From Candidatus Latescibacterota bacterium (lineage in GTDB: Bacteria > Latescibacterota > UBA2968 > GCA-2709665), in the NCBI GenBank assembly GCA_965219995.1, contig CBDCOX010000002.1, positions 3,616,001 through 3,680,000 on the forward strand: a DNA stretch of 64,000 nucleotides. Reading direction: 5' to 3'. The position numbers were made by a program, and so were the translations under genes. The notes beneath the pieces are model-generated. The model ran no database searches. It saw only the letters and a list, made by a program, of their open reading frames with translations, and was not told the origin of the DNA. The stretch's first letter is position 1. The number at the start of each line of letters is the position of its first letter. Positions 1 to 64,000 of the stretch are shown in pieces.

Positions 1-165
1 AGCGGTATGGCCACGCGATATCAATTCGTGGAGTTGCGACCTCACTTAAAGGCGGTGAGACGTGAGAGGGGAGACGTGAGATGACCACCTCGCGATCCCC
101 GGTCAGCGATATGGACACGCGATATCAAATCGTGGAGTTGCGACCTCACCTGAAGGCCGTGAGAG
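1..165 (+). repeat. Direct repeat, 104-bp period, two copies of a ~60-bp core, each followed by GTGAGA(C/G) heptamer runs
   Basis: agcg(g/a)tatgg(c/a)cacgcgatatcaa(t/a)tcgtggagttgcgacctcac at 1 and 105; may continue beyond the left edge of the window. Confidence 0.85.
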
Positions 166-174
166 GGTAGACGG

Positions 175-475
175 GAGATTCCTCGCTCCGCTCAGAATAA
201 TGTTGCGATGGCCATAAGCGACATGTTTCGATTATGCCCTCTTCTGACCGTCACGTTAAAGAACCCGTTGTGAGGGTGGGGCAGACATTCCTGTCTGCCG
301 CATCGATGTCAGGCTGACTGAATGCGGGCATTTCGACAAGCTCAATGACCACACATGGACAAGGATTTTTCAACGTCGCTCAGAATATCAGGCCGGCTGA
401 TCGCCAAAACTGTCATCCTGAGGAAGCCGCCCTGCCTGCCAGCGGTTCATTGGCAGGCAGGCTGACGAAGGATCT
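175..475. repeat. Cluster of REP-like palindromic elements
   Basis: GAGATTCCTCGCTCCGCTCAGAAT (175-198), GTGGGGCAGACATTCCTGTCTGCC hairpin (276-299), TTCGACAAGCTCAATGAC (332-349), TGTCATCCTGAGG...GAAGGATCT (411-475) enclosing a CCTGCCTGCCA/TGGCAGGCAGG stem. Confidence 0.6.
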
Positions 476-630
476 ACTGCGGCATCGCATGATACCCGAG
501 CGCCTTTTGTCATTCGCCGCGACCTGACAGGCGGCACGTATGCGCCCTCACGATCATGCTGAGGCGGCCGCCAGGGAAACCAGACCTCCGCGCATACGGG
601 TCGGTGAAGTCTTCCGCCGCACGTCAAACC

Positions 631-846
631 GAGACGTGAGAGATTGTCTGCATTGTGCGGTGTCATTTCTTGCCAGAGGCACAAAGGAAGAACCAATTGG
701 GCAAGGATGTCATCTACCCTCTTGCGTCTCACGTCTCCCCGGTTTTGTTGCCCTGTGAGGTCTCAATTCCGGCCGGAGGCATTGAGAGAAAGCATATCGG
801 GCAAGGACATCCTCTCCCGTCTCCCGTCTCACGTCTACCCGTCTTT
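631..846. repeat. Dispersed ~100-bp hairpin repeat family bounded by GTGAGAC/CGTCTCAC heptamers (two units)
   Basis: Core ttcttgcc(a/g)gaggca..aaggaagaaccaat(c/t)gggcaaggatgtcatctacc..cgtctcacgtctc recurs at 31257-31387 and 33470-33715. Confidence 0.85.
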
Positions 847-850
847 TGAT

Positions 851-2455
851 TTACCATCCCCACTCCCCTTCCCGGTAATAACCATCCACCACCGGCGCCA
901 GTTCCGTATTCACGGCCACGTCTTCGACGCCATCGAACATTCCCTTCCAGAAGTGCAACATGCCCGTCATCGCCTCGCGGTTCAGGAAGAAGGTCTCGAC
1001 GTCCGAAAAGCGCAACGCCATTGCCCTGCGTTTCAGATCCGCTTCCGATATCACCTCTTCCCTCATGCCCAGTTGCCACCCCCAATCCCCCATAGTCGGA
1101 ATCGCATTGTGGTAGGGCACAACATGGAATCCGGCCGCTTTCATGGTCCGGTACACGCATAGAAACGCCCGTCTGGCGTGGAGCGGGCTGGAACTCTGCG
1201 TCACCAGGACCCCGTGTTGCGACAGATGCCGCCTGCATGCCGTATAGAACTCCTTCGAATACAAGCGAGCGAGGTCCGGCCCCTTGGGGTCCGGCAGATC
1301 GACGAAAATGACGTCATAGATCTTATCGTCGTCCGCCAGAAACCGCCCTGCGTCACGGGTGACCACGTCCACCCTTTCGTCGTCCAGTGCCCCGGCATTG
1401 GCTTCCACAAACACCGGATGGGTCCTGGCCAGCCGGATCATTTCAGGATCCAGGTCCACCAGCGTCACCCGTTTCACGTCGCCGTATTTCAATACTTCCC
1501 GGAGCGCCAGTCCATCCCCCCCGCCGAGAATCAGCACCCGTTCCCTGGATGCCGCCAGTCCCATTGCGGGGTGTACGAGGGGCTCGTGGTACCGTTCCTC
1601 GTCGTACGTGCTGAATTGCATGCCGCCGTTCAGGTACAACCAGTGGTACCCCTTCCACTGCGTCACCACGATCCGCTGGTACGGGGTCTGCGCCTCGTAG
1701 ATCACGCGGTCCCGGTAACGGCTCTGCTCTCCGTATCGAACGATGGGCTTCATGTACACGCCCAGGGCAATCAGTCCGGCTGCGGTGAGCCAGAACGCGG
1801 CAATCAGCGCTTTGCGCCGTACCAGCAGGGCCCGATATTGCCACAACAGCGCGGATGCAACCGCGAAATTGACCGCCCCAAGCGCGATCGGCGTATACGT
1901 CAATCCCAGCTTCGGCAACGCGAAAAACGCAAACAGCAACCCGCCGGCGAGCGCGCCGAAATAGTCCTTCTCCAAAACAGACGCGATATTGGTTCGCAAC
2001 ACCTCGTACGCGTCGTTCATGCGCGTGACAAGAGGAATCTCCAGTCCGATCAGAAGTCCGATCGCTGCCGCATAGGCATAAATAATGGCGCTCGTCCCCT
2101 CGACGAACGCCGTACCCCAATAGGCCGCTGCGGCTGACGTTGCACACAGCGCAGACAGGATAAATTCGACCGCAATAAACCGGTCCAGCAACCGCTCGGT
2201 GAGATATCGGCTCAGCCGGCTTCCGAGCCCCATCGTAAAAAACATCAACGACATCACCAGCGTCCACTGCAATGTCGTGTTTCCAAGCAGATAGCTGGCC
2301 AGCGTCGAGAGCACGAACTCCGCGACGATTCCGGCCAGCCCCGTCGCGAACAGACACGCCTTCAACAGCCGGCCGCTTCCGGTTCCTCCCGGTGTTACGG
2401 TCGGGGAGACTCCTCCGGCATCACGGTCTTCCGGGACGCTGTCTTTTACCGACAT
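851..2455 (-). CDS. speE: Polyamine aminopropyltransferase (spermidine synthase) with N-terminal multi-pass membrane domain
   Basis: Motifs QTPYQRI, YHEPLVHP, VLILGGGDGLALREVLK, VDLDP, DVIFVDLPDP; about 7 hydrophobic helices at the N-terminus. Confidence 0.92.
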   Translation of the reverse strand: MSVKDSVPEDRDAGGVSPTVTPGGTGSGRLLKACLFATGLAGIVAEFVLSTLASYLLGNTTLQWTLVMSLMFFTMGLGSRLSRYLTERLLDRFIAVEFILSALCATSAAAAYWGTAFVEGTSAIIYAYAAAIGLLIGLEIPLVTRMNDAYEVLRTNIASVLEKDYFGALAGGLLFAFFALPKLGLTYTPIALGAVNFAVASALLWQYRALLVRRKALIAAFWLTAAGLIALGVYMKPIVRYGEQSRYRDRVIYEAQTPYQRIVVTQWKGYHWLYLNGGMQFSTYDEERYHEPLVHPAMGLAASRERVLILGGGDGLALREVLKYGDVKRVTLVDLDPEMIRLARTHPVFVEANAGALDDERVDVVTRDAGRFLADDDKIYDVIFVDLPDPKGPDLARLYSKEFYTACRRHLSQHGVLVTQSSSPLHARRAFLCVYRTMKAAGFHVVPYHNAIPTMGDWGWQLGMREEVISEADLKRRAMALRFSDVETFFLNREAMTGMLHFWKGMFDGVEDVAVNTELAPVVDGYYREGEWGW

Positions 2456-2483
2456 ACCCGTTTCTTCTGTCCGGGACAGAACA

Positions 2484-3284
2484 TCAGACGGCTTTACACG
2501 TCAATCCGCCATCCACGACGAGTTCGGCGCCTGTGACGTATTTCGCCTCGTCCGAAGCCAGATACAAAGCCGCGTAGGCCACGTCCCAGGCATCGCCCAT
2601 CCTGCCCATCGGACACTGGCTGTCGCGAATCTCGATCATCCTCTCGACGTCGCCTTCCGCGTAGAACTCGGCCAGTGATTTCGCCACCATCGGCGTATTC
2701 ATGAAACCCGGCAATATGGCATTGGCGCGAATGTTTTTCTTCGCGTACTGCATGGCGATACTCTGGGTCAGCTGATTCACACCACCCTTGGTCGCGCTGT
2801 AGGAGACATAGGGCACGCCCAGCCAGCGGATGGAGGTGATCGAAGAAATATTCACAATCGCCCCTCCACCCTGGCGTTCCATGTGCGGAAGTACATGTTT
2901 GCATGTCAGGAACATACTCTTGAGATTCACGTCAACCACGCGGTCCCAGGTTTCCTCGCTGAGTTCGGCGCACCCCCCCACCTGGAGAATGCCGACATTA
3001 TTGTGCAGAATATCGATCCGGTCGTACGTGTCAATGCATCCGGCGACCATGGCTTCGACGTCTTCCGACCTCGATACGTCCGCCGTGTGGGCCGTACAGT
3101 CCCCTCCCTCACCCGCGATCATGTCGCGGGTTTCCGCCGCCGCATCCGGATTGATATCCGCGGCGAATACGCGGGCGCCTTCTCGCGCGAAGAGAACGGC
3201 CGCCGCCTTGCCGTTCCCCCATCCTGGACCGACCGAACCGGCCCCCGTCACGATCGCGACCTTATTTTGGAGACGATTTCCCAC
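2484..3284 (-). CDS. SDR family NAD(P)-dependent oxidoreductase
   Basis: VTGAGS..GWGNG, NNVG, YSATK catalytic motif, NAILPG, VDGG. Confidence 0.93.
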   Translation of the reverse strand: MGNRLQNKVAIVTGAGSVGPGWGNGKAAAVLFAREGARVFAADINPDAAAETRDMIAGEGGDCTAHTADVSRSEDVEAMVAGCIDTYDRIDILHNNVGILQVGGCAELSEETWDRVVDVNLKSMFLTCKHVLPHMERQGGGAIVNISSITSIRWLGVPYVSYSATKGGVNQLTQSIAMQYAKKNIRANAILPGFMNTPMVAKSLAEFYAEGDVERMIEIRDSQCPMGRMGDAWDVAYAALYLASDEAKYVTGAELVVDGGLTCKAV

Positions 3285-3296
3285 TGTTGCCGTTTC

Positions 3297-4142
3297 TTAA
3301 AGCGCCCACACGATGAGCAGCGACGCGCCCACGTATGAGAATGCTTCGATAAACCCGGCGCCCAGGTGCGGCTTCTCGGGATCTGAAATCTCAGCCGACA
3401 GATTCAGTCCCGGCAACAGGATCTTGTCCGTGGCAACACGCACCAGCAGGAGCAGGACCAGTCCGACGACCACCTCGAGGGCGAAGCCCTGCAGGCTCGT
3501 CGTCCACGAGATAAAGTCTCCCGCAACCGCGTGCCTAACCACAATGCCGATGCCCACCAGCGCGCCCGCGAACGCCACGCCCGCCGCCGCGTTGTCCCGT
3601 TCGATTTCCGTATGCAGATCGTACGGTGTCGCCCAGTTGTAGACGATGCCGGCCAAAACCAGAGCCGCCTGCCCCAGCACCCAGAACGCGAGCGTTGTGC
3701 CCAGACCGCCCAGTTCGCCGGAAACGGCGCCGAAAATCACCAGACCCGTGGCGATGTACGATGCGCAAACCACGGCGCCGGTCCCTGCATTCTGGTCCCT
3801 GATAATTTCATCGCGAATGGAAAACTGGTGCAGGATCAGCCGGTCGTTGATGAGCCGGGACAGGTTCATCAGTACGATCGACAACGGGCCGTAAATGAGT
3901 ACGTCGATCAGGTCGAGCTCAAGTCCATGGGACGGTCCCGAAATCACGCCTCCGATGGCGATCACCAGTCCGAAGAAGTACCCCATGATCGCTACAGAAA
4001 GCGCCGTATTGTCCTTCTCGACAAGCTCCTCTTTCAACCGGTAGCTCGGCGTGGTCCAGTCGTACACCAGCTTTCCGATCCAGAACAGCAGGTAAGCGCA
4101 GACAAGGTAAATCCCCGATTCCATCAAGTTGTCCAACGTCAT
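3297..4142 (-). CDS. Tandem DUF350 membrane protein
   Basis: Repeated helical hairpins with LKEELVEKDN.AL / IRDEIIRDQN.G / LHTEIERDN.AAG motifs typical of DUF350. Confidence 0.8.
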   Translation of the reverse strand: MTLDNLMESGIYLVCAYLLFWIGKLVYDWTTPSYRLKEELVEKDNTALSVAIMGYFFGLVIAIGGVISGPSHGLELDLIDVLIYGPLSIVLMNLSRLINDRLILHQFSIRDEIIRDQNAGTGAVVCASYIATGLVIFGAVSGELGGLGTTLAFWVLGQAALVLAGIVYNWATPYDLHTEIERDNAAAGVAFAGALVGIGIVVRHAVAGDFISWTTSLQGFALEVVVGLVLLLLVRVATDKILLPGLNLSAEISDPEKPHLGAGFIEAFSYVGASLLIVWAL

Positions 4143-4825
4143 TTTCCAAACCTCCCTCTGCTGCGGCTGCCAAAGCCCGACCTGTTGCGTCCGGACCGGT
4201 CCCGGACCCTCTGGGAGAAGGACCGCTGCCTGTTTGCCATCGTCTGTTGCCGGCGTTTGTAAAACCCCGGCTTTTGTCTCTTCGTGACCGACCCTTCGGT
4301 ACCGTACTCGCGATTGCGCCCATAGTACGGCCGCCGGCGGTCGCGGCTGTTGCGATAGTCGTCATAGTCGTTCCTGTAAATCTGCCGTCCGTAACCCCCG
4401 CCCATTAAGTCCCGCATCAACGCATATTGACCGTAGAACACCCAGAAACTCCCGCCGCCGCCCCAATGCCCGTAATTCGGGTTCCCGACGTAGTGGTATC
4501 CGGGCGGATGAGGGGTGTCGTTCACGCCCTGGTCCGACTTGGCCACGATGGCCATGCCAAGAAACGGGAGATACTTCCGATAGACCTCGTAGGGCACCTC
4601 GATCCAATCCGTCGTACGCCGTCGCTCCCCCTGAACCACCGTATACTTATGGTAGTAGTCCGTGGAGAAGGTCCCTGCCTCCCTCATGTCTTCCAGGATA
4701 ATCATATACTCCGGGGCGTTTGCCAGGCTCTTCCGCATTTCCTGAACGGGGTCCCGCGCGCTGCACCCGGCAACCCAGAGCGTGACGAATGCAATTACCG
4801 GCCATCGCAACTGTCGCATAAGCAT
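4139..4825 (-). CDS. Hypothetical lipoprotein with Gly/Tyr-rich segment and Arg-rich C-terminal tail
   Basis: Signal peptide with lipobox WVAGC; SFWVFYGQYALM; RSRGRFGK tail; 4-bp overlap with the DUF350 gene. Confidence 0.75.
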   Translation of the reverse strand: MLMRQLRWPVIAFVTLWVAGCSARDPVQEMRKSLANAPEYMIILEDMREAGTFSTDYYHKYTVVQGERRRTTDWIEVPYEVYRKYLPFLGMAIVAKSDQGVNDTPHPPGYHYVGNPNYGHWGGGGSFWVFYGQYALMRDLMGGGYGRQIYRNDYDDYRNSRDRRRPYYGRNREYGTEGSVTKRQKPGFYKRRQQTMANRQRSFSQRVRDRSGRNRSGFGSRSRGRFGK

Positions 4826-4967
4826 CTCCTTCGGTCAGCAAAGAAGCAGGTCCGGGGAAACCGTCCTTACGCACGGAAGCGGACATGCAGCGATACCAGG
4901 CGTCCCGTCAGGCGGTCGGGATACACCCGGCGTGAGAGGCGCATTTCGCGATTGCGGCTCCGGTACA

Positions 4968-4996
4968 AAGATAGCCCGGCCCGAACGGCATGTCAA
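4968..4996 (-). promoter_or_regulatory. Sigma70-type promoter for the lipoprotein-DUF350-SDR-speE operon
   Basis: TTGACA-17 bp-TATCTT on the minus strand. Confidence 0.6.
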
Positions 4997-5001
4997 GGTG
5001 C

Positions 5002-5031
5002 TTGCCCGTAGACCGGAGGGCTTGGTATATT
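5002..5031 (+). promoter_or_regulatory. Divergent promoter for the DUF4962/heparinase-like gene
   Basis: TTGCCC-18 bp-TATATT with extended -10 TG; supports ATG 5073 as the start rather than 4782. Confidence 0.5.
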
Positions 5032-5072
5032 GTGCTGCGAACATCGTCAATTTACCGGGAAGGACCCCCCGC

Positions 5073-8000
5073 ATGGGTTTTGCAGTCGATACCTCGCCGC
5101 CGCCGGACCGCCACCCTCCGATCACACCGGCCGACGGTTCCGCCGCAATTCAGAATCCCCCGGCCCTGATCTGGCGCGCGGACGACCGGGCCGCCACGTA
5201 CATTGTGGAGATCTGCAGGAATTCCGGCTTCCGGGGTGAGGTCATCCGCAGCGCGGGCATCGACATGCCGTTCCATAACCCGTCAATCGAACTCGACAGC
5301 GGTACATGGTACTGGCGTACCTTCGCGATTACGTCCGGGGGTGAGCAATCCCGACCCGGTCCTGTCCGGAGCTTTCACATCACGTCCGAATCCGTTCCGC
5401 TTCCCGTACCCCCGACGGAGCGCATCCTCGATACGATGCCGGACCACCCACGCATCTTTGTGACCCCGGACACCCTGGAGGAATTCCGCGCACGAAGGCA
5501 TGGACCGGCGCGTGAGGCCTGGCGCCACCTCAAACACCGGGCCGACGCCCTGATTCAGAGCGAACCGCCGCGACTGAACCTGCAGTCCGTGCCGCCGGAC
5601 CTCGGCGAACGTCGCGGACAGGTCTTTCATTTGAAGGACGACCGTGTCACGTTTCCGGCAAACTGCCAGATTGCCGAACTCAAGAGAGGCGCGGATTACG
5701 CCAATGCACTTTCCTTTGCGTACCTGATCTCCGGCGACGAAAAGTACGCCGCGGCAGCGAGACGCTGGATGGCTTTTCTTTCGCATCTCCGCGTTGACAT
5801 CCACCTCCAGGACCGCGGGCAGCACGACACGGTCGTTTACTGCTACGAGTTCGGCCTGAAGGGGACGGCGCTGGCCTACGATCGGCTGTACGCTCTGCTT
5901 GAACCGGAGGAACGCGCACCTGTTCTGGCGCACATCGAGTTCCACTGCGAAGCCGCTTACGCGTGGCTCAGAGACGGGCTTCAGATCCACCTGAATTATC
6001 AGAATTCTCACGGTCAGCAGTGCATGCATGCGCTGCTGCCCACGGTTCTGGCCATTGCGACCGAGTCCGACAGCACCCGGGAATGGGCCGACTATCTCAT
6101 CCGCCAGTACGTCAACCGGATTGCGTGGGGAAGCGTCGACGGCGGGTATACCGAAGGCCAGAAGTACGGCCATAAGATTCAATTCATCCTGGAAGCCCTC
6201 GCCGCTCTCAGGTCCTCAACGGGTCTGGATGTCTTCCGCGAGCCCCGATGGCGGAATTCCGGCGCATTCTGGTTGTACTGCATGTCCCTCAATTACTGGT
6301 GGAACCACTGGGGTGACTGCTATTCCCTGATCGATCCCAATTTCGGCAGCGACGCCGATACGTACGTTTCCGCCTTTCTATCCGCGATGACCGGGGACCC
6401 GGCGGTCAAGTGGTGGAGCGATACCCGGGTCTGCAACCCGGTCCATCTCCCGCTCCAGTATCTCTCCGACAGCGGCGTCCCGTCCCGCCCGCCCGTGGAT
6501 ATCGCGCAAGCCCGCCTGTTTCCCGAAGTCGGCCAACTCGCCGCGTTCGACCGGTTCTACGACCACGGAAGCAGCCGCATCTTCTTCAGAAGCAGCCCGT
6601 GGGGGGACCACAGCCACGCCCACCAGGACCAGAACGGCTTCGTCCTCCACGCCGGGGGCGAGATCCTTGCCTGCGATGCGGGCTATTACACCTATTCCGG
6701 GGATACCTATCATTCGCGGTGGAGCCGGACCACACAGGCGCACAATTCCATCCTCGTCGATGGCGAAAGCCAGCGGCGGGGCATCGCCCACAAAGGAAGA
6801 GTAACGACCTTTATCAATACACCGGATGCCTGCCTCTTCACCGGAGACGCGTCCGGCGCTTACGGGGAACTGCTCGAGCGATTCCACCGCCACGTCCTCT
6901 TCATCCGCCCCGACGTCTTCGTCGTCTGTGACGATCTCGAGGCTTCCGAACCCCGCGAATACGCCTGGACGCTCAACACCTTCGAGCGGGCGGATATCAA
7001 CGAGAGCGGTCAATGCATGACCGTCCGGCAGCGGGACCAACGCCTCCTGGTCCGGCACCTGGCGGGCGCCCCCCTGAAATACACCCAGAACAACGACCGT
7101 CCGTTTCCATTGAAGACGCGTGACTGGTGCCGCTTCACCGAAGCCTTCCCCCAGCAATGGAACATCCGGGTGACCACTGAGAGAAGTAAGACCGCGCGGA
7201 TCATCTCGGTTCTGCATACGTACAAGAAACCGGGAGGACCCGGGCTCGACGACATCCGACGCGTTGAGACAGCCGGCGGAGAAGGCGTCCGTTTTCGTGC
7301 CGGCAGCGCGTCCGAATGCGTCCTGTTCCGATTCGAAAGTTACGGCGCGATCGAAGGCGCGGGTATTCGGTCGGACGCCCGGATCGTCAATGTCCGCCGT
7401 CGCGGGAACCGGATTCAACGATGGCTGCTATATGGCGGAAAGCGGCTCAGCCTGGAAGGCAAAGACCTCCTGTTGGCCGATGCGGCATGCGATGCCGCCG
7501 CGAGTTACAACATCCGAAGCGCGCACGCGCAGATTCATGTTCGGCACCCGGAAGCCGCGCGTCTCGCCATCCGCCTTCCCCACGCGCCGCGCGCCGTGGT
7601 CGCGTCGCCGCCGGACCGGCCCGGAAGCGCGAAACCGATCGATTTCACATGGCGCGAAAGCATGGTCGAAGTCGAACTGGACGACGCGGGTGAATCCGTG
7701 CTGTGGATTGACCCGGTTACGGATCTCGCCGCCCTTCCGCGTCCGCTCCGGATGAAGCTGAACGATGGTGCAGGCGAACACTCGCAGAGTCTGGAGGCCG
7801 CTGTCGCCGACGACGGCGACACCATCGCCTTTGCCGAGATCAGCCCGCGGGAGCCCGGTATCTACGAATTCATCGCGGAAGACGCAGAGTTGCTCGTCCA
7901 GGACCGGTGGGACCCGGACTCGAGCGCGCGAGGGCAGGGCCGTGTCACGGCCTGCCTGAGAGAAGGAACGGAGATATTCGTACGCTACGCGCCCGACCGG

Positions 8001-8495
8001 CAACCGAGTTTCCGGGCATCCCTGGTTGAGAGCCACAAGGGTCGACTCATCAATCTGCTCTGCAACGGCGGCTTTGAAGCCGGCATCGTGGAGTACCCGC
8101 CCCGATACTGGAACGTGCAGCACCCCCGCACGCACGATCCCGGCTGGCCCGGGTGGAGTACGGAGGATGCCGCGGAAGGGGGCGCCTGTCTGAAGTTCAC
8201 GAGGCCCAGGGACCCCATCTCGCTCAGGAGCCGCCCCATGCGCCTGCGCACGCCCGGTCGCTACGTCCTGCGGTTCAAGGCCCGGGGTTCCGCCACCCAC
8301 GCGCGGGTGTCCGTGTCGGGACAGCAGGGAACTCATCTCATGGTTCCGGTTCAACCTTGCGAGACGTGGGCGGAATACCGGGAGGAACTGGACGTCCGAC
8401 AGGGCTATGCAACCGTATCCGTTTCGTTCGATAGAGGAGGGGAACCGGATCAGGTCCTGTGGGTGGACGATATGGAGTTTGGATATATTGCATAA
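5073..8495 (+). CDS. DUF4962 / heparinase II/III-like polysaccharide lyase with C-terminal carbohydrate-binding-like domain
   Basis: N-terminal PITPADG..QNPPALIW and GTWYWR; HPRIF; DGGYTEG; SHAHQDQNGF; AHNSILVDG; C-terminal NLLCNGGFE; start reassigned from 4782 (overlap with divergent gene). Confidence 0.8.
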   Translation: MGFAVDTSPPPDRHPPITPADGSAAIQNPPALIWRADDRAATYIVEICRNSGFRGEVIRSAGIDMPFHNPSIELDSGTWYWRTFAITSGGEQSRPGPVRSFHITSESVPLPVPPTERILDTMPDHPRIFVTPDTLEEFRARRHGPAREAWRHLKHRADALIQSEPPRLNLQSVPPDLGERRGQVFHLKDDRVTFPANCQIAELKRGADYANALSFAYLISGDEKYAAAARRWMAFLSHLRVDIHLQDRGQHDTVVYCYEFGLKGTALAYDRLYALLEPEERAPVLAHIEFHCEAAYAWLRDGLQIHLNYQNSHGQQCMHALLPTVLAIATESDSTREWADYLIRQYVNRIAWGSVDGGYTEGQKYGHKIQFILEALAALRSSTGLDVFREPRWRNSGAFWLYCMSLNYWWNHWGDCYSLIDPNFGSDADTYVSAFLSAMTGDPAVKWWSDTRVCNPVHLPLQYLSDSGVPSRPPVDIAQARLFPEVGQLAAFDRFYDHGSSRIFFRSSPWGDHSHAHQDQNGFVLHAGGEILACDAGYYTYSGDTYHSRWSRTTQAHNSILVDGESQRRGIAHKGRVTTFINTPDACLFTGDASGAYGELLERFHRHVLFIRPDVFVVCDDLEASEPREYAWTLNTFERADINESGQCMTVRQRDQRLLVRHLAGAPLKYTQNNDRPFPLKTRDWCRFTEAFPQQWNIRVTTERSKTARIISVLHTYKKPGGPGLDDIRRVETAGGEGVRFRAGSASECVLFRFESYGAIEGAGIRSDARIVNVRRRGNRIQRWLLYGGKRLSLEGKDLLLADAACDAAASYNIRSAHAQIHVRHPEAARLAIRLPHAPRAVVASPPDRPGSAKPIDFTWRESMVEVELDDAGESVLWIDPVTDLAALPRPLRMKLNDGAGEHSQSLEAAVADDGDTIAFAEISPREPGIYEFIAEDAELLVQDRWDPDSSARGQGRVTACLREGTEIFVRYAPDRQPSFRASLVESHKGRLINLLCNGGFEAGIVEYPPRYWNVQHPRTHDPGWPGWSTEDAAEGGACLKFTRPRDPISLRSRPMRLRTPGRYVLRFKARGSATHARVSVSGQQGTHLMVPVQPCETWAEYREELDVRQGYATVSVSFDRGGEPDQVLWVDDMEFGYIA

Positions 8496-8575
8496 AGAAA
8501 AAATGCTGCCGGCTCCTCGAAAGGGTTCCGGTCCGGTCCGGTGCAGACCCACGACATCACGGACGGAGGTGAATT

Positions 8576-9325
8576 TTGGACTCGCCAGTTCTTTTTGAAA
8601 TCTGCGTCGGTTCTCCGCAAGGCGCTGTCGCGGCGCAGGAGGGCGGCGCCCATCGCGTTGAACTGTGCGACAACCTGCTCGAAGGGGGCACCACGCCCAG
8701 CGCGGGCGCCATTCAGGTTGCCCGCAGGCATTTGGACATAGGTCTCAACGTGATCGTACGGCCGAGAGGTGGCGATTTCTGCTATTCCGACGTGGAGTTC
8801 GAAACGATGGCGCGGGACGTCGAAGCGGCCGCCGAGTCAGGCGCGGACGGAATCGTGATCGGACTCCTGAATCCGGACGGATCGGTCGACGCGGCGCGTA
8901 CGGGCGCCCTGATCGAGCGAATTCGCCCGCTTCCGGTGACGTTCCACCGCGCGTTCGACATGACCGCCGACCCCTATCGGGCGCTGGAGGACCTGATTTC
9001 CCTCGGCGTGGACAGGGTACTCACTTCGGGGCAGGAAATTTCGGCGCTGGAAGGGATCGATCTGATCGCGGAACTGATTGATCGGGCAGCCGGCCGGATC
9101 GTGGTTATGCCGGGAGGCGGAATCACGGAACGCAACGTCGCCAGGGTCGCGGCGGGCACCGGCGCCCGTGAAATCCACGTTGCGGCCGTGAGCAGCGTAG
9201 CCAGCCGGATGACGTTCCGCAACCCCAACGCCTTTATGGGCGGCGAGTTGCGCCCCCCTGAATTCTCGCATTCGCTCACGGATTCCAACCGCGTCAGGGC
9301 CTTTTTAGACGCGGTGGGGGTCTGA
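8576..9325 (+). CDS. cutC: Copper homeostasis protein CutC family
   Basis: EIC, RVELC..L.EGGTTPS, RPRGGDF.Y, TFHRAFD, RVLTSG, MPGGGI. Confidence 0.95.
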   Translation: MDSPVLFEICVGSPQGAVAAQEGGAHRVELCDNLLEGGTTPSAGAIQVARRHLDIGLNVIVRPRGGDFCYSDVEFETMARDVEAAAESGADGIVIGLLNPDGSVDAARTGALIERIRPLPVTFHRAFDMTADPYRALEDLISLGVDRVLTSGQEISALEGIDLIAELIDRAAGRIVVMPGGGITERNVARVAAGTGAREIHVAAVSSVASRMTFRNPNAFMGGELRPPEFSHSLTDSNRVRAFLDAVGV

Positions 9326-9413
9326 TTCGGACCGGCCGTCGCGTTATTTCTTCCAAATCCTGTTTTCATGAATATTCGACCGCCAACCTTCATGCCATTG
9401 AGGAGACCTCACC

Positions 9414-10040
9414 ATGCGCATCATCGCCATCGGCTGTGAATACACCGGAAAGACAACCCTTTTCGACGCCCTCATGCAATGGGGGCGCGACCGGGGCATC
9501 GTCCATCACCTGGACGATCACTTCAGCATTCCGGACTGCCAGATGCTCAAGACCGAAGGCGACCAGCGGATCATGCTGGGTCTGCCCGAAGCCATCAAGG
9601 AACGCTACCAGCGCTTCCAGCTTGCCTACCACGTCCGGCTGATCAACAAGTACGAACATATTCTGCTGGGCGGGTTTCACATCGAGGAGTACATCTACGG
9701 TCCCAGGTACTATTACCCCGCTGTCGGCAGACTCTCGGAAACGCCGAGGGCCTGGGAAGCCGAAATGCCGAAGGACACGATTCTGGTCCATCTCAAAGCC
9801 CGGGCCGACGTCGTCAAAAAACGCATGGAGGAAGACCGCCATACCTATCACATCGTCCCGAAGGAGGACGTCGAGCAGATCCTGGACGAATTCCAGGCGG
9901 AGTACGCCGCCTGCTGGATCATGCGCAAATTCGAAATCGACACGTCCGACCTCACGCCGGAAGGTCTTCTCCAGGCATTCCTGGACGGGTCCGTCCCCTT
10001 TCTCAACGAGCGGGATACGCTCACGCGGATGAACACGTAA
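9414..10040 (+). CDS. P-loop NTPase, nucleotide-kinase-like hypothetical protein
   Basis: N-terminal Walker A-like GCEYTGKTT; LVHLKA..VVKKRM lid-like segment; EIDTS; GAGGAG RBS. Confidence 0.65.
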   Translation: MRIIAIGCEYTGKTTLFDALMQWGRDRGIVHHLDDHFSIPDCQMLKTEGDQRIMLGLPEAIKERYQRFQLAYHVRLINKYEHILLGGFHIEEYIYGPRYYYPAVGRLSETPRAWEAEMPKDTILVHLKARADVVKKRMEEDRHTYHIVPKEDVEQILDEFQAEYAACWIMRKFEIDTSDLTPEGLLQAFLDGSVPFLNERDTLTRMNT

Positions 10041-10092
10041 ACCGGAAGCGGTATCATCAAGGAAAAGGCCACTTCATAACGAAGAGGATTCA

Positions 10093-10935
10093 ATGTTACC
10101 CGATCTGCAGAACCGCGAGGACGGCCGCGGCATCGACATCGATCAGGTGGGCGTCTCAAACGTGCGCTTTCCCCTGACGCTACCCCTTCGCGCCGGGGGA
10201 GAATTCAATACAGTTGCGAATCTGTCAATGACGGTGAGTCTTCCGCATTATCTTAAGGGCACCCATATGTCGAGATTCATGATTGCCCTTAACGAGCGCA
10301 ACCATCAGTTCAGACCCGACACGGTTCACGTGGTGCTGGAGGCGCTTCTTGGGCTGCTTGATGCAGAAGAAGCCTTCATCGAGATGGAGTTTCCTATCTT
10401 CTTGACGCGGCGGGCTCCGGTGACCGGTAAACCGGGCATGATGGACTACAATTGTATTTTCCGCGGCATGATGTCAAGAACCGGCACCTTCGACAAAATC
10501 GTCGGGGTTAAGGTGAACGTGACGACACTCTGCCCATGCAGCAAGGAAATCAGCGACTACGGCGCCCACAACCAGCGCGCCGAAATCGCAATCGATGTTC
10601 GTCCCGCTCGCGACGAGTTTATCTGGTTCGAAGACCTGATCGATATCGCCGAGAAGAACGCTTCGTGCAGACTCTATCCCGTCCTCAAGCGGCCGGACGA
10701 AAAGGCGGTGACCGAAAGGGCGTATGACAATCCGCGATTTGTCGAAGATATGGTCAGGGAAATCGGGATGGACCTGTTTGAGCTTCTCGATGCGGACAGG
10801 CTCCTCTGGTTCGACATTGCCAGCCGAAATGACGAGAGCATACACAACCACGACGCCTTCGCCAGGATTGAACGCGGGGTACGCGGTCCCCTTCTGAATC
10901 CAGGAGAAGAAGCTGAGGTCGCGACCACTTCGTAA
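10093..10935 (+). CDS. folE2: GTP cyclohydrolase IB
   Basis: PDLQ, IDQVGV, KGTHMSRF, TLCPCSKEIS.YGAHNQR, LKRPDEK.VTERAYDNPRFVED, ESIHNHDA. Confidence 0.96.
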   Translation: MLPDLQNREDGRGIDIDQVGVSNVRFPLTLPLRAGGEFNTVANLSMTVSLPHYLKGTHMSRFMIALNERNHQFRPDTVHVVLEALLGLLDAEEAFIEMEFPIFLTRRAPVTGKPGMMDYNCIFRGMMSRTGTFDKIVGVKVNVTTLCPCSKEISDYGAHNQRAEIAIDVRPARDEFIWFEDLIDIAEKNASCRLYPVLKRPDEKAVTERAYDNPRFVEDMVREIGMDLFELLDADRLLWFDIASRNDESIHNHDAFARIERGVRGPLLNPGEEAEVATTS

Positions 10936-11268
10936 CAGGAGAAAGGCTGAGCGAGTGTCACGAAGTGTATCTGCGTGGATCTGGCGATCGACTGGAGCCG
11001 GAACGCCGCGTGACACGAATCTACTGGCGCTGCAATTGAGACTTCCCGCATTCCTTGACACTGCATGGGGGTTTGCGTAATTTTGACGATTGCGCGATCT
11101 GTATTGTTTGCGCTGGTCGGTTGGGCTCCGAGTGTCCAATCCTGAAGTACGAGATTTGCATGCCTTTGGGCATCGCCTGGTCGTTCGCCATTGGCTTTAA
11201 TTGCTATTGATGTTGGTGCTAAAAAAGGCGCATGTCGTATATTCCTCGCAACCGGAGGAGGCCGAAAG

Positions 11269-11493
11269 ATGAACAATCGCATTGTCATTGACCCCGCCAT
11301 TCGTCATGGCAAACCGGTGATCAAGGGAACGAGAGTACCTGTACATCGGGTAATCGGGAGTCTCGCGGGCGGGTCTGATCCCGGCGAGGTCTGTGAGGAA
11401 TATGCTATTTCAGACGAAGACCTGAGAGCAGCGCTTGCCTATGCCGAGGAGTTGATCGAGCACGAAGAGACACATTCTCTACCACGGTCCTGA
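11269..11493 (+). CDS. DUF433 antitoxin-like protein
   Basis: RIVIDPAIRHGKPVIKGTRVPV...EDLRAALAYA; GGAGGAGG RBS before ATG 11269. Confidence 0.9.
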   Translation: MNNRIVIDPAIRHGKPVIKGTRVPVHRVIGSLAGGSDPGEVCEEYAISDEDLRAALAYAEELIEHEETHSLPRS

Positions 11494-11498
11494 TCGAC

Positions 11499-11861
11499 GT
11501 GCGATTTGTTGTTGATGCGGATCTTCCGCGATCTCTTTCTCAAGTGATTGCCGAGTACGGTCACGAAGCAGTGGATGTGCGTGATATTGGCATGATGAGC
11601 GCGAGCGATGACGAGATCGTCCAATACGCACGCAATGAGAGACTTTGCTTGTTGAGTGCCGATCTTGGGTTTGCCGACGTTCGCCGCTATCTTCCGTCGA
11701 AGTATCACGGCATCGTGGTCATGCGATTGCCTCGGCACGCGACGTCGTCATTCATTGAGCGCCTTTTATCTTCTTTCCTTGGTCAATTGGATACCTTCCC
11801 TGAACTTCGTGGGAAGTTAGCGATTGTAGATTCGGGGCGAGTACGGATTCGCGCCAGATAA
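11499..11861 (+). CDS. DUF5615 PIN-like toxin (VapC45-like)
   Basis: MRFVVDADLP, GHEAVDVRD, SDDEI, LSADLGF, HGIVVMR; directly follows the DUF433 gene. Confidence 0.88.
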   Translation: MRFVVDADLPRSLSQVIAEYGHEAVDVRDIGMMSASDDEIVQYARNERLCLLSADLGFADVRRYLPSKYHGIVVMRLPRHATSSFIERLLSSFLGQLDTFPELRGKLAIVDSGRVRIRAR

Positions 11862-11959
11862 GTCCATTCAAGCGATGTTCCTCGCCTACCTCAATTGCAA
11901 ACCCATGTTAAGCTGCTTACCCACATTGGATCTGGGAAACTTGATATTGGTGCGAAAAA

Positions 11960-12199
11960 ATGGCGAAAACATCTATATCGAAAGAAATCCTTGAGGAAGT
12001 TCACAAGTTGGATGCGCCAAAACAGGAACGCGTGCTGGAATTCGCACGTTCGTTGGCGAATGAGCAACCGCCAGGTCTACCGGGGAAACACCTGCTAAGG
12101 TTTGCTGGAATAATCGACCGGGATGACCTGAGGGAAATAGCCCGCGCAATTGAAAATGGTTGCGAACGTGTGGGTTATAGTGAACGACATATGAGATAG
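11960..12199 (+). CDS. Small hypothetical protein resembling antitoxins that precede VapC toxins
   Basis: QERVLEFARSL..PGKHLLRFAGII..DLREIARAIE.GCERV; no toxin gene follows. Confidence 0.55.
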   Translation: MAKTSISKEILEEVHKLDAPKQERVLEFARSLANEQPPGLPGKHLLRFAGIIDRDDLREIARAIENGCERVGYSERHMR

Positions 12200-12514
12200 A
12201 TCCCATAATTATCACAAGTTGGTAGAACTGAAATACTCGTTTGTAGCATATAAGGTGGATTATTCACGAAATCCCATGGTTTAGATGTATAACGGGTTGT
12301 TTTTCAATAAATTCAGCGAAGTTTTATGCGACAGTATTTCATGAACTACGAAATTGATTGGTCAGGGTGATGTTTCGTTGCCCACGGAGGTAAGGATCCA
12401 TCGGTTTGGCCCGGAATCGTGAGCATTTGTCCTGCTCTTGGTCTTTATCCTGTTCATCCTGTCCATCCGTGTAAGTTCATGTTTAGTGAGTTATCCAGGA
12501 AAAAGGAACCGCCT

Positions 12515-13810
12515 GTGGATCTGAGACGCCAGCCCCCACGCCGCCCGTCAAACGCCTCCATTGCCGGAATCGTCAACCTCGCGCGAATGGCAGATAAGGC
12601 ACGCGCGTACAACCGGCGGACGTTGGGTGAATTCCTGTACGGCGACGATTCGGGCCTGGACAAGATCCTGCTGGATTTTCTGGGCGTCTCGCACGACGGC
12701 TTTGCCGATGCCGCGGGAAGATATGGCGATTCGGATCTGGGTCAATGGATACGGGAAGCTTCGGATCGTACGGACGATGAAATCGATGCATTCAATCGGC
12801 ATCACCTCCAGCGCGAACCCGACGACGATGCCGGCAGACAGCGCCTCAGAGACCGGATCGAACAGTTCGCACCCGGACGTACGGATATCGTGACCGTATT
12901 CCAGTCCATCGAGCTGGACGACTGGGCGAACTTCCGGGAGATCGATCTGGGGCAAAGGGCGCCGAGGTCACCCTACGTGCGGGACGTCGCGGGCGTGTTC
13001 GGCCTGGCCCGGATGACGGACAAGGCCCGCGCGGACAAGGGCGGTCGGCTGGGCGAGTATATCTACAACTGCCCCATCGACCAGGCGATTACGGACTTTC
13101 TCGGATTTTCGGCGGAGGACTTCAAGGAAGCCGCGTACCTCAATCCGAATGACCTGGAACTCGGGGACTGGGTCCGGGAGCACACCGGCGCACACTCCGG
13201 TGAGATTTCCGAATTCAACCATCGCATTTCCGGAAAGGGCCCGGAGAACGACAAAGAATGCGCGATCTTCAAGAAGGCGCTCGCGAACGCCGCGCCGGAA
13301 CGGACCGACATCACCACGTGGTTCGACCTGCTCGACGTGGATGACGAAGTGTCTTTCGGCGTTGTGGATCTGACGCGCCACCCCCCGAGAAGCCCGTACG
13401 ACGTTTCCGCGGGCGGGCTCTTCGGCCTGGCCCGGATGATCGACAAGGGCAGGGCGGCCATCCACGGGTTGCTGGGGGAGTACAAGTACGCGGAAGAGTC
13501 CGGCCTGGACAAGAAGATCGCGGAGTTTTGCGGGTTCTCCGTCAGCGACTTTACCGATCTCATCAGGGCGGGCCGTACCGACGAAGAGATATGCGCCTGG
13601 CTTGACGAACACTACCGCAAATCCGGCTCTGAAATCAGCGAATTCAACCGCGATATCGGTACGATCGAACCCTGGAACGAAAAGCGGCTGGACTGGTTCC
13701 GGGGAAGAGTCACGGATCTGGATCCGTCCAGAACGGATGTCACGACCTATTTGGCCCTCATCGTACTGGACGATACCGTCAACTTCGCCCGCCTCAAGAC
13801 GGGGGTCTGA
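12515..13810 (+). CDS. Protein with three tandem DUF5069-like domains
   Basis: Three repeats of DL...(P/A)PR(R/S)P....G...LARM.DK.RA...LGE(F/Y).Y; GTG start after AAGGAA. Confidence 0.8.
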   Translation: MDLRRQPPRRPSNASIAGIVNLARMADKARAYNRRTLGEFLYGDDSGLDKILLDFLGVSHDGFADAAGRYGDSDLGQWIREASDRTDDEIDAFNRHHLQREPDDDAGRQRLRDRIEQFAPGRTDIVTVFQSIELDDWANFREIDLGQRAPRSPYVRDVAGVFGLARMTDKARADKGGRLGEYIYNCPIDQAITDFLGFSAEDFKEAAYLNPNDLELGDWVREHTGAHSGEISEFNHRISGKGPENDKECAIFKKALANAAPERTDITTWFDLLDVDDEVSFGVVDLTRHPPRSPYDVSAGGLFGLARMIDKGRAAIHGLLGEYKYAEESGLDKKIAEFCGFSVSDFTDLIRAGRTDEEICAWLDEHYRKSGSEISEFNRDIGTIEPWNEKRLDWFRGRVTDLDPSRTDVTTYLALIVLDDTVNFARLKTGV

Positions 13811-13870
13811 ATCCGGACCATCCATGGACGTTCCGTTTTCTGAATGAAAAACGCGAGAAGGAGAATCAGT

Positions 13871-14623
13871 ATGCCCAACCAGGAAGTCGCGGTGGCCAAA
13901 TTCACCCGCAGAGAATTCCGGGAAGCCCTGGACGCCGGAAAGTTCGGAACCGCCATCATTCCAACGGGGAGCAATGAACAGCACCTCGAGCACCTGGCCA
14001 TGGAATACGACATCCGCGCGGCGACCTACGTGGCCACCGAAGCCGCCAGAAGGCTCTACCCCAGTGTTGTCGTGAACGTCCCTATGGCGGTCGGCATCTC
14101 CGAACATCACATGATCCATAAGGGAACCGTCACCGCCAAACCCGGCAGTTGGCTGGCAGTACTCTTCGACGCTGTCGAGAGCCTGGTTCGCCACGGTGTC
14201 AATAACGTGCTGATTCTCAATGGACACGGGGGCAACGAAGCTCCCATGATGGGCATCCTCCGGCAGTGGCAGCTGTTCTTTCAGCTCACCGCCCCGGAAG
14301 CCAATGTGCAGTTTCATTCCTACTGGAACCTGAGTCGTGAAATTGCCGAGCGGCACTGTACGAGCCGGGTGCCCGGCCACGCGGGCGAATACGAAACCGC
14401 CATGGCCATGGTCATCTGCCCGGAGAACATCCGGCACGATGCCATGCAGGACCAGGAAAACAAGGAGCCGATGAAAGCCACGGAAGAACTGGGAAGGGTT
14501 CTGGTGGATGCCGCGGTTCAGAAAACCGTCGAACACCTGAAGGGAATGATCGACGCCACGAACCGCGAGATACAACCTCACGTCTATTCCAGGGAAATGC
14601 ACGCCGAACAGGCGAAGAAATAG
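13871..14623 (+). CDS. Creatininase / creatinine amidohydrolase family
   Basis: IPTGSNEQH, GISEHH, LNGHGGN, HAGEYET. Confidence 0.92.
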   Translation: MPNQEVAVAKFTRREFREALDAGKFGTAIIPTGSNEQHLEHLAMEYDIRAATYVATEAARRLYPSVVVNVPMAVGISEHHMIHKGTVTAKPGSWLAVLFDAVESLVRHGVNNVLILNGHGGNEAPMMGILRQWQLFFQLTAPEANVQFHSYWNLSREIAERHCTSRVPGHAGEYETAMAMVICPENIRHDAMQDQENKEPMKATEELGRVLVDAAVQKTVEHLKGMIDATNREIQPHVYSREMHAEQAKK

Positions 14624-14658
14624 CCTTCGGACGATTGAAATACCTGAAAGGACGAGTC

Positions 14659-15900
14659 ATGACCGTCGAACGGGCCAGATACGGCGCCGATGCCGCCGCG
14701 GGGTTGGCCGGCACGCTGCCCCAGCCCTTTCCGCGCACCATTGGACCCAACGCAATGACCTACCTCCAGGAGGTGGTCGACTCGGGTCTGACGTGCAACA
14801 TGATCGGGCGATTCGAGGACGCATTCGCCGAAGAGATGGGCGTGAAGCACTGCATCGCCACGCCGGGTTGCACGCCGGCACTCGCCGTTCTGGCCTGCGC
14901 ATTGTCGTTTGATCCGGGGGACGAGATCATTGTCAGTTCGGTCACGGACTACGGTACCGTGCAGGGGCTGATCAGAGAGAATTATATCCCGGTCTTCGCG
15001 GACACCGATACCGGGACGCTGGTCAGCAGCGCGGAAACGATAGAACCCTGTATCACGGATCGCACGCGCGCGATTCTGGTTGTGCACATGACCGGAACGA
15101 TCTGCGATATGGACCCCATTGTCGAACTCGCCGGCAAACACGGTCTCGTCGTCTATGAAGACGTCTGCCAGGCCGTCTTCGGAGAATACAAGGGACGGTT
15201 GGCGGGGGCCCTGTCCGATGCGGGCGCCTTTTCCTTCGACTCTGAAAAAACCATGGGCTCGGACGTTGGCGGTTGCATCGTAACCAACGACGACGACCTG
15301 GCCGAACGGATGCGATTCATCGGGCACAGCCGCGGCGGCCAGATGCTCGAGGGGTTTGGGCGGCAGCACGTGGTGCCCGGGTTTGCCCACCGCATGCCCC
15401 AGTGCACCGCCGCCATCTCCCTGGCGCAGCTCGAGATCATTCGTCCCAACGTGGAGCAGCGCGACCGGATGGTCCGCCTGCTCACGGAAAGACTGGAGGA
15501 AATCCCGGGCATTACCCCGCTACCGATCCCGGATTACATGGACGTCTACTCATGCTGGATGACCGGCTTCAGCGTCGACCCCGACGCGTTCACCTGTACC
15601 CCGGATGAATTCGCGCAACAGGTCGCGGACGGGGGAATTCCCGGTACGGGGACGGGACGCTATTACCTGATGCCCCCGGCTTTGCCATTCCTTGCCGAGA
15701 AAGCGGAACAGAAGCTGTATCCCTATTCCATGCCCCCCGCTTCCAGGTCCTATTCGTACCGCGGGGATACATGCCCGAATGCAAGGCGCTTTCTGGAGTC
15801 CTTCGTCCGCTGGACTTCGTTCTGCGAACGATATGAGCCCGAACACTGCGAGCTCGCCGCGCAGATCATCAGCGAAGTGGCCGATCGGAATCGCGCATAG
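14659..15900 (+). CDS. DegT/DnrJ/EryC1/StrS family PLP aminotransferase
   Basis: FEDAFA..GVKHCIA, PGDEII, IPVFAD, VHMTG, EDVCQA, FSFDSEK (PLP lysine), GGCIVTNDD. Confidence 0.92.
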   Translation: MTVERARYGADAAAGLAGTLPQPFPRTIGPNAMTYLQEVVDSGLTCNMIGRFEDAFAEEMGVKHCIATPGCTPALAVLACALSFDPGDEIIVSSVTDYGTVQGLIRENYIPVFADTDTGTLVSSAETIEPCITDRTRAILVVHMTGTICDMDPIVELAGKHGLVVYEDVCQAVFGEYKGRLAGALSDAGAFSFDSEKTMGSDVGGCIVTNDDDLAERMRFIGHSRGGQMLEGFGRQHVVPGFAHRMPQCTAAISLAQLEIIRPNVEQRDRMVRLLTERLEEIPGITPLPIPDYMDVYSCWMTGFSVDPDAFTCTPDEFAQQVADGGIPGTGTGRYYLMPPALPFLAEKAEQKLYPYSMPPASRSYSYRGDTCPNARRFLESFVRWTSFCERYEPEHCELAAQIISEVADRNRA

Positions 15901-15930
15901 GCGCCGGGCGGCGGAGACGAGGAGGTCCGG

Positions 15931-16986
15931 ATGTCGGAAACACGCTATCGGGAAATCGAAGTCGCCGGTTCGCCGGTAGAGATGGGGCGACAGATCGGCG
16001 AGGCGGCCCGCAACGAAATTCGCGGCTTTGTGGATATCGCGCTCGAACGGGTTAACAAGAGCGTTACGGTATCGGTGGACAAAGCCATGTCCGTTGCCCG
16101 CGACTGCATCCCCTATGTGGAGCAATATGCGCCCCACCATCTGGAGGAGATGCGCGGCATGTCCGAATCCTCCGGCGTCTCGCTCGACGACCTCATGATG
16201 CTTCAGATCCGCAATCAGCTTCAGGCCGACGCGGACTCCGGCTGCACGTCCTTTTCGGTCGCCACGCCCGCCGGAAGGGGAAACATTGTGGGCCAGAACT
16301 GGGACAACGACCCGGCGCTGAACCCCTTTACCGTCGTCCTCACCCGCCGTCCGGAAGGCATGCCCGCTCTCCTGAATATCACCCAGGCCGGCATTATCGC
16401 TTACATCGGCCTGAACAGCGAAGGCATCGGCCTTTGCCTGAATACCCTGCCCGCGCCCTCCCGACTCCTGGGCGTGCCGCACTACTTCACCGTTCGCGGC
16501 ATTTACGAAACCCTGACCATGGAAGACGCCGTTCAGGCCGTGCGCCGGGCAAAGCGCGCCATCCCCGCCAACATCATCCTCGCGACGCCGCAGGGGCCGG
16601 CGGACCTGGAGGTTACCCTTGACAACGTGCACGTAATCCGGGACGACGGGGTGGGCCTGGTGACCCATACCAACCACTGCGAGCATCCGGAACTGGTGCA
16701 TAACAACGACGTCTTCCCTGAACTCATCCAGTCGGGCGGGCGCAAGATCCGAATCCAGAAGCTCTTCAGCGACATGGAACGTCCCTTTGCGATAAAGAGC
16801 CTGAAAGCCGCACTGAGCGATCATGATGACCACCCCACCTCCATCTGCCGCCATCCCAACGATCATCCCACGACCGGGTATTGGGCGACCGCGTTCTCCG
16901 TGATCATCGAAACCGATACCGGCCGCATGCACGTGAGCAAGAACAACCCCTGCCAGAACCCGTATGAGACCTATGCGCTGAACTGA
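15931..16986 (+). CDS. C45 family peptidase / acyl-CoA:6-APA acyltransferase-like Ntn hydrolase
   Basis: GSPVEMGRQIG, autocleavage site G/CTSF, GQNWD, GLNSEGI, HTNH, SICRH. Confidence 0.9.
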   Translation: MSETRYREIEVAGSPVEMGRQIGEAARNEIRGFVDIALERVNKSVTVSVDKAMSVARDCIPYVEQYAPHHLEEMRGMSESSGVSLDDLMMLQIRNQLQADADSGCTSFSVATPAGRGNIVGQNWDNDPALNPFTVVLTRRPEGMPALLNITQAGIIAYIGLNSEGIGLCLNTLPAPSRLLGVPHYFTVRGIYETLTMEDAVQAVRRAKRAIPANIILATPQGPADLEVTLDNVHVIRDDGVGLVTHTNHCEHPELVHNNDVFPELIQSGGRKIRIQKLFSDMERPFAIKSLKAALSDHDDHPTSICRHPNDHPTTGYWATAFSVIIETDTGRMHVSKNNPCQNPYETYALN

Positions 16987-17036
16987 TCGGCACCGCGCCG
17001 GATCGTCTCGCGCCCGGTCTTCCGGGAACCCCGTCC

Positions 17037-18908
17037 ATGTCTCTCACACCCAGGCAGATCGAACACGCGCTTTCGCGAAAGCTCCTGCGCAACCGGCACA
17101 CCCGCATCATGATGGACTATTATGCGGAAAAGCTGCCGCGCCTGGAAACGCCCGAGTCCCCCGCGGAATGGAAGAAGCGTACCGTCAGGATTCGACGGGA
17201 CCTGCTGAAGAAAGTCTACCTGACCGGCCTGGATCCGGCCGTCAACGATCGTCCGCCGTCCGTCCGCTGGCGAGGCACCCTTAAGGGCAACGGCTATCGT
17301 ATCCGGAAACTCCACTACGAAGGATATCCGGGCATGCGGATCCCGGCGCTGCTCTACGAGCCCGAGAATCTCAAGGGCAAGGTCCCGGCCGTGCTCAACC
17401 CGAACGGACACCATCGGGGCGGCAAGGCCATGGACTACAAGCAGGCGCGGTGCATCAACCTGGCAAGACGCGGCATGCTCGCCCTGAACTTCGAATTCAT
17501 TGGCATGGGGGAACTTCAGGGCTCGCTCAACCACATGCACCAGGCCCATATGGACCTGTGCGGCGTTGCCGGCGTCAGCGCCATGTACCTGGCCATGAAA
17601 CGCGGACTGGACGTGCTGCTCACGCACGAACACGCCGACCCTGACCGGGTGGCCATGACCGGTCTGTCGGGCGGCGGGTGGCAGACGGCCGTTCTCACGG
17701 CGATCGATGAACGCATTGGCGTCTCCGTGCCCGTTTCCGGGCACTCCCCGATCTGGCACCGGGCTACGAAACGGTGGCAGGACCACGGCGACCTGGAACA
17801 GACGCCGGTCGATCTCTGCACCGTGGCGGACTACGACACCCTCACCGCGATGTTCGCGCCCCGTCCGGCGCTGCTTGTCCACAGTGTTAACGACGGGATT
17901 TTCCGCCCGGAATTCATGCGGCCGTCCCTGTATACGCCCGCACGATGGGTATACGAACGGCTCGGCGTATCCGATCGCATCGGGTTCTACGCGAACGAAG
18001 ATCCGGGCACTCACAACTACGAGAAGGACATCCGCGAGCAACTGTACAAGTTTCTGAAAAGCGCGTGGGATCTGGATATTTCGACTGAAGATATCCCCTG
18101 CGACGACGAAATCCGTTCCGAATGGGAGCTCAACGTCGGGCTGCCGCCGGGAAACCCCACGTACCTCTCGATTGCCGGCGAACTCGCCGGGCGCCTGCCC
18201 GAGAAGCGGTCGACTGCCGGCACCAAACCAGCGGATCGAAGGCGCCTCGCCAGGGTGCTGCGCCTGCCGTCCGCGTACACCGTCAAGCCGCGAGCCGTCC
18301 GCAAACCACGAACGCTCGCCGGCGTACGGATCTCGCACCACATCCTGGAGATGGGCCGCTGGAACGTCCCCGTCACGGAATTCGATCCGCCGGATTCGGA
18401 CGACGTCCTGCTCATCCTGCCCGAAAATGGCCGTGCCGGTGCAGCGAGGAGCGTGGACAACGCGCTTCAGGCCGGCAAACGCGTTTTCGTGGCAGACCTG
18501 CTCGCGTTCGGCGAACAGGTTATCGCTGAAGGCGCCTACCACTACCTCTTCATGGAGTGCATTGCCGCGGCCGGCGACCGTCCCCTGGGTATCTGCACGG
18601 CCCAGTTGCTCGCCCTCCGGCGCTGGATCGAGTCGACGTCCGGTGGGAGTTCCCTCAATATTACCGCGTATGGCCTCTCCACCGGCCTGATCGCTCTCGC
18701 TGCGGCTGCGCTGAGGCCCCGGGGCGTCGACGCACTCAGCGTCAACCTTCCCGACACCCTGCGCCGGCTCATCGACTGGAGCATCGACTACACGGACGAG
18801 CCCGTCCCGTTCTGTTTCGGCCTGCTCGAACAGTTCGATATTGAGGACCTGATCTTGCTTTCCGATCCGGTAGATATTCTTATCGACGGTCGCGGACCGA
18901 TGCGTTGA
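17037..18908 (+). CDS. Alpha/beta hydrolase (acetylxylan/glucuronoyl esterase-like), two-domain
   Basis: IPALLYEP, PAVLNPNGH, DPDRVAMTGLSGGGWQT nucleophile elbow, MFAPRP, GTHNY. Confidence 0.82.
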   Translation: MSLTPRQIEHALSRKLLRNRHTRIMMDYYAEKLPRLETPESPAEWKKRTVRIRRDLLKKVYLTGLDPAVNDRPPSVRWRGTLKGNGYRIRKLHYEGYPGMRIPALLYEPENLKGKVPAVLNPNGHHRGGKAMDYKQARCINLARRGMLALNFEFIGMGELQGSLNHMHQAHMDLCGVAGVSAMYLAMKRGLDVLLTHEHADPDRVAMTGLSGGGWQTAVLTAIDERIGVSVPVSGHSPIWHRATKRWQDHGDLEQTPVDLCTVADYDTLTAMFAPRPALLVHSVNDGIFRPEFMRPSLYTPARWVYERLGVSDRIGFYANEDPGTHNYEKDIREQLYKFLKSAWDLDISTEDIPCDDEIRSEWELNVGLPPGNPTYLSIAGELAGRLPEKRSTAGTKPADRRRLARVLRLPSAYTVKPRAVRKPRTLAGVRISHHILEMGRWNVPVTEFDPPDSDDVLLILPENGRAGAARSVDNALQAGKRVFVADLLAFGEQVIAEGAYHYLFMECIAAAGDRPLGICTAQLLALRRWIESTSGGSSLNITAYGLSTGLIALAAAALRPRGVDALSVNLPDTLRRLIDWSIDYTDEPVPFCFGLLEQFDIEDLILLSDPVDILIDGRGPMR

Positions 18909-18976
18909 CGCTGCAGCACCCGGCGCCTCCCGGCCCGGTTCGCACGTGCCGTCGTCGATCCAGAAAGGCAATTGCA

Positions 18977-19753
18977 ATGTCTGATTCCGCAACCATCCAA
19001 CTGGACGCGCGCTATTACCGCGCGCTGCCCATCGACAGTCCCGGGTACGAATCGGTCACGTTCGAACTTCCCGTCCGGCGAACGGCGCTCATCGGGATGC
19101 ACTGCTGGAATATCGGCTGCCCCGACGGTCCTCCCCTGAACATGGACTACTGCGTGGACCTGGGCTGGCCCGAGGCTACGGCCGAAGGGTACCGCATCAT
19201 GTGCGAGGTGATGCGTCCGGCCATGGATGCGGCGCGGTCGATCGGACTGCCCGTGGTACACGTGGAAGCCGACTGGATGGACGAGCAATACCCGCATATT
19301 CCGTCCAGACGGGACAAGACGAACGTCTGGAGACCCGCGGGCCGGCAGAAGGAGATGCTGGATCGCGCCCACGGTCCCGAGTACATGAAACACTCCCCGC
19401 TCGCCAAAATGCGTCGGGCGGAAATCGTCTCTCCCGTCGGCGACGAGCCCATGGTGTTCTATACCGACACCCTGGACGCAACCCTGAAAGCGAACGACAT
19501 CGATACCCTCATCTACACCGGATTCGCGGCCGATATGTGCGTTCTGGGCTCCGAGGGCGGCGGGCAGGCGATGCTCTCCCGCGGGTACCGCTGTATCCTG
19601 ATGCGCGACGGCACGGTGGGCGTGGAACGTCCGGATACCTTCGACGAACGCCTTGCCACGCGCTACGGCATCCACATCTTTGAATGGAAGATCGGGTACA
19701 GCACGACGTTCGAAGCGTTTATGGCAGCGGCAGGAACCGGCCAAAGAGCCTGA
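18977..19753 (+). CDS. Isochorismatase / cysteine hydrolase family
   Basis: RTALIGMHCWN, IDTLIYTGFAADMCVL, GYRCILMRDGT. Confidence 0.82.
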   Translation: MSDSATIQLDARYYRALPIDSPGYESVTFELPVRRTALIGMHCWNIGCPDGPPLNMDYCVDLGWPEATAEGYRIMCEVMRPAMDAARSIGLPVVHVEADWMDEQYPHIPSRRDKTNVWRPAGRQKEMLDRAHGPEYMKHSPLAKMRRAEIVSPVGDEPMVFYTDTLDATLKANDIDTLIYTGFAADMCVLGSEGGGQAMLSRGYRCILMRDGTVGVERPDTFDERLATRYGIHIFEWKIGYSTTFEAFMAAAGTGQRA

Positions 19754-19790
19754 AACTCAACAGACGAGGCGAAAAGGAAAGGGAAATTCG

Positions 19791-20783
19791 ATGGCCCTCA
19801 GGATCTGCAACTGGAAACACGGCAAACAATGGGTCTACTCCATCACGTACGACGAAGCGCTGATCGAGCTGCACGAACGCGCCGTGCCCATCCACGAAGA
19901 ATACAACGTTCCCGGGCATATGGAGGCGGTGGCCGGCCATATCGGCGAGATCCGGAAACTCGGCAACTCGAGCTACAACGGGTTCCGGCATATGACCGGC
20001 GAAGAAATGCGGGAGATGGTGGATCGGGGCTGGGGTGTGGGCAACCACTCATGGAGCCACGAAGTGATCCGTCCGGATATGCTGGACCGGGAGTTGCGCG
20101 AGGCCAGGGACGTGCTGGAAGAGGCCATTGACGGTCCGGTGGACCTCTACTGCTCGCCCGGCAACAACACCAATATGGCGGACCACGTCCTGGCTGCCTG
20201 CCGGGAGTATGGCTATTTGGGCGCGATGAGCCTCACGGATGCCCTCAACCGCCCGGGTGACGAACTCTTCTGGCTGAACCGCACGGCACTGCACGACCAG
20301 TTCTACGAGCCCTTCAACAGCGAGTTCGATCCGTATCGGAACATACGCCACGCGCAGAGAGACAGCGGATGGATCATCGACTATTGCCACTGTCCGCTGG
20401 ATGAGGTCGTCCACCGGAACAAAGACTGCACCGCGGAACAGCTTCGCAGGCGTTTCGAAGCGGTTCTCGGGGAAGGCGGGGACGACGTCTGGTGCGCGGT
20501 TCCGGAAGAAGCCATCTTCTACCACCTGACCCGACGTCACACCGAAGTCACCACCGTGGCGAACGCCGCCGATGAAAAGCGTTATCGGCTGAATGTGAAC
20601 GGACTGTCCGATCGGGTCACCTGCCGCGCGCTGACCCTGGACGCCGACGTGCCCGCGGCCTGGTGCCGGTATCCCCGGATCCGCGTCAACGATCAGCCCA
20701 TGCCCGCCTCGCTCGTCGGTCCGGGCGTCCTGCGAATCACGGTTGACGTCACGGACGGGATGGAGTTGACGTATTCCGCGTAG
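19791..20783 (+). CDS. Polysaccharide deacetylase (NodB-like) family
   Basis: SITYDEAL, GWGVGNHSWSH, SPGN. Confidence 0.82.
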   Translation: MALRICNWKHGKQWVYSITYDEALIELHERAVPIHEEYNVPGHMEAVAGHIGEIRKLGNSSYNGFRHMTGEEMREMVDRGWGVGNHSWSHEVIRPDMLDRELREARDVLEEAIDGPVDLYCSPGNNTNMADHVLAACREYGYLGAMSLTDALNRPGDELFWLNRTALHDQFYEPFNSEFDPYRNIRHAQRDSGWIIDYCHCPLDEVVHRNKDCTAEQLRRRFEAVLGEGGDDVWCAVPEEAIFYHLTRRHTEVTTVANAADEKRYRLNVNGLSDRVTCRALTLDADVPAAWCRYPRIRVNDQPMPASLVGPGVLRITVDVTDGMELTYSA

Positions 20784-20832
20784 AACCAATCCCGGAACGG
20801 CTTGCTGAAAAGCGACTATAGAGGCCCCGCAA

Positions 20833-21390
20833 ATGGACGGCTTCCCGGGTCACGACCTTCACCTGGAGACGGCGCACCTGAAGCTGCGGCCGTTTGAGGC
20901 GGCGGATTTCGATCTGGCGGTTCCGTATTATCAGGATCCGGACTTCCTGAATGTTATGGAAGGAGAACCGCCCGACGAACCCGTTACCCGGGACTACCTC
21001 GAAGGTGCGGGCAGGGCGATGGCGGCACAGGGGTTCCTGTTCGCGATTGTCGAAAAAGAGTCCGGCCGCACCATCGGTGAAGTGTGTCTGCAGTGGATGA
21101 ATCTGGACCGCGGGAGGATTCCGGGCGAGAAAGTTATGCGCCTGCCGATCGGGATCTGGGACAAGTCGCTGTGGGGTCGCGGGTACGGCAAAGAAGTGGC
21201 GCGTTGTCTGATCACGTATGCGTTTGAAGAACTGAAAATCGATCGCTTCTGTCCGATGGACGTGCGCACGGACAATGCGCGATCGGTAGCGCTGTGGCGC
21301 TCGCTCGGCCTCACCGTCGCGAGGGAAGTGGACGGCGGGAAGGTGCTTGATTTCGAGATCACTCGTGCGGACTACGTGCGGATGGGGTGA
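20833..21390 (+). CDS. GNAT N-acetyltransferase (RimJ/RimL-like)
   Basis: LETAHLKLRPF, IWDKSLWGRGYGKE, FEELKIDR, DNARS..LWRSLG. Confidence 0.9.
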   Translation: MDGFPGHDLHLETAHLKLRPFEAADFDLAVPYYQDPDFLNVMEGEPPDEPVTRDYLEGAGRAMAAQGFLFAIVEKESGRTIGEVCLQWMNLDRGRIPGEKVMRLPIGIWDKSLWGRGYGKEVARCLITYAFEELKIDRFCPMDVRTDNARSVALWRSLGLTVAREVDGGKVLDFEITRADYVRMG

Positions 21391-21665
21391 TGAAACCCAC
21401 ATAACCCTTCTCACACAAAGACACAAAGACACGGAGAAAACCAAGAAGGGTCAGGGGACCTTGCTGTTGAGAAAGCCCAGCGGACGCACCAAGATTCTTC
21501 CGCAATCTGAAGTGGTGAACATCTTCGATTGACTTGGCGAGCGGACTATGGGCGGATGGCGTAGAGAAAACCTGAAACCCATTACTCACACAAAGACACA
21601 AAGACACGGAGAAAACCAAGAAGGGTCAGAGGACGTTGCTGGTGAGATGGCCAGGGGGACACACG
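21364..21665 (+). repeat. Two-copy direct repeat (~174-bp period): GNAT gene 3' end plus CTCACACAAAGACACAAAGACACGGAGAAAACCAAGAAGGGTCAG motif
   Basis: Motif at 21410 and 21585; gene tail GCGGACTACGTGCGGATGGGGTGA (21367) recurs as GCGGACTATGGGCGGATGGCGTAG (21541). Confidence 0.9.
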
Positions 21666-21705
21666 CCGCTCCTAACCAGTACATAAGGTCTAAATCAAAT
21701 GCGGT

Positions 21706-22107
21706 CTATGTGATGGTGCCGTTGATAATTCGAGCAATGCCCTCCCTCATTGTTGCAGCGCCAAAGTTCAGTATAAAGCCGAGCTTCAAGTCGGTCAATT
21801 TGAGGTAGGTAAGGACTTGCTTCCGGTGTGCTCTCGTGATTTTCTCAACTGATTTCAACTCCAGGATGACGCGGTCCTCGACGATTATATCCGCGCGAAA
21901 TGCTTCGGAGAATCGCATTCCTTCGAACTCAATTGGTATCGGCACCTGCACCTTAACTTTCATGCCAGCCGTCTGAAGCTGCTTTGCCAGAATCACTTCA
22001 TAGACCGATTCAAGCAAGCCTGGGCCAAGATCCTTATGGAGGCGGACCGCACAATTCACGACCTCTGCACCTATTTCGTTTTCGTTCATCGATCCGAAAT
22101 GTTCCAT
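21706..22107 (-). CDS. GxxExxY protein (PD-(D/E)XK nuclease-like)
   Basis: LGPGLLESVYE, FRADIIVEDRVILELKS, HRKQVLTYLK, GFILNFG; alternative start ATG 22089. Confidence 0.93.
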   Translation of the reverse strand: MEHFGSMNENEIGAEVVNCAVRLHKDLGPGLLESVYEVILAKQLQTAGMKVKVQVPIPIEFEGMRFSEAFRADIIVEDRVILELKSVEKITRAHRKQVLTYLKLTDLKLGFILNFGAATMREGIARIINGTIT

Positions 22108-22132
22108 GCTTAAAGTGATGGATTCCTCTGGT

Positions 22133-22770
22133 GGTTTTCTTTGTGTCTTTGTGTGAGTTGCCCTAGGCCCCGTCTCCGAGCGTAGTGGTCGATGGTATAA
22201 TGTATTCGTCTCCCGTATTCCGTCTCACTGCCTCTCCTGGTTGCCCGTCTTTGGGTTGTTTCCGGTTTTCTTTGTGTCTTGGTGTCTTTGTGTGAGTAGG
22301 TTTAGCCCTCGTCTCCGAGCGCAGTGGTCGATGGTATAATGTACTCGTCTCCCGTATCTCGCACCTACTTCTCCTGGTTGCCCGTCTTTGGGTTGTTTCC
22401 GGTTTTCTTTGTGTCTTGGTGTCTTTGTGTGAGTAGATTTAGCCCTCGTCTCCGAGCGCAGTGGTCGATGGTATAATGTATTCGTCTCCCGTATTCCGTC
22501 TCACTGCCTCTCCTGGTTGCCCGTCTTTGGGTTGTTTCCGGTTTTCTTTGTGTCTTGGTGTCTTTGTGTGAGTAGGTTTAGCCCTCGTCTCCGAGCGCAG
22601 TGGTCGATGGTATAATGTATTCGTCTCCCGTATTCCGTCTCACTGCCTCTCCTGGTTGCCCGTCTTTGGGTTGTTTCCGGTTTTCTTTGTGTCTTGGTGT
22701 CTTTGTGTGAGTAGGTTTAGCCCTCGTCTCCGAGCGTGGCGATCGAGGGGACAACGTATTCGTCCCCGGG
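22133..22770 (-). repeat. Tandem array of four 137-139-bp units, each with the CTCACACAAAGACAC motif and a variant copy of the upstream gene's last ~17 codons
   Basis: Marker cgtctccgagcg at 22171, 22310, 22447, 22586, 22725 (spacings 139, 137, 139, 139); the last occurrence is the real gene end. Confidence 0.97.
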
Positions 22771-25695
22771 ATTGACGAGGTACGTGTAGCCGCCGCCGAG
22801 ATTCGTGCCTTCCCTGAGTCCGCGGACAATCGTAATATCGCCCGTTGAGACGCCGCCGTTTGTGACGGCCGCGATCCTGTAGCTCGTGTCCATCGGCAGA
22901 TCGTTGATGAAATGGATCGTGCGGCCGACGAGGTCGGGACCGGCCGGCAGGGGCGGATCCAGGTCAACCAGATTGTTCGCCGGGTCGGAAGCATCGATTC
23001 CTGTCACTCTCCCGCGCCATGAGGGACGTTCCGCTGTCAGTTCAACGCCGCCGACAGCGAGAGAGGTGCCGCCGATCATTCGCATCAGCTTCACCTCATC
23101 CCCCGCCAGGCGGATCATGCCAAGGGTGCCGTTGAACCTGATCCCGCCTTCCACTTCGACTTCCATCGGATCCTCACAACTGATCAGGATGTCTGTGCGG
23201 CCATCGACCATCTCTACGGCCACGGCGGCGGCGCTGCAGGCATCCCCGGCGTGGTTCACCTCCAGTTCCCGCGCCCGAGAGATGAGCCGGTTTGTATCGT
23301 AAGGTTCCAGGACGTTGAGAAACCGGCTATGCATCTCTTCGCCCAGCCTGCTCTGGATCAGATACCTGGGCCGCTGCAGCCGCCGCGGCGAATCCCCTGT
23401 GGCGAGCGCCACCTCATCGCAGGGCGTAAGCGCGTGCAGGCGAAGGTGCGGCTCGCAGCCTTCCGGAATTCGTCCGTGGATGTCCTCGATCTTCCAGTCG
23501 ACCCGGTACAGCTTCCGGACTGCCCCGGGGGAGCGTTCCACGTCGTATAGGTACGTGAAGCCGCTCTCCTTGAAGAAGTCCGCGTTCTCGCCGTCCAGCG
23601 TGGCGAACGAAATGTTGGGATCCGCAAAGGTGCCGCCATCCTGACCGACGAGTTCCAGGCTGGCAACACCAGCCGTTTCCGCGGCGCCGTGCCAGGACAG
23701 ACGGTGGTTTCTCCCGCCTCTTGCGCGAAACACATCCAGAACGTAGCTGTTGTCGTCGTCCACATCGACCATGGCGACCGTACGTCGGTAGGTTCGCAGC
23801 CCCTCATAAGCACTGGGCGCATCCACCTGGATCCCGCGCAACGGGGGCTCGACGGCGAAGCACTCGACCTGTCCGCCGGGGCTGTACGCCGATCGGGTAT
23901 CGCCCACCAGCAGCGTATTGTGACTGATCGTATTGGCCGTCCACGCGTGCCGTTTCGGCCAGGTCCCGGTGTATTCCGGGTACCCAAGGTCCGGCATCAT
24001 CGCCACGTTTTTCGCCAGCAGTCCCACGTTGAGCGAATCGTGGTGGGAGTGGCCCTTTCCCTGCCCGTAGTGGATGAAAACTGCGCGGCCGTTTTCCGGT
24101 CGTCCTGTCTGCAACTGCGCCTGCCCGTACCGCCCCAAGTGCTCACTCGTCAGGTTGCCCGATCCCTGTTGACCGACGTTCCGTATCTCACGGATCAGCG
24201 CGTCCGGATCCTCGCGGAAAATGTCATCCTCCAAGCGCAGGGTGGAACCGTGCGCGGAGTGTTCGTGCCAGGCCAGGGCCGCGAAACGCGGGTCCCCGTA
24301 CAATCTGTACGCCTGGACATAGGTCGCGGCATCGCCCTGGCGGCCCCACGCGCCCACGGCGCCGCTGTCCCCGGTGTTCGGCATCATGCCATCCAGGACG
24401 TTCAGCCGGGACTCCACGAGATAAGCCTGTTTGAGCTTCGGGTAATCCTCGACGAGATTGTGTTTCGTGTACTCAGGATACGTGGTCAGAATCTGCGCCA
24501 GTTCCCGCATGTGGCGGGTCCAGATGAGACCGTAACCCCCGCACTCACCGCCCATGCCGTCCCTGTCGAGACCCTCGGTCAATACCCAGGTCACCGGGTC
24601 GTTCTGGGCTGCGTGTTCCCCTGGAAATCCTGGATGGAACAGCCAGTCCAGCCACTCCGGCGTCAATTCGGGATGGTCCAGAGCGATCGCGGCGGTGGCG
24701 AGGGACGTGTGGTTCATGCCCGTGTTGCCGCTGATCCGGCCATCCTTTACAGAGGCAAGCGCCTCCAGCAGCAGATGACTCTGAATATGCCCGCAGATCA
24801 CCGCAATACTGCTTTTGTCCCGCAGGTCATATTCTCCGGCTCTGTCCGAGCAGAAAACCACCAGTTCATCATCGTCCTGGAGGCCGTCGAAGATGACGTC
24901 GTAGCTGCGCGCGAGGACCTGCACGACGAAGGTTTCCCAGATACAACCCTCAATCCGGCCTCTCCCCGAACCGCCCTGGCTGTGCTGAAATCCCAATTCG
25001 TGCAGCGGCAGGTAGTCCATCTCCGGATAGACGTCCGCGATCCGGTCAAGCAGAACGCCCGCCTTGTGGGCGTAGCGCCGGTCATTGGTGAGCGCGTACG
25101 CGTCGGCCAGCGCGGCAACGCCCCGCTGTATCCGACGCCACACGGCTTCGAAATTGTAGTATGCGATGATATCGTGTCGATTGCCCTGTTCGTCGAACAT
25201 GCCGTACCCGTCGTCGACGTGGAGTTCGTGCAGGGGGTCGGACGGATCGGGATGATCGGCATTGAACAGGAGCGACCGGTCGCCCAACTCACGACTGAAC
25301 ATCCCGTGCTCGTCGAGGGCCGACCTGTAGAAGGCCCCGAAGTCGTTCTTCGGGTACACCTCTCCGCAGTGTTCGCACCAGATCTTCCACGGCCTGGCGT
25401 CGTCGAACTCCCACCATTCGCGCCCCGATTTCGCCGGGGCCGTTTCGCCGCATCCGGGGCAATAGGGTTGCTGCCCCTTGTACGTCACCCCTTCGTTGGT
25501 GTAGACCGTCCGCGGCAACTCCTGCGCGGTGACCATCCCCCACAACGCATCGTCAGTGCGGTCGACCCACTCCTCGGCAGCCGCGACCGCCCCATCACGC
25601 CGCTCCCGCGCCCAGTCATATTTTTTCGCATTCGCCACCGCATTCGACCGCATCGACGCGCTGACGAACCGGCTTTGCTTTTTCCCAATTGACAT
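22717..25695 (-). CDS. Large heparinase II/III family protein with N-terminal Cys4 zinc-ribbon-like insert
   Basis: CPGC...CEHC, VDDGYG, GRISGNTGM, GHSHHDSLN, PDLGYP, TISHNTLLV; AAAGGGG RBS before ATG 25695. Confidence 0.82.
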   Translation of the reverse strand: MSIGKKQSRFVSASMRSNAVANAKKYDWARERRDGAVAAAEEWVDRTDDALWGMVTAQELPRTVYTNEGVTYKGQQPYCPGCGETAPAKSGREWWEFDDARPWKIWCEHCGEVYPKNDFGAFYRSALDEHGMFSRELGDRSLLFNADHPDPSDPLHELHVDDGYGMFDEQGNRHDIIAYYNFEAVWRRIQRGVAALADAYALTNDRRYAHKAGVLLDRIADVYPEMDYLPLHELGFQHSQGGSGRGRIEGCIWETFVVQVLARSYDVIFDGLQDDDELVVFCSDRAGEYDLRDKSSIAVICGHIQSHLLLEALASVKDGRISGNTGMNHTSLATAAIALDHPELTPEWLDWLFHPGFPGEHAAQNDPVTWVLTEGLDRDGMGGECGGYGLIWTRHMRELAQILTTYPEYTKHNLVEDYPKLKQAYLVESRLNVLDGMMPNTGDSGAVGAWGRQGDAATYVQAYRLYGDPRFAALAWHEHSAHGSTLRLEDDIFREDPDALIREIRNVGQQGSGNLTSEHLGRYGQAQLQTGRPENGRAVFIHYGQGKGHSHHDSLNVGLLAKNVAMMPDLGYPEYTGTWPKRHAWTANTISHNTLLVGDTRSAYSPGGQVECFAVEPPLRGIQVDAPSAYEGLRTYRRTVAMVDVDDDNSYVLDVFRARGGRNHRLSWHGAAETAGVASLELVGQDGGTFADPNISFATLDGENADFFKESGFTYLYDVERSPGAVRKLYRVDWKIEDIHGRIPEGCEPHLRLHALTPCDEVALATGDSPRRLQRPRYLIQSRLGEEMHSRFLNVLEPYDTNRLISRARELEVNHAGDACSAAAVAVEMVDGRTDILISCEDPMEVEVEGGIRFNGTLGMIRLAGDEVKLMRMIGGTSLAVGGVELTAERPSWRGRVTGIDASDPANNLVDLDPPLPAGPDLVGRTIHFINDLPMDTSYRIAAVTNGGVSTGDITIVRGLREGTNLGGGYTYLVNPGDEYVVPSIATLGDEG

Positions 25696-25931
25696 TCTAT
25701 TCACCCCTTTCAACACAAAACTCCGGGTCGAATTCCAGGATATGTCCACGATTCTAATCTTGTTTATATTTCAGGCATTCCGCAACTGCTAAACATCCGG
25801 GTGGGCGTGCGACGCGTCGTGGGTTCCGGGTTGAAATCTCTGCGACAGAGGTTATATTACGCGAGGCGTGCACCATTCAAGGCGCCGGGAAAGGCCGGAA
25901 TTCACGAGCTATACATACGGAGGGGATTACA

Positions 25932-26669
25932 ATGGACGAAATTACAAACGATCGCGACGTGGAAAACGGAGAGGGGATGGGCATAGTCAGCAGGATGGTC
26001 GGCGCGCTGCTTTCGCCGGGGCGGACATTCGCGTCCGTCAATGCGCATACCGATCACAGAGACTGGTATCTCCCCATGGTCGTCATCGCGATCGTCGGGA
26101 TGTTCTCCGCGTATCTGCTCATGCCCGCCGCTCAGACGGCCGGGATGCAGGCCATGCAGGAGCAATTCGCGAAAGACGAATCCCTTACGGAGGAACAGCG
26201 TGCGATGGCCCTGAAGAATGCACAAAAGGTGATGGGCTTCGGCGCCGTTGTCCTTCCGCCCATAGGCACCGCCGTGACCATCTTCGTCCAGGCGGCGATT
26301 TTTCTGGCGCTCGCCAATTTCGTTTTCGGCGGCGACGGCACGTACAAAAAGACGCTGGCCGTTGTGAGCTACAGTTCACTTGTGGCTGTTCCGGCCGCCG
26401 TTGTCGCGCTAATGCTCGGCATGGCCTGGGATGCGCCAACGGTACAGCTCGGCCTGGGTCTGCTGGCGCCGGATTCCATGGAAGGAAGTTATATTCATCA
26501 CTTCCTGTCCATGGTCACCGTCTTCGCCGTCTGGAAGTATCTGTTGGTTTCGCTCGGCCTGGGAGCTGTTGCGGGGATCCGGACAAAGCTTGCATTGTCG
26601 GGGATTTTCGGTCTCTGGGTTCTCTACCTCCTGGCAGCCGCCGCAGCGCGGACCGTCGCTACGGTCTGA
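25932..26669 (+). CDS. Yip1 family membrane protein
   Basis: RMVGALLSPGRTF, several TM helices, GGDGTYKKTLAV; GGAGGGG RBS; TTGAAA-16 bp-TATATT upstream at 25831-25858. Confidence 0.8.
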   Translation: MDEITNDRDVENGEGMGIVSRMVGALLSPGRTFASVNAHTDHRDWYLPMVVIAIVGMFSAYLLMPAAQTAGMQAMQEQFAKDESLTEEQRAMALKNAQKVMGFGAVVLPPIGTAVTIFVQAAIFLALANFVFGGDGTYKKTLAVVSYSSLVAVPAAVVALMLGMAWDAPTVQLGLGLLAPDSMEGSYIHHFLSMVTVFAVWKYLLVSLGLGAVAGIRTKLALSGIFGLWVLYLLAAAAARTVATV

Positions 26670-26796
26670 CGGGGGGTAACGGGGAGATCCCGCAGGACAC
26701 CTTTAAATATCCATATATACCAAACGCGGCCAGGTGGTCGAGGAACCCGGAGCAACCGGGCACCTTCAACCATCTGGCCGCGCTGTGTACCTATAC

Positions 26797-27140
26797 CTAT
26801 TCTTCGACGATGGATTCCAGTTGCGCAATCAGAGGGGGTAAGTCGTTTCGGATTATCAATCGCAGGATTTCCAGGTCAACGTCATCGTAGCCGTGAACCA
26901 GACGGTTTCGTAGCCCGATAAACGGTCCAATCACTCCCATTGAGGGGGAGTCGCAGAAGCCGAGCCGATCCCTGAGCTTGTCGAAGGGCCGGCGACGGCT
27001 GGTGCGGTGGGGGGATTTCAACGCCTTGCCGCAGACACTCCAGGTTGCTTGACAACACATAGCACCGATCGCAATATGCCGGCTTCTCTTGCGTATATCA
27101 GCATATCCAGAAGGCTTACACGGTCGTCACGTCTGCTCAT
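26797..27140 (-). pseudogene. Disrupted DUF86/HepT-like HEPN ribonuclease toxin
   Basis: N-terminus MSRRDDRVSLLDML..AREA (ATG 27140, overlapping the MNT stop) ends at TGA 27018; C-terminus IGLRNRLVHGYDDVDL (R-x4-H motif) lies in another frame; the middle is occupied by REP-like sequence. Confidence 0.82.
26931..27025. repeat. Nested REP-like palindromes inside the HEPN pseudogene
   Basis: ACTCCCATTGAGGGGGAGT hairpin and CCCTGAGCTTGTCGAAGGG (reverse complement shares TTCGACAAGCTCA with 332-344). Confidence 0.6.
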
Positions 27141-27441
27141 AGACCGCCTGCGCCGAGTCGAGTATGTCCTTCCGAAGCAGCCAATTGGGGTTGCTTTCGA
27201 CGCCCCGGAAGGTGTGGAGATCCACTCTTCTTCCATATATCTCCGACAACTCATCCTGCATGGTGATGAACTTCAGTCCCGGTGTATTGCCCGGCTCGAA
27301 CTCCACGAGCACGTCCACGTCGCTCTCCGGCGTGAAGTCGTCACGGAGCACTGAGCCAAACAGCGCCAGACGTTTGATGCCATTGCGCCGGCAGAAGGCA
27401 GCGGTCTTGTTTCTTGGAACGTCGATTCTTGCCTTCACCAA
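27127..27441 (-). CDS. Minimal nucleotidyltransferase (MNT) antitoxin
   Basis: LALFGSVLRDDFTPESDVDVLVEF (GS-x10-DxD), GRRVDL; coupled to the HEPN gene. Confidence 0.92.
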   Translation of the reverse strand: MVKARIDVPRNKTAAFCRRNGIKRLALFGSVLRDDFTPESDVDVLVEFEPGNTPGLKFITMQDELSEIYGRRVDLHTFRGVESNPNWLLRKDILDSAQAVYEQT

Positions 27442-27447
27442 TTGCAG

Positions 27448-28641
27448 TTATCTCCCACTTGAAGGCACCCGAAACGGCCTGAGATTCAGCATTGTCTCCT
27501 TATTGGCAATGTAGCTATTCCCTTTTTTTGAAATCCAACCTTCATCTGTGAGCCACTGTAGATCCTTCGTGATGATGAATGGATTTTTCTTGTACGACGG
27601 TCCTAGACGATCAATTGTCATAATTAACGCTAATTCGCTTACTTCTCGATCGCCGGCCGATAACTCAAGAAGCAGGTCGCGGCGCCTTTTTCCTTCGACA
27701 GTATCCTGTCTCGGAAAATGTCGGTATATGTGGTGCTGCCATACTATATCCAGATGCTGCTTCCAGATCATCTCCAACTGACCGTGAAGCCCGTCGAGGA
27801 GTCCCTGCACGGCATAGTAGAGAAAGGGTACGATCTCTCCTCCGGATTGACTGGTCCGCGCGAGTTGACGCGCGTATTCGGCACGTGTCGCACTATAGTG
27901 GCTGCTCAACAGGTGACATGCCGGTACCGGTATGCCCGCCTTCAATAATATAGCGAGCTCCAGCAATCTGGCTGTGCGGCCGTTGCCGTCTCCAAACGGA
28001 TGGATCCATGCCACATAAAGATGGGCCATTACCGCCTTGATGATTGCAAATGCAATCTCCTTGTCTTCGGGTACATCGAATTCATCCCGCAGCCAGTGGC
28101 ACAACTTCCCCAACAGGTATTCGCAATCCTCCGCGGGTGCTCCCCGATACCGACCGCCCACGCCAACCGAGTGGGTTCGAATCGTACCCGGAATGGAACC
28201 TTCTTGCTGATTGAGCTTTTCGAGAACAGCCCTATTCATCCCCCTGATCCACTCAATATCCAGGGGCTCGACCGACCTTTCGCGCATTCCCTCGATAGTG
28301 ACGTTGATCGCCTTAATAATGTTGTCCACTTCCTGCGCAAGATACTCGCGTGAGGGAGGCAACTCCAGCTCGCCTTCCAAATGTCGCAATACATCTTCTT
28401 CAGACAGGGTATTGCCTTCAATTGCGGTAGTGGCGTGCACACCCTTGGCCAGATAGATCTTATAGAGTTCCTCTGCCGAGTCATGAACCAGCGGCACCGT
28501 GGAGATGTGGACGATTTTGGACGTGCATTCTCCCAACTTCATCCAAAGAGAATAGGGCACGTCACGAAGATCGATTCGAAACGTGATCCAGGGATGAGTT
28601 TTTTCGTATTGCTTCATGCTTTTCCTATGTCTAAAATCCAC
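27448..28641 (-). CDS. Fic family protein
   Basis: HPFGDGNGRTAR motif; N-terminal TTAIEGN autoinhibitory motif; alternative start ATG 28617. Confidence 0.93.
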   Translation of the reverse strand: MDFRHRKSMKQYEKTHPWITFRIDLRDVPYSLWMKLGECTSKIVHISTVPLVHDSAEELYKIYLAKGVHATTAIEGNTLSEEDVLRHLEGELELPPSREYLAQEVDNIIKAINVTIEGMRERSVEPLDIEWIRGMNRAVLEKLNQQEGSIPGTIRTHSVGVGGRYRGAPAEDCEYLLGKLCHWLRDEFDVPEDKEIAFAIIKAVMAHLYVAWIHPFGDGNGRTARLLELAILLKAGIPVPACHLLSSHYSATRAEYARQLARTSQSGGEIVPFLYYAVQGLLDGLHGQLEMIWKQHLDIVWQHHIYRHFPRQDTVEGKRRRDLLLELSAGDREVSELALIMTIDRLGPSYKKNPFIITKDLQWLTDEGWISKKGNSYIANKETMLNLRPFRVPSSGR

Positions 28642-28663
28642 GCACTATCGTCCACTCGCCTTG

Positions 28664-29986
28664 TTATCCCTCGGCATTCCCTTCGCCAGATGTCCCCGAG
28701 AGTCTTATCATCATGCGCCGCAGCATTTCGTTGAAGGTCTTTTTAAGTACCTCCAGATCCCGTCCGATGAATTCTTGCTCGAAATTGAGATACCCACACC
28801 TAAACTTCCAGACGCAACGATTCGAATCTGCTTCGTTCTCAATTCTGATTTCGAAGTTAATTCCCTTCTTCGCTTGATATTGCGACAGCCAAAAACCAAG
28901 ATTGGTGGAGACAAAGAGTGCGTTTTCGGGCCAAGCTTCAACGCTTTCGTCAAGCCGAAAACGACGAACCTGATTGTCTTGGCTCCTCACAGAAGAATCG
29001 CTACTAAGTACTTGGATATTCTCAAATATTCCGGAAAACTGCTCACACTTCTCTTTGCAATACAGAAAAATGGGACATAGTACGTTGCTTGCATATTCCC
29101 TAGCTTGAATAGGGTCACCGGTACCAGATTGAATCGATCGCTTGAAGAGCGCGATTTCTTTATCTATGTCCTCAACTTCATGGATGTCCTCGCCCCGGGC
29201 GGCGCGCAGATGGAGATTAAGGGTATATTCGCAGCAGCCGGCAACATACGCGACGAATTCGGCAAGGTCTTCGGATTTGTCGGCCTGCTCCAGCGTGCTG
29301 ATGTATCGATTTCGCTCTTGTATGGGTGTGATCGCGACCGCGTAGCCGTGCTTAATCAGGATCATGTTCATCAGCAGCCGCGCCAATCGCCCGTTTCCGT
29401 CGTCGAAAGGATGAATTCTGACAAAGCGATAGTGAAACGTGGCGGCGATCACGATGGGATGCTCGTCCTCGGCCTCTGCCTTTCTGTACCAATCGATGAG
29501 ATCGCTCATCGCCGGTTTTACCTGCTCGGGTTGCGTGAAGTAGTAGATCTCGCCCGTGGAAGTTCTCACGTTATTCGGGTGTGTCTTGTATTCACCGATG
29601 GAAATGAGCCGCTTCGTCGGCTGTCCATCGGGCGTGATGGCGTCAATTTCATACGGCTTTTTCAGCAGTACCCCGTGAAGATTCCGGATGAAGACTTCAT
29701 TGAGGGACTCGTCTCGTTCGACAGCATCCGCAGTCGCCTTTACTGCCTCGTCGTGCCCCTCGATGTCCAGATGATCCCGCATGGACTTCCCGTGGGCCGT
29801 CAGGCCATGCAAGATCAGGCTTCTCGTTTCTCCGAGTGTCAGGCTGTTGCCTTCGATGGCGTTCGAGTGGTAATTGGACTCGATCCGGAGCTTTTGCTCG
29901 ATTCGCCCTACGATATCGGCACGCAGCGGCCGCAATGCGTCCAACTCCGCTTTCAATGTATCGATTTTTGCAATGACGTTGCTCAT
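28664..29986 (-). CDS. Fic family protein with C-terminal extension
   Basis: HPFDDGNGRLAR motif; SNAIEGN autoinhibitory motif. Confidence 0.94.
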   Translation of the reverse strand: MSNVIAKIDTLKAELDALRPLRADIVGRIEQKLRIESNYHSNAIEGNSLTLGETRSLILHGLTAHGKSMRDHLDIEGHDEAVKATADAVERDESLNEVFIRNLHGVLLKKPYEIDAITPDGQPTKRLISIGEYKTHPNNVRTSTGEIYYFTQPEQVKPAMSDLIDWYRKAEAEDEHPIVIAATFHYRFVRIHPFDDGNGRLARLLMNMILIKHGYAVAITPIQERNRYISTLEQADKSEDLAEFVAYVAGCCEYTLNLHLRAARGEDIHEVEDIDKEIALFKRSIQSGTGDPIQAREYASNVLCPIFLYCKEKCEQFSGIFENIQVLSSDSSVRSQDNQVRRFRLDESVEAWPENALFVSTNLGFWLSQYQAKKGINFEIRIENEADSNRCVWKFRCGYLNFEQEFIGRDLEVLKKTFNEMLRRMMIRLSGTSGEGNAEG

Positions 29987-30086
29987 GATCTATTCCTGCA
30001 AATCAACATTCCAACCCATGCCACGGTTGTTTTCTATTCCAATCCAAGACTATCAATGCCGTAGAAGCACGTCTGAACTCTGGGCG

Positions 30087-30398
30087 TCAGAGCCCATAGA
30101 CTTCAATGCCTTCCTTGAGGACGTTCTTGTATATCAGGCCGTCATTGTCCTTGTGCTCTGCCAGGTCCTGTTCGGTTGCGACGACAATATCGAATGGTAC
30201 AGCCAGTCCCTTGATTTCGCGGTAGAGTTTCTGTGCGGTTTGCCGCCGATGAGTGCCGTCGGGCATGACGACCAGAAGATCGATGTCGCTTTGCAGCCCT
30301 GACTCTTTTCTGGCTGCAGAGCCGAAGAGCACGATTCGCAAAGGATTTACACGCTTTACGACCTCGCCAACGAGCCTGTCTACCTTCGATTCTGCCAT
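30087..30398 (-). CDS. Nucleotidyltransferase domain protein (MNT-like, no adjacent HEPN gene)
   Basis: RIVLFGSAAR...SDIDLLVV, PFDIVV. Confidence 0.9.
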   Translation of the reverse strand: MAESKVDRLVGEVVKRVNPLRIVLFGSAARKESGLQSDIDLLVVMPDGTHRRQTAQKLYREIKGLAVPFDIVVATEQDLAEHKDNDGLIYKNVLKEGIEVYGL

Positions 30399-30487
30399 TG
30401 TCCTTTACTTTCGTTGATGCACATGTTTTTTGAATGTATACACAATGATGTGCAGATCGTCAAGGGGAAGGGAGGTCGAGGAGCGGT

Positions 30488-31240
30488 TCAGCGACGTACC
30501 CGGAACCCCTGGGCCGTCAGGAATTCGTCCAGTTCGGCGCGGGCGTGGAATTGCCCGGTGCGGTCCGCCATGACCGTGGTCCACCGCTGGTCGCCTTCGT
30601 GCATCCCCTGCGAAGTATAGAAGTCGACCATGGTCCTGTCGTATTCCTCCATGGCCAATTGATGCGTCTCGTCGCAGAGATACCGTTCGCGATGCAAGAC
30701 GGCGTCCAGAGGCAGCCGAGGTTTGACTTCAGGATTCTGCGCCGGATACCCGATGCAGAAGCCGGCCACGGCCACGACGTACGGAGGTAGGTCCAGCAAT
30801 TTGCCGACCGACTTCGGATTGTTCCGCATTGCGCCGATCATACAGATGCCCAGTCCCAGCGATTCCGCGGCTATCGCCACGTTCTGCATCATCAGCGCCA
30901 CGTCCACCGTCGCAATCATCAACGCCTCCGCATAGTCCCCGTCAAACTGCTCCGCGTCGTGCATCCGGTTGGCCATCCTGTCCCGGTGCAGGTCCGCGCA
31001 GAAGGCCAGAAACGCCGCGCTCTGGTGGATTTGCACCTGATCGGCGCACAGTTCGGCCAGTCTCTTCTTCCGTTCCGGGTCCGCCACGTGGATGACCGTG
31101 TAGGCCTGCAGGTTGCTGGACGTGCTCGCCTGCTGCCCGCACCGGATCAGTGTCTCGAGGACGCCGTCGGGCAGCGCCCGGTCCTGGAACCGGCGGACAC
31201 TACGGTGGGACATCAGGAGATCGATCGTAGAATTGGACAT
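30488..31240 (-). CDS. nfsA: NADPH-dependent flavin/nitroreductase (NfsA/NfrA family)
   Basis: HRSVRRF, ASTSSNLQAY, CADLHR, IAAESLGLGICMIGAMRN, KPRLP. Confidence 0.9.
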   Translation of the reverse strand: MSNSTIDLLMSHRSVRRFQDRALPDGVLETLIRCGQQASTSSNLQAYTVIHVADPERKKRLAELCADQVQIHQSAAFLAFCADLHRDRMANRMHDAEQFDGDYAEALMIATVDVALMMQNVAIAAESLGLGICMIGAMRNNPKSVGKLLDLPPYVVAVAGFCIGYPAQNPEVKPRLPLDAVLHRERYLCDETHQLAMEEYDRTMVDFYTSQGMHEGDQRWTTVMADRTGQFHARAELDEFLTAQGFRVRR

Positions 31241-31256
31241 GTAGAACCTCGTAAGA

Positions 31257-31387
31257 GCGGGGAGACGTTAGACGTAAGAGGGGAGAGATTGTCCGCCTCG
31301 TCCGTTTTCAATTTGTGCCGCAGGCACAAAGGAAAAACCAATCGGGCAAGGACGTTATCTACCGTCTAACGTCTACCCTCTCACCGC
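31257..31387. repeat. Single unit of the dispersed hairpin repeat with inverted heptamer termini (MITE-like)
   Basis: Left GCGGGGAGACGTTAGACGTAAGAG, right CTACCGTCTAACGTCTACCCTCTCACCGC, core ggcacaaaggaaaaaccaatcgggcaagga. Confidence 0.8.
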
Positions 31388-31403
31388 CGTCAGGCTGAGG
31401 GCC

Positions 31404-31436
31404 AATAAAAACGGGCGGGTTTCGGAACCCACCCAT
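31404..31436 (-). terminator. Rho-independent terminator of the atp operon
   Basis: GGGTGGGTT-CCGA-AACCCGCCC stem followed by GTTTTTATT on the minus strand, ~30 bp after atpC. Confidence 0.8.
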
Positions 31437-31466
31437 TCATGGAAACGCCTTGTTTGATACGGTGGT

Positions 31467-31871
31467 TTATTGTCCCCCGATCCGCAGCCGGTTGATCGCC
31501 CGCGCCAGGGCCAGGTTTGCACGCGCCTCGTCGATTTGCTGTTCTTGTTTTCGCGTCAGCATTTCCCGCGCGCGGTCTCTGGCGGCTTCGGCTCGGTTTA
31601 CGTCAATATCCTGCGAGAATTCTGCCGTCTCCGCCAGAACGGTAACGCGGTCGCGCTGGACTTCCGCGAATCCGCCGCTGATCGCAACCGACGTTGACCT
31701 CTGCTCCCGATCAAAAAAGGTCATCCGGCCGATGTCCAGAGAGGCCAGCATCGGATGGTGCCCGGCAAGCACGCCAAATCCGCCCTCGGTTCCCGGCGCG
31801 CGCAGGCTCGCTACTTCGCCGGAATAGACCGTCTTTTCCGGTGTCACGATTTCAAGCTGAAACGTCGGCAT
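31467..31871 (-). CDS. atpC: F1Fo ATP synthase epsilon subunit
   Basis: LEIVTPEK, PGTEGGFGVLAGH, SGGFAEV, VTVLAE. Confidence 0.95.
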   Translation of the reverse strand: MPTFQLEIVTPEKTVYSGEVASLRAPGTEGGFGVLAGHHPMLASLDIGRMTFFDREQRSTSVAISGGFAEVQRDRVTVLAETAEFSQDIDVNRAEAARDRAREMLTRKQEQQIDEARANLALARAINRLRIGGQ

Positions 31872-31885
31872 AGCAGGTTCGGTCT

Positions 31886-33301
<1,416 letters not shown>

Positions 33302-33329
33302 TCAGCTTTCAGCCATCAGCAGTCAGCTT
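33302..33329 (+). repeat. 7-nt period microrepeat TCAGCNN x4
   Basis: TCAGC at 33302, 33309, 33316, 33323, just upstream of atpD. Confidence 0.7.
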
Positions 33330-33364
33330 GAAGCAAATGCGCCCCACCCCCGGCCCCTACCCCT

Positions 33365-33715
33365 GGTGAGACGGGAGACGAGAGACGTGAGATGATGTGA
33401 GTGCCTTATAGTTTTTTTAGTCGTTACGATAACGGTAAAGAAACAGGCACGGTCAGCGTGAAAACACTGTGGCAACGTTGTCCTCTACCGGCTACCGTCT
33501 TACGTCTAACGGGTTTTCTTGCCCTGTGCGGATTCATTTCTTGCCGGAGGCAAAAAGGAAGAACCAATCGAGCAAGGATGTCTTCTACCGTCTCCCGTCT
33601 TACGTCTCACCGGTTTTCTTGCCCTGTGCGGTTTCACTTCTTGCCAGAGGCATAAGGGAAGAACCAATCGGGCAAAGATGTCATCTACCGTCTTGCGTCT
33701 CACGTCTCACCGACT
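33365..33715. repeat. Dispersed hairpin repeat family, ~2.5 units with 100-bp period, in the atpG-atpD spacer
   Basis: GTGAGACGGGAGACGAGAGACGTGAGA at the left; ttttcttgccctgtgcgg at ~33514 and ~33614; CGTCTCACGTCTCAC at the right. Confidence 0.9.
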
Positions 33716-33779
33716 TAACGAAGCGATGAGACGAAAGCCAAAGCGAAAGCCGGTAGCCGCGACATGCGCGAAAGCCGTC

Positions 33780-34631
33780 CTACGCTACTGCCTCCGCGCC
33801 GCCGATGATGTCCATCAGCTCCAGGGTAATCGAAGACTGGCGCACTTTGTTCATCTCGCGCGTCAATTCTTCAATCAGGTCTCCCGCATTCTTCGTCGCG
33901 TTATCCATCGCCGCCATTCGGGCAGCCTGCTCTCCCGCATTGGACTCCAGAAGGGCGCGCCAGACCTGGAAGTTCACGTGCCGGGGCACCAGCGTATCCA
34001 GCAACCGCTCGGGTTCAGGCTCGAAAATGTACTCACCGGAAGTACTCTCGTCGTCCGTATCCTGCGGCGCAATCGGCAGAAGGCGGTTGATCACGGGTTC
34101 CTGCCGTCCCAGCGACAGGAACTCGTTGTTGGCAATCCACACCTGGTCCACGGCGCCGGATACGAATCGATCCGTCAGATCGCGGGCGACGTCCACGGCC
34201 TGACCCAGATTCAGGTCGCCAAATACATCGAGGTACTCCCGGCTGATCGTAAATCCGCGTTGTCGAAAGAAGTCACGCCCTTTCCTGCCGATCGTGACCA
34301 GTTCGACGTCTCCATGTTCATCCAGTTCCGACAGTGCCTTGCGGCAGATTCCGGCGTTGAAGCCGCCGCAGAGACCGCGGTCCGCCGTTACCACCGCGAC
34401 CGCGGTCCGGCCGGACTCGCCCTGCCTGAAAAGAGGATGCCGATCCGCGTCGATGCTCGCGGTAAGCCGTTGAAGGATACGATCCAGTTGTTCGGCATAG
34501 GGGCGGGCAGCGAGAATGGCGTCCTGGGCTTTGCGAACCCTGGCCGCGGCAACCAGCTGCATGGCGTGCGTCACCTTCTGGATGTTTGTGACCCCGGTTA
34601 CCCGGTTTCTGAGTTGACGCAATGTAGCCAC
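33780..34631 (-). CDS. atpG: F1Fo ATP synthase gamma subunit
   Basis: KVTHAMQLVAAA, TADRGLCGGFN, EQAARMAAMDNATKNA, RQSSITLEL. Confidence 0.97.
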   Translation of the reverse strand: MATLRQLRNRVTGVTNIQKVTHAMQLVAAARVRKAQDAILAARPYAEQLDRILQRLTASIDADRHPLFRQGESGRTAVAVVTADRGLCGGFNAGICRKALSELDEHGDVELVTIGRKGRDFFRQRGFTISREYLDVFGDLNLGQAVDVARDLTDRFVSGAVDQVWIANNEFLSLGRQEPVINRLLPIAPQDTDDESTSGEYIFEPEPERLLDTLVPRHVNFQVWRALLESNAGEQAARMAAMDNATKNAGDLIEELTREMNKVRQSSITLELMDIIGGAEAVA

Positions 34632-34650
34632 CGGCTACTCCCCCGCGCTC

Positions 34651-36171
34651 CTACGCCGACACCTGAAAGCCGCGCTTCACGCTCTCGATTGCGGCTTCGA
34701 TGACGGTCTTCGCCTCGTCGCTCAGTTCTTCGCTGCTCGTGATTTCGTTCACCACGTCCTGGTGGTGGTCTCGCATATAGGCCAGTGCCTCGGCTTCAAA
34801 CCGCCGAACGTCGTCCGTTGGCAGTTCGTCGATACTCGCGCCGACGGTCAGGGACACAACCTGCTCGCCCAGCGACATCGGCGCGTACTGGCCCTGTTTG
34901 AGAATCTCGATCAGTTTCTCGCCGCGGTTCAGCAGGTTGCGGGTGGCCGTGTCCAGGTCGGAGGCCCCGAATTGCGCAAAGGCCTGGACCTCGTTGTAAC
35001 GCGCGATATCGCCGCTTAAGGTAGCGGAAACCGCCTTCATCGCCCCGGTTTTGGCCGAGCTTACCCTGGAGACGGAAGCGCCCACGTCCATCGCCGGCCG
35101 GATGCCCGAATAGAACAACTCCGGCTTCAGCAGAATCTGCCCGTCGGTGATCGAGATCACGTTGGTGGGCACGAACGTGGATACGTCCCCTTCCAGGATC
35201 TCGATGATTGGCAGCGCCGTGAGAGAGCCTCCGCCCTCCTCGTCGCTCAATTTGCAGGCGCGTTCCAGAAGGCGCGAGTGCAGGTAGAACACGTCGCCGG
35301 GATAGGCTTCCCGCCCCGGCGGCCGGCGCAGGACCAGCGCCATTTCGCGATATGCCCAGGCTTGCTTGGAGAGGTCGTCGTACACGATCAGCGCGTGTTC
35401 ACCCTTGTCGCGGAAGTGCTCGCCCATGGAACATCCGGCGTAGGGCGCCAGGAACTGGAGCGGCGCCGGATCGCTGGCCGTGGCCGATACGACGATCGTA
35501 TATCCCAGGGCGCCGTTTGCTTCGAGTTCGGCAACCACTTTCGCCACGGACGACGCCTTCTGCCCGATACCCACATAGATACATTTGACGCCGGTGTCCT
35601 TCTGGTTGATGATCGCGTCCAGCCCGATCGCCGTCTTTCCGGTCTGCCGGTCGCCGATGATCAACTCGCGCTGTCCGCGCCCGATGGGCGTTGCGGCGTC
35701 CACGACCTTGATTCCCGTCTGTAAGGCTTCTTCAACCGGCTGGCGCTGGATGACACCGGGCGCAATCCGTTCCACGGGCAACGACTGAGAGGTGCTGACC
35801 GGTCCCTTTCCGTCCAGCGGTTCGCCCAGAGGCGTCACCACCCGGCCCAGCAGTTCGTCTCCCACGGGCACCTCGACGACGCGTCCCGTCCGCCGGACCT
35901 GGTCGCCTTCCTTGATTGCCGTGTCGTCCCCGAAGAGGACGCAGCCGACGTTGTCCTCTTCCAGGTTGAACGCCATGCCCATGATGTTTTCGGGAAACGC
36001 CACCAGCTCACTGGCCTGCGCGTTGCCCAACCCATGAACGCGCGCCACGCCGTCGCCCACCTGCAACACGGTTCCGGTCTCGTACACGTCAATGTCCCGT
36101 TCGGTCTCCAGAATCTGCTGTTTGAGGATATCGGAGACTTCATCGGGGCGAATTTGCAAGTTCATCGCCAT
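34651..36171 (-). CDS. atpA: F1Fo ATP synthase alpha subunit
   Basis: [59 protein letters not shown]. Confidence 0.98.
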
Positions 36172-36257
36172 AAGTGTCTACACCTCGGTTATCAGCCGGT
36201 TGAATAAGCTCATCCTGTCTTTCCGGACGCCCGCACAGCGACTTTCTCAACGGAGTG

Positions 36258-36803
36258 TTATGACAGACCCGAAACCAGCCTCTGGCGCATCCGGTTCAAC
36301 TGCGCTTCGAGGGTTGCGTCGAACACGTGGTCGCCCATCCGGGTCACAAAGCCCGCCTTGAGTCCCGCGTCGACTTCGACGTCCAGCCGGACCTGCTTCC
36401 CCGACCAGGCCGACAGCCTCTGTGCGAGGCGCGCGCGCTGGTCCTGCGAAAGTTCCCGCGCCGATCGGACGTATGCGGTGGTCAGGCCCCTGCGTTCATC
36501 CAGTTGCATCAGAAAAGCCCGGATGATGTTCGGGAGCCCCCGCTCGCGCCTTTTGTCGCACAACAGCAGCAGGAAACTCAGCGTGAGATCGCCAATCCGT
36601 CCCGAAAAAAGCTTCCGGACGGCCGTCCGCTTCTGTTCCGGATAAATCAGGGGGTCGCTCAGAAAGGCTCTCAGGTCTTCCGATTCGCGAATCAGGTCGA
36701 GAAGACCCTCCAGGTCCTCACGGACCCGTTCCAGCGCCTCGCGCTCTTCTGCCGCATGGATGAGCGCCCTGGCATAACGCATTGCGACGGGGGTTTCGTT
36801 CAA
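36258..36803 (-). CDS. atpH: F1Fo ATP synthase delta subunit
   Basis: VAMRYARAL, FLLLLCDKRR, VRSARELS, GDHVFDATL; operon position. Confidence 0.93.
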   Translation of the reverse strand: MNETPVAMRYARALIHAAEEREALERVREDLEGLLDLIRESEDLRAFLSDPLIYPEQKRTAVRKLFSGRIGDLTLSFLLLLCDKRRERGLPNIIRAFLMQLDERRGLTTAYVRSARELSQDQRARLAQRLSAWSGKQVRLDVEVDAGLKAGFVTRMGDHVFDATLEAQLNRMRQRLVSGLS

Positions 36804-36818
36804 GCTCGGCTCCGCAAA

Positions 36819-37316
36819 TCAGTTTTGTCCTGATTCCGGAATGCTGTCGATAAACTCGTCGACCAGCTTCCGATTTCTGTCATTGTCCAGGTTCTCGTCC
36901 AGCACTTTGCCCGCGGCTTCGATGGCCAGACCCGCGGCGTGCGTGCGCAATTCCTGGATCGCCTGCACCTTCTCCTGTCGGATCGTTCGCCGGGCCTGCT
37001 CCAGCATCTGCCGGGCCTCTTCCGACGCGCGTTCACGCACTTCCTGCGCCGCGCGCTCGGCCGCTTCCCGCCCTTGCGAAATCGCCTGCCGGGCGTCGGC
37101 CTGTGCCTGCTCCATTGCCCGACGGTTTTCTTCAGCCGCACTCTGCGCTTCTTCCCTGGCTTTCTCGGCCTGGTTCAGGGAGTCCCGAATGCGCCTTTCG
37201 CGTTCGTCCAGCATGGCCAGCAGAGGTTTCCAGGCAACACGCTTGAGAACAAGCAGCAGCAGGACGAAGGTAATAATGGTCCAGAACATCAGACCTGTAT
37301 CGACATTCAGCAACAT
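36819..37316 (-). CDS. atpF: F1Fo ATP synthase b subunit
   Basis: FWTIITF..LLVLKRVAWKPLLAMLDERE followed by coiled coil. Confidence 0.95.
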   Translation of the reverse strand: MLLNVDTGLMFWTIITFVLLLLVLKRVAWKPLLAMLDERERRIRDSLNQAEKAREEAQSAAEENRRAMEQAQADARQAISQGREAAERAAQEVRERASEEARQMLEQARRTIRQEKVQAIQELRTHAAGLAIEAAGKVLDENLDNDRNRKLVDEFIDSIPESGQN

Positions 37317-37357
37317 ACCCGTTCCTCTGGTTTAGACGTTCTCAACGGGTTGCTCTC

Positions 37358-37609
37358 TCAGCCGCCTTTTGTTGCCAGAAGAAAGCAGACCACCTGCCCG
37401 AAAAGGGCCACACCCTCTATGAATGCCGCCGTAATGATCATCGAGGTACGGATATCGCCGGCCGCTTCGGGCTGCCGTGCGGTGCCCTCTACGGCCATAC
37501 CGGCCAAACGTCCGATTCCAATACCGGCGCCGATCGTTACCAGCCCCGCGCCGATGCCTGCGGACAGATAACCATAAGCTTCGGCCGCCACGGATGCCAC
37601 GTCTGCCAC
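37358..37609 (-). CDS. atpE: F1Fo ATP synthase c subunit (H+-type signature)
   Basis: GAGIGIG, ARQPEA loop, FIEGVALF; lacks the Gln and Glu-Ser Na+ ligands. Confidence 0.95.
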   Translation of the reverse strand: MADVASVAAEAYGYLSAGIGAGLVTIGAGIGIGRLAGMAVEGTARQPEAAGDIRTSMIITAAFIEGVALFGQVVCFLLATKGG

Positions 37610-37673
37610 AACACACCTCCTCCGCTAGGAAGTTAAGGGTTTACGATGAAACGATAACTACGTGATTCTACGC

Positions 37674-38477
37674 TCAGTGGTCCTGATGAACAGCCATCCC
37701 GATAAAGACGGCGGACAACATGGTGAAAATGTACGCCTGCACCAGTGCGACGAAGATTTCCAGCAGATAGATCGCCAGCGCGAATGCCACGGACACGGGG
37801 GCGACGGCGTACGACTTGAACATGAAAATGAGCCCCAGCAATGCCAGGATGATCACATGTCCGGCGGTCATATTGGCAAAGAGACGAATACACAGCGCAA
37901 AGGGCTTGGCAATCAGGCCGATGAGCTCGATGGGGATCATCAGAAGCGTGATCGGCAGGGGCAGTCCGTGCGGCACCAGTCCCTTGAAGTAACCCAGAAA
38001 GCCGTTGTGCAAAATACCACCCAATTGAATCACCAGAAAAGCACAGACGGCCAGCCCGGCGGTTACGCTCACATTGCCTGTCGCCGTAGCGCCGTAGGGT
38101 ACCAGGCCCAGCAGATTGCAGGTCAGAATGAAGAAAAACACGGTAAACAGAAAGGGCAGAAACCGTCCGGCCTCCCTTGCGCCGATATTGGGAACGGCGA
38201 TTTCATCCCGGATGAAGACGACAACAGACTCCAGCAGATTGGCGAGTCCCGAGGGCACCAGGCCGCGGCGCCGGGTTGTCGACGTGAAGACCCACAGCAG
38301 AAACGCGGCCGCAACCCACATCATGACGACGTGCCGGGTGATGGCGATATCGATGCCGAACAGCTCAAAACGAGGGATTTCGAAATGATACCCGAAGGGC
38401 AGATGGAGCTCGGAAGAATCGAGCAGGTGCTCCATGATGTAGTCTTTTTTGCCTTCCGCGGCGCCTTCTGAAGCCAT
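37674..38477 (-). CDS. atpB: F1Fo ATP synthase a subunit
   Basis: NLLGLVP, TATGN, KPFALCIRLFANMTAGH, EIFVALVQAYIFTML. Confidence 0.96.
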   Translation of the reverse strand: MASEGAAEGKKDYIMEHLLDSSELHLPFGYHFEIPRFELFGIDIAITRHVVMMWVAAAFLLWVFTSTTRRRGLVPSGLANLLESVVVFIRDEIAVPNIGAREAGRFLPFLFTVFFFILTCNLLGLVPYGATATGNVSVTAGLAVCAFLVIQLGGILHNGFLGYFKGLVPHGLPLPITLLMIPIELIGLIAKPFALCIRLFANMTAGHVIILALLGLIFMFKSYAVAPVSVAFALAIYLLEIFVALVQAYIFTMLSAVFIGMAVHQDH

Positions 38478-38481
38478 TGAG

Positions 38482-38895
38482 TCAAACCCCTTCTTTCGAG
38501 TCCCGCCGAACCGCGGCGCGCCTCACAAAGAACCGGATTTCCAGAATCTGGAAGAGCAGGTACGACAGAAAGAGAGAGAATACCAACCCGTAAATCGACA
38601 ACGCCGTAACTTCGATCAGGAGAATCAGTACCCCGCAGATGACCAGCATCCGCAGAACCATTCCACCCAGCAGCGTCTTCAGGAAGACCGACTGCGGCCG
38701 GTCGAACGACCAGATGGCCGAGAGCCCCCCGGCCAGTGCGTTCAGTGCGCCAATTCCGAATCCGACGGCGGCCGCAAGGACCATTTCAACGTCCCAATAG
38801 AGGTATAGCGGGAACCCGCCCAAAACCGCCGCAATGATCACGACAGTCCCGACCTGCCTGCCAAATCGGAGGAATTCCGTTCCCAAAAATTTCAC
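38482..38895 (-). CDS. atpI: ATP synthase protein I
   Basis: Four TM helices, LGGMVLRML; position before atpB. Confidence 0.75.
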   Translation of the reverse strand: MKFLGTEFLRFGRQVGTVVIIAAVLGGFPLYLYWDVEMVLAAAVGFGIGALNALAGGLSAIWSFDRPQSVFLKTLLGGMVLRMLVICGVLILLIEVTALSIYGLVFSLFLSYLLFQILEIRFFVRRAAVRRDSKEGV

Positions 38896-38908
38896 CTCCG
38901 GACGGCGG

Positions 38909-39160
38909 TTAATGCTTGTCCTTCTTGTCGCGTTCCTGGAGTCGAATTGCCGTTCTGTAAAGGTTCAGAAAACCGACGGTGATGCCCAGAAACGTACCGA
39001 CCAGCATCAGATACGGGGCCGTTCCCAGTTTGCCGTCCAGCCACCGTCCGCCGAAAAGGCAGAGCAGGATGGCCGCCGCGAACTCGATCCCCAGGTTCAG
39101 ATAGGGCCCCGCCTTCCGATAAGCCGCGGCCAGACCCGTTTGTTCTTTCTCCTCCGCCAT
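38909..39160 (-). CDS. AtpZ/AtpI family protein
   Basis: LGIEFAAAI....GRWLDGKLGTAP. Confidence 0.88.
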   Translation of the reverse strand: MAEEKEQTGLAAAYRKAGPYLNLGIEFAAAILLCLFGGRWLDGKLGTAPYLMLVGTFLGITVGFLNLYRTAIRLQERDKKDKH

Positions 39161-39175
39161 CTTTCAATATGATGG

Positions 39176-39205
39176 ATTATGGACGGAAAGGCGCAGGCGC
39201 CGCAA
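39176..39205 (-). promoter_or_regulatory. Possible atp operon promoter
   Basis: TTGCGG-18 bp-CATAAT on the minus strand between nuoN and the atpZ-like gene. Confidence 0.4.
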
Positions 39206-39225
39206 GTTGCACGGCTCGGAAATGA

Positions 39226-40674
39226 TCAGATCCCAATCAGGTTGCCTACCGTCTGCCTGGCAAACTCCAGAACCCGCGAGGGAGCAATGCCGATACATAG
39301 TGTCGCCAGGAACGTGACCAGCAGGGCGGTTCGCGTGAGCGCGGGAAACGTCCCCATCGGCTTTTCGTCAGCGGGTTGTCTCATATACATGCTTACGACG
39401 ACGCCGAGATAGAAATACACCGAGACAAGGCTGTTCAGTACGCCGATGATGGTGAGGGAGACCAGCCCCGCGTCGATGGCCGCCCGGAATATGTAGAACT
39501 TTCCGAAGAAACCGGCAGTGGGCGGCAGCCCCGCCAGGGAGAGCATGAACAGCGTCATCGTCAGCCCGAGTGCCGGATGCTTGAAACCCAGACCCGCGTA
39601 ATCCGAAATGTCCAGGTTCTCTTCGCCTTTCCGCGCCACCAGAATCAGGACCGCAAAAGCCCCAACGTTCATAAACGTATAGGCGAGCAGATAAAACAGC
39701 GCCGCTGAGACACCATTTCCACTGCCCGCGGCGAGTGCAATCAGAACGTAACCGGCGTGGGCAATGCTGGACCAGGCCAACATGCGCTTAATACTGCGCT
39801 GCCCCAGCGCGCTCAGGTTGCCTACCGTCATCGTCAACGCGGCCAGGACCCAGAGTACCGCCGTCCACTCCGCCTTCAGCGGTTCCAGGGACACCATCAG
39901 TACACGCAGGAAAGCCACAAAGGCGGCTGCCTTGGGGCCCGCGGAGAGAAAGGCGGTAACCGCCGCGGGCGCGCCTTCGTAGACGTCGGGCGCCCACATG
40001 TGGAACGGCACTGCCGCCACTTTGAATGCGAAGCCCACAACCAGCAATACCATGCCGGCGTATAACATCAGGCCGCCGCCATCCACGCTCCTGGACAACA
40101 TCGCGCCGACCTGTTGCAGGTTAGTGGAACCGGTCGACCCGTAAATCAGGGCAATTCCATAAAGCAGAAACCCGGTCGCAAACGCGCCCAGCAGCAGATA
40201 TTTCAGGGAGGCTTCGTTGGATACGGAACGCGAACTGAGGAATCCGACCAGGATATAGAGAGACAGGGACATCAGTTCCAGACCCAGGAAGATGACGATA
40301 AGATCCGTCCCCGCGGCCATGAGCATCATGCCCAGGGTGGCCGTCAGCAGCAGCAGATAATATTCGCTGCGGCTGCCTTGTTCCCGCCTCAGATAACCCG
40401 TGGAAACAAAAATGGTCAGCGTCGTGCCGACCGCAAATATAATGTTGGAAAAGAGCGCGAAATTGTCCAGCACGAGCATGCCGCCAAAAGCCTGCTCGGA
40501 CCGCCCCCAGAGTACCGCGCTCGCGGCCGCCGCCAGGCCCGTTCCGACAATGGCAGCGTATGCCGCGCCCAACCCCCGATTCGCCGGCCGGACGATGTCG
40601 ATGCACAGGATCAACAACGCGCTGGCCGCCACGATCAGCGAGGGAACGAGCACGATCCAGTTCAGGTCAGGCAA
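39226..40674 (-). CDS. nuoN: NADH-quinone oxidoreductase subunit N
   Basis: EYYLLLL, GLELMSL, EASLKY, FKVAAVPFHMWAPDVYEGAP, KRMLAWSSIAH, SLAGLPPTAGF. Confidence 0.96.
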   Translation of the reverse strand: MPDLNWIVLVPSLIVAASALLILCIDIVRPANRGLGAAYAAIVGTGLAAAASAVLWGRSEQAFGGMLVLDNFALFSNIIFAVGTTLTIFVSTGYLRREQGSRSEYYLLLLTATLGMMLMAAGTDLIVIFLGLELMSLSLYILVGFLSSRSVSNEASLKYLLLGAFATGFLLYGIALIYGSTGSTNLQQVGAMLSRSVDGGGLMLYAGMVLLVVGFAFKVAAVPFHMWAPDVYEGAPAAVTAFLSAGPKAAAFVAFLRVLMVSLEPLKAEWTAVLWVLAALTMTVGNLSALGQRSIKRMLAWSSIAHAGYVLIALAAGSGNGVSAALFYLLAYTFMNVGAFAVLILVARKGEENLDISDYAGLGFKHPALGLTMTLFMLSLAGLPPTAGFFGKFYIFRAAIDAGLVSLTIIGVLNSLVSVYFYLGVVVSMYMRQPADEKPMGTFPALTRTALLVTFLATLCIGIAPSRVLEFARQTVGNLIGI

Positions 40675-40863
40675 CGCAGAAGTCCTCGGTGATAATTATT
40701 AGCAGCATTAATTAACGGGGATGCGATAAAAAAGTCAAGCCTAAAGTTTCAATTTGGCGCGCACGCGGAAAATTACCGAAAAACACATCTGGTCTGCATA
40801 GCGAAAAATAAATACAATTAAATGTTTTTATTATACTTAAATATCACCATTTGTTCCCGGATT
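40675..40863 (-). promoter_or_regulatory. AT-rich spacer with probable internal promoter before nuoN
   Basis: Markedly AT-rich relative to flanks; TTGACT (40733-40738) followed after 17 bp by TTAATTAAT on the minus strand. Confidence 0.45.
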
Positions 40864-42552
40864 TCAGAAGCAGTAGATCAGGAACGCGGCCAGAAAGATC
40901 GTTACGACCAATACGGCGGTGCCCGTAGTCCAGGTCCGGCTCAGAATGCCCTGGGGGCCGTGGGTTTGCCGGCATCCGGATATCGCCGCCGCGACCAGCG
41001 CCTTTCCTCCCCGCAGGATCGGATTTCCCGCGGAACCGCCCGCCCGCGCAACAATCCGTACGATGCCGGGAAGCAGTCGCCGGTACGCCCAGTCGGCGTC
41101 CAGGTTTATCGACCGGAGTACGGACGGATAAATCGCGGTCCGTTTCAATAAGACGAACGCCAGAGCGGAGAAGGACAACAGCTGACACTGGACAATCACG
41201 TGGTCCAACGTATAGGGTTCGAAATCCACGGCATGAGGCAGAATATCGTACAGTGGTTTCGGTACAATGCCGATCAGAACGCACATGGCCGCAGCTGCGC
41301 CCATGGCGACGAGCATGTTCAGCGGCGCCTCCCTGCATCGGATCCCCGAATCACGCGAGAAGAATGCCAGGTAGGGGACTCTGATGCCTATATAAATCAA
41401 CGCGCCGGCCGACGCGAACACCAGGACCGACCAGGTCAGGACATAGTGACCGTTGGCTGCCGACCAGACGATAAACGACTTACTGACGAAGCCGCTGAAG
41501 AATGGAAAGGCCGAAATCGACGCGGCGCCAACGATGCAGAACACCGCAGTCAGCGGCATGGATCTGTACAGCCCGCCCAGTTCCGACGCTTTCGCGGTGC
41601 CCGTCCGGTAGAGCACGGCGCCCATCGACATAAACAACAGGGCTTTGTAAAGGACGTGCGTGAACGCGTGGGCGGCCGTACCGTTCAGGGACGTCTCCGT
41701 TCCGATCCCGATCCCGACCACCATAAATCCGAGCTGGATATTCAGGCTGTAGGACAGCACCCGCCTGAGGTCGTTTTCAATGACCGCGTAGAACATCGGA
41801 AACGCGGCCATCGCGGCGCCGATCGGGATCAGGATCTCAGTGCCGGGAAAGCCCCGGGCAAGCGCATAGACCGCCAGCTTGGTTGTGAACGCGCTCAGAA
41901 ACACGGTCCCGGTCACCGTTGCCTCCGGATAGGCGTCCGGCAGCCAGCTGTGGAGCAGGGGAAAGGCGCATTTGATTCCGATAGCGATCAGGATCAGCGT
42001 CGTGCCCGGACCGTTCAGCCCCAGCCCGGTAAACGCGATCGACCCAGTCTCGCGCAGGTGGAGCAGAATGCCGGCGAGCAGAATCATACCCGAACAGATC
42101 TGAACGATGAGGTAACGCATCCCGGCGGCGTAGGCCCGGTCGGTACGGCGGCTCCAGATCAGGAATACGGAGGAAATCGCCGTCAGTTCCCAACAGACGA
42201 AAAGGGTAATGAGATCGCCTGCGAAGAGGGCGCCGATGGCGCTGCCCGCATAGAACAGGCCTGCAACGTGCTGCGTGTTGTCCTTGACATGGAGCGCATA
42301 GACGACGCTCAACAGGGCGGCGATATGGAACACATAGCCGAAGGCCAGGCTGAGCCCGTCGATCCGGACCAGCGTCAGAGTGTAGTCGAAGATCCGGATC
42401 TGTCCGTATTCGCCCGGGGAGAATCCAAGCAGGTGGGCAAGCCCTGCAACCGGCAGCAGGAGCATATAGGCCGACTGTAATCGCCCCCTCAGGAGCGGTA
42501 TCAGCAACGACCCGATCATCAGGATCAGTGCCGGCGGAAACTGATCAATCAT
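40864..42552 (-). CDS. mrpD: Mrp Na+/H+ antiporter subunit D-like (MrpA/D antiporter module)
   Basis: WELTAISS, GIKCAFPLLHSWLPDAYPEAT, LSAFTTK, NDLRRVLSYS, HVLYKALLF; start MIDQFPP. Confidence 0.88.
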   Translation of the reverse strand: MIDQFPPALILMIGSLLIPLLRGRLQSAYMLLLPVAGLAHLLGFSPGEYGQIRIFDYTLTLVRIDGLSLAFGYVFHIAALLSVVYALHVKDNTQHVAGLFYAGSAIGALFAGDLITLFVCWELTAISSVFLIWSRRTDRAYAAGMRYLIVQICSGMILLAGILLHLRETGSIAFTGLGLNGPGTTLILIAIGIKCAFPLLHSWLPDAYPEATVTGTVFLSAFTTKLAVYALARGFPGTEILIPIGAAMAAFPMFYAVIENDLRRVLSYSLNIQLGFMVVGIGIGTETSLNGTAAHAFTHVLYKALLFMSMGAVLYRTGTAKASELGGLYRSMPLTAVFCIVGAASISAFPFFSGFVSKSFIVWSAANGHYVLTWSVLVFASAGALIYIGIRVPYLAFFSRDSGIRCREAPLNMLVAMGAAAAMCVLIGIVPKPLYDILPHAVDFEPYTLDHVIVQCQLLSFSALAFVLLKRTAIYPSVLRSINLDADWAYRRLLPGIVRIVARAGGSAGNPILRGGKALVAAAISGCRQTHGPQGILSRTWTTGTAVLVVTIFLAAFLIYCF

Positions 42553-42790
42553 AGTAGTCTTCCTTGCGTCCCAGAACCACGCGCAGCCCCCTGGCTGCCA
42601 GCACAAGCACGACGGCGGCCGCAAACCCATATAACGCATGAAAGCCGAACCATTGCTCGGCTGATATATGGGTATGTTTGTGAATGAAAACATCCGCCAG
42701 CAGCAGCAGGACGCAGACCGCATAGAGAATCCGGAGTGGCTTCTTTACGATTCCGGCTCCTTCATGCCTGTTTTTCGATCTTTCTTCCAT
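42545..42790 (-). CDS. Small two-TM protein of Mrp clusters
   Basis: WFGFHALYGF...LGRKEDYYD; overlaps the next gene. Confidence 0.72.
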   Translation of the reverse strand: MEERSKNRHEGAGIVKKPLRILYAVCVLLLLADVFIHKHTHISAEQWFGFHALYGFAAAVVLVLAARGLRVVLGRKEDYYD

Positions 42791-42802
42791 AGGCTTCGTC
42801 CG

Positions 42803-44269
42803 TCAAGGTTGTGCAATCGGCGAGAGCAACCGGTAGATTTCATCGGCGCCGAAGAACAGCGCGAGACATCCGAGGGCCGTCAGACAAAGCGGAACCACGC
42901 AGAACACGGGGGCCTCCCGTATGGGGGCCGGGCCAGCGGTCCCGGATGCGGGCGCCGAGAAAAACGCGCGTGCGACGATCGGCATCAGATACGCGACGTT
43001 CAAAAGCGAACTGACGATCAATACGACCACGAAAATAACCTGGCCCGCATCTGCCGCGCCCAGCGCCAGGTACCACTTGCTCCAGGAACCTCCAAGCGGA
43101 GGAAGGCCGATTACGCTCAGCGATCCCACGAAAAAGGCGAACATGGTAACCGGCATTGTCTTCCCGATGCCGGCCATATCGCTGATCTCCGTCTTGTGCG
43201 CGGCCACCATGATGGCGCCGGCACAGAAAAACAGCGTGATCTTCCCGAATGCGTGCATCGCAATATGCATGGAGCCGCCGATAATCCCCCAGTTGTTGGC
43301 CAGGGCTGCGCCCAGTACAACGTAGGACAACTGGCTGACCGTGGAATAGGCGAGACGCGCCTTGAGATTGTCTTTGGTCAGCGCAACCAGGGATGCAATC
43401 AGCAACGTTGCGGCGGCCACACCGGCCAGCCACAGGCTCGTGCCGGTGTTCGCGAGCAGGTCGATGCCGAAGATGTAGACCACAACCTTCATTACGGTGA
43501 ACACACCCGCTTTGACGACGGCCACCGCGTGCAGCAGGGCGCTCACGGGCGTTGGCGCCACCATCGCCGCCGGCAGCCATCGGTGGAACGGCATCAGCGC
43601 GGCCTTGCCGGTTCCGAACGCATAGAGCGCCAGCAGCATGCCCACCACGCCCGGACTCGCTTTTCCCGCAAGGATTCCACCGGGTTCGAATTCCAGGGTG
43701 CCCGTCAGGTTCCAGGTCCACACGACCGCCAGGAGCATCAACCCCACCGACGTGCCCAGCAGGATGCCCATGTAGATCCTTCCGGACCGCAGCGCCTCCT
43801 CCGTGCGATGGTGGGTGACCAGCGGATAGGTCGAAAGGGTCAGAATCTCGTAGAAGATGAACAGGGTGAACATATTGCGGGCAAACGCAACGCCCAGGGC
43901 ACCCGCGATGGCCACCGAGAAGAAGACGTAAAACCGGGTCTGGTGCGTTTCGTGATGCCCGCGCATGTACCCGATGGAGTACAGAGACGTCACGATCCAG
44001 AGCCCCGAGGCGATCAAACCGAAGAGCATGCCCAGGGGTTCCACTTCAAAAGCCAGCGCCAGGCCCGGCAGTACCTCGAGAATCTGTATGCCCGGCCTCG
44101 CTCCGGAGATGACTTCAGGGACCAGGGAGAGTACCACGAAAAACAGCACGCCGCCGGTTGCCAGCGTGGCCGCCTCACGGAGATTGGGCCACTTTCCGAG
44201 AAGACCGATCAGCGGGGCCCCGAGAAGGGGCAGCAGAACGGCAATCAGCGTGGCGTCGGAAGCGGTCAT
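42803..44269 (-). CDS. mrpD: Monovalent cation/H+ antiporter subunit D family
   Basis: FYEILTLSTYPLVTH, KAALMPFHRWLPAAMVAPTPVSALLHAVAVVKAG, DNLKARLAYST. Confidence 0.9.
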   Translation of the reverse strand: MTASDATLIAVLLPLLGAPLIGLLGKWPNLREAATLATGGVLFFVVLSLVPEVISGARPGIQILEVLPGLALAFEVEPLGMLFGLIASGLWIVTSLYSIGYMRGHHETHQTRFYVFFSVAIAGALGVAFARNMFTLFIFYEILTLSTYPLVTHHRTEEALRSGRIYMGILLGTSVGLMLLAVVWTWNLTGTLEFEPGGILAGKASPGVVGMLLALYAFGTGKAALMPFHRWLPAAMVAPTPVSALLHAVAVVKAGVFTVMKVVVYIFGIDLLANTGTSLWLAGVAAATLLIASLVALTKDNLKARLAYSTVSQLSYVVLGAALANNWGIIGGSMHIAMHAFGKITLFFCAGAIMVAAHKTEISDMAGIGKTMPVTMFAFFVGSLSVIGLPPLGGSWSKWYLALGAADAGQVIFVVVLIVSSLLNVAYLMPIVARAFFSAPASGTAGPAPIREAPVFCVVPLCLTALGCLALFFGADEIYRLLSPIAQP

Positions 44270-45783
44270 GGCGCGACTCCCAGCAGCCAGCCGGCGGCCC
44301 GGCGGGCAACGCCCGCGGTGAGGGACGTCGAAACCCCGAAGTACAGCGTGGCCGCAATCAGAATCCACATCGGGACGTGCATCAGCAGCGGCGCCTCGTT
44401 AACCCCTGAGGGCTCCGCGGGTTTGCGGAAGTAGGCGACTTCAACCACCCGCCAAACATAGACCACCGCCAGAAGTGAGCCCAGCAGGACCAGAACCGCG
44501 ACCGGCCACCAGCCTCTTTCCAGGGCCGCCAGAACCAGGTACCACTTGCTGATGAAGCCTACCGTGAGCGGGACGCCGATCAGGCTCAGGCCGCCGAGCA
44601 CGAGAGCGGCAGCCGTGACCGGCATGCGGCGCCCGAGACCATGCAAATCGTCAAGATTCACCGAGCCCGCACGGAGGGCGATACAACCCATGCACAGGAA
44701 CAGCGCGCCCTTCGTCACGGCGTGATTGAACACGTGGACGACACCCGCGGTGAGACCACTCAACGATCCCGGTCCGAACCGGACGTCCGGCGCGGCGCCG
44801 CTCACCGACACAAAGGCGACTCCGAGCATAATATAACCGATCTGGGCAACGCTGGAATATGCGAGCATGCGTTTGACGTTCGTCTGGAAAATGGCAACCG
44901 CCGAGGCCGCGAAAACGGCCAGTAGCGAAAGGGGCAACAGCACCACCTGCAATCCGACCGTATCGAATGCGAATCGGGGTCCGAAAACCGTGAAGACGAA
45001 CCGCAGGAGGACATAGATGGAGACCTTGGTCGCCGTTGCCGCGAGGAAGGCCGTTACCAGGGACGGCGCATAACAATACGCGTTGGGCAGCCACATGTGC
45101 AGGGGAAACAGCGCCAGTTTCAAACACAGGCCGACGCCGAGGAACGCGAACGCGGCCAGAACGGTCCTGCTGCCGGCGACCGGATTCAGACGCACGGCGA
45201 GGTCCGCCATGTTCAGGGTCCCCGTGGCCATATAGAGGAGCCCCACGCCAATGAGAATGAACGTCGCCCCGACGGTACCCATAATCAGGTACTGGTATGA
45301 AGCCGTCAGGGCGCGGCGGTCTTCTCCCAGGCTGATCAGCGCGTAGGTTGAAAGGGAGGAAATTTCGAGAAAGACAAACAGGTTGAACGCGTCTCCCGTA
45401 ACGGCCATTCCGAGGAACCCGGTCAGGCAGAGGAGATACGCCGCGTAGAACAGGTAGTGGCGGTCGTGCGGGATCTCACGGGCCGCGCTGGGTGGCGCGT
45501 ACAGGAGCACGACCGCGCCGATGAAGGCCACCAGGAGCAGGACGAACGCGTTGACGGGATCGATCCGGTACTCGATTCCCCATGGAGCGCTCCAGCTCCC
45601 GAGCGCGTAGGAGATGGTACCGGCATCCAGTACCCGTATCAGCAGCAGCGCCGTCATCCCCAGCACGGCCCACGCGACGGCCGTGGCGAATGCCCAGGCC
45701 AGCATCCTTCTCCGAAGCAGGAGGCAGACCGGCGCGGCAATGAGGGGAACCACGATTTGGAGAATGGGCAGGTGGACGGCCAT
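44266..45783 (-). CDS. mrpD: Monovalent cation/H+ antiporter subunit D family
   Basis: W.APWGIE, TGDAFNLFVFLEI, LKLALFPLHMWLPNAY, KRMLAYSS, GFISKW. Confidence 0.92.
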   Translation of the reverse strand: MAVHLPILQIVVPLIAAPVCLLLRRRMLAWAFATAVAWAVLGMTALLLIRVLDAGTISYALGSWSAPWGIEYRIDPVNAFVLLLVAFIGAVVLLYAPPSAAREIPHDRHYLFYAAYLLCLTGFLGMAVTGDAFNLFVFLEISSLSTYALISLGEDRRALTASYQYLIMGTVGATFILIGVGLLYMATGTLNMADLAVRLNPVAGSRTVLAAFAFLGVGLCLKLALFPLHMWLPNAYCYAPSLVTAFLAATATKVSIYVLLRFVFTVFGPRFAFDTVGLQVVLLPLSLLAVFAASAVAIFQTNVKRMLAYSSVAQIGYIMLGVAFVSVSGAAPDVRFGPGSLSGLTAGVVHVFNHAVTKGALFLCMGCIALRAGSVNLDDLHGLGRRMPVTAAALVLGGLSLIGVPLTVGFISKWYLVLAALERGWWPVAVLVLLGSLLAVVYVWRVVEVAYFRKPAEPSGVNEAPLLMHVPMWILIAATLYFGVSTSLTAGVARRAAGWLLGVAP

Positions 45784-46142
45784 CAGGGCGTCTCCTCGCC
45801 CCGACCGTAGATTTCCTCTTCTTCGATTGTGCCGAATGCTTCCCGGATCCTCACGACGAGCGCCAGCCCGAGAGATGTCGTGGCGATGCCGACGACGATC
45901 GCCGTCAGAATAAGAACATGCGGCAGCGGGTTGGAATAGCTCCGCACGCCCTCCGCGACAATCGGCGCGCTTCCTCCGGAGACTTTGCCCATACTGATGT
46001 AGAACAGGAAGACCGACGTCTGAAAGATGTTCAGGCCGATCAGCTTCTTGATCAGGTTGCCGCTGGCGATCACCGCGTAGAACCCGATCATCATCAGGAC
46101 AACGACAATCCAATAGTTATATAAGCCCGGGAATTCCGTCAT
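45783..46142 (-). CDS. mrpC: Mrp antiporter subunit C
   Basis: NLIKKLIGL, NPLPHVLILTAIVVG. Confidence 0.94.
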   Translation of the reverse strand: MTEFPGLYNYWIVVVLMMIGFYAVIASGNLIKKLIGLNIFQTSVFLFYISMGKVSGGSAPIVAEGVRSYSNPLPHVLILTAIVVGIATTSLGLALVVRIREAFGTIEEEEIYGRGEETP

Positions 46143-46558
46143 GCGCGATTCCTGCCGACAAAGGCGAAGAAGACTCCGATAATCACCGAAGCCACGGTGA
46201 CTCCCACACCCAGTTCGATCAGGAGAATGCCAAGATGCTGACCGGCCACGGGATCCGCGCCAAGCACGCCGTAGTCCAGGTAGCGGCCGCCTCTCATCAT
46301 CCCCGCGACCCCGGTGCAGGCATACAGGAGAAGTCCGAGGGCGATCACGACTTCCACGACAGCGGGCCTGGCCACCCGCTTCGCCTCATCCAGGCCGAAT
46401 ATCAGCGTATAGAGAACAAAGCCCGCGGCGAAGATCACGCCGGCCTGGAACCCGCCTCCCGGCCCGAAATCGCCGTGAAACTGAACGTAGAGCGCAAACA
46501 GCAGGATCAGCGGGATGAACAGTTTGGCGATAACCCGCGGGATGATCTGATTCTTCAC
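46139..46558 (-). CDS. mrpB: Mrp antiporter subunit B (MnhB)
   Basis: HGDFGPGGGFQAG, ELGVG.TV. Confidence 0.92.
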   Translation of the reverse strand: MKNQIIPRVIAKLFIPLILLFALYVQFHGDFGPGGGFQAGVIFAAGFVLYTLIFGLDEAKRVARPAVVEVVIALGLLLYACTGVAGMMRGGRYLDYGVLGADPVAGQHLGILLIELGVGVTVASVIIGVFFAFVGRNRA

Positions 46559-47124
46559 CGTCCGTCCTCCGGGTCGCGTCCCGGCCGGGATCCCTTCAAC
46601 AACAGCAGCACCGCCACGCCCGCGGCAAAGATCACGGTGGTCTCGCCAAGCGTATCGTATCCTCTGTAGCTGGCAAGCACGGACGTCACGATATTCTCAA
46701 CGTCGACGCGCGCCGCCGAACCGCCCGCGTGCGGTACGGAATCCTTGAGGTATTCGGGCGCGACGTGGGTATGAACCGGCGCTTCCGGGTCGCCGAACCG
46801 CGGCATGTCCAGGGTGCCGTAAATCAGGACCGCACCCGTCGCCAGGACCGCCAGCAGGGGCAGCGGAGACGGTCGTGACGATTTGGCTTCCTCCCGGGTT
46901 GTCAGCGCAAGGGTCCCGATCAGCAGCACGGTCGAGATGCCCGCGCCCACGGCGGCCTCGGTAAATGCCACGTCAACCGCGTCCATCACGGTAAACAGCC
47001 CGGCGGAAAGCAGGCTGAATATCCCGGCCAGAATCACGGCGGCGAGGAGGTTCCGGGTGAGGACGACGGCGACGGCAGTGGCGACCAGGAGCGCCAGCAG
47101 GACAACGTCAATGAATTCGATCAT
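46555..47124 (-). CDS. DUF4040-domain Mrp subunit (split MrpA C-terminal part)
   Basis: AVDVAFTEAAVGAG, NIVTSVLASYRGYDTLGE; start MIEFID. Confidence 0.88.
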   Translation of the reverse strand: MIEFIDVVLLALLVATAVAVVLTRNLLAAVILAGIFSLLSAGLFTVMDAVDVAFTEAAVGAGISTVLLIGTLALTTREEAKSSRPSPLPLLAVLATGAVLIYGTLDMPRFGDPEAPVHTHVAPEYLKDSVPHAGGSAARVDVENIVTSVLASYRGYDTLGETTVIFAAGVAVLLLLKGSRPGRDPEDGR

Positions 47125-47438
47125 GGTCGCTGGTTGTCCTCCGGAAGCAGAGGCTTCAATCCGGAGGTGAAGGCGGCCTTTGCGACCGCGTGGGTGGATG
47201 CCGGGCTGGTCAGAAAGAGAAGCAGGAGGATCAGAAACAGCTTGACGGTTGCCATGCTGAACCCGCCCTGTAACATCAGCCCCACAAGCACAAGTCCGGC
47301 GCCAAACGTATCGGTGATTCCGGCGGCGTGCATCCGACTGTAAACGTTGGGAAGTCTGATCAGCCCGATGCCGCCCACGATACAGAATAACGATCCCAGC
47401 AGCAGACAGGCCCAACTTGCGACGTCGTGAACCGTCAT
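47121..47438 (-). CDS. mrpG: Mrp antiporter subunit G
   Basis: GLIRLPNVYSRMHAA, TSPASTHAVAKAA; start MTVHDV. Confidence 0.92.
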   Translation of the reverse strand: MTVHDVASWACLLLGSLFCIVGGIGLIRLPNVYSRMHAAGITDTFGAGLVLVGLMLQGGFSMATVKLFLILLLLFLTSPASTHAVAKAAFTSGLKPLLPEDNQRP

Positions 47439-47722
47439 TTGGAAGTTTCTCCGCTCTCGCCGTCCGCCGACCCGAAATTGCCGTACTGAACGTACTTGAG
47501 CACGGCGAACGTCCCGATGAAGTTCAACAGGACGTAGATCAGCGCCAGATCGAGAAAATCCGGCCGTCCCGTCAAAAAACCCAGCACCGCAATCAGGAGT
47601 ATCATCTTGGTGCCGAACATATTTGCGGCCAGGACGCGGTCGTAAACCGTTGGACCCGCGATCGCTCGAATCAGCGCCAGAACCATCGTTATAAGGACTG
47701 CCGCCATCGCCGCCGCAAACAT
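47435..47722 (-). CDS. mrpF: Mrp antiporter subunit F
   Basis: RAIAGPTVYDRVLA, LDLALIY.LLNFIGT. Confidence 0.93.
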   Translation of the reverse strand: MFAAAMAAVLITMVLALIRAIAGPTVYDRVLAANMFGTKMILLIAVLGFLTGRPDFLDLALIYVLLNFIGTFAVLKYVQYGNFGSADGESGETSK

Positions 47723-48207
47723 CAGGAGGTTCCCTCCATTGCCGTGACTCGGCGATCCATCTCGCCGTCCAGAAGTTCCTCGGCGCTTTCACGCGAAAGC
47801 GCGTGAACAAGAATCGTGTCGTCTTCCACGTCCACCGAAACCGTCCCGGGCGTCAATGTGATGGAATTGGCGTAAATGACCCTGCCCAGGGCATGTTTCT
47901 GGCTTGCCTTGGTTTTGACCAGCGTGGGGCTGATGGGCATTCCCGGAGTCAGTATTCGCAGAGCCACGTCGATATTTGACCGGACAACAACAAACAGAAG
48001 CCACGGAACGTATCCGAGTGCGCGAGCCGCAAGGTGAATGGGATGTCCCTCGGAATCGGCGATACCCATCCGCCGGACGATGGCGGCCACCGCGAGGCAG
48101 GACACGACTCCGAGCGCGAGTATCAGCGTGCGGTCGATGGAATAGTGCCCCGACCAGAGCAGCCATACGCCGAACAACACAACGACCAGACTCAGCAGAA
48201 TTCTCAA
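47722..48207 (-). CDS. mrpE: Mrp antiporter subunit E
   Basis: SNIDVA, ANSITLTPGT, ILVHAL; TTG start after GGAGGG. Confidence 0.92.
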   Translation of the reverse strand: MRILLSLVVVLFGVWLLWSGHYSIDRTLILALGVVSCLAVAAIVRRMGIADSEGHPIHLAARALGYVPWLLFVVVRSNIDVALRILTPGMPISPTLVKTKASQKHALGRVIYANSITLTPGTVSVDVEDDTILVHALSRESAEELLDGEMDRRVTAMEGTS

Positions 48208-48267
48208 ATCCCGTTCCCTCCGCGCCGGGCCGTACAACCGCCCCACGCGTCTGTTGTCCGGTTCAGT

Positions 48268-49788
48268 TTATTCGGTTCTCTCGTGTGTGCGTACCGTAGC
48301 GAAGGTATCTTTCAGGCTTTCAATCTGCCTGATGCGCACCTGTTCGATCACCATTTTCGCCGACAGTTCGGTTTTTTTCAGGAACGCGCCCGGGTACACG
48401 CCAATCCAGAACATCAGGACCACGAGCGGCGTCAGAATAAACCACTCCCGTACGGACAGGTCCGCAAGCTTCCGATTTCGTTCGTCTTTCACCTCGCCCC
48501 ACACCACGCGCTGAAACATCCACAGCATGTACACGGCGGCAAGGACGACACCTGAGGCGGCAATGATGCCGTGTATCATGCTTGCCTTAAAGGCGCCGAG
48601 AAGGATCAGAAACTCACCCACAAATCCATTCAGCCCCGGAAGACCGATCGAAGAAAGCGTCGTGATCAGAAAAAAGGTCGCGAATACCGGGATGGTCTTT
48701 GCCAACCCGCCGAAGTCGGCGATGAGCCGCGTATGACGGCGTTCGTAGATCATGCCCACAATCAGGAACAGCGCGCCTGTGGACAGCCCGTGGTTCACCA
48801 TCTGAATGATCCCGCCCTGCATGCCCTGGGCGTTCATCGAGAAAATTCCAAGGACCACGAAACCCAGGTGGCTCACGCTGGAATAAGCCACCAGTTTCTT
48901 GATATCCGTCTGGACCATAGCCACCAGAGCGCCGTATACGATGCCGATCACGGACAGCGCCATGATGTGCGGGGTGAAGTACAGCGCGGCCATCGGGAAC
49001 AGCGGCAGGCAGAATCGAATCAATCCGTAGGTTCCCATTTTCAGAAGAACGCCCGCAAGGATCACGCTGCCCGCCGTGGGCGCCTCGACGTGTGCGTCGG
49101 GCAGCCAGGTATGAAGTGGAAACAGCGGTACCTTGATGGCGAAACTCAGGAAAAACGCCAGGAAGAGCCAGTGCTGTTGCGGGTGCAGATAGGTCATCTT
49201 CTGCAGCACCATCAGGTCGAAGGTGCCATACTGCAGACCGAGATAGACAATCGCCACGAGCATCAACAGACTGCCCGCCAGGGTAAACAGCACGAATTTT
49301 ATCGCCGCATAGATTCGCCGTTCGCCGCCCCAGACGCCGATCAGCAGAACCATGGGAATCAGCATGGCCTCCCAGAATACGTAGAAGAGAAATAGATCCA
49401 GGGCGCAGAATACGCCGATCATTCCGGTTTCGAGCAGAAGCATCGAGGCCATATACTCCCGCACGCGGGACGTTATCGACGCCCACGAAGCGAGAATCGC
49501 CAGGAACGTGAGCAGGGTGGTTACCAGTACCAGCAAGAGGCTGATCCCGTCGATGCCCACGAAATAGGAAATGCCGAACGCCCCCACCCACTCCGTCTTT
49601 TCCACGAACTGCATCCCGGCGGCGCCTGATCTGAATCCGGTAACCAAAAAAACGGACAGCAGCAGATTCACCAGTGCCACCGCGAGAGCGAGAACGCGGC
49701 TGAACCCGTCGCGTCCACGACCCAGGAGCAGGACCAGTACGCCGCCAATCAAGGGGATGAAGATCAGGCCCGTAAGGATTCCAGGCAT
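48268..49788 (-). CDS. nuoM: NADH-quinone oxidoreductase subunit M
   Basis: GIDGISL, FWEAMLIP, IKVPLFPLHTWLPDAHVEAPTAGS, LLKMGTYG, NHGLSTG, GFVGEF. Confidence 0.97.
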   Translation of the reverse strand: MPGILTGLIFIPLIGGVLVLLLGRGRDGFSRVLALAVALVNLLLSVFLVTGFRSGAAGMQFVEKTEWVGAFGISYFVGIDGISLLLVLVTTLLTFLAILASWASITSRVREYMASMLLLETGMIGVFCALDLFLFYVFWEAMLIPMVLLIGVWGGERRIYAAIKFVLFTLAGSLLMLVAIVYLGLQYGTFDLMVLQKMTYLHPQQHWLFLAFFLSFAIKVPLFPLHTWLPDAHVEAPTAGSVILAGVLLKMGTYGLIRFCLPLFPMAALYFTPHIMALSVIGIVYGALVAMVQTDIKKLVAYSSVSHLGFVVLGIFSMNAQGMQGGIIQMVNHGLSTGALFLIVGMIYERRHTRLIADFGGLAKTIPVFATFFLITTLSSIGLPGLNGFVGEFLILLGAFKASMIHGIIAASGVVLAAVYMLWMFQRVVWGEVKDERNRKLADLSVREWFILTPLVVLMFWIGVYPGAFLKKTELSAKMVIEQVRIRQIESLKDTFATVRTHERTE

Positions 49789-49800
49789 CGGTTCAGTTCC

Positions 49801-51660
49801 TCAATTCTCCGAAACGTAATACAGCACCGCAACCACGCCGAGCACCATCCAGAGCGCATACGTAGGCGCGTTGCCCGACTGGAAGCGGGTGACGACCCAG
49901 CCCGATCCCTTCACCAGCAGGCCCAGCCCGTTTGCCACCCCATCCACCACCATCGCATCGAGAACGCGCGACAGCACCAGCGACAGCCGATGAATCGGAC
50001 GGACGACCACGGCGTGGTAGACCTCGTCGACGTACCATTTTCGAATCAGCAGCCCGTGAAGGGAGTTCGAGGACGCCGCTCCCAGCCGTCCGGCTTTGTG
50101 CATCCGGTAGGCGAATCCGATTCCCAGCAAACCCGCGAGGACGGAAATACCCACCAGCATCCCGCCGGACAATCCGCCCGACGTAGCGTGCTGAGCCGCT
50201 CCGGCCGTATCGCTCAGGAAACCATCGATCCAGCCGTGCCCCGGCGGAACGCCCACGAATCCAACCAGGACCGATCCCAGTGCCAGCAAAATCAGAGGCA
50301 ACGTCATGCTGTAAGGAGACTCGTGAGCGTGTTCGTGCAGATGCCGATCGCGTGGCTGTCCATGGAACGTCATAAAGATCAGCCGGAACATATAAAACGC
50401 CGTAAGCACAGCACCCGCGACACCCAGGGCCCAGATTGCCACGTTTCCGGAGCGATACGCGCTCACCAAAATTTCGTCCTTGCTCCAGAAGCCGGCCAGA
50501 GGCGGAATTCCCGCGATGGCGAGCGCGCCGACCCAGAACGTGACACCGGTCACCCGCATCTTGCCCAACAGCCCGCCCATCTTCCGCATATCCAGTTCGT
50601 CCTGCATCGCGTGCATCACACTGCCCGCCGCCAGAAACATCAGTCCCTTGAAGAACGCGTGCGTGAACAGATGGAAAATTCCGGCCGTATATGCGCCGAC
50701 GCCCACGCCGACGAACATGTATCCCAGCTGGCTGACGGTCGAATAGGCCAGCACCCGTTTGATGTCGGTATTCACCAGCGCGATGGTCGCGGCCAGCAAC
50801 GCCGTGGCGATACCGACCCAGGCCACCACGGTCCCTGCGGCGGGGGAGAGGGTAAACAGCACGTTCGAGCGCGCCACCATATAGACACCCGCCGTAACCA
50901 TCGTGGCCGCGTGAATCAGGGAACTCACCGGCGTCGGGCCTTCCATAGCGTCGGGCAGCCATACGTAGAGCGGAAACTGCGCCGACTTTCCGCAGGCGCC
51001 GACGAAAAGCAGAAGCGCGATCGCCGTCGCAACGCCCGTGGACAACAGGAGCGGCGCCTTTGCGAATACCTCGGAGTACTGCACCGTGCCCAGATAACTT
51101 ACCATCAGAAAAATGCCGAGCAGGAAACCGAAATCTCCGATCCGGTTCACGATAAACGCTTTCTTGCCCGCATCCGAAGCGGACCTCCGTTCGTACCAGA
51201 ACCCGATCAGGAGATATGAACACAACCCAACGCCTTCCCATCCCACGAACATGAGCAGATAATTGTTCGCGAGCACCAGTACCAGCATGGAAAACACAAA
51301 CAGGTTCAGGTAGGCAAAGAATCGGGCGAACCCCGGGTCGTTGCGCATATATCCGAAAGAATATATATGGATAAGGAACGAGATTGCCGTAACCGTCACG
51401 ATCATGATGGTCGACAGGGCATCGACCTGGAACCCGACGGCGGCCTTGAACGACCCGGCCGCAATCCAGGTGTAGACGTTTTCGTTCAATTCTCCGCCGC
51501 CCGCCACCCAGAACAGAACACGCAGGGACAGTACACACGAAAGCCCCACCGCCGCGGCGCCGATATACCCGGACGCCTCCCGAAGCCGATGACCGAACAA
51601 TCCGTTTACGGCCGCACCTGCGAGCGGAAAGAGAATGATCAGAATGATAACGGTCAGCAT
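49801..51660 (-). CDS. nuoL: NADH-quinone oxidoreductase subunit L (619 aa, ordinary length)
   Basis: GWEGVGLCSYLLIGFW, GKSAQFPLYVWLPDAMEGPTPVSSLIHAATM, HAFFK, KWYVDEVY. Confidence 0.97.
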   Translation of the reverse strand: MLTVIILIILFPLAGAAVNGLFGHRLREASGYIGAAAVGLSCVLSLRVLFWVAGGGELNENVYTWIAAGSFKAAVGFQVDALSTIMIVTVTAISFLIHIYSFGYMRNDPGFARFFAYLNLFVFSMLVLVLANNYLLMFVGWEGVGLCSYLLIGFWYERRSASDAGKKAFIVNRIGDFGFLLGIFLMVSYLGTVQYSEVFAKAPLLLSTGVATAIALLLFVGACGKSAQFPLYVWLPDAMEGPTPVSSLIHAATMVTAGVYMVARSNVLFTLSPAAGTVVAWVGIATALLAATIALVNTDIKRVLAYSTVSQLGYMFVGVGVGAYTAGIFHLFTHAFFKGLMFLAAGSVMHAMQDELDMRKMGGLLGKMRVTGVTFWVGALAIAGIPPLAGFWSKDEILVSAYRSGNVAIWALGVAGAVLTAFYMFRLIFMTFHGQPRDRHLHEHAHESPYSMTLPLILLALGSVLVGFVGVPPGHGWIDGFLSDTAGAAQHATSGGLSGGMLVGISVLAGLLGIGFAYRMHKAGRLGAASSNSLHGLLIRKWYVDEVYHAVVVRPIHRLSLVLSRVLDAMVVDGVANGLGLLVKGSGWVVTRFQSGNAPTYALWMVLGVVAVLYYVSEN

Positions 51661-51720
51661 CGCCAGCTCACTTTATTCCGACGGAAGTATCGCGATTGCC
51701 GTATCACCGTCACGCGGCGC

Positions 51721-52026
51721 CTACCATTTCAGCAGGTTCACTTCGCCAACGTCCAATGTCTGTCTGTTCCTGTATAACGCAATGATAATCGCCAGTCCGA
51801 CCGCAACTTCGGCAGCGGACACCGCCATCACGAAGAACACGAATACCTGGCCGGAACCCGATCCCATATAACGCGCCATGGTCACGAACAGCAGATTGAC
51901 CGCGTTCAGCATCAGTTCGATACACATGAATATCACGATCGCATTGCGACGAATCAGTACGCCCGTCACACCGATCGCAAAAAGCATCGCGCTCAGGATC
52001 AGGTAATATGAAACCGGAACGGCCAT
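51721..52026 (-). CDS. nuoK: NADH-quinone oxidoreductase subunit K
   Basis: [20 protein letters not shown]. Confidence 0.97.
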
Positions 52027-52114
52027 CTCGATCTCGCTGTTAAGAAGCTGTTTTGGATTTCGTCATCCGGACGAAAACCGGGACGGGAGCCTGCGCCCGG
52101 AATTGCCATCGCGT

Positions 52115-52642
52115 CTAACCGGATTCGCTTTCTCCGCCTCCACGGTCCCGTTTCACCATGACCATCACGCCGATCAGCGCAACCAGGAGGATCACGGAAA
52201 CCACCTCGAAGGGAAACAGATACCTGGTATAGAGCAGCTTGCCGATGGTATTGATGTTGTCCGTAAACAGCGGCGCTTCGTCGGATACCGGCGTGGCTGC
52301 CCAATGTCGTCCCGCCATGAAGCCGAGTTGCGCCACCAGCACCGCCGCCAGCAATACCACCGCGACGCGCCGATATCTGCCCGCCACGCGTTCGAGCGTG
52401 CCGGCATGGCCCAGGTTCAAAAGCATAATCACGAACAGAAAGAGTACCATTATTGCGCCGGCATACACGATAATCTGCACCGCCGCCAGGAAGTAGGCGT
52501 TCAGCAAAACAAAAAGCCCCGCCAGGGCGAAGAACGCAGCCACAAGAGACAGGGCACTGTAAACCGGATTTCGAAACGCGACGAGGAGCACGCCCGCAAC
52601 CAGCGCGATTGCGGCGAACGCAAAAAAGAAGGTCTGCTCCAT
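52115..52642 (-). CDS. nuoJ: NADH-quinone oxidoreductase subunit J
   Basis: RNPVYSAL, QIIVYAGAIMVLFLFVIMLL, PFEV. Confidence 0.96.
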   Translation of the reverse strand: MEQTFFFAFAAIALVAGVLLVAFRNPVYSALSLVAAFFALAGLFVLLNAYFLAAVQIIVYAGAIMVLFLFVIMLLNLGHAGTLERVAGRYRRVAVVLLAAVLVAQLGFMAGRHWAATPVSDEAPLFTDNINTIGKLLYTRYLFPFEVVSVILLVALIGVMVMVKRDRGGGESESG

Positions 52643-52667
52643 TCTTCCTCCCGCAGGGACGGGACAC

Positions 52668-53708
52668 TCAACTCGAGAGCGTAATGAACAGCCCGGTTAA
52701 GAAGACGTTCAGAAGCGCCAGCGGCAGCAGCACCTTCCACCCCAGCCACATGACCTGATCGTACCGAAAACGGGGAAGGGTCCAGCGCACCCACAGGAAC
52801 AGGAACATGAAGAATCCGGTCTTGACCAGAAACGCGAGCACCTTGAGCAGACTCGCGCCGATTGAGGTACTTCCGGGATCCACCAGCCATGGCATATGCC
52901 AGCCGCCGAAGAACAAGGTGGCGATGACGGCCGACGCGGTAATCATATGGGCGTACTCGGCCATGAAGAACATGGCGAACTTCATGCTGCTGTACTCGGC
53001 GTGATATCCCGCCACGAGTTCCTGTTCGGATTCCGGCAGATCGAACGGCAGCCGGTTGCTTTCCGCGAACGCGGCCGCGGTAAACAGCACGAATCCCAGC
53101 GGCTGCGAGAACACGTTCCATCCCGGCAAAAAACCGAACAGCGTTCGCTCGGACTGCTGCCTGACGATTTCGTCCAGCTGTAGCGTGCCAGCGGCCATCA
53201 GAACGCCGATCAGAGACAGCCCCAGCGCGAGTTCATAGCTGATCATCTGGGCGGAAGCGCGCAACCCGCCCAGCAGGGCATACTTGTTGTTGGACGCCCA
53301 CCCGCCGAGCACCACCCCGTAGACCCCCAGAGACGCCAGCGCCAGGAGGTAAAGGATGCCGACATTTATATCGGCGATCTGCAGCCGGACCTCATGGCCC
53401 CACACGGTCATGGTATCGCCGAACGGCACGATGGCAAAACCCATCAGCGCGGGGACGAGAATGGCGGGCGGCGCGGCCAGATAGACGAAGCGGTTCACAT
53501 GCCGGGGAATCACATCCTCCTTGAACAGGAATTTCAGTCCGTCGGCAAGCGGCTGCAGCAATCCCCAGGGCCCGACACGGTTCGGACCCAGACGGTTCTG
53601 GATATACGCGCTGATTTTCCGCTCGGCCAGTACGAGATAGGCAACCGCGCCCAGCATCCCGCCGAAAACCACGATGATTTTAATGGTACTTTCTACGGCG
53701 AATTCCAT
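52668..53708 (-). CDS. nuoH: NADH-quinone oxidoreductase subunit H
   Basis: ERKI...QNRLGPNRVG, ADGLK, AQMISYE, NRLPFDLPE.E.ELVAG, PRFRYDQ. Confidence 0.97.
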   Translation of the reverse strand: MEFAVESTIKIIVVFGGMLGAVAYLVLAERKISAYIQNRLGPNRVGPWGLLQPLADGLKFLFKEDVIPRHVNRFVYLAAPPAILVPALMGFAIVPFGDTMTVWGHEVRLQIADINVGILYLLALASLGVYGVVLGGWASNNKYALLGGLRASAQMISYELALGLSLIGVLMAAGTLQLDEIVRQQSERTLFGFLPGWNVFSQPLGFVLFTAAAFAESNRLPFDLPESEQELVAGYHAEYSSMKFAMFFMAEYAHMITASAVIATLFFGGWHMPWLVDPGSTSIGASLLKVLAFLVKTGFFMFLFLWVRWTLPRFRYDQVMWLGWKVLLPLALLNVFLTGLFITLSS

Positions 53709-53716
53709 AAGCGCTT

Positions 53717-55330
53717 CTACGTCCCGGCTGCTTCGATTTCGACGAGTGGAGTGCCCCGGTCACCGACGTCGTCGTTCATTCCCTCAAAGGGCGCGACGGC
53801 GTTCGCAAGGTCGGCCATAACCGCTTCGATCCCGTCGTGTGCGGCATCGACCCCCATCTCCCGGTTGACATCCCGCAGGATTTCCCAGTCCGCCCGCGCG
53901 TCGCCAACGGGGGCCAGGCCCCGCCGTACACGTTGTACCCGTCCGTCGACGTTCGTAAACGTACCGTCCTTCTCGATAAACGCCGCGCCGGGCAGGACCA
54001 CGTCGGCCATCGCCGTCCAGCTGCGGGCCTGGATGTCCTGAACGACCAGAAAGTCGAGGGACCCGAGGGCCGTCTGTTCCTCGTCGGACAGCGACTCCAG
54101 CGGATCGCCGCACAGCAGGTAGAGACCCCGTATCCGCCCTTCCGCCACGCCGCGCCAGACTTCGGAGGCATCTCCGAGAGATAACCCCAACCCCTCAAGC
54201 ACCGTCTGCGCGCCGCGGGTATTGGGAGACTTGTCCCCACGAATGGTGAATCCGCCCTTGAACGCGACGTCGCCCTCGTCACTGAGTCTGGTATGGACCG
54301 CGACGGGACCGCCCGCCAGCCCGTTCGAGAAGAGCGTGCCGAACAGATAGTGCTCTTCGTTGGTCAGGTGAGCCGACGCAATCCCGGCCACGGCGCCATC
54401 TCCGTACTCCGACCGAACGCGTTCGAATCCGGCCCTCGCCGCCTTCAGCGCGACCTCCCACAGCGCAAGTTCCTGCTCCTCGCCGCGTCCGAGCATCGGA
54501 AACAGCAGGCGGTCGTCGGCATGTACATAACCCCACCCGTGGCGTCCGTCGTCACACATCCAGTATTCGTTCACGTCCGGATTCTCACGCGGCACCAGTC
54601 GGTAGATCCGTTCATTGTTGTAGTCGGCCCTGATGTTGCATCCCGCGCTGCATCCCGGGCAGATCGTGTCGACGGACTTCAGAAACCATACACGCTGTTT
54701 GAAAAGAAACGATTTGTCCAGCAATGCGCCTACCGGGCAGATATCCACGGTATTGCCCGACAATCGATTGTCCATCCTGGCGCCGGGAAACACGTCGATC
54801 TCGTTATAGACCCCCCGATTGAAGTACCCCAGTTCGCCCGTGCCGGAAACCTCGTCGCAGAACCGGATGCAGCGGGTACACCGGATGCACCGGTCGGAAT
54901 ACAACAACACGTGCCTGCCAATGTCTTTCTTGGGCTGGACCAGCTTCTTCTCGTGGTACCGGCTCTTGTCGGACCCGTACGTGTAGCTGTAGTCCTGCAG
55001 TTCGCACTCGCCGGACTGATCGCACACCGGACAGTCCAGCGGATGATTCACCAGCAGGAATTCCATCACGGCATTCTGGTTTTCCTTGACGACGTCGGAC
55101 TGCGTATCCACAACCATGCCGTCGGCGGGCATGGCGGAGCAGGAAGGTCCGAGGCTGCGCCGACCCCCCACGTCCATCTCCACAAGGCACATGCGGCAGT
55201 TTGCCGGTGCGCTGAGCCCCGGGTGGTAGCAATAGTGAGGGACGTAAATCCCGTTGTCGATCGCCGTCTGGAGCACGTTCTTTCCAGGGACGATCTCAAT
55301 TTCACTGCCATCGATCGTAAATGTCGCCAT
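53717..55330 (-). CDS. nuoG: NADH-quinone oxidoreductase subunit G (short, 537 aa)
   Basis: CYH...NCRMC, HPLDCPVCDQSGEC, CIRCTRC..CPVGAL, CPGCSAGC..MCDDGR. Confidence 0.93.
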   Translation of the reverse strand: MATFTIDGSEIEIVPGKNVLQTAIDNGIYVPHYCYHPGLSAPANCRMCLVEMDVGGRRSLGPSCSAMPADGMVVDTQSDVVKENQNAVMEFLLVNHPLDCPVCDQSGECELQDYSYTYGSDKSRYHEKKLVQPKKDIGRHVLLYSDRCIRCTRCIRFCDEVSGTGELGYFNRGVYNEIDVFPGARMDNRLSGNTVDICPVGALLDKSFLFKQRVWFLKSVDTICPGCSAGCNIRADYNNERIYRLVPRENPDVNEYWMCDDGRHGWGYVHADDRLLFPMLGRGEEQELALWEVALKAARAGFERVRSEYGDGAVAGIASAHLTNEEHYLFGTLFSNGLAGGPVAVHTRLSDEGDVAFKGGFTIRGDKSPNTRGAQTVLEGLGLSLGDASEVWRGVAEGRIRGLYLLCGDPLESLSDEEQTALGSLDFLVVQDIQARSWTAMADVVLPGAAFIEKDGTFTNVDGRVQRVRRGLAPVGDARADWEILRDVNREMGVDAAHDGIEAVMADLANAVAPFEGMNDDVGDRGTPLVEIEAAGT

Positions 55331-55375
55331 CTTGATTTATCCCGGTACCCGAATGGATTTGACCTGTTTGACTGG

Positions 55376-56674
55376 TTATCGACCCTCTTCGATGTGGGCC
55401 TCGAATTCGTCCCGGAACGTCTGAACGAATCCGTGGATCGGATTTGCAAACGCCCCGCCGAAGCCGCAAATGGTCGTCAGCCTGGACGGCGGGCACAGAT
55501 AGGGCCCGACGTTGTGAGCAATGTCGAGCAACGTATCCAGGTCGCCCGGTTTCCCCTGGCCGTTCTCGATCCGCCACACGATATCCCGCGCCCATGGGCA
55601 TCCCTCGCGGCACGGCGTGCACTGCCCGCAGGACTCGTGAGCGAAGAAGACCATGAAGTTCAACAAAGCGTTGACCATGCACGAAGTTTCGTCCATCACG
55701 ATGATCCCGCCCGTGCCGAACATGCCCTGGAAGTCTCCCCCGCCCGGCGCAAGGAAATTCGACGGGTCCATCACGATATCGATCTGGTCGGGTGTCATCG
55801 GCGGCGTTGAAGCCCCGCCCGGAATCACCGCTTTCAACGCGCGACCGTCGCGCACTCCCCCAGCGAAATCCTCCACGATCTGGCGCATCGTGACGGAACC
55901 GGTTTCGAGCTCGAACATCCCCGGATTGTTCACATGGCCGCTGACGCAGAAAATAAACGTGCCGGGAAACCGTTCGCTGCCGATTCCCTTGAACCAGTCC
56001 GCCCCCCGGTTCACAATGTGGGGCACGTAGGAGAGCGTCTGGACGTTGTTTACCGTGGTGGGCCGTTCGAAAACACCCTGCTGGGCGGGAAACGGCGGTT
56101 TGGCGCGCGGCTCTGCGCGGTTGCCGTTGAGGGACTGGATCAGGCCCATTTCCTCACCGCAGATATAGGCCCCGGCGCCAGGGTGGACGTAGACCTCCAG
56201 GTCGTAGCCGGAACCCAGAATGTCCCGGCCGATATAGCCCGCCGCCCGCGCCTCCGCGATCGCCTTCTCCACGATCGTCCTGGCCTCGAACATTTCGCCA
56301 CGGATATAGACGTATGCCACGCTTACGCGCATCGCGTACGACGCGATAATGGTACCCTCGAGCATCTGATGCGGATTCTGCTCCATCAGATGCCGGTCCT
56401 TGAACGTGCCCGGCTCGCTTTCGTCGGCATTCACGCAGAGGTAACTGGGCTCGCGGGGTTCTTTCGGCATAAAACCCCATTTCACACCGGCCGGGAACCA
56501 TGCGCCGCCCCGACCGGCAAGGGAAGCCTCCCTCACCTCGTCGATCACCTCGTCCTGCGACATTCCGAAGGCCTTCCCGATGGCCGTATATCCACCATGG
56601 GCCCTGTAGACGTCGATCGACTGGAGGCCTTCGACGCCGAAGCCTTCGGTGATGATTTTGTATTCTTCAGGCAT
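55376..56674 (-). CDS. nuoF: NADH-quinone oxidoreductase subunit F
   Basis: GRGGA.FP, NADESEPGTFKDR, GAGAYICGEE, ESCGQCTPCREG; start MPEEYK. Confidence 0.95.
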   Translation of the reverse strand: MPEEYKIITEGFGVEGLQSIDVYRAHGGYTAIGKAFGMSQDEVIDEVREASLAGRGGAWFPAGVKWGFMPKEPREPSYLCVNADESEPGTFKDRHLMEQNPHQMLEGTIIASYAMRVSVAYVYIRGEMFEARTIVEKAIAEARAAGYIGRDILGSGYDLEVYVHPGAGAYICGEEMGLIQSLNGNRAEPRAKPPFPAQQGVFERPTTVNNVQTLSYVPHIVNRGADWFKGIGSERFPGTFIFCVSGHVNNPGMFELETGSVTMRQIVEDFAGGVRDGRALKAVIPGGASTPPMTPDQIDIVMDPSNFLAPGGGDFQGMFGTGGIIVMDETSCMVNALLNFMVFFAHESCGQCTPCREGCPWARDIVWRIENGQGKPGDLDTLLDIAHNVGPYLCPPSRLTTICGFGGAFANPIHGFVQTFRDEFEAHIEEGR

Positions 56675-56694
56675 ACGCTTTCGAATCGACTGTT

Positions 56695-57174
56695 TTACGC
56701 GGACCGGCCCAGCAGTTCGTCCAGCTTTTCCCGGGTCACGCAACGATGCAGTTCCTCGTTGATCAGGACGGCCGGCGCGCCTTCGCATGCCGCAATGCAC
56801 TCCACCTTGGCCAGCGTGAACCGTCCGTCTGCGGTGGTTTCACCCACGTCTATTTTCAGTTTTTCCTTAAGGTGTTTCGTAAGTTCGCCGGCGCCGCAGA
56901 GCGCACAGGACAGCGTGCCGCATACATGGATGACAACCTCGCCCACGGGCGCCTTGTGGAACATCGGATAGAAGCTCATCACGCCCGCCGCATGGGCGGG
57001 CGTAATATCCAGCATGTTCGCCACGTACCTCAATCCTTCGAGGGAGATGTACCCCCACTCCTTCTGCGCCAGATGCAGAACGGGAAGAATCGCCGCCTTG
57101 CGCCACTCCGGCGGATAGTGCGTGATCATCTCCTCGCACTTCTTCAAAGTCTCTTCGGAAAGCGCGATCGCCAT
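56695..57174 (-). CDS. nuoE: NADH-quinone oxidoreductase subunit E
   Basis: SFYPMF, VCGTLSC, ECIAACEGAP; start MAIALS. Confidence 0.95.
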   Translation of the reverse strand: MAIALSEETLKKCEEMITHYPPEWRKAAILPVLHLAQKEWGYISLEGLRYVANMLDITPAHAAGVMSFYPMFHKAPVGEVVIHVCGTLSCALCGAGELTKHLKEKLKIDVGETTADGRFTLAKVECIAACEGAPAVLINEELHRCVTREKLDELLGRSA

Positions 57175-57217
57175 ATTACGGTGTCCTGTCCTTCGAACGG
57201 TCCAATTCCGCGGACTG

Positions 57218-58990
57218 TTACCGGTCCAACTCTCCCGCAATTACGTTGATGCTGCCCAGAATGGCCACCACGTCGGCCACCATATGTCCGTGCGCCAGAT
57301 TCGGAAAGCACTGGTAGTTCATAAACGAAGGGGGTCTTACCCTCAGCCGGTACGCGGCGCCGCTCCCGTCGCTGACGATATAGAAGCCCAATTCCCCGTT
57401 CGGACCCTCCGTAGCCAGATAGATTTCTCCCGGGGGCGGCGCGATTCCGTGATGGTCCATCGTGACCTTGAAGTGGTGGATCAGCGACTCCATCCCGGTA
57501 TACACGTCGTCTTTCTCCGGAAGAATCACCTTGGCGTCGTCGACCTTTACGGCGCCTCCGGGCAGGTTGTTCACCGCCTGTTCGATAATCCGGATGCTCT
57601 GGTTCAGTTCCTCCATGCGGACCAGGTACCTGTCGTAGACGTCGCCTTTTTCGCCCACCGGAACGTCGAAGTCAAACGCTTCGTATCCCATGTAGGGCTC
57701 GGCCTTCCGCAAATCGTAGTTCACGCCGGACCCGCGTGCCATCGGACCCGTCAGATTCCACGCGATGGCGTCTTCGGCCGAGATCACGCCGATTCCCTTG
57801 GTACGGTCTATCCAGATCCTGTTGCGTGTCAGCAGCCTGTCGACCTCCCCGGCCGCTCTCGGGAACTGCGCCGTGAAGTCCGTTACCAGTTCGTGGAAAT
57901 TGTCGGGCACATCCCACCCCAGCCCGCCGACTCGCGTATAGCTGGTGGTCAGACGGGTGCCGGTGACGGCCTCGAATATATCGTACAGGCGTTCACGCTG
58001 TTCGAAGGTGTAGAGGAACACCGTCATCGCGCCGATATCCAGCGCGTGCGTGCCCAGCCAGACCATGTGGTCCGCGATGCGGGAAAGTTCCGACAGAATG
58101 ACACGGATGCACACGGCGCGCGGCGGGACTTCCAGGCCCATCATTTTTTCCACCGTCATCGCGTACCCGATGTTGTTGCACAACGGCGAGAGATAGTTCA
58201 TCCGGTCCGTGACCGTGACCCACTGGTTGTAGGTATGGTGTTCCCCCAGCTTTTCGAAGCCCGTATGCAGATAGCCTATGTCCGGAAGACACCTGGAAAT
58301 ACGCTCCCCATCCAGTTCGAGCGTGAGCCGCAGCGTCCCGTGGGTTGCCGGATGCTGGGGCCCCAGGTTCAGGACCATCCGCTCCGACGCCAGCGGGTCG
58401 TCGTCCGGTGCGTCGTCGTCCCCGAAAGGATTGCCCTCGAAACCGGGATCTTCCGGCGCGATAATGTCCCGCTCGCCCCGTCCGTTGAGCGGGTAATCTT
58501 TCCTCAGCGGGTAGTACTGAAAGTTCACCGGCATCAATATGCGCCGCAGGTCCGGATGGCCCTCGAACCGGATGCCGAACATATCGAACACTTCGCGCTC
58601 CGGCCATTCGGCGCCTTTCCACAATCCGCACGCGGAGGGGATCCCGCAGTTCTCTTCGCCAACCTTCGCCCGAAGCCGAAAGCGCTGGTTGTGAGGGTGG
58701 GAATAGAGGTGATAGACCACGTTGAACCGGACGTCAGGGCGCGGTCCGGGATACTCGGAATAGTCGACGGCCGTCACATCGGACAATCGATTGTATTCCA
58801 GGCCGGGCTCATCACGCAGAAATGCCAGCACGTCCGAAACCCGGTCCGCATCGCAGACCGCCGCCCAGTCCCCGCGGAATTCGGTAATCTCGAGGACGTC
58901 TTCCCCGAACCGTTCTTCCAGCCGTCTGGCCGTCAGGTTTCCAGCGGCGACGTCAGTCACAGTGGTTTCGTTTGTCATTTCCTGAGGCAT
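57218..58990 (-). CDS. nuoCD: Fused NADH-quinone oxidoreductase subunit C/D
   Basis: NuoC: WPEREVFDMFGI.F.GHPDLRRIL, PLRKDYP; NuoD: GPQHPATHG, GYLHTGFEK, DRMNY, GELDR. Confidence 0.96.
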   Translation of the reverse strand: MPQEMTNETTVTDVAAGNLTARRLEERFGEDVLEITEFRGDWAAVCDADRVSDVLAFLRDEPGLEYNRLSDVTAVDYSEYPGPRPDVRFNVVYHLYSHPHNQRFRLRAKVGEENCGIPSACGLWKGAEWPEREVFDMFGIRFEGHPDLRRILMPVNFQYYPLRKDYPLNGRGERDIIAPEDPGFEGNPFGDDDAPDDDPLASERMVLNLGPQHPATHGTLRLTLELDGERISRCLPDIGYLHTGFEKLGEHHTYNQWVTVTDRMNYLSPLCNNIGYAMTVEKMMGLEVPPRAVCIRVILSELSRIADHMVWLGTHALDIGAMTVFLYTFEQRERLYDIFEAVTGTRLTTSYTRVGGLGWDVPDNFHELVTDFTAQFPRAAGEVDRLLTRNRIWIDRTKGIGVISAEDAIAWNLTGPMARGSGVNYDLRKAEPYMGYEAFDFDVPVGEKGDVYDRYLVRMEELNQSIRIIEQAVNNLPGGAVKVDDAKVILPEKDDVYTGMESLIHHFKVTMDHHGIAPPPGEIYLATEGPNGELGFYIVSDGSGAAYRLRVRPPSFMNYQCFPNLAHGHMVADVVAILGSINVIAGELDR

Positions 58991-59039
58991 CCGATTGCCC
59001 GTTCGTCTATGGTCAATGCTTCAGAAGCGCCGTCCGCGT

Positions 59040-59405
59040 TCAATCCCAATCCAGACCGCCCTTCCGCCAGACATACGCCAGTCCCAGCGCAAGAACGCCG
59101 AGGAATACCACCATTTCCGTAAAAATAAAGTTCCCCTGGGCCAGCAAATCCTTAAAGACAACGGCCCAGGGGTACAAAAACACGACTTCGATATCGAAGA
59201 CGATGAACAGCATCGCCACAACGTAAAACTTGACCGAAAACCGCAGTCTGGCATCGCCTACGGGAGGCACACCCGATTCATATGGCGACAATTTGACCGG
59301 ATTGGGTCGGCGGGGCCCGAACAGATGCGTTATTAACAGACTGACGGCTGCAAACCCGACGGCCACCGCCATCAGAATAACAATCGGAAGATAATCGACC
59401 AGCAT
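59040..59405 (-). CDS. nuoA: NADH-quinone oxidoreductase subunit A
   Basis: KLSPYESG, FYVVAMLFIVFDIEVVFLYPWA, WRKGGLDW; GGAGG RBS. Confidence 0.97.
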   Translation of the reverse strand: MLVDYLPIVILMAVAVGFAAVSLLITHLFGPRRPNPVKLSPYESGVPPVGDARLRFSVKFYVVAMLFIVFDIEVVFLYPWAVVFKDLLAQGNFIFTEMVVFLGVLALGLAYVWRKGGLDWD

Positions 59406-59485
59406 CGTGCGCCTGGACCTCCCACATGCTCAAAAAAACGGTTCCGGAATGGCATTCATTCCGAGGACCGCTTTTCGGCGGTGAT

Positions 59486-59514
59486 AGTATATCACAAGGA
59501 TTGGCAATTGTCAA
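59486..59514 (-). promoter_or_regulatory. Near-consensus sigma70 promoter of the nuo operon
   Basis: TTGACA (59509-59514)-17 bp-TATACT (59486-59491) on the minus strand. Confidence 0.8.
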
Positions 59515-59640
59515 GGCATTACCGAAGAATCAACAGGCCCCGGCCGGGGCGTGATTTCAGGGCTGAATCCGGCCCCGGTTTCATTCGCGCCAGGCGCGAA
59601 TTCGTTCCCCCGATCCAGGGCTCGAACGGGCGATTATCCG

Positions 59641-59669
59641 TTGACACCAACGGCCGCGACGCTCATATT
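59641..59669 (+). promoter_or_regulatory. Divergent sigma70-type promoter
   Basis: TTGACA-17 bp-CATATT. Confidence 0.55.
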
Positions 59670-59841
59670 GTACATAAAGGCGCGGCCGGGTCGGGAACCC
59701 CGTTTCGCGTCAGACGAATGGCGACCACGGACGGTATTTGCAATCGATGCGCAGGGGTCCGGGGATCTGCGACCGGTTCGGCATAGCCGAGAGCCAACGG
59801 TACCCCGGTACAGACCGCGCCGATTCGACCAGAGAACCACC

Positions 59842-60420
59842 ATGTTTCGCAGGATTCTTTCTTCCATGTGCGCCAAATCACCTCCTCCGCCACCGCCGCA
59901 ACTGGAGATGATAAGAGATACGCTGCAGGACCTTCCGGAAATCCGGATCCCGGAAGGGTATGGGCTGCGAACGTACCGTTCGGGCGACGAAGCCGGATGG
60001 TGCGCGATCATGGAAGGAAACGTGGGGCGGGACTGGACGCCTGAAACCTGCCGTGAAAAACTCATTAACGACCCCCGCTTCCATCCGCAAAGTCTCTTTT
60101 TTGCAACCATCGATTCGCGGCTCGTCGGCTCCGCCTGCGCGTGGAGCCGGGATCTGACCGAACGCATCGTGGGGGAAGTGCATATGGTTGCCGTGCTGGA
60201 AGACCAGCGCGGGAAAGGCCTGGGCCACCTGGTCAACGCCGCCGTGCTTCATCGACTCAGAGTGCTGGGCTATCGCCAGGCCCACCTGCTCACCGACGAT
60301 TGGCGTGTCCCGGCCATCAAGAGCTATCTCACGGCAGGATTCCGGCCGCTGCACACCCACGACAGTCACGCGAAACGGTGGTCGGAGATCCTCGCCCGGC
60401 TCGGTACGCGGGGCGCTTGA
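59842..60420 (+). CDS. GNAT N-acetyltransferase
   Basis: GYGLRTY, VGSACAW, VHMVAV..QRGKGLG, LTDDWR.PAIKSYL..GF; start 59842 or 59866. Confidence 0.87.
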   Translation: MFRRILSSMCAKSPPPPPPQLEMIRDTLQDLPEIRIPEGYGLRTYRSGDEAGWCAIMEGNVGRDWTPETCREKLINDPRFHPQSLFFATIDSRLVGSACAWSRDLTERIVGEVHMVAVLEDQRGKGLGHLVNAAVLHRLRVLGYRQAHLLTDDWRVPAIKSYLTAGFRPLHTHDSHAKRWSEILARLGTRGA

Positions 60421-60527
60421 GAGTACAGCAACGCCGGGGCCCGCGGCGATCGGGAGCGCGGAAGCCCGGACACCCGGCTATCCGGATGCCGTGGGTACCG
60501 GCACGTAGCGAGCGACAGGAGTCAAAT

Positions 60528-61595
60528 ATGAAGGCCGCCATTCTCCACAGACCGCTGGCCCGTGTTTCCGTTGAAGACGTCGATATCGCCTCTCCTCGCG
60601 AAGGTGAAGTGCTTCTGGATATCGTGGGGGCGGGGGTCTGCCACAGCGATTATCATTATGTCGACGGACACGTAGCGCCTCGCGCGCTCCCCTGGGTGAT
60701 GGGGCACGAAGGCGCGGGAATCGTCCGGGAGATCGGCCCCGGCGTGACCGGTGTCAGCGTTGGCGACAGGATTATCCTGTCTCTGGACGCGATGTGCGGC
60801 CATTGCCGGAACTGCAGCCAGGGCAGCCCGGCGCTGTGCGAAACCCATCAGGGAGAGTTGCCGAGCCGCATCTCCAGGAACGGGACAACGTATTACCACG
60901 GCCGGCCCACCTACACGGAGCAGACCGTGGTATCGGCGGACGCGTGTGTGAAGGTTCCGGATCACACGGATCTCCGAAAGGCGTGTCTCATCAGCTGCGC
61001 GGTGATTACGGGTATCGGCGCCGTGGTGAATCGCGCAAAGGTGGAAGCCGGTGCGACAATGGCCGTGTTCGGCTGCGGCGGGGTCGGTCTCAATGTGATT
61101 CAGGGCGGTGTGCTTGCATCGGCCGGCAAGATCATCGCCGTGGACAAAGTGCCGTATAAACTGGAACTGGCCGAGCAGTTCGGCGCCACGCATCTCGTCG
61201 ACGCGGAAAGGGAAGATCCGGTTCGACGGATTCTGGAGATTACCGGGGGCGGCGCGGATTACGCCTTCGAGGTGGTCGGATTCCCGGCGCTGGTTCGGCA
61301 GGCGTTCGCATCGGTCCGAACGAGCGGTACCGCGGTCGTGGTTGGGGTACAGCCAGCCGGCCAGGACATATCCGTAGACGGCGAGGACCTGTTGCGGGAC
61401 CGCGCCGTGATGGGGTCGTGGCACGGCGCCGCCCGCGCCCGCGTGGATTTCCTCTGGATTCTGGATCTGTATCGGCAGGGGAAGATCAAGCTGGACGAGC
61501 TGATTTCCCGCTATCGTCCGCTGGACGAGATCAACGAGGCATTCGAAGACATGGTTCAGGGGAAGGTGGCGCGCACGGTGCTGGTTTTTGACTGA
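60528..61595 (+). CDS. Zn-dependent alcohol dehydrogenase
   Basis: GVCHSD, GHEGAG, CGHCRNC...C, CAVITG, FGCGGVG; AGGAG RBS. Confidence 0.95.
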   Translation: MKAAILHRPLARVSVEDVDIASPREGEVLLDIVGAGVCHSDYHYVDGHVAPRALPWVMGHEGAGIVREIGPGVTGVSVGDRIILSLDAMCGHCRNCSQGSPALCETHQGELPSRISRNGTTYYHGRPTYTEQTVVSADACVKVPDHTDLRKACLISCAVITGIGAVVNRAKVEAGATMAVFGCGGVGLNVIQGGVLASAGKIIAVDKVPYKLELAEQFGATHLVDAEREDPVRRILEITGGGADYAFEVVGFPALVRQAFASVRTSGTAVVVGVQPAGQDISVDGEDLLRDRAVMGSWHGAARARVDFLWILDLYRQGKIKLDELISRYRPLDEINEAFEDMVQGKVARTVLVFD

Positions 61596-61692
61596 GGGGC
61601 TTTGCAGGCGTTTATTATGGGCCGACGTCGACGATAGGAACCGTCAGAAAGAGATTTGACTTTCTTTGCATGCCGGACAGAGGAGAAATATC

Positions 61693-62538
61693 GTGTCGAC
61701 CTTAAGTGAGACAAGTCTTCCGACCGTTCCGTTCGGAGCCTATCGGATCAGCCGGCTCATTATGGGCGACAATCCGATCTACGGATATTCACATTTCAAT
61801 CAGTTGCTGTCGGGCCATCAGAAAGAAGCCAATACCTCCGATCAGGTTATCGCGACCCTGCGGCGCGCGGAAGAAGTGGGGATCAACGCCTGGCAAAACT
61901 CCCTGACCGTACGTTCGGCCGCCGATCTTCAGCGATACCGCGACGAGGGAGGTACGATTCATTACTTCTGCCTCAGCCCGGGCGGATTGTGGTACGACGA
62001 CCCCTCCCAGGTCGACGTCGCCGCCGGACACCGTCCGATCGGGATGGCGCCCCACGGAAGCGGTGTTGCCGGACGGTGTCTTCAGGAGAACCGTCTCGAC
62101 CATCTCCGCGACATTCTCAAGCGGATTCGTGACACCGGCGTCATGGTCGGGTTGTCGATCCACAATCCCCGTATAATCGAAATCGCGGAAGAAGAAGATT
62201 GGGATATCGACTATTACATGACCGCGCTCTATTATCTGCAGGGCGCCCAGGAGGAATTCGAACAAAAATTCGGCTATGCGCCCCTCGGCGAAATCTACCT
62301 CCGCGAACACCGCGACCGCATGTGTGGCATCATTCGCAATACCGCCAAACCATGCATTGTCTTCAAAGTCCTGGCGGCCGGACGCGCCATTGGCTCCAGG
62401 AACCGGATTCGCGAAGAATTCGCCTTTACCTTGAGCAATATCAAACCCATCGATATTCTTCTGGTGGGGATGTACCAGAAATTCGGCGATCAGCTTGGCG
62501 AGAATGCGGCGATGGTCGCCGAGTTGTGTCAGGGATAG
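61693..62538 (+). CDS. Hypothetical aldo/keto-reductase-like TIM-barrel protein
   Basis: ISRLIMGDNP, GLSIHNP, KPCIVFKVLAAGR; AGGAG RBS. Confidence 0.65.
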   Translation: MSTLSETSLPTVPFGAYRISRLIMGDNPIYGYSHFNQLLSGHQKEANTSDQVIATLRRAEEVGINAWQNSLTVRSAADLQRYRDEGGTIHYFCLSPGGLWYDDPSQVDVAAGHRPIGMAPHGSGVAGRCLQENRLDHLRDILKRIRDTGVMVGLSIHNPRIIEIAEEEDWDIDYYMTALYYLQGAQEEFEQKFGYAPLGEIYLREHRDRMCGIIRNTAKPCIVFKVLAAGRAIGSRNRIREEFAFTLSNIKPIDILLVGMYQKFGDQLGENAAMVAELCQG

Positions 62539-62645
62539 TTCGTCCGTTGGCGGCGGGGACTTAACGTCCGCAATGCGATCAAGTCCCAACCTGGTAACAA
62601 TGAGAATCTCGTGCGCCGATTCAGTCGAGATTGCGACGGTGGAAA

Positions 62646-63380
62646 GTGAAGAATAGGCTGAAAAATTACACCATTGAGGTACGAGGAACCGCAGTGGACG
62701 TCGTGCACAAGGACGTCAAGAACCTGTACATAAGGGTCTACCCGCCGAACGGTCGTGTAAGGGTATCCGCGCCGCGTCGTTTCGATAAAGACGAAGTGCG
62801 AGTGGCCGTCACTTCCCGTCTTGAATGGATTCGTCTGCAGGAGGCGAAATTTCAGCGGCAATACCGCCAGTCCGAGCGGGAATTCATAACGGGCGAGAGC
62901 CATTTTTTCGTGGGCCGACGCTACCGGCTCGAGGTGACGGAATGGGACACCCCGCCTGAGGTCCGCCTCCTTAACAATACGACCATAGCGATGCGCGTTC
63001 GGCCGGGCGCAGACAGGCATAATAGGGAGGCCGTGCTGGATCGATGGTACCGCCAGCATCTCCGTGGTCGTCTACCGGGCCTCATCGCGAAGTGGGAGCC
63101 CGAAATGGGGGTGCGGGTCAACGAAGCGCGGATCAGAAAGATGAAGACCCGTTGGGGGACTTGCAATCCCCATGCCCGACGAATCTGGCTGAGTCTCGAG
63201 CTGGCAAAGAAACCGGCATCCTGCCTTGAGTACGTCGTTGTGCATGAGATGGTCCACCTGATCGAGCGCCGTCACAACGATCGTTTTTGGAAACTGATGG
63301 ACAGGTTCATGCCAACCTGGCGCTATCATCGCGATGAACTCAACCGTGCGCCTCTGACGCATTCAGACTGGCAGTATTGA
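62646..63380 (+). CDS. YgjP/DUF45-like zinc-dependent hydrolase (M48/SprT-like HEXXH)
   Basis: LYIRVYPP.GRVRVSAP, MKTRWGTCN, EYVVVHEMVHL...HN..FW. Confidence 0.92.
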   Translation: MKNRLKNYTIEVRGTAVDVVHKDVKNLYIRVYPPNGRVRVSAPRRFDKDEVRVAVTSRLEWIRLQEAKFQRQYRQSEREFITGESHFFVGRRYRLEVTEWDTPPEVRLLNNTTIAMRVRPGADRHNREAVLDRWYRQHLRGRLPGLIAKWEPEMGVRVNEARIRKMKTRWGTCNPHARRIWLSLELAKKPASCLEYVVVHEMVHLIERRHNDRFWKLMDRFMPTWRYHRDELNRAPLTHSDWQY

Positions 63381-63679
63381 TCTGAAGCGATCGGGCTGGT
63401 CGATTCAGTGAGACTTTGATGGTCCGTTTCGACCGGTTTTCCGGTTCGCGGGCTTGTTAATATGTCCGTTTTATTTATAATAACTAATAGAGGTCCGAGA
63501 TCCGCATCCTGCTTCGGTTTAGCCGGGAAAACGGCCAGGATTCCTGTCTCAAGGGAGGGTCCGGATCGGCTTGGAGATTTCAAGGCGGCCGCGCATCCGG
63601 AACGAGTCCACTGACCCTGTCGGGGTCTCATTTGACATTCGCGAGATTGCAATGACGCCACTGGCGGAGGCGGGTCCGG

Positions 63680-64000
63680 ATGGACGTGGATGTCAAATGG
63701 GATCGGAAAGACGGAATCCTGATCGCGGTCCTGGCGGGTCGCATCGACGGAAGCAATGCGCAGGAAGTTCAGCGTCTCATCGAGTCGGGAATCGGCCCTG
63801 AAGACAACGCGTTGCTTCTGGACTTCGAACAGGTATCCTACATCAGCAGCGCGGGGCTTCGCCTTGGCGTCATCATTGCCTGGAAGTTCAAGGACCCCGG
63901 CAAGCAGTTCGGGATCTGCACACTTACGGGTGGGGTACGGAAGGTGATTACCATGAGCGGTTTCGATCAGATCATCGACATTTATGAGTCACAGAACGAG
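63680..64000 (+). CDS. STAS-domain anti-sigma-factor antagonist (runs off the window edge; absent from the ORF track)
   Basis: Manual translation MDVDVKWDRKDGILIAVLAGRIDGSNA...LLLDFEQVSYISSAGLR...VITMSGFDQIIDIY; GGAGG RBS. Confidence 0.9.
   Translation, partial: MDVDVKWDRKDGILIAVLAGRIDGSNAQEVQRLIESGIGPEDNALLLDFEQVSYISSAGLRLGVIIAWKFKDPGKQFGICTLTGGVRKVITMSGFDQIIDIYESQNE

What the first reader, a model, noticed from the sequence alone, without database searches (positions are those of the whole stretch)
21364..22770. GxxExxY nuclease cassette bracketed by inward-facing repeat arrays that carry copies of both neighbouring genes' 3' ends
Seen: a lone GxxExxY gene lies between two convergent genes (GNAT on +, heparinase-like on -). 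The same motif CTCACACAAAGACAC(A/C)AAGACAC..AGAAAACC follows each host stop codon. There are two copies on + at the left (21410, 21585) and four full plus one shortened copy on - at the right, so the arrays are inverted relative to each other and point at the nuclease gene. On both sides the repeat unit also includes an altered copy of the adjacent host gene tail ending in an in-frame stop. Established: GxxExxY proteins resemble PD-(D/E)XK nucleases and their function is unknown to me. Inference: a selfish or mobile system in which the nuclease recognises the motif and moves or expands by recombination at gene 3' ends, supplying replacement tails as integrative elements do. The arrays would then record repeated events. 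No transposase or integrase is present.
Basis: partly seen in the sequence, partly recalled or inferred. Interest (0 to 1): 0.88.

Follow-up and report, generated by a model that had tools for sequence, protein, structure and literature searches.

The report
Repeat-bracketed small nuclease cassette
A tiny nuclease gene sits between two host genes inside mirror-image arrays of a short periodic repeat that also carry spare copies of both host genes' ends, and the same gene-plus-repeat pairing recurs across many bacterial phyla, which suggests an undescribed kind of small selfish DNA element.

Summary
Window 21391-22716 is a 1.33-kb block of about 50% GC, against 61-63% in the flanks. It holds one GxxExxY (PF13366) PD-(D/E)XK nuclease gene. 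The motif CTCACACAAAGACAC(A/C)AAGACAC..AAAACC stands twice on + (left) and four times plus one short copy on - (right). The repeat units carry in-frame, stop-terminated copies of the GNAT and heparinase-like gene ends.

- For: relatives of this protein in many phyla are bracketed the same way, with the motif direct upstream and inverted downstream, 33-53 times enriched over far flanks. Other GxxExxY clades carry other periodic motifs. Tandem arrays beside such genes are common (23 of 98 loci). A second host gene, in a relative, has four tail copies that differ mostly at silent sites (P about 1e-4). The nuclease gene is 3-4 times less diverged at four-fold sites than its neighbours.
- Against: the motif is dispersed without the gene (58 hits and one gene here; 32-36 hits in relatives with no such gene). 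Junctions that lack the gene still carry the motif. Tail duplication also occurs without the nuclease gene.

Best reading: a REPIN-RAYT-like or homing-like cassette whose arrays arise by recombination at the repeats. Nuclease action on the motif is inferred, not shown.

The parts
20833..21390 (+). GNAT acetyltransferase gene, the left host gene, convergent with the heparinase-like gene
   Evidence: PF13302 E 3.6e-21
21410..21442 (+). Motif copy 1 on the GNAT side (CTCACACAAAGACACAAAGACACGGAGAAAACC), 19 nt after the GNAT stop codon
21529..21564 (+). Altered copy of the GNAT 3' end (LTWRADYGRMA*) ending in an in-frame TAG
   Evidence: read; the related copies LTRRADYERMG* and LTRRADYGRMA* are my translation of the G001 sequence printed (row L050 down) gives a 27-nt identity of one G001 copy to the real G001 GNAT end
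21585..21617 (+). Motif copy 2 on the GNAT side. On the minus strand it is the inverted arm that closes the cassette.
21706..22107 (-). GxxExxY PD-(D/E)XK nuclease gene. The conserved start is probably the second ATG at 22089. Conserved residues: E33, D73, E83-x-K85, Q97-xxx-Y101.
   Evidence: PF13366 E 5.6e-39, TIGR04256 E 1e-38; conserved columns; relatives start at residue 7
22133..22157 (-). Shortened motif copy (one 8-mer fewer) directly upstream of the nuclease gene. It is the 5' arm of the cassette.
   Evidence: a related strain in run X6 has the extra 8-mer here
22138..22768 (-). Tandem array of 139-nt units, 4.6 copies. Each unit is heparinase tail copy + stop + 5 nt + motif + about 50-nt spacer.
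   Evidence: unitig depth 2.5-3.5 times that of the flanks
22163..22631 (-). Span holding the four 54-nt heparinase tail copies (22163-22216, 22302-22355, 22439-22492, 22578-22631)
22264..22711 (-). Span holding the four full motif copies (22264-22296, 22401-22433, 22540-22572, 22679-22711)
22717..25749 (-). Heparinase II/III-like gene, the right host gene. Its stop codon lies 5 nt before the first motif.
   Evidence: PF07940 E 2e-11; orthologues in relatives
21391..22716 (.). The whole GC-poor intergenic block (about 49-51% GC, against 60-64% in the flanks)

Best explanation
The block is a gene-bearing member of a widespread family of small repeat-bounded cassettes.

What it is:
- A nuclease gene of 127-133 aa, of minimal RecB/Cas4-like PD-(D/E)XK type (GxxExxY).
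- It is bracketed by inverted copies of an 8-nt-periodic motif, CTCAC(ACAAAGAC)n..AAAACC.
- Gene-less copies of the same motif family lie scattered through intergenic DNA. They are solo here, and hairpin doublets in other phyla.
- So the arrangement works like a REPIN-RAYT or MITE-transposase pair, and the nuclease is the likely trans-acting partner of the repeats.

How the arrays arise:
- The cassette sits immediately behind a host stop codon.
- Recombination between motif copies duplicates units of 'host tail + stop + motif'. This recombination would be unequal exchange, probably also with DNA from related strains, and possibly started by breaks that the nuclease makes.
- Each event pushes a formerly functional gene end downstream. 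That is why the copies keep frame and stop codon.

Shown:
- the inverted bracket;
- its recurrence across phyla;
- the arrays;
- the foreign base composition;
- the low silent-site divergence of the gene;
- tail copies with coding-type variation;
- junctions without the gene in relatives.

Inferred:
- that the protein binds or cuts the motif;
- that breaks drive the duplications;
- that exchange between strains supplies the tails.
For: 1. Bracket. Motif arms of up to 41 nt at 88% complementarity face each other across the gene. Of 52 motif clusters in the genome, only this one has both orientations within 1.5 kb.

2. Recurrence across phyla. 78 loci encode relatives at 34-95% identity, in Latescibacterota, Anaerolineae, Verrucomicrobiota, Planctomycetota, Acidobacteriota, Proteobacteria and Bacteroidota. 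77 of them had full flanks.
- A strict periodic regex hits forward within 150 nt upstream in 32 of 77 loci (reverse in 9).
- It hits inverted within 350 nt downstream in 34 of 77 (forward in 15), and both in 21.
- Densities are 2.6 and 1.6 hits per kb, against 0.049 per kb per strand in far flanks.

3. Other clades. Four other GxxExxY clades in the genus each have their own periodic motif, direct upstream and inverted downstream. The clade D cassette lies behind different host genes in G013 and G004.

4. Dispersed copies. There are 58 hits in this genome, against 0 for the reversed-pattern control. Five genomes of other phyla that carry the gene have 4, 321, 5, 73 and 93 hits, controls 0. Many hits in G044 and G045 form +/- doublets 46-211 nt apart. 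Those genomes hold only 2-7 genes.

5. Arrays. 23 of 98 GxxExxY loci have tandem repeats of period 40 nt or more beside the gene. One example is a Lentisphaerales locus: host stop, 5 nt, motif, 3.3 hairpin units, then ATG.

6. Tails.
- Own-lineage tail copies occur in G000, G001, G004 and G007, and G010 has a short tail copy.
- In G013 the downstream copy keeps the ancestral tail of its clade, while the working tail is new.
- At an unrelated host gene in G013, four 186-nt units each hold PLNQFAA* variants: 9 silent against 3 non-silent variant states, with 0.208 expected silent, P = 8.7e-5.
- Among the 40 best of 8,505 ORF ends in this genome, the heparinase end is the only gene tail repeated with this motif.

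7. Foreign and young.
- GC is 49-50% against 61-63%.
- Four-fold-site differences, G000 against G001: nuclease 3 of 56; neighbours 20 of 92, 37 of 146 and 13 of 58.
- Against G007: 6 of 57; neighbours 21 of 77, 58 of 142 and 14 of 51.

8. Catalytic residues. E33, D73, E83, K85, Q97 and Y101 are invariant or nearly so in 27 sequences.
Against: - The motif does not depend on the gene. G003 (36 hits) and G009 (32 hits) have no PF13366 match, and non-carriers range from 10 to 76 hits against 49-134 in carriers.
- This genome has 93 hits of the clade A motif but no clade A gene.
- Four junctions without the gene keep one motif right after the heparinase stop codon. The motif may therefore be older than the cassette, or independent of it.
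- In 14 genomes of the genus that have the orthologous junction, the cassette occurs only at this junction (4 carriers). No clean insertion boundary or target duplication was found.
- Tail duplication also occurs without the nuclease gene. G010 has a tail copy. G008 and G013 have 250-nt and 800-nt repeats around a BrkB-family gene.
- Tail duplication was not seen in 74 non-orthologous loci from other taxa.
- Between G000 and G001, high identity is confined to the ORF (95-98%). The cassette's non-coding 3' flank is 86-88% identical. Constraint on the gene, rather than recent transfer, could therefore explain part of the low divergence.
- The divergence from G004 is not reduced: 23 of 55 against 68 of 144.
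- The heparinase tail copies here show 5 silent and 6 non-silent changes, which is not significant.
- From recalled knowledge, RecB/Cas4-like domains are mostly end-processing enzymes and not sequence-specific.
- No structure and no biochemistry are available.
Confidence: 0.45

Rival explanations
1. Passive repeat landscape. The motif is one module of a dispersed, mosaic family of intergenic repeats (BIME/REP-like) that sits behind stop codons for reasons of the host, such as termination, RNA stability or protein binding. The arrays and tail copies arise by ordinary replication slippage and unequal crossing-over in this repeat-rich spacer. The nuclease gene merely lodges there, or uses the motif as its own regulatory element, and plays no part in making the arrays.
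For: - Most motif copies in this genome are solo modules inside composite repeats that also hold other modules: CAGCNGTCAGC runs, a GGGCAACCACAAGGGTTGCCC hairpin and GAGACG runs.
- 51 of 52 motif clusters lack the gene.
- The motif persists in genomes without any PF13366 match and at junctions without the gene.
- Tail duplication occurs with other cargo or none.
- Variation by single 8-nt units between strains fits slippage.
- The three PF05635 genes are embedded in other periodic motifs in the same way, so small genes in such repeats are a general feature of this genome.
Against: - It does not explain why relatives of this one protein keep a similar motif, in the same direct-then-inverted arrangement, across distant phyla and very different GC contents.
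- It does not explain why the only two-orientation cluster, and the only gene tail + motif duplication seen in this genome, are at the nuclease locus.
- It does not explain the excess of silent changes among the tail copies in G013.
Confidence: 0.3
2. Insulation at the RNA level, like a ribosomal RNA intervening sequence. The two inverted motif arms pair in a read-through transcript from the heparinase-like gene. The long helix would be cut by RNase III, which would release or silence the nuclease message. The repeats would then be selected as RNA, not as DNA sites.
For: - The minimum-energy fold of the 596-nt minus-strand RNA closes the whole ORF with a terminal helix of the two motif arms: -199.8 kcal/mol, z = -3.4, and 0 of 100 shuffles fold as well.
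- The gene has the same orientation as the upstream host gene, and no promoter-like or terminator-like site lies in the array.
- The upstream neighbour is co-oriented in 51 of 73 loci.
- By its abstract, the Coxiella intervening sequence is a selfish element that holds a small ORF (PMC4990558, abstract only).
Against: - In 32 loci, mismatches between the arms are not biased towards G-U in the sense RNA: 37 are wobble-compatible in the sense strand, 64 in the antisense strand, and 68 are transversions.
- No Rfam family matches.
- Gene-less solo copies cannot form such a helix.
- A co-orientation of 70% is ordinary for bacterial neighbours (recalled).
Confidence: 0.1
3. A diversity-generating retroelement or another template-and-variable-repeat system acts on the 3' end of the heparinase-like gene, and the array units serve as templates.
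For: Near-copies of a gene's 3' end lying downstream of it resemble a pair of template repeat and variable repeat. Several differences have A in the copy where the real tail has another base.
Against: - No RVT_1 match in the 98.6%-complete genome, while the control genomes ring.
- The differences are not confined to adenines (T/C, C/T and A/G also differ).
- There are four copies instead of one.
- The same architecture appears on the GNAT side and at other loci.
Confidence: 0.02
4. The arrays are an assembly artefact: a single unit was expanded by the assembler.
For: No contig in any of the four runs laid spans the array.
Against: - Unitig depth is 2 times the flank depth for the left motif and 2.5-3.5 times for the right unit.
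- The units differ from each other by point changes and one variant spacer.
- Arrays of other lengths occur at the same place in independent assemblies: G001, G004, G007 and G010.
Confidence: 0.03

Closest known systems
REPIN-RAYT systems (REP doublets and their single-copy REP-associated tyrosine transposase)
   Same: - A low-copy nuclease gene flanked by its repeats in inverted orientation.
- Tens to hundreds of gene-less copies in extragenic DNA, often right behind genes.
- Hairpin doublets in some genomes.
The definitions are taken from the abstracts of PMC3337134 and bioRxiv 10.1101/2022.05.22.493013 (search listing).
   Different: - The protein is a PD-(D/E)XK nuclease (PF13366), not an HUH/Y1 transposase.
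- The repeat is an 8-nt-periodic, purine-rich run rather than a short palindrome.
- In this genome the dispersed copies are solo, not doublets.
- The silent-site data hint at horizontal exchange, whereas REPIN-RAYT systems are described as vertically inherited.
Free-standing homing endonuclease genes
   Same: - A small nuclease gene with foreign base composition.
- The same insertion point in several lineages, next to junctions without the gene in others.
- Lower divergence than the flanks.
- Replacement of flanking host sequence.
   Different: - No cleavage site is known.
- The junctions without the gene already contain the motif.
- Homing gives co-conversion of the flanks, not tandem duplication.
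- Hundreds of gene-less repeats are not a feature of homing genes.
Integrative elements that carry a replacement 3' end of their target gene (islands and phages in tRNA or protein-gene 3' ends; recalled)
   Same: - Displaced and replacement copies of the host gene end, each with its stop codon, in direct order behind the gene.
- Copies that evolve as coding sequence.
   Different: - No integrase or any other recombinase lies in or near the block.
- The units are only 139-186 nt.
- Both convergent host genes are affected.
23S rRNA intervening sequences with an S23p / four-helix-bundle ORF (PF05635)
   Same: - A small ORF enclosed by inverted repeats that can form a long helix.
- The three PF05635 genes of this genome are likewise embedded in their own short periodic repeats.
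- By its abstract, PMC4990558 calls the Coxiella element selfish.
   Different: - The cassette is not in an rRNA gene.
- The protein family is different.
- The arms give no sign of selection at the RNA level.
Bacterial interspersed mosaic elements and cyanobacterial short tandemly repeated repetitive sequences (recalled)
   Same: Mosaic intergenic modules built from short periodic units, placed behind genes.
   Different: As far as I recall, those are not tied to a PD-(D/E)XK gene and do not carry copies of host gene ends.

Membership tests
GxxExxY protein family (TIGR04256 / Pfam PF13366 PDDEXK_3) | Match to the family models above their curated cut-offs | tested here: met
   PF13366 133.6 bits (cut-off 22); TIGR04256 132.3 bits (cut-off 35)
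GxxExxY protein family (TIGR04256 / Pfam PF13366 PDDEXK_3) | GxxExxY motif and the PD-(D/E)XK catalytic residues are present | tested here: met
   G30-L-L-E33-S-V-Y36, D73 and E83-L-K85 are invariant or at least 90% conserved in 27 sequences. Q97-xxx-Y101 is also conserved. The weak Cas4 and RTasPDDEXK hits in PADLOC fit a RecB/Cas4-like core.
REPIN-RAYT system | The associated gene encodes an HUH/Y1 (IS200-like) transposase | tested here: not met
   The only Pfam match of the protein is PF13366
REPIN-RAYT system | The gene is flanked by its repeats in inverted orientation | tested here: met
REPIN-RAYT system | The same repeats are dispersed at high copy number in extragenic DNA, typically as inverted doublets | tested here: inconclusive
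   Dispersed: yes, with 58 hits here and up to 321 elsewhere. Doublets: none in this genome outside the locus, but many in G044 and G045.
Homing endonuclease gene | The same insertion site in different lineages, with uninterrupted alleles in others | tested here: met
   Of 14 orthologous junctions, 4 carry the gene and 4 are short junctions without it
Homing endonuclease gene | The protein cleaves the uninterrupted target site | not testable with these tools
   This needs a biochemical test
Integrative element with target 3'-end replacement | Encodes a tyrosine or serine recombinase | tested here: not met
   The block has a single gene, and no such gene lies within about 4 kb
Integrative element with target 3'-end replacement | Direct repeats that contain the 3' end of the target gene bound the inserted DNA | tested here: met
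Diversity-generating retroelement | A reverse transcriptase, and adenine-specific differences between template and variable repeat | tested here: not met
   No RVT_1 match in the genome. The differences are not confined to A.
rRNA intervening sequence | Inserted in a 23S rRNA helix and excised at a long stem | tested here: not met
   The block lies between protein-coding genes. No Rfam match in 20500-23500. A stem is predicted, but the arms show no wobble bias.

The most novel reading that the evidence does not exclude
GxxExxY proteins are the trans-acting nucleases of a class of 8-nt-periodic intergenic repeats found across phyla. They would be a PD-(D/E)XK counterpart of the RAYT transposases. 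Their gene-bearing cassettes home to the 3' ends of host genes and bring replacement tails with them. The arrays would then be a record of successive invasions, and the dispersed repeats would be their non-autonomous offspring. The four-helix-bundle (PF05635) genes that are embedded in repeats in the same way would be a sister class.
Probability: 0.3. Interest if true: 0.85.

Novelty: new variant of a known kind. Interest (0 to 1): 0.72.

Why it matters
GxxExxY (PF13366) is a large family of unknown function, found in many phyla. The 2012 survey of the superfamily lists its function as unknown (passage read in PMC3424549).

The data tie it reproducibly to short periodic repeats, in a fixed direct-then-inverted arrangement, and to gene-less copies of those repeats. 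That gives the family a testable role: a repeat-associated nuclease. It also points to a possible origin for a class of intergenic repeats that clutter the genomes of Latescibacterota, Verrucomicrobiota, Acidobacteriota and others.

The tail-copy arrays suggest a way in which the C-terminal ends of host genes are swapped and kept intact while selfish DNA lodges behind them.

My searches of the paper library found no description of this link:
- 'GxxExxY' gave 3 papers, 2 of them listed.
- 'PDDEXK_3 / PF13366' gave 2 papers.
- 'PF05635 / 23S rRNA intervening sequence / TIGR02436 / S23 ribosomal protein' gave 24 papers.
- 'PDDEXK / REPIN / RAYT / extragenic palindromic' gave 48 papers, and none of the 15 listed holds PDDEXK.
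. Subscription journals and supplementary files were not searched.

Tried and rejected
- Rfam on 20500-23500 at E up to 1: no match.
- Retroelement idea: no RVT_1 match in the genome.
- PDB by sequence and by a 27-sequence profile: only a chance hit at E 0.62, then nothing.
- PADLOC: only weak hits, RTasPDDEXK at 3.1e-5 and Cas4 at 0.0027. No defence system is claimed.
- Promoter and terminator scan of 21200-22900: one promoter-like site inside the gene and no terminator-like site, no more than in shuffles.
- Selection on an RNA helix: the arm mismatches show no bias towards sense-strand wobble pairs.
- Orientation of neighbours: 51 of 73 upstream neighbours are co-oriented, which I take as ordinary.
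- Search for a clean insertion boundary of the clade D cassette behind a TPR gene in 14 relatives: the junction is rearranged in several ways, and no target duplication could be read.
- Array-overlap test with TRF: the flanks in the orthologous loci were too short for it to see the positive controls. It flagged only one ORF, which runs into the repeat.
- Tail-copy scan of 98 loci: most high scores were ORFs that run through the repeats themselves.
- Genome-wide scan of ORF ends: the top hits were internal repeats of large genes, tandem paralogues, or ORFs inside repeats.
- Clade B units repeat a stretch that reads like a gene end (..CSMGLINYES..), but it recurs behind different upstream genes, so I count it as part of the element and not as a host tail.
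- RNA runs X19 and X20 hold under a tenth of the sampled words. The contigs of X19 lie on the host genes at 90-99% likeness. Nothing can be said about expression.
- The habitat labels of the runs were not used.
- Motif counts in carriers against non-carriers (means about 74 and 34) are confounded by shared ancestry and are not used as a test.
Full report
**What is in the window**

Between the convergent GNAT gene (20833-21390, +) and a 1010-aa heparinase II/III-like gene (22717-25749, -) lies a 1.33-kb spacer. Its only gene is a 133-aa GxxExxY protein on the minus strand (21706-22107): PF13366 E 5.6e-39, TIGR04256 E 1e-38.

All 7 are here, and shuffles expect none. Two copies are on + behind the GNAT stop codon. 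Four full copies and one copy lacking an 8-mer are on - behind the heparinase stop codon.

The right side is a 139-nt tandem array of 4.6 copies. The left side has two 80-nt copies 175 nt apart. Left and right motifs are inverted, with arms of up to 41 nt at 88% complementarity.

Each right unit holds an 18-codon, stop-terminated version of the heparinase end: TGDEYIIPSTTALGDEG* against PGDEYVVPSIATLGDEG*. The left unit holds LTWRADYGRMA* against ITRADYVRMG*.

The spacer has 49-51% GC, against 60-64% on both sides. The neighbouring genes are isochorismatase-like, polysaccharide deacetylase, GNAT, heparinase-like and Yip1. No transposase or integrase is near.

Unitig depths in a run that is probably the source sample are 74-84 for the flanks, 160 for the left motif and 197-281 for the right unit. 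So the repeats are multi-copy in the reads, although no contig spans them.

**The gene and the motif in this genome**

The genome has 5.44 Mb in 2 contigs. Records of close relatives are labelled Latescibacterota. It holds one PF13366 gene.

The motif is not confined to that gene.
- A relaxed pattern gives 38 hits, of which 31 are elsewhere.
- A periodic pattern gives 63 hits in 52 clusters.
- The whole-genome scan gives 58 hits, against 0 for the reversed pattern.

Elsewhere the motif is a solo module inside mosaic intergenic repeats. Only the nuclease locus has both orientations within 1.5 kb.

In a scan of 8,505 ORF ends for a downstream, stop-terminated near-copy, I examined the 40 best. 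The heparinase end was the only gene tail repeated together with this motif.

**The same junction in relatives**

The heparinase orthologue was found in 14 of the 15 genomes of the genus, counting this one. The junctions fall into four groups.
- Four carry the nuclease gene in the same place and orientation: G000, G001, G004 and G007. Each has tail copies that resemble its own lineage's tail. The copies are about 52, 55, 110 and 25 nt long.
- Four have a spacer of about 100 bp without the gene: G006, G009, G011 and G014. In all four the motif still follows the stop codon after 5-6 nt.
- G010 lacks the gene but keeps a tail copy, a second motif and other modules.
- G008 and G013 have direct repeats of 250 and 800 nt, at 89-90% identity, that include 207-243 nt of the heparinase end. 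The repeats flank a BrkB-family membrane-protein gene.

In G013 the downstream copy carries the tail typical of its clade, close to the working tail of G012. The working tail has a different last stretch of about 75 nt.

So this gene end is a recombination hot spot. Displaced ends are kept downstream, and that happens with and without the nuclease gene.

**Is the pairing of gene and motif general?**

PF13366 genes number 0-6 per genome in 41 relatives.

Twenty further loci in the genus fall into four protein clades. Each clade has its own short periodic motif, direct upstream and inverted downstream. However, loci within a clade are largely orthologous, so this alone could be shared descent. 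Clade D is an exception: it lies behind different host genes in G013 and G004.

The stronger evidence comes from 78 loci that encode relatives of the window's protein at 34-95% identity, in many phyla.
- In many loci, and most among the closer relatives, the best inverted pair around the gene is a variant of the same motif (CTCAC(A/G)C.AAG(A/G)C(A/G)C.AAG), usually ending at or just before the start codon.
- With a strict regex, 32 of 77 loci have it forward within 150 nt upstream (9 reverse).
- 34 of 77 have it inverted within 350 nt downstream (15 forward), and 21 have both.
- Far flanks hold 12 hits in 122 kb.

In five such genomes from other phyla the motif family has 4, 321, 5, 73 and 93 hits, with controls at 0. 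In two of them many hits are +/- doublets 46-211 nt apart. Those genomes hold 2-7 PF13366 genes.

Tandem arrays of period 40 nt or more lie beside the gene in 23 of 98 loci. A Lentisphaerales locus repeats the layout seen here: host stop, 5 nt, motif, 3.3 units, ATG.

The three PF05635 four-helix-bundle genes of this genome are embedded in other periodic motifs in the same manner.

**Tail copies elsewhere**

My scan of 98 loci found host-tail copies only at this orthologous junction and at one other place. That place is in G013, behind a gene ending PLNQFAA*. There, four 186-nt units of a clade D array each begin with a copy of these eight codons and a stop codon.

Across the four copies there are 12 distinct variant states, 9 silent and 3 not. 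A silent share of 0.208 is expected, which gives a binomial P of 8.7e-5. All four units were counted, but the case was picked after seeing it.

This pattern is what real gene ends of different lineages look like. It is not what a dead copy drifting in place looks like.

The heparinase copies in the window show 5 silent and 6 non-silent differences, the latter mostly conservative. This is not significant.

**Age of the cassette**

At four-fold degenerate sites the nuclease gene differs from that of G001 at 3 of 56 sites. The neighbours differ at 20 of 92, 37 of 146 and 13 of 58. Against G007 the figures are 6 of 57 for the nuclease gene, and 21 of 77, 58 of 142 and 14 of 51 for the neighbours. 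Against G004 there is no reduction: 23 of 55 against 68 of 144.

Together with the low GC content, this suggests exchange of the cassette between lineages at the same site.

The non-coding 3' flank of the cassette is only 86-88% identical between G000 and G001. So constraint on the gene may explain part of the low divergence.

**The protein**

E33 of the GxxExxY motif, D73, E83-x-K85 and Q97-xxx-Y101 are invariant or nearly so in 27 sequences. From recalled knowledge this is the motif set of RecB/Cas4-type nucleases. PADLOC gives only weak Cas4-like hits.

No solved structure is related by sequence. The 2012 superfamily survey lists the function as unknown, with multiple transfers (passage read).

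**How it most likely works**

I read the block as a repeat-bounded selfish cassette whose nuclease is the partner of the periodic repeats. In that sense it works like a REPIN-RAYT pair or a homing gene. I read the arrays as products of recombination between motif copies, in which each event shifts a once-working host gene end downstream.

Shown:
- the arrangement and its recurrence;
- the dispersed gene-less copies;
- the arrays;
- the foreign composition;
- the coding-type variation of one set of tails;
- the junctions without the gene.

Inferred:
- binding or cutting of the motif by the protein;
- breaks as the trigger;
- exchange between strains as the source of the tails.

The main rival is that the repeats are a host-side or autonomous feature, and that the gene only lodges among them. 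The motif persists in genomes without the gene, at junctions without it, and in tail duplications without it, which keeps that rival alive. An RNA-helix reading is possible but gains nothing from the mismatch pattern. A retroelement and an assembly artefact are close to excluded.

**Comparison with what is known, and novelty**

The block fails the defining protein feature of REPIN-RAYT systems, which is an HUH transposase. It also fails that of integrative elements, which is a recombinase. It is not in an rRNA gene. So it is not a member of those families, though it resembles each in part.

My searches found no paper that links PF13366 or PDDEXK families to such repeats.

I rate it a new variant of a known kind: a repeat-associated nuclease. 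The bolder reading, a new class of mobile cassette that homes to gene ends, is still open.

Noticed in passing
G000:C2:3148122-3148436 (-), 4903622-4903936 (+), 2476256-2476546 (+) (outside the window): The three PF05635 (23S rRNA IVS protein / four-helix-bundle) genes of this genome each sit between their own short periodic repeats (GAGACG-type, TTAATTCT-type and GAAGAA-type). The second also has a partial copy of its own 3' end upstream.
   Followed up: partly
whole genome G000: A second periodic motif, ACAGGATRGRCAGGATA, has 93 hits at up to 1 mismatch, although the GxxExxY clade that it flanks in relatives is missing from this genome. From recall only, it resembles the GGA-rich binding consensus of CsrA.
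   Followed up: no
G000:C2, e.g. 3267562, 3391426, 4793661, 5035024: Intergenic DNA is built from a small set of recurring modules in varying order: CAGCNGTCAGC runs, the motif studied here, a GGGCAACCACAAGGGTTGCCC hairpin, GAGACG runs, and a unit of about 110 nt beginning AAATTCAAAATCCCCTTTTCCCC.
   Followed up: no
L021 (G013) 63-3139 and L017 (G008) 95-2740: A BrkB/YihY-family membrane-protein gene on the opposite strand is flanked by direct repeats of 800 nt and 250 nt that include the heparinase gene end. This looks like a Campbell-type insertion or a partial tandem duplication.
   Followed up: partly
window 22142: A related strain in run X6 has an extra GTGTCTTG at this point, which restores the full-length motif in front of the nuclease gene. 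It shows variation by single 8-nt units.
   Followed up: no
L031 (G008), L049 (G015), L047 (G013): Host genes that all end ..VPLNQFAA* are followed by a clade A GxxExxY cassette in G008 and G015, but by a clade D cassette in G013. In G015 the upstream motif is a long run of GGATAGACA units. I did not check whether the three host genes are orthologues.
   Followed up: partly
window 22717-22770 and orthologues: The last 10 or so residues of the heparinase-like protein vary greatly between species of the genus (..LGDEG..LGEMT..VGAST..FGDET..FGGGA), while the preceding 80 residues are well conserved.
   Followed up: no
whole genomes G000-G021: Each genome of the genus shows 8-13 matches to the C-terminal third of this heparinase II/III-like protein. 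Most are paralogues of about 1000 aa.
   Followed up: no
L092 3-1142; L055 3-1214: The host genes directly upstream of related cassettes include the R subunit of a type I restriction enzyme (Lentisphaerales) and a tyrosyl-tRNA synthetase (Anaerolineae).
   Followed up: no
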